Notes: generated by a model not told the origin, from the letters alone. Positions 1-12,877 are shown, counted from the stretch's first letter. The stretch is 12,877 nt of DNA from Candidatus Firestoneibacteriota bacterium (GCA_038042445.1 JBBTED010000118.1:1-12877), one strand, 5' to 3'. Program-made: numbers and translations.

Positions 1-2
1 AA

Positions 3-92
3 ACAGAAAAAGAAATCGGCCGGAGCGTGGTTTCCCAAAAAAATTATTTGCAAACTACGGAAAGCCGAAAACAGCTTAAAGCAAAAAAATAG
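3..92 (+). CDS. 3' end of an upstream gene (partial), possibly a Bro-N/antirepressor-like protein
   Basis: Frame 3 is open from the window edge: TEKEIGRSVVSQKNYLQTTESRKQLKAKK*, with TAG at 90-92. The E-x-x-x-G-x-x-V-V-x-x-x-N-Y-L pattern resembles, from memory, the C-terminus of bacterial Bro-N domain proteins. Only 29 codons are visible. Confidence 0.4.
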   Translation, partial: TEKEIGRSVVSQKNYLQTTESRKQLKAKK

Positions 93-124
93 ATATGGAG
101 ACAAGAGAAATTTTGTGGCATACC

Positions 125-153
125 TTGACTTTTTGCTGTATTTATTGTAATAT
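125..153 (+). promoter_or_regulatory. Putative sigma70-type promoter of the serine/2-oxoglutarate gene run
   Basis: TTGACT (125-130), 17-bp spacer, TAATAT (148-153). The ATG is at 163 with no Shine-Dalgarno in between. Confidence 0.55.
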
Positions 154-162
154 TTTGTCATT

Positions 163-1311
163 ATGAAAAAACGATATATAATGTCACCGGGGCCAACAGA
201 AATTCCAGCTGAAGTTTTGGTGGAAGCGGCAAAGCCGATAATACATCATAGAACTCCACAATATAGGAATGTTTTAGCTGAAGTATTGGAAGGTTTAAAG
301 TATGTGTTTCAAACGAAAAACGATATATTGATTTTTCCTTCTGCTGGAACTGGGGCAATGGAATCTGCTGTATGTAATTTAGTATCACCAGGTGATAAAG
401 TGCTTGTTGCATCTGTTGGTAATTTCGGTGAACGTTGGGTAAAAATTGCTAAAGCTTATGGTGCAAATGTGGAGCATTTAGCTTTTCAATGGGGTTATTC
501 AGTTGATCCTGCAAAAATTGAGGAAAAACTCAAGAGTATGCCTGAAATTTCTGTAGTTTATACAACACTTAGCGAAACATCTACAGGTGTAGAAAATGAT
601 ATTAAGGCAATAGGAAAAATTGTCCAAAAATATAATGCAGTTTTAGTGGTAGATGCAGTATCAGGTATGGCTGCTGTTGAATTCAAAACTGATGAATGGA
701 ATGTTGATGTAGTAGTTGTTGGTTCGCAGAAAGGTTTAATGCTTCCACCTGGTTTATCATTTGTTTCATTGAGTAATAAGGCATTGGAATTGGCAAAGAA
801 AAGTGTATCACCCAAATTTTACTTTAGCTATGAATCAGCTTTAAAATCACTTAAAGCTGAAAAATTACCTGATACACCATATACATCTGCTGTTTCATTA
901 ATTATGCAGCTTAAAGAAGCTATTAAGTTAATCAGAGATGAAGGTATTGAAAATATATGGAAACGGCATTCAAAATTGGCATCTGCTACAAGAGCAGGAA
1001 TACAGGCGCTTGGGCTTAAGCTTTTTCCTATAGATTCCTATAGTAATGCTGTGACTGCTATAAATGTTCCAGATGGAATTGATGGTTCAATATTTACAAA
1101 AAAGATTCGCGATGAATATGGTATAACATTAGCTGGTGGTCAGGGACAAATTAAAGGTAAGATATTCAGAATTGGGCATTTGGGTTATGCTGATACTTTT
1201 GATGTTATAATTGCAATATCTGCAGTTGAAATGGCTTTATATGAATTAGGATATCCTGTTGAACTTGGTGCTGGTGTCAAGGCAGCGGAAAAAGAATTGT
1301 TAAAAAAATAA
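163..1311 (+). CDS. Class V PLP-dependent aminotransferase (alanine-glyoxylate/serine-pyruvate aminotransferase family); probable phosphoserine aminotransferase by context
   Basis: N-terminal SPGPT and HHRTPQY, SAGTGAMES, ETSTGV, VVDAVS, PLP-lysine motif GSQKGLMLPPGL, TPYT, C-terminal GGQ...FRIGHLG. Lies upstream of serA. Confidence 0.92.
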   Translation: MKKRYIMSPGPTEIPAEVLVEAAKPIIHHRTPQYRNVLAEVLEGLKYVFQTKNDILIFPSAGTGAMESAVCNLVSPGDKVLVASVGNFGERWVKIAKAYGANVEHLAFQWGYSVDPAKIEEKLKSMPEISVVYTTLSETSTGVENDIKAIGKIVQKYNAVLVVDAVSGMAAVEFKTDEWNVDVVVVGSQKGLMLPPGLSFVSLSNKALELAKKSVSPKFYFSYESALKSLKAEKLPDTPYTSAVSLIMQLKEAIKLIRDEGIENIWKRHSKLASATRAGIQALGLKLFPIDSYSNAVTAINVPDGIDGSIFTKKIRDEYGITLAGGQGQIKGKIFRIGHLGYADTFDVIIAISAVEMALYELGYPVELGAGVKAAEKELLKK

Positions 1312-1337
1312 CGCATAGCTAAAAATGAAAAACTAAT
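1310..1337 (+). repeat. Degenerate heptamer tract (4 units)
   Basis: AACGCAT-AGCTAAA-AATGAAA-AACTAAT. Shares its start (TAACGCA) and end (AAAACTAA) with the tract at 4802-4836. Confidence 0.45.
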
Positions 1338-1341
1338 GTAT

Positions 1342-1418
1342 TTTGTCATGCTGAATTTATTTCAGCATCTAATAAAATTAATGTTTTTGAGATCCTGAAA
1401 CAAGTTCAGGATGACAAA
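1342..1418. repeat. REP/REPIN-like paired palindromic element (TGTCA type): two inverted 29-bp arms, each a hairpin
   Basis: Left arm 1342-1370 TTTGTCATGCTGAATTTATTTCAGCATCT; right arm 1390-1418 AGATCCTGAAACAAGTTCAGGATGACAAA. The arms match at 25/29 as inverted repeats. Internal 8-bp stems are ATGCTGAA/TTCAGCAT and ATCCTGAA/TTCAGGAT with 5-nt loops; the spacer is 19 nt. Confidence 0.85.
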
Positions 1419-1440
1419 TCAAGTTGTTTTTAATTTAATT

Positions 1441-1971
1441 ATGAGCGAATATCAGGATTTACATCAAAAATTTGAATATGCAATGAAAGAAACACAGGTT
1501 GTCCGACCTGTAAAACAGACAATTTTTACATTTTCGCCTACAGATGTAAATTATTATTTGATTACAGAATTTTTAAATAAAGCGATTATTGAAGTCAGAC
1601 GTGGAAAAATTACAATTGAGAGACCTGCAATAATTACTCCTGCAAGTATGTTTGGTAATTATTTCGAAGGTTTTGATAAAGAGCAGATGGAGTATATGGA
1701 AATGATGGTTAAACAACTTTCATTAAGGGGATTGCAGTATAAGTATAAAAATGTTACTGATAATGTGGATTTGATTTCTGGATCATTTGATGCAATTCTT
1801 GATAGAATAAATAATGAAATAGATAAAGATGAATTTAATCGTGCTACAGTTGTAAAAGGTGTTCCTGATATGTGGAGTGTTTCTTTAATGAAATGTGTAG
1901 TTGAGATAATAGCAAAGTCATTTCCGGGAAATGTGAAAGAGTTAGAAGAGAGAGGATGGTTTAATGTTTAA
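1441..1971 (+). CDS. Uncharacterised cytoplasmic protein (~176 aa)
   Basis: Long ORF with host-like codon usage, overlapping the serA start by 8 nt. The track start at 1411 falls inside the palindromic repeat, so ATG 1441 is preferred. No catalytic motif or TM segment recognised. Confidence 0.8.
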   Translation: MSEYQDLHQKFEYAMKETQVVRPVKQTIFTFSPTDVNYYLITEFLNKAIIEVRRGKITIERPAIITPASMFGNYFEGFDKEQMEYMEMMVKQLSLRGLQYKYKNVTDNVDLISGSFDAILDRINNEIDKDEFNRATVVKGVPDMWSVSLMKCVVEIIAKSFPGNVKELEERGWFNV

Positions 1972-3550
1972 AGTATTAGTTGCAGATCCATTAGCAGAAC
2001 AAGGAATAGAGATTCTTAAAAATGAGCAGGAAATTTCTGTAGATGTTAAAATAAAAATGTCTCCAAAAGATTTGATTTCCTGCATAGCTGAATATGATGT
2101 TTTATTAGTTCGTTCTGAAACAAAAGTTACCGAAGAAATAATTACTGCAGGAAAAAAATTAAAAATAATTGGCAGAGCAGGTGTGGGTTTGGACAATGTA
2201 AATTTGAATTTTGCTACTAAACATGGCATAATTGTTATGAATACTCCTGATGGCAATACTATTTCTGCTGCTGAACATACTTTATCTATGTTATTAGCAC
2301 TTTCCAGAAATATTCCACAGGCTGATGCATCATTGCGTGCAAAACAATGGAACAGGAAACAATTTACAGGTGTTGAATTATACGGCAAAATTCTTGGAAT
2401 AATCGGAATGGGTAGAATTGGAAGAGAAGTAGCAAAACGCGCACTTGGTTTTAAAATGCGTATTGTTGCTTATGACCCATTTCTATCACCTGAAGAAGCA
2501 CATAAATTAGAAGTGGAACTTGTTGATGATATGTCTGAATTATTAAGAAAATCTGATTATTTGACATTTCATACTCCTTTAACAAGCGAAACCAAACATT
2601 TGATTGGTGAAAATGAAATTGCGATGATGAAGAAAAATATGAGAATTATTAATTGTGCAAGAGGTGGAATAGTTGATGAGTCTGCTCTTGAAAAAGCTTT
2701 AAAAACCGGTAAAATTGCTGGTGCTGCTTTAGATGTTTTTGAAAAAGAACCACCATTTGAAAGTGCTCTTTTAGATTTACCAAATGTTATTGTAACTCCA
2801 CATCTTGGTGCATCTACAGAAGAAGCACAGATTAATGTTTCAATTGCAATTGCTCATCAGGTAATAGATGCTCTTAAAAATAAAGTTGTCAGAAATGCTG
2901 CTAATGTTCCGGCTGTAGAACCAGAAACATTAAAAAAGATACAACCATATTTAACACTATGTGAAAAATTGGGAGGATTGATTTCACAACTTATTGAAGG
3001 ACATTTATTGCAAATTGAAGTTGAATATAGCGGTCAGATTACAGATTACAATTTGTCACCAATGACTGTAAGTTTAATTAAAGGTTTGCTTGAACCAATT
3101 TCTTCAGAAGTAATAAATTATGTAAATGCTCCAATATTTGCAAAAGAAAGAGGAATAAAATTAATTGAAAGCAAAAGTACAGATACAAAGGATTTTGTAA
3201 ATCTAATAACTGTCCGAGCAAAAACTGATAAAATGGAAAAACAGATTTCCGGTAGCATTTTTGGAAAAATGAATTTAAGAATTGTAAATATTGATGGCTA
3301 TGAAATGGATGTTGAGTTGTTTCCTCATATTCTTGTATTATCAAATATTGATAAGCCTGGGGTAGTTGGAAATGTTGGGTCAATGCTTGGGCAATGCAAT
3401 ATAAATATAGCTGGTTTGCAAATGGGAAGAAAAGTGGAAGGTGGTAATGCAATTACTGTTCTTACTATTGATACTGCTGTTACAAGCGAAATAATTGATA
3501 AGTTGAAAAAACTTGAAAATATAATTGATGTGAAATATATAAAATTGTAA
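1964..3550 (+). CDS. serA: D-3-phosphoglycerate dehydrogenase (long type I, with ASB and ACT domains)
   Basis: GRAGVGLDNV, NTPDGNTISAAEH, Rossmann GMGRIG, YDPF, NCARGGIVDE, ALDVF, TPHLGASTEEAQ, VNYVNA, ACT-like NIDKPGVVG..NINIA; 528 aa; GAGGA upstream at 1952-1956. Confidence 0.97.
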   Translation: MFKVLVADPLAEQGIEILKNEQEISVDVKIKMSPKDLISCIAEYDVLLVRSETKVTEEIITAGKKLKIIGRAGVGLDNVNLNFATKHGIIVMNTPDGNTISAAEHTLSMLLALSRNIPQADASLRAKQWNRKQFTGVELYGKILGIIGMGRIGREVAKRALGFKMRIVAYDPFLSPEEAHKLEVELVDDMSELLRKSDYLTFHTPLTSETKHLIGENEIAMMKKNMRIINCARGGIVDESALEKALKTGKIAGAALDVFEKEPPFESALLDLPNVIVTPHLGASTEEAQINVSIAIAHQVIDALKNKVVRNAANVPAVEPETLKKIQPYLTLCEKLGGLISQLIEGHLLQIEVEYSGQITDYNLSPMTVSLIKGLLEPISSEVINYVNAPIFAKERGIKLIESKSTDTKDFVNLITVRAKTDKMEKQISGSIFGKMNLRIVNIDGYEMDVELFPHILVLSNIDKPGVVGNVGSMLGQCNINIAGLQMGRKVEGGNAITVLTIDTAVTSEIIDKLKKLENIIDVKYIKL

Positions 3551-3553
3551 ATT

Positions 3554-4795
3554 ATGCAGACAAAAAATAAAATATATATAATTGATGTAACAAATCGTGA
3601 TGGTGTTCAGACATCAAGATTAGGTCTTGCAAAATTACAAAAGACAATGATAAATCTTTATCTTAATGAAATAGGGGTTTATCAAAGCGAATTTGGTTTT
3701 CCAGCTACAAAGCATGAGTCAAATTATTTAAGTGCCAATCTTGAGTTAGCAAAAATCGGAGTTTTAAAACCTATTATATTAAGTGGTTGGATTCGTGCAA
3801 TTGAAAAAGATGTAGCAACTGCATTTGCTCGTGTTAAAAATATTGAACATCTTAATGTTTCAATTTCTACTTCTGAACAAATGACAAATAGCAAATTTCA
3901 AGGTAGATTTAGTAGAGATGATATAATAAAGATGATGATTGATTCAGTGGTTCTTGCCAAGAAAAAAGGTGCAGTTACAGTTGGTGTAAATGCTGAAGAT
4001 GCGTCTCGTACGGATATGGAATTTCTTATCAAATTTGCAATGGCGGCTAAAGAGTATGGAGCAAATAGAATACGTTATTGCGATACATTAGGTTACGATT
4101 CTCCCCATACTATTTATGAAAGAATAAAAGAACTTGCAATAGCAGTAAATTTGCCTATTGAATTGCATTGTCATAATGATTTAGGTATGGCTGTTGCTTG
4201 TTCAATTGCAGGTGCTAAAGGTGCTATAGATGGTGGAGTAGACGCTTATATAAATACCACAATAAATGGTATGGGTGAAAGAGCTGGAAATGCAGATCTT
4301 ATTTCTTGTATTTTGGCTATAAAATATGCAAGTGGTATTTCTGGCGAATATTCTTTGGATGATAGAATTGATTTGTCAAAAGCATGGAAGATAACTAAAT
4401 ATGCGTCTTATGCATTTAATGTGCCAATTCCAATAAACCAACCAGGTGTTGGAGATAATGCATTTGCGCATGAATCAGGTATACATGTTGATGGTGCATT
4501 AAAGAACCATAGAAATTATGAGTTATATGATTTTTCAGAACTTGGAAGAGGTGAGCCAGAGATAGTTGAAACTGGTAGAATGATTACAATAGGTGAATAT
4601 AGTGGTATCAAAGGTGTTCGCAATGTATACGAAAAACTTGAGGTTAAATTTAATACTCAAAAAGAGGGTGAAAAAATATTAGAACTCTGTAGATATGCAA
4701 ATGTTCATACTCAGAAACCATTAGTTGTTGATGAATTACGCTTTATTGCAAAATATCCAGAAATTGCCCGCAAATTAATGATAGTTACGCCATAA
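3554..4795 (+). CDS. DRE-TIM acyl-CoA condensing enzyme, homocitrate synthase/isopropylmalate synthase family; probable Re-citrate synthase
   Basis: DVTNRDGVQT, AEDASR, YCDTLG, metal-binding HCHND, GMGERAGNAD, FAHESGIH. At 413 aa it lacks the C-terminal leucine-binding domain of LeuA. Confidence 0.85.
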   Translation: MQTKNKIYIIDVTNRDGVQTSRLGLAKLQKTMINLYLNEIGVYQSEFGFPATKHESNYLSANLELAKIGVLKPIILSGWIRAIEKDVATAFARVKNIEHLNVSISTSEQMTNSKFQGRFSRDDIIKMMIDSVVLAKKKGAVTVGVNAEDASRTDMEFLIKFAMAAKEYGANRIRYCDTLGYDSPHTIYERIKELAIAVNLPIELHCHNDLGMAVACSIAGAKGAIDGGVDAYINTTINGMGERAGNADLISCILAIKYASGISGEYSLDDRIDLSKAWKITKYASYAFNVPIPINQPGVGDNAFAHESGIHVDGALKNHRNYELYDFSELGRGEPEIVETGRMITIGEYSGIKGVRNVYEKLEVKFNTQKEGEKILELCRYANVHTQKPLVVDELRFIAKYPEIARKLMIVTP

Positions 4796-4801
4796 TTGAA
4801 T

Positions 4802-4836
4802 AACGCAAAACGAAAAACGGAAAGTGTAAAACTAAG
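4802..4836 (+). repeat. Degenerate heptamer tract (5 units)
   Basis: AACGCAA-AACGAAA-AACGGAA-AGTGTAA-AACTAAG fills most of the 43-bp intergenic gap. Confidence 0.55.
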
Positions 4837-4838
4837 GT

Positions 4839-6089
4839 ATGAAGACACCTAAAACAATTTCAGAAAAAATAATTTCAGAACATACAGGTGGCAAATCTGT
4901 TATAGCTGGAGAATTTGTTGTTGCAAATATAGATTTGGCAATGGCGCAGGATGGAACTGGCCCACTGACAATTCAGGAAATTAAAAAACTTACTAAAGGT
5001 AAACTGGCCAATCCTAAAAAAACAATATTTTTTATTGATCATTCTGCACCAAGTTGCAGAAAAGAACTTTCTAATGCACATAAAACTATACGCGAATTTG
5101 CAAAAGAAAATGGTGCAGTTTTATCAGAAGTTGGCAAAGGAGTTTGTCATCAGTTACTTGTGGAATCTTATGTGAATCCAGGTGATTTAGTTATCGGCGC
5201 AGATTCGCATACATGCACTTCAGGTGCAATTGGTGCTTTTGCTACTGGAATGGGGTCTACTGATGTGGCAGTTGGTATGGCATTAGGTAAAATATGGCTC
5301 AAAGTGCCTGAAACATGGAAAATAGAAATTTCTGGAAAGTTAAAGGAGAATGTTTACTCAAAGGATTTAATTCTTTATATAATAGGAAAAATTGGAGCTG
5401 ATGGTGCAACATACAAAGCATTGGAATTTACAGGCTCTACTATTCAAAATATGTCGATGTCTGAGAGATTAACATTAACAAATATGGCAGTAGAAGCAGG
5501 TGCAAAAACTGGAATTATAGAAACCGATAGTAAAACAAAGAATTTTTTAAAGAAATATGGCAGAGCAAATAGATTCCGTCATATTTTTTCAGATGAAGGT
5601 GCAAAATTTGAAAAGGTTATTAAAATTGATGCATCTATCATTGAACCTGTAGTTTCCTGTCCTGATACTGTTGATAATGTTCAATCCGTTAGAAAACTTA
5701 AGGGATTAAAAATTGACCAGGTTTTTATAGGAACTTGTACTAATGGTAGAATCGAAGATTTGAGAATTGCCGCAAGAATTTTAAAGAAAAAAAAACGACA
5801 TACAAATACACGTTTAATAGTTATTCCTGCTTCACAAACAATATATTCTGAAGCATTAAAAGAAGGTTTGATAAAAATATTTGTGGATGCAGATGCAGTG
5901 GTTCTTGCTCCTGGCTGTGGTCCGTGTGTTGGTGTGCACGAGGGGATTTTGGCAGATGGAGAAATTTGTCTTTCAACTCAGAATAGAAATTTTAAAGGCA
6001 GGATGGGAAATCCTAATTCAAAAATCTATTTATGTTCACCTGCTACTGCAGCAATTTCTGCAATTAGAGGAGAAATAGCAATAAAATGA
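4839..6089 (+). CDS. Aconitase-superfamily hydratase large subunit (3-isopropylmalate dehydratase/homoaconitase LeuC/HacA family)
   Basis: QDGT, DH, GVCHQ, GADSHTCTSGA, MAVEAGAK, [4Fe-4S] cysteines in GTCTNGR and CGPCVG, STQNRNFKGRMG, SPATAA; short 416-aa type. Confidence 0.93.
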   Translation: MKTPKTISEKIISEHTGGKSVIAGEFVVANIDLAMAQDGTGPLTIQEIKKLTKGKLANPKKTIFFIDHSAPSCRKELSNAHKTIREFAKENGAVLSEVGKGVCHQLLVESYVNPGDLVIGADSHTCTSGAIGAFATGMGSTDVAVGMALGKIWLKVPETWKIEISGKLKENVYSKDLILYIIGKIGADGATYKALEFTGSTIQNMSMSERLTLTNMAVEAGAKTGIIETDSKTKNFLKKYGRANRFRHIFSDEGAKFEKVIKIDASIIEPVVSCPDTVDNVQSVRKLKGLKIDQVFIGTCTNGRIEDLRIAARILKKKKRHTNTRLIVIPASQTIYSEALKEGLIKIFVDADAVVLAPGCGPCVGVHEGILADGEICLSTQNRNFKGRMGNPNSKIYLCSPATAAISAIRGEIAIK

Positions 6090-6586
6090 TACTAAAAGGA
6101 AAAGCATGGAAATTTGGCGATAGTATAAGTACGGATCATATTACTCCGGGAAGATATTTTCATTTACGGACAAATTTGCCAGAACTTGCAAAACATGTAT
6201 TAGAGGATGCTGACCCAGATTTTGCAAAGAAATTTTCAAAAGGAGATTTTGTAGTTGCAGGTTTAAATTTTGGGCTTGGTTCTTCCAGAGAACATGCACC
6301 GCAAATTATTAAAATAAGTGGTTTAAATGCTGTTCTTGCAAAATCATTTGCACGAATATTTTTCAGAAATGCAATTAACATAGGATTACTTGTTTTAGAG
6401 TGTGATACAGATAAAATTAAGCAAAGAGATGAAATTGAAATTAACTTAGAAAAAGGTATAATAAAAAATTTGACACAAAAAACGGAAATAGTGTTTAAGC
6501 CACTTCCAAAAGTGATGGTTACTATTCTTAAAGATAAAGGTTTAGTTAATCACATAAAAAAGCATAACGGTTTTAACTTGACATGA
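6086..6586 (+). CDS. Aconitase-superfamily hydratase small subunit (LeuD/HacB family)
   Basis: GKAWKFGDSISTDHITPGRY, NFGLGSSREHA, SFARIFFRNAINIG; ATGA overlap with the large-subunit gene. Confidence 0.93.
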   Translation: MILKGKAWKFGDSISTDHITPGRYFHLRTNLPELAKHVLEDADPDFAKKFSKGDFVVAGLNFGLGSSREHAPQIIKISGLNAVLAKSFARIFFRNAINIGLLVLECDTDKIKQRDEIEINLEKGIIKNLTQKTEIVFKPLPKVMVTILKDKGLVNHIKKHNGFNLT

Positions 6587-6588
6587 AA

Positions 6589-6641
6589 TGTCATTGCGTG
6601 TGGTGTAGTTGCCGATTTATCGGCAAAAATGAAGCAATCTC
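6589..6641 (+). repeat. Composite REP-like element: TGTCATTGCG...GAAGCAATCTC shell enclosing a GTAG-type hairpin
   Basis: Outer ATTGC (6593-6597) pairs with GCAAT (6634-6638). Inside are GTAG (6605-6608) and TTGCCGA-TTTA-TCGGCAA (6609-6626). Confidence 0.7.
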
Positions 6642-6648
6642 ATAAATT

Positions 6649-7701
6649 ATGCAATATACAGTTACCTTAATACCAGGTGATGGCACAGGTCCAGAATTAG
6701 TCAAAGAAGTTCAACGAGTAATAGATGCAACCTGTGTTAAAATAAATTGGGAGATTTTTAATGTAGGAGTTGATGTTATTGAAAAATATGGGACTCCATT
6801 ACCTGAAAATGCACTTTTATCTATCCGGAAAAATAAAGTTGCTTTAAAAGGTCCTGTAACTACACCAATTGGTACTGGCATACGAAGTGTAAATGTAGCT
6901 TTAAGAAAAGAACTTGATTTATACGCTTGCGTTCGGCCTTGTAAATCTTTTAATGCAAATTGGACAAAATATAAAAATATAGATATAGTTGTTGTTCGGG
7001 AGAACACTGAAGATTTATATGCAGGAGTTGAATTCAAACAAGGTAGTTCTGAGGCAAATGAAATAATTAAAATGTCGAAAAATAAAATAAGACAAAATTC
7101 TGCCATTAGTATAAAATCAATATCCTATGATGCTTCTTATAAAATAATAAAATTTGCGTTTGACTATGCAGTAAAAGAAAAAAGAAAAAAAGTTACTGCT
7201 GTAACTAAGGCAAATATAATGAAATATACAGATGGTTTATTTTTTGATGTAGCGCGAGAAATAGCAAAAAATTATCCAAATATTGAATATGAAGAGCGAT
7301 TGGTTGATAATATGAGTATGCAATTGGTGACTAAACCGCAAATGTATGATGTTCTTGTATTGCCAAATTTATACGGGGATATAATTTCAGATTTGTGCGC
7401 AGGTTTAATAGGCGGCTTAGGTGTAGCGCCTGGAGCAAATTATGGCGATAATATGGCTTTATTTGAAGCTGTTCATGGCAGTGCACCAAAATATAAAGGG
7501 TTGAACAAAGTTAATCCTACTGCTTTAATTCTTTCTTCTGCATTAATGTTAAAATATTTAGGTGAGATTGAAGCAGGAAACAAAATTACAAATGCAGTTA
7601 GAAAAGTTATTGAAGAAGGCAAAGTAGTTACCTATGATTTAGGTGGAATTGCCACTTCTACGGAAATAACTAATGAAATAATAAAGAATATAAAAGTCTA
7701 A
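6649..7701 (+). CDS. icd: Isocitrate dehydrogenase, probably NADP-dependent (isocitrate/isopropylmalate dehydrogenase family)
   Basis: [17 protein letters not shown], isocitrate-type [47 protein letters not shown]. The Lys-Tyr pair matches NADP-specific E. coli IDH; NAD enzymes have Asp-Ile. Confidence 0.85.
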
Positions 7702-7713
7702 TATTGTATAATA

Positions 7714-8004
7714 ATGGATGAAAAGAAAATTGTTTATACGCAACATTTGCAATTACGAATAAAATTTAGAGAGATTGATAACGAGTTACCATATAAAATA
7801 TATAGAACATCAACAGAAAAATATTTTGATTATAATACTAACTATTATATTGCGGTAAGTAATGTGCATTATAAAGGAAAAATGAGAGAAATGGCTATTG
7901 TTTATGAAGAAACTATAAATGAAATTAAAATTATTACAATGCATCCATTGAAATTATATGAGAAAATGAATAGAATTAATCGTGGGAGGTGGCGAAAAAT
8001 ATGA
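7714..8004 (+). CDS. Putative RelE/BrnT-fold toxin, DUF4258-like
   Basis: 96 aa, basic; N-terminal YTQH...R...REI and C-terminal AIVYE...IKIITMHP; ATGA overlap with the downstream DUF2283-like gene. Confidence 0.65.
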   Translation: MDEKKIVYTQHLQLRIKFREIDNELPYKIYRTSTEKYFDYNTNYYIAVSNVHYKGKMREMAIVYEETINEIKIITMHPLKLYEKMNRINRGRWRKI

Positions 8005-8222
8005 CAAAAAAAAATTTGGTAAATTATGATACTGATGCTGATGTGTTGTATATCGTTACTAAAAAAGGTCAGGAAGAGTCAGTATTAGAGATTGCACCTG
8101 GAATAAATGTAGAACTTGGTGAAAAAGGTGAAATTATTGGCATTGAAATATTACATGCTTCTAAAGTTTTTAAACCGATTGCTAAACCATTATATCACCA
8201 AATGGAACTTGTTAAAGCATAA
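8001..8222 (+). CDS. DUF2283-family protein, putative antitoxin
   Basis: YDTDADVLYI...EIAPGINVEL...GEIIGIEILHAS matches the DUF2283 pattern. ATG 8001 overlaps the upstream TGA; GGAGG at 7985-7989. The track's GTG at 7989 is less likely. Confidence 0.85.
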   Translation: MTKKNLVNYDTDADVLYIVTKKGQEESVLEIAPGINVELGEKGEIIGIEILHASKVFKPIAKPLYHQMELVKA

Positions 8223-8364
8223 AGTAAAAACAATATTAACAGTATTTAATGAACAAGTATTTCTGAGCAGATCACTCAAAAGATTGTCAAAACAATATTA
8301 GTATTGATAAAACAAAATCCTATCATAATGTGAAAAATACTTTAATTTTTTGCACTCTAAGTTT

Positions 8365-9243
8365 ATGAAAAGAATTTCAATAAAAAGTCTCCAAAAACAA
8401 GTTGCACAAGCGTCAGCTTTTTACGGAAAGCCAGATGTTTCACCTGATGAATTTTTTAGATATTCTACATCGCCTTTTTTGGCAAAAGCTCTTTTGAATA
8501 TTAGCTGCAGTGAAAAATTATTTTTTAAAATGAGTACTGATATTTCCTCGGCAGAAAAAGAATTGCATGGTATAGAGAAAATTGATATGGAAAATACCAT
8601 TCAAATCATTGACCAGAAAATAAAAAAATTTCGTAATAAAACAATTTTTTCTAGCGTAGTAATTTTATTACTTCTCTTACTGGTATTTTTGGCTAAATTT
8701 AGTATTGGGGATGTATTTGCAATTATTTTCTTTTCTTGTTTCATATTTGTGATAAACTTCGAAGCTATATCCAAAAAAATAACTGGTTTATCTATCTCAA
8801 ATTTAAATGAATATAAAAAACTTATTAGTTATTTAAGCAATCAATTCGTTAAATACAAGTATAATATTGAATATTGGAGCAATTTATCTTGGCAAAATTT
8901 TGAACGTGAAGTTACAAAAAGATTGCAGCGATTTGGTTATAATGCCATAAATACAAAATTGAGTGGTGATGAAGGTGTGGATATTGTAATCTGGGGCCAA
9001 AATAAAAAATTCATTATTCAATGCAAAGCAAGTAAAAATAAAATTGGTCCTGCATATATAAGAGATTTTATTGGAACTATAGGCATTCAAAATGCAGCAG
9101 GTGGTATGATTGTTTCACTAAATGGTTTTTCTAGTGGCTCACTAGAAGCATCCTCAAATTATTCTAATATCTATTTATTTTCTATTCAGGATTTTATCTT
9201 GTTGGATAGAGAAAAATTAGAAAGAATAATTGGTTATTGGTAA
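8365..9243 (+). CDS. Membrane-anchored Mrr-family (PD-(D/E)xK-like) restriction endonuclease domain protein
   Basis: C-terminal WQNFEREV...GY....T..SGDEGVDI...IIQCK...IGPAYIRDFIG matches the Mrr_cat pattern. Two central hydrophobic helices (TIFSSVVILLLLLLVFLA and VFAIIFFSCFIFVINF). ATG 8365 chosen over TTG 8350. Confidence 0.85.
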   Translation: MKRISIKSLQKQVAQASAFYGKPDVSPDEFFRYSTSPFLAKALLNISCSEKLFFKMSTDISSAEKELHGIEKIDMENTIQIIDQKIKKFRNKTIFSSVVILLLLLLVFLAKFSIGDVFAIIFFSCFIFVINFEAISKKITGLSISNLNEYKKLISYLSNQFVKYKYNIEYWSNLSWQNFEREVTKRLQRFGYNAINTKLSGDEGVDIVIWGQNKKFIIQCKASKNKIGPAYIRDFIGTIGIQNAAGGMIVSLNGFSSGSLEASSNYSNIYLFSIQDFILLDREKLERIIGYW

Positions 9244-9267
9244 AGATAATGAAAGGGAATGAAAATT

Positions 9268-9296
9268 TTGACTTTTACTTTTAAAAGATGTATAAT
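9268..9296 (+). promoter_or_regulatory. Near-consensus sigma70 promoter upstream of hicB, with a palindrome in the spacer
   Basis: TTGACT (9268-9273), 17 bp, TATAAT (9291-9296). CTTTTAAAAG palindrome at 9278-9287; SD GGAGGTG at 9311-9317. Confidence 0.75.
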
Positions 9297-9325
9297 TCAA
9301 TTGTTTACTTGGAGGTGAATGGTGA

Positions 9326-9493
9326 ATGTATAGAAAAAAAATAAAACACTATAATTTTATGGTTGTGATTGAGCAAGATGAAGATGGGTATTACGTAGCT
9401 ACTGTTCCAACTTTAAAAAGCTGTTATACTCAGGCTAAAACTCTTGATGAATTGTATCCAAGGATCAAAGAAGCTATTGAACTTTGTCTTTAA
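9326..9493 (+). pseudogene. hicB: HicB-family antitoxin, 55 aa, probably C-terminally truncated; no hicA partner
   Basis: Not in the ORF track. Manual translation MYRKKIKHYNFMVVIEQDEDGYYVATVPTLKSCYTQAKTLDELYPRIKEAIELCL* carries the HicB pattern (VIE.DEDG.Y.A.VP.L..C.TQ..T..E....I.EAI.L.L). It stops where a Glu (GAA) usually follows. Confidence 0.8.
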
Positions 9494-9553
9494 GTAAAAT
9501 GTAAATATTTAGTCAATCATGTGTAAAAACTGTGTAATAGTTTATCGGCTCTA

Positions 9554-9605
9554 TGTAGGGCAAGGCTTTAGCCTTGCTAATGCATCCGCCTAGGCGGATG
9601 CATTA
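9554..9605. repeat. GTAG-type REP-like hairpin abutting a perfect 28-bp palindrome
   Basis: TGTAG-G-GCAAGGC-TTTA-GCCTTGC (9554-9577), followed directly by TAATGCATCCGCCTAGGCGGATGCATTA (9578-9605). Confidence 0.85.
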
Positions 9606-9642
9606 CAATGAATTGAAATAATACTTTGTGTGAGGTGGAAAA

Positions 9643-10557
9643 ATGAATAATGAAATTCTGGTAGTTGGGTCAGTGGCATTAGATACTATTAAAACACCGT
9701 TTGGAGATGCAAAAGCAGTTCTTGGGGGGTCTGCTGTATATTTTTCTATTGCTGCAAGTTCTTTTTCAAAAGTGAATATTGTGGGAGTAGTTGGAAATGA
9801 TTTTCCGGATAAATATATAAAGTTATTAAAAAAGAGAAAGATAGATGTGACTGGATTAGTAAAACAATCCGGTAAAACTTTTAGATGGACAGGTGAATAC
9901 AAATACGATCTCAATCAAAGAGAAACATTAGATTTGCAACTTAATGTTTTTAAAGATTTTAATCCTGAAATTCCTGATGTATATAAAAATATAAAATACA
10001 TATTTCTTGCAAATATTGATCCTGAATTGCAATTAAATGTTTTGAAGCAGGTAAAAAATCCAAAATTAGTTGCTTGTGATACAATGGATCATTGGATTAA
10101 AGATAAAAAAGATAAAGTTTGCGAAGTGTTGTCAAAAGTAGATATAATAGTCATAAATGATAGTGAAGCAAGACAATTTTCTGGTTCTGCAAATTTAGTA
10201 AAATCTGCACGTAAAATTCAGGAATGTGGGCCTAAAGTTGTAATAATTAAGAAAGGTGAACATGGAGCTTTTTGCTTTTCTAAAAATTGGCATTTTGCAG
10301 CACCTGCGTTTCCATTAGAATCAGTGTATGATCCAACAGGTGCAGGAGACAGTTTTGCTGGTGGATTTATGGGTTATTTAGCAAGTTGCGATAGATTTTC
10401 CGAAAAAGAAGTTAAACAGGCAATAATATTTGGGACTGTTACAGCATCTTATTGTGTTGAAAATTTTAGTGTGAGACGACTTCAGACTATAAATTTTCAG
10501 GATATAAAAAAGCGATACAACGAACTTAAAAAAATAACCCATTTTGAACCAATATAA
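9643..10557 (+). CDS. PfkB/ribokinase-family carbohydrate or nucleoside kinase
   Basis: VVGSVALD, GGSA, VGVVGNDF, INDSEA, KKGEHG, signature DPTGAGDSFAGG; SD GAGGTG at 9632-9637. Confidence 0.93.
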   Translation: MNNEILVVGSVALDTIKTPFGDAKAVLGGSAVYFSIAASSFSKVNIVGVVGNDFPDKYIKLLKKRKIDVTGLVKQSGKTFRWTGEYKYDLNQRETLDLQLNVFKDFNPEIPDVYKNIKYIFLANIDPELQLNVLKQVKNPKLVACDTMDHWIKDKKDKVCEVLSKVDIIVINDSEARQFSGSANLVKSARKIQECGPKVVIIKKGEHGAFCFSKNWHFAAPAFPLESVYDPTGAGDSFAGGFMGYLASCDRFSEKEVKQAIIFGTVTASYCVENFSVRRLQTINFQDIKKRYNELKKITHFEPI

Positions 10558-10560
10558 ATA

Positions 10561-11733
10561 ATGGAAAATTCTAATAAAATAAAAAGATTACCGCCTTATA
10601 CACTTGGTGAAGTTAGAAAATCAATGATACAGGAGCGGACAAAAGGCATAGATGTAATTGATCTTGGAATGGGAAATCCTGATAGACCTACTCCACAGCA
10701 TATAGTAAATAAATTGTGTGAAGTAGTTCAGGATTCAAAAACACATAGGTATTCAGTTTCTCGTGGTATTTTTAATGCTCGCAAAGCAATTGTACACAGA
10801 TATAAAGAAGATTTTGATGTTGATTTAGATCCTGAAACTGAGACTATTACAGTAATTGGAGCAAAAGAAGGGATATCACATTTAGCATTAGCTCTTCTTG
10901 ATGAAGGTGATGTAGCACTTGTTCCAAATCCTACTTATCCTATACATTTATATAGTGTTGTAATTGCAGGCGGAAATTTAGTTAGTATACCTATTGAATC
11001 TTCAAATAATTTTGTTATTGATTTAAAAAAAATAAGAGAACAAAAATTTTTCCCAAAACCAAAACTTCTTATAATAAGTTATCCTCATAATCCAACTACT
11101 GCTTGTGTGGACTTGAAATTTTTTGAAGAAGTTGTAGCTTTTGCAAAAGAACAAGATATGATGGTTATTCATGATTTTGCTTATAAAGATTTGACTTATG
11201 ATGGATACAAGGCGCCTTCTTTTTTACAGGCAAAGGGTGCGAAAGATGTAGGTGTAGAATTATTCTCACTTACAAAATCTTATAATATGGCAGGTTGGAG
11301 AATGGCTTTTGCACTTGGCAACTCAAAAATTATTGCAAATCTTGCAAAAATAAAAAGTTATATGGATTATGGAATTTTTACTCCAATTCAGGTTGCAGCA
11401 ATTACTGCGTTAAAAAGTGATCAATCTTGTGTAAAAAACATTGTTGAGACTTATAGAAAGCGAAGGGATGTTCTTGTAGAAGGGCTTAACAAATTAGGTT
11501 GGCAAATAGAAAAACCAAAAGCTACAATGTTTGTTTGGGCGCAAATTCCATCAAAATTCAAAGATATGAAGTCTCTAGATTTTTCATTAATGTTACTAAA
11601 AGAAGCAGCAGTTACAACATCTCCAGGTATAGGATTTGGTGAATATGGAGAAGGATATGTTCGATTTGCATTAGTGGAAAATGAAGAAAGAATAAAGCAG
11701 GCACTACGTAGTTTGAAAAAAATATTTTTATAA
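10561..11733 (+). CDS. alaC: Class I/II PLP aminotransferase, AlaC (YfdZ)-like glutamate-pyruvate aminotransferase (related to LL-DAP aminotransferases)
   Basis: IKRLPPY, DLGMGNPD.PTPQHIVNKLC, THRYSVSRGI, GAKEGISHL, PNPTYPIH..VIAG, YPHNPT, HDFAY, SLTKSYNMAGWR, KIKSYMDYG, SPGIGFGEYGEGYVRFAL. These closely parallel E. coli AlaC as I recall it. Confidence 0.85.
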   Translation: MENSNKIKRLPPYTLGEVRKSMIQERTKGIDVIDLGMGNPDRPTPQHIVNKLCEVVQDSKTHRYSVSRGIFNARKAIVHRYKEDFDVDLDPETETITVIGAKEGISHLALALLDEGDVALVPNPTYPIHLYSVVIAGGNLVSIPIESSNNFVIDLKKIREQKFFPKPKLLIISYPHNPTTACVDLKFFEEVVAFAKEQDMMVIHDFAYKDLTYDGYKAPSFLQAKGAKDVGVELFSLTKSYNMAGWRMAFALGNSKIIANLAKIKSYMDYGIFTPIQVAAITALKSDQSCVKNIVETYRKRRDVLVEGLNKLGWQIEKPKATMFVWAQIPSKFKDMKSLDFSLMLLKEAAVTTSPGIGFGEYGEGYVRFALVENEERIKQALRSLKKIFL

Positions 11734-11768
11734 ATGAGTTAAGAATATATGATGTTTAGCTATATTAT

Positions 11769-12091
11769 ATGTATAAAAAAATATCATAGAAACAACTAAA
11801 TCAATATCTGGTAAAATAATAAATCTTTCCTTAAAGCAATGGTTTCATATTGTAGAATCACATGATTATATGGCTGGAAATATAAGTAATATATTAGAGA
11901 CAGTTAATTGTCCTGATTGTATTGTTGATGGGTTCAAAGGTGAATTAATTGCTTTAAAATTTTACGCTAATACTAATTTAGGTGAAAAATATTGTGTGGT
12001 TGTTTATAAAGAGAATAGAGATAGTTTTATTATTACAGCTTTTTTTACATCAAAGCCAGAAACTATTAAAGAAGGCGGAGTATGGTGGAAA
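11769..12091 (+). pseudogene. RelE/PBECR-like (DUF4258-related) nuclease toxin domain with out-of-frame start and no stop codon of its own
   Basis: The frame from 11777 reads KNIIETTKSISGKIINLSLKQWFHIVESHDYM...ILETVNCPD.IVDG.KGELIA..FY..T.LGEKYCVVVYKE...FIITAFFT...WWK. ATG 11769 is one base out of frame across an A7 run (11775-11781). The first in-frame ATG (11870) lies after the W-x-H-I motif. Confidence 0.6.
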
Positions 12092-12877
12092 ATGATAGGA
12101 TCACTACCAGGAGTAACAGTGCCAGCGAGAACAACGAGAGCATTTACATATAATTATACGATAAATATATCATCAACGATAATCATGGGATTATTTGGAG
12201 AAGGGAAAATACCGGATCCGTATGTAGGGATGCTAAAAGGAGCGGATATAATAGCAGAGCGTGGAATATGGGTAGTGCCAGCAGGAGTAAGTGTAGGAAT
12301 AGGAGTAGATAAAGGGATATATAAGAGAGGGGAAAATGCACAGGTTAGTGTAAGTGTGAAGAATATGCAGAATATAAGTTACAATGCGAATGCGAGTGTG
12401 AAGGTGTATGACCCAATAAATGCGTTGGTGTTCAACCAGAGTTTCAGTTTAGTATTAGTGGCAAATGAAACAAAAGTACAAGGGATAACAATACCAATAA
12501 CAGAGGGATTGAGAGATGGGACGTATTTAATATCAGTGGAAGTGGATAAAGAAGGAGAGAAGATAGGGACGAATACAGGAGTAATTGAAGTGCAGAATAT
12601 AAGGCTGGGAATAGTAGCGAATTTGCCGAGCGGAATTAATGCGAGTGGAAATACAAATATATCATTTGCAGTAACAAATAGCGGAATAATAGATGTGGCA
12701 AATGCGCCATTGAGAATAATGTTAAAGGATATGAATAATGCAGTAGTGTGGCAGGAGACAAAGCAATTCAATATAGGAGTAGGAGCAAATACGAGTGTTC
12801 AATTTACAATACCGTCATTTAATTTAAGTTTTGGAAAATACACAATGTCGTATAACATAGAATATGGAGCAAAAACA
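12092..12877 (+). CDS. Ig-like beta-sandwich repeat region (CARDB/MG2-like) of a probable large surface protein; partial, runs off the window, in frame with the upstream toxin-like domain
   Basis: Stop-free frame continuing from 11777 to the window end. Translation includes VDKGIYKRGENAQVSVSVKN...VKVYDP...LVFNQS...DGTYLISVEV and NISFAVTNSG...VVWQET...VQFTIP...GKYTMSYNI, with alternating beta-strand patterns rich in V/I/G/N/T/S. Confidence 0.7.
   Translation, partial: MIGSLPGVTVPARTTRAFTYNYTINISSTIIMGLFGEGKIPDPYVGMLKGADIIAERGIWVVPAGVSVGIGVDKGIYKRGENAQVSVSVKNMQNISYNANASVKVYDPINALVFNQSFSLVLVANETKVQGITIPITEGLRDGTYLISVEVDKEGEKIGTNTGVIEVQNIRLGIVANLPSGINASGNTNISFAVTNSGIIDVANAPLRIMLKDMNNAVVWQETKQFNIGVGANTSVQFTIPSFNLSFGKYTMSYNIEYGAKT

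Follow-up and report, generated by a model that had tools for sequence, protein, structure and literature searches.

The DNA analysed here, referred to as the window, is an entire contig (C118) of 12,877 bases from the genome assembly of a Candidatus Firestoneibacteriota bacterium (G000; 181 contigs, 2.81 Mb, 32% GC). A Pfam scan finds genes of ordinary biosynthesis in its left 11.7 kb, among them those for two aminotransferases, SerA, an HMGL-like synthase, subunits of the aconitase type, a dehydrogenase of the isopropylmalate type and a pfkB kinase; a small conflict-gene islet is set among them, and the last aminotransferase gene has its stop codon at 11733. From position 11777, directly after a TAA at 11774–11776, a single frame of 367 codons runs without a stop until it is cut by the end of the contig. 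With a random-codon stop rate of approximately 7.6% at 32% GC, simple arithmetic puts the chance of 367 open codons at about 1e-13. The frame is missing from the default ORF track because it is listed only when open ends are allowed, in which case it appears as 11870..12877, open at the 3′ end and beginning at the first in-frame ATG, GTG or TTG. Frame and ORF listings thus agree with an earlier, sequence-only reading of this DNA, which had reported the frame, its length and its absence from the track, and had described it as a small RNase toxin fused to Ig-like surface-protein repeats. A promoter and terminator scan found seven promoter-like sites, where 4.8 ± 2.1 are expected by chance, and no terminators. 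The features of the locus, together with parts of related genes elsewhere in the genome, are listed in Table 1.

Table 1. Features of the open frame and of giant-gene parts on other contigs; positions are those of the window unless another contig is named.
Feature	Position	Strand	Remarks
Would-be start ATG, equivalent to that of the family	11769..11771	+	One base out of frame with the toxin body; stop after 6 codons
A7 homopolymer	11775..11781	+	Frame break between ATG 11769 and the toxin body
Toxin-derived part, predicted PBECR2-like BECR-fold RNase domain	11777..12068	+	Codons 1–98; His24, His29 and Thr87 kept
First in-frame canonical start	11870..11872	+	Invariant Met32 of the family
T7 run	12037..12043	+	One base shorter in the 183.8-kb contig
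Toxin/giant-gene junction	12068..12069	+	From merging left flanks and from DNA and protein alignments
Internal fragment of giant Ig-repeat surface-protein gene	12069..12877	+	P0277 residues 645–914
C-terminal half (4 strands) of beta-sandwich domain	12071..12280	+	From the P0277-segment model
TGA TAG in the +1 frame	12093..12098	+	Stop of frameshifted P0003; the open frame itself has no stop
First difference cluster against giant-gene copy	12132..12154	+	TTRAFTYNY vs STRAFIFSY
Complete beta-sandwich domain, weak MG2 match	12305..12571	+	Residues 177–265 of 367; strands 125–226 in the model
Last difference cluster against giant-gene copy	12731..12748	+	Nearly identical downstream
Giant-gene head, signal peptide and Amidase_3 (L017)	C12 7782-9572
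Giant-gene head, Peptidase_M23 (L018)	C115 2-1816	-
Giant-gene tail (L019)	C115 8729-11434		902 codons
Giant-gene tail (L020)	C33 42640-45345		902 codons

The conflict-gene islet lies between the dehydrogenase and pfkB kinase genes. At 7714–8222 a 96-aa ORF without a Pfam match overlaps a DUF2283 gene (E 3e-16), and at 8350–9493 a restriction endonuclease of the Mrr_cat type (297 aa) is accompanied by a HicB-like ORF of 55 aa, next to which no obvious HicA is seen. The DUF2283 product shares 39% identity over 56 residues with the partner protein of one of the toxin relatives described below. We considered whether the toxin part of the open frame is kin to the pair at 7714–8222 and rejected this, as the two give no alignment and the hhalign probability is 0.2. 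A 186-aa ORF at 1411–1971, between the class-V aminotransferase gene and SerA, has no Pfam match at E ≤ 0.1.

The toxin-like motifs quoted in the sequence-only reading are present in the N-terminal part of the frame. Codons 1–105 match the PBECR2 profile (PF18810) weakly, with an E-value of 0.002 and a score of 18.7 bits that falls short of the 27.1-bit gathering cut-off. A search for the wider family returned 165 of 168 candidates of 57–184 aa at E ≤ 0.001; the closest relatives are 70–80% identical to the window copy, stand-alone and mostly 109 aa long, as had been expected of such toxins, and the named sources are uncultured bacteria labelled WOR-3, Zixibacteria and similar. PBECR2 is matched at E ≤ 0.01 by 39 of 46 aligned family members, the best at 1.2e-6. 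All eight invariant positions of the family are kept in the window copy, and its toxin body contains neither an internal stop nor a frameshift. A toxin model built from the family alignment (pLDDT 92.5) has a helix at residues 19–28 followed by strands, with His24 in this helix and Thr87 in the strand at 84–91; both residues are invariant in the 46 aligned sequences, and their placement fits the active-site pattern given for PBECR domains in PMC5512222.

The structural matches of this model are nearly all RNase toxins of the BECR/RelE fold. In VIA-align the top match is the CdiA-CT toxin 7m5f_C (Z 8.1, rmsd 2.9, 87 aligned), and a Salmonella TA toxin (Z 7.0), BrnT (Z 6.6), colicin D (Z 6.2) and RelE (Z 4.8) are also matched; the best Foldseek match has an E-value of 5e-3, and the family profile gives no matches to PDB sequences at E ≤ 1. 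A search for a RelE/BECR-type fold had been set beforehand as the point on which a toxin interpretation could fail, and with these fold matches, the family search and the PBECR2 matches the interpretation stands. We therefore regard the N-terminal part as a PBECR2-like domain of BECR/RelE fold, derived from a toxin, with a predicted RNase activity.

The remainder of the frame has quite different relatives. With the Ig part as query, an exhaustive search yielded 220 representatives at E ≤ 0.001, almost all of them 1000–4800 aa in length, with the matches lying in the interior (about residues 130–2000) of proteins of up to 4806 aa; an earlier word-based search for longer relatives had scored none. 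When the whole 367-residue frame is used as a query, alignments with giant proteins begin at residues 95–100, and the EGG-WW motif right at the joint is conserved in those proteins; this stretch therefore belongs to the giant gene and not to the toxin. The Pfam matches of the Ig part are weak and of MG2 and CARDB type, the MG2 match at E 8e-6 falling below its cut-off.

That this part would match the interior of a giant protein is confirmed by alignment with P0277 (2667 aa). The fragment, followed beyond the window, corresponds to residues 645–976 of P0277, with 286 of 332 residues identical (86%), 46 differences, no gap and no stop. Identity is unevenly distributed: the first three blocks of 30 residues have 25–30 identities, those in the centre 21–23, and the last three full blocks 29–30. 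In a comparison of 44 columns with 133 distant homologues, the fragment is closer to the family in 23 and P0277 in 20, with one tied, and the gap-free and stop-free divergence of the fragment fits a maintained sequence as well as it fits a recent copy. Past the window, a 104.8-kb contig shows that the ORF runs for 74 more codons, to residue 976 and then through 13 unrelated codons to a stop; this right-hand end of the fragment, beyond 12877, is known as protein only.

A model of the P0277 segment (pLDDT 94.3) consists of two beta-sandwich domains, which resemble tandem beta-barrel and FnIII pairs. The strands of the first domain lie at 8–49, before the junction residue (52/53), and at 59–121, after it; the joint falls between the strands at 38–49 and 59–69, and the window copy opens with half a domain. 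In the intact gene the first strands of this split domain precede the junction, and the window does not contain them. The fragment is also devoid of a signal peptide, of an Amidase_3 or Peptidase_M23 head and of a tail, and so it has neither the N-terminal signal peptide and head nor the run of whole domains by which a giant protein of this kind would be recognised.

The junction at 12068|12069 is genuine DNA. The window ORF belongs to a 90%-identity cluster of four members, P0273, P0275, P0003 and P0274, of which P0273 is the window ORF itself, called from the ATG at 11870. P0275 (410 aa), which is encoded on a contig of 104,802 bases, is identical to the window ORF over all 336 residues and continues for 74 residues to a stop. 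P0003 and P0274 are encoded on a contig of 183,848 bases and represent the window DNA with frame switches at homopolymers; P0003 reads this DNA in three frames, with one switch at the A7 run at 11775–11781 and a shorter T7 run that puts it in the +1 frame, in which it crosses the joint up to 12092 and ends at the TGA at 12093.

Further evidence comes from public groundwater runs of other studies (2019–2025; designated X), the contigs of which were aligned to the window. One contig of run X3 spans 11484–12152 with no differences, and runs of three studies contain 31-letter words that cross the joint. Contigs of X1 and X4 extend from the toxin to 12098, which is 30 letters past the joint and one short of our bridging rule, and a second contig with a different left flank joins at 12069, forming a branch in the k=31 graph. 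The 30-letter loose end preceding 12069 in these runs translates to IYLGAHESGE, and P0277 has exactly this sequence right before EGGVWWKM. As P0277 is encoded on the same 104,802-base contig as P0275, one genome has both a full giant gene and a separate fragment behind the toxin remnant; Logan contig depths are unable to rank the copies. The spanning of the joint that the sequence-only reading had proposed as a check is thus obtained in part with assembled contigs: X3 bridges it and X1 and X4 reach 12098, while run X7 does not cover it. The exact 42-base pattern at 12069–12110 has no matches in metagenome contigs or in genome contigs, a search from which records of this genome and of near ones may be excluded. 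We also considered a deletion polymorphism at a single locus, which is unlikely because the 2544-letter contig of X1 has no branch leading to the natural end of the toxin, although rare variants can hide.

The step in base composition that a junction here implies is real, with GC rising from 0.27 in the N-terminal part to 0.375 in the Ig part, where 0.66 of the bases are purines; only one of 6865 windows of the genome matches the GC and purine values of the Ig part jointly. This unusual composition arises from codon choice. Third positions in 12092–12877 are 73.7% purine, a higher fraction than in any of the genome's 2099 gene pieces; none of the alanine, glycine, threonine or proline codons in the Ig part ends in T or C, and 26 of the 29 isoleucine codons are ATA. 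In other giant-gene pieces of the genome the third-position purine fraction is 0.64–0.65, and in a homologue from another genome it is 0.51. We considered and rejected a foreign origin of the Ig part, since purine-rich third positions are common to the giant-gene pieces of this genome and the physical reality of the joint is established.

A search of G000 guided by giant homologues located two 5′ and two 3′ parts of giant genes (Table 1). Their interiors are unassembled, which is the reason that the window contig stops at 12877. Both head contigs end on the same stretch of about 50 bases, some 32 codons short of the position that corresponds to 12069, and the two tails of 902 codons share 88% DNA identity. 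The converging heads and similar tails suggest that heads are swapped and sequences exchanged among giant genes, and the locus exposes a small giant-gene family with exchangeable cell-wall-hydrolase heads and near-identical interiors. Searches of G000 for copies of either half of the open frame returned only the self-match, and no 21-letter word is common to other contigs; the alternative left flank has no match in this 90% complete genome when three mismatches are allowed, and a search of metagenome contigs for the locus of the Ig part gave 251 pattern matches, none of which was confirmed.

Alignment with its relatives shows that the toxin gene is damaged at both ends. The relatives begin with a methionine and four further residues, followed by IIETTKS. 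In the window, eight A's rather than seven at 11775–11781 would give a family-like start from the ATG at 11769, and there is no in-frame ATG, GTG or TTG between the stop at 11774 and the ATG at 11870. Because the A run is one base short and cuts off the start, no full toxin domain is expected by ordinary initiation, and in the toxin model a product started at Met32 is without the first two strands and without the helix bearing His24 and His29. The A7 run is not a slip of the window's own assembly, because the contigs of X1, X3 and X4 are ungapped there and the gene calls in two NCBI records (P0273 and P0275) start at Met32; in run X7, two bases are left out at 11716 and at 11775. It could be that a −1 slip on the A7 run, or initiation at an ATA or ATC codon, still yields some full-length product. 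The undamaged state of the toxin body indicates either that the damage is recent or that the body is still under selection.

At the other end, the relatives terminate in ..ETI(K/R)K(R/G)GVIWQK, and the window reads ..ETIKEGGVWWK and continues, leaving its toxin without the last nine or so codons, the stop and the partner gene. Ten close toxin loci were found, of which three cut loci were dropped; all seven that were counted, for which downstream DNA is available, have an ORF of 74–81 aa overlapping the last codons of the toxin (toxin ORF 106–112 aa). The partner ORFs at three of these seven loci were scanned in Pfam and all three are DUF2283, and a similar partner ORF, judged by eye, is present at three of three distant toxin loci. 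The gene order suggests that DUF2283 would neutralise the toxin. The alignment and the loci of the relatives therefore bear out the earlier observation that the frame runs on where a toxin stop and an antitoxin gene are expected; neither a complete toxin ORF with its start nor an adjacent antitoxin gene is found in the window copy.

We conclude that the open frame is probably a non-functional chimera, a pseudogene left behind by recombination, and that, striking as it is, it most likely represents not a new toxin architecture but a broken toxin gene joined to a partial copy of a giant gene. Over approximately 35 bases at the joint, the DNA of the giant gene resembles that of the natural toxin end found in relatives. 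Recombination at this short chance likeness, between a toxin end reading ..K(K/R)GGV-W-K and the ..EGGVWWK.. of the giant gene, would have joined the toxin gene at 12068|12069 to an internal giant-gene piece of about 1 kb, and the fusion would be in frame since the two similar stretches have the same codon phase. Lost in the same event would have been the stop codon of the toxin, the nine or so codons before it and the partner DUF2283 gene. Unless it is disabled, a toxin that has lost its partner would be expected to be lethal, and the broken start is in keeping with this.

Several findings lead us to read the frame as a pseudogene: the full toxin domain has no start codon, an export signal is absent, the joint leaves half a domain, a search among longer proteins found no fused relatives, and no Ig-repeat ORF accompanies the toxin in seven relatives. 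The sequence-only reading had raised the question of whether related genomes carry the same fusion, and none was found outside the ORF's own cluster, which provides the single match among 153 longer candidates (weak evidence); in the approximately 1 kb downstream of the toxin, an Ig-repeat ORF is absent from all seven relatives. Of the three explanations offered by that reading, a recombination junction is the appropriate one, with the toxin end and partner lost and the interior of a giant gene joined on. The locus provides a natural example of in-frame fusion at a short chance likeness, and of a toxin gene disarmed upon loss of its partner gene.

A second and unlikely reading is that the fragment is a silent donor cassette: a 5′-truncated and promoterless piece kept as a variant store, the centre of which is exchanged with expressed giant genes through its conserved ends, with the toxin remnant as a mere landing place. 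Partial and silent copies of surface-protein genes that serve in gene conversion are known in pilS of Neisseria and MgPar of Mycoplasma genitalium, and the likeness to these systems includes a truncated copy, conserved ends, a variable centre and full-length copies nearby. The identity of the fragment to P0277 is a mosaic of this kind, with near-identical ends and a diverged centre, and in 332 residues there is no gap or stop and no excess deviation from the family. About 100 nt upstream of the junction point, the sequences of at least two giant genes become identical, and this convergence of heads, together with the 88% identity of the tails, makes exchange among giant-gene copies plausible; moreover, in two assemblies a full gene lies on the same contig as the fragment.

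However, only a single cassette was seen, fused to a remnant of an unrelated gene, and a recombinant expressed allele with the fragment's centre was not found. The mosaic could equally have arisen if a different paralogue was copied, or if the full gene converted the ends of the fragment, and a contig of X1 that mixes both versions may be an artefact of bubble popping. We think it improbable that giant genes are varied by segmental gene conversion from this fragment, maintained as a donor cassette within a dead toxin-antitoxin locus. If true, it would point to surface variation in an uncultured groundwater phylum, in a programmed form that is not known from such candidate phyla or from giant genes.

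Still more doubtful is a functional chimera, a cytoplasmic protein of 410–441 aa in which Ig-like domains follow a BECR RNase domain, whole or reduced to its C-terminal two thirds, and which is expressed from the ATG at 11870, or from that at 11769 if the A7 run undergoes a −1 slip. In such a protein the Ig part could serve in cis as a regulator or sensor replacing the lost antitoxin. In favour of this, three assemblies have the frame uninterrupted across both parts, His24 and Thr87, residues of catalytic type, are retained, and the A7 run sits where a −1 slip would restore a family-like N-terminus. Against this, the full domain has no canonical start and the product from Met32 is without the His-bearing helix, the Ig part opens with half a domain, the promoter-like sites are not above the chance level, and no fused counterpart was found among the 153 longer candidates outside the ORF's own cluster or in the seven toxin relatives. 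The sensor-effector suggested by the sequence-only reading is likewise unsupported, in view of the absence of an in-frame start, an Ig part that begins in mid-domain, a stop 74 codons past the window, and the failure to find a fused form outside that cluster (weak evidence). Misassembly, in which toxin and giant gene would have been joined through a short shared word, has in its favour a contig end in a repeat region, the k=31 graph branch at 12069 in X1 and X4 and the composition shift at the joint, but is very improbable because the same joint is present on the 104,802-base and 183,848-base contigs and in the bridging X3 contig, words crossing it occur in the runs of three studies, and the high-purine codon habit is common to the genome's other giant-gene pieces.

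With the most likely interpretation being a broken toxin gene joined to part of a giant gene, each half of the frame can be compared with known systems. The toxin family shares with PBECR2 (PF18810; Iyer et al. 2017, PMC5512222) a fold in which a helix is followed by strands, and most of its aligned members match that profile. The PBECR2 domains treated in PMC5512222 are of phage type, whereas the family studied here is a stand-alone chromosomal gene accompanied by DUF2283 and not a phage polyvalent protein; the window copy differs further in scoring below the profile cut-off and in having lost its start, end and partner. The relatives resemble type II toxin-antitoxin systems (RelE, BrnT and the colicin-like DUF4258) in their two-gene layout with overlapping stop and start, from which the window copy departs in having no partner gene. 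Polymorphic toxins such as CdiA and Rhs also combine a BECR-fold RNase domain with a long repeat protein in one frame, but there the toxin is the C-terminal tip, and in the window it is N-terminal, with no delivery domain and no immunity gene. The Ig part has MG2/CARDB-type repeats like those of giant Ig-repeat surface proteins with cell-wall-hydrolase heads, for example P0277 (2667 aa) and P0124 (3067 aa), but consists of about 330 interior residues alone; a preprint (10.1101/2023.11.21.568195) provides a comparison for giant surface proteins of this type.

Two further observations concern the assemblies. The X3 contig that bridges the junction ends at 12152, and window-like cover is missing for about 130 bases thereafter, in part of 12153–12281. 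The last eight letters of this contig look like the start of an Illumina adapter. The 183,848-base contig has homopolymers that are one base shorter than those of the window (at 11775–11781, 12037–12043 and approximately 12216–12241), and shortened runs of this type split both the locus and the giant gene into short ORFs (P0003, P0274, P0123 and P0278–P0280), a pattern that looks like long-read homopolymer error.
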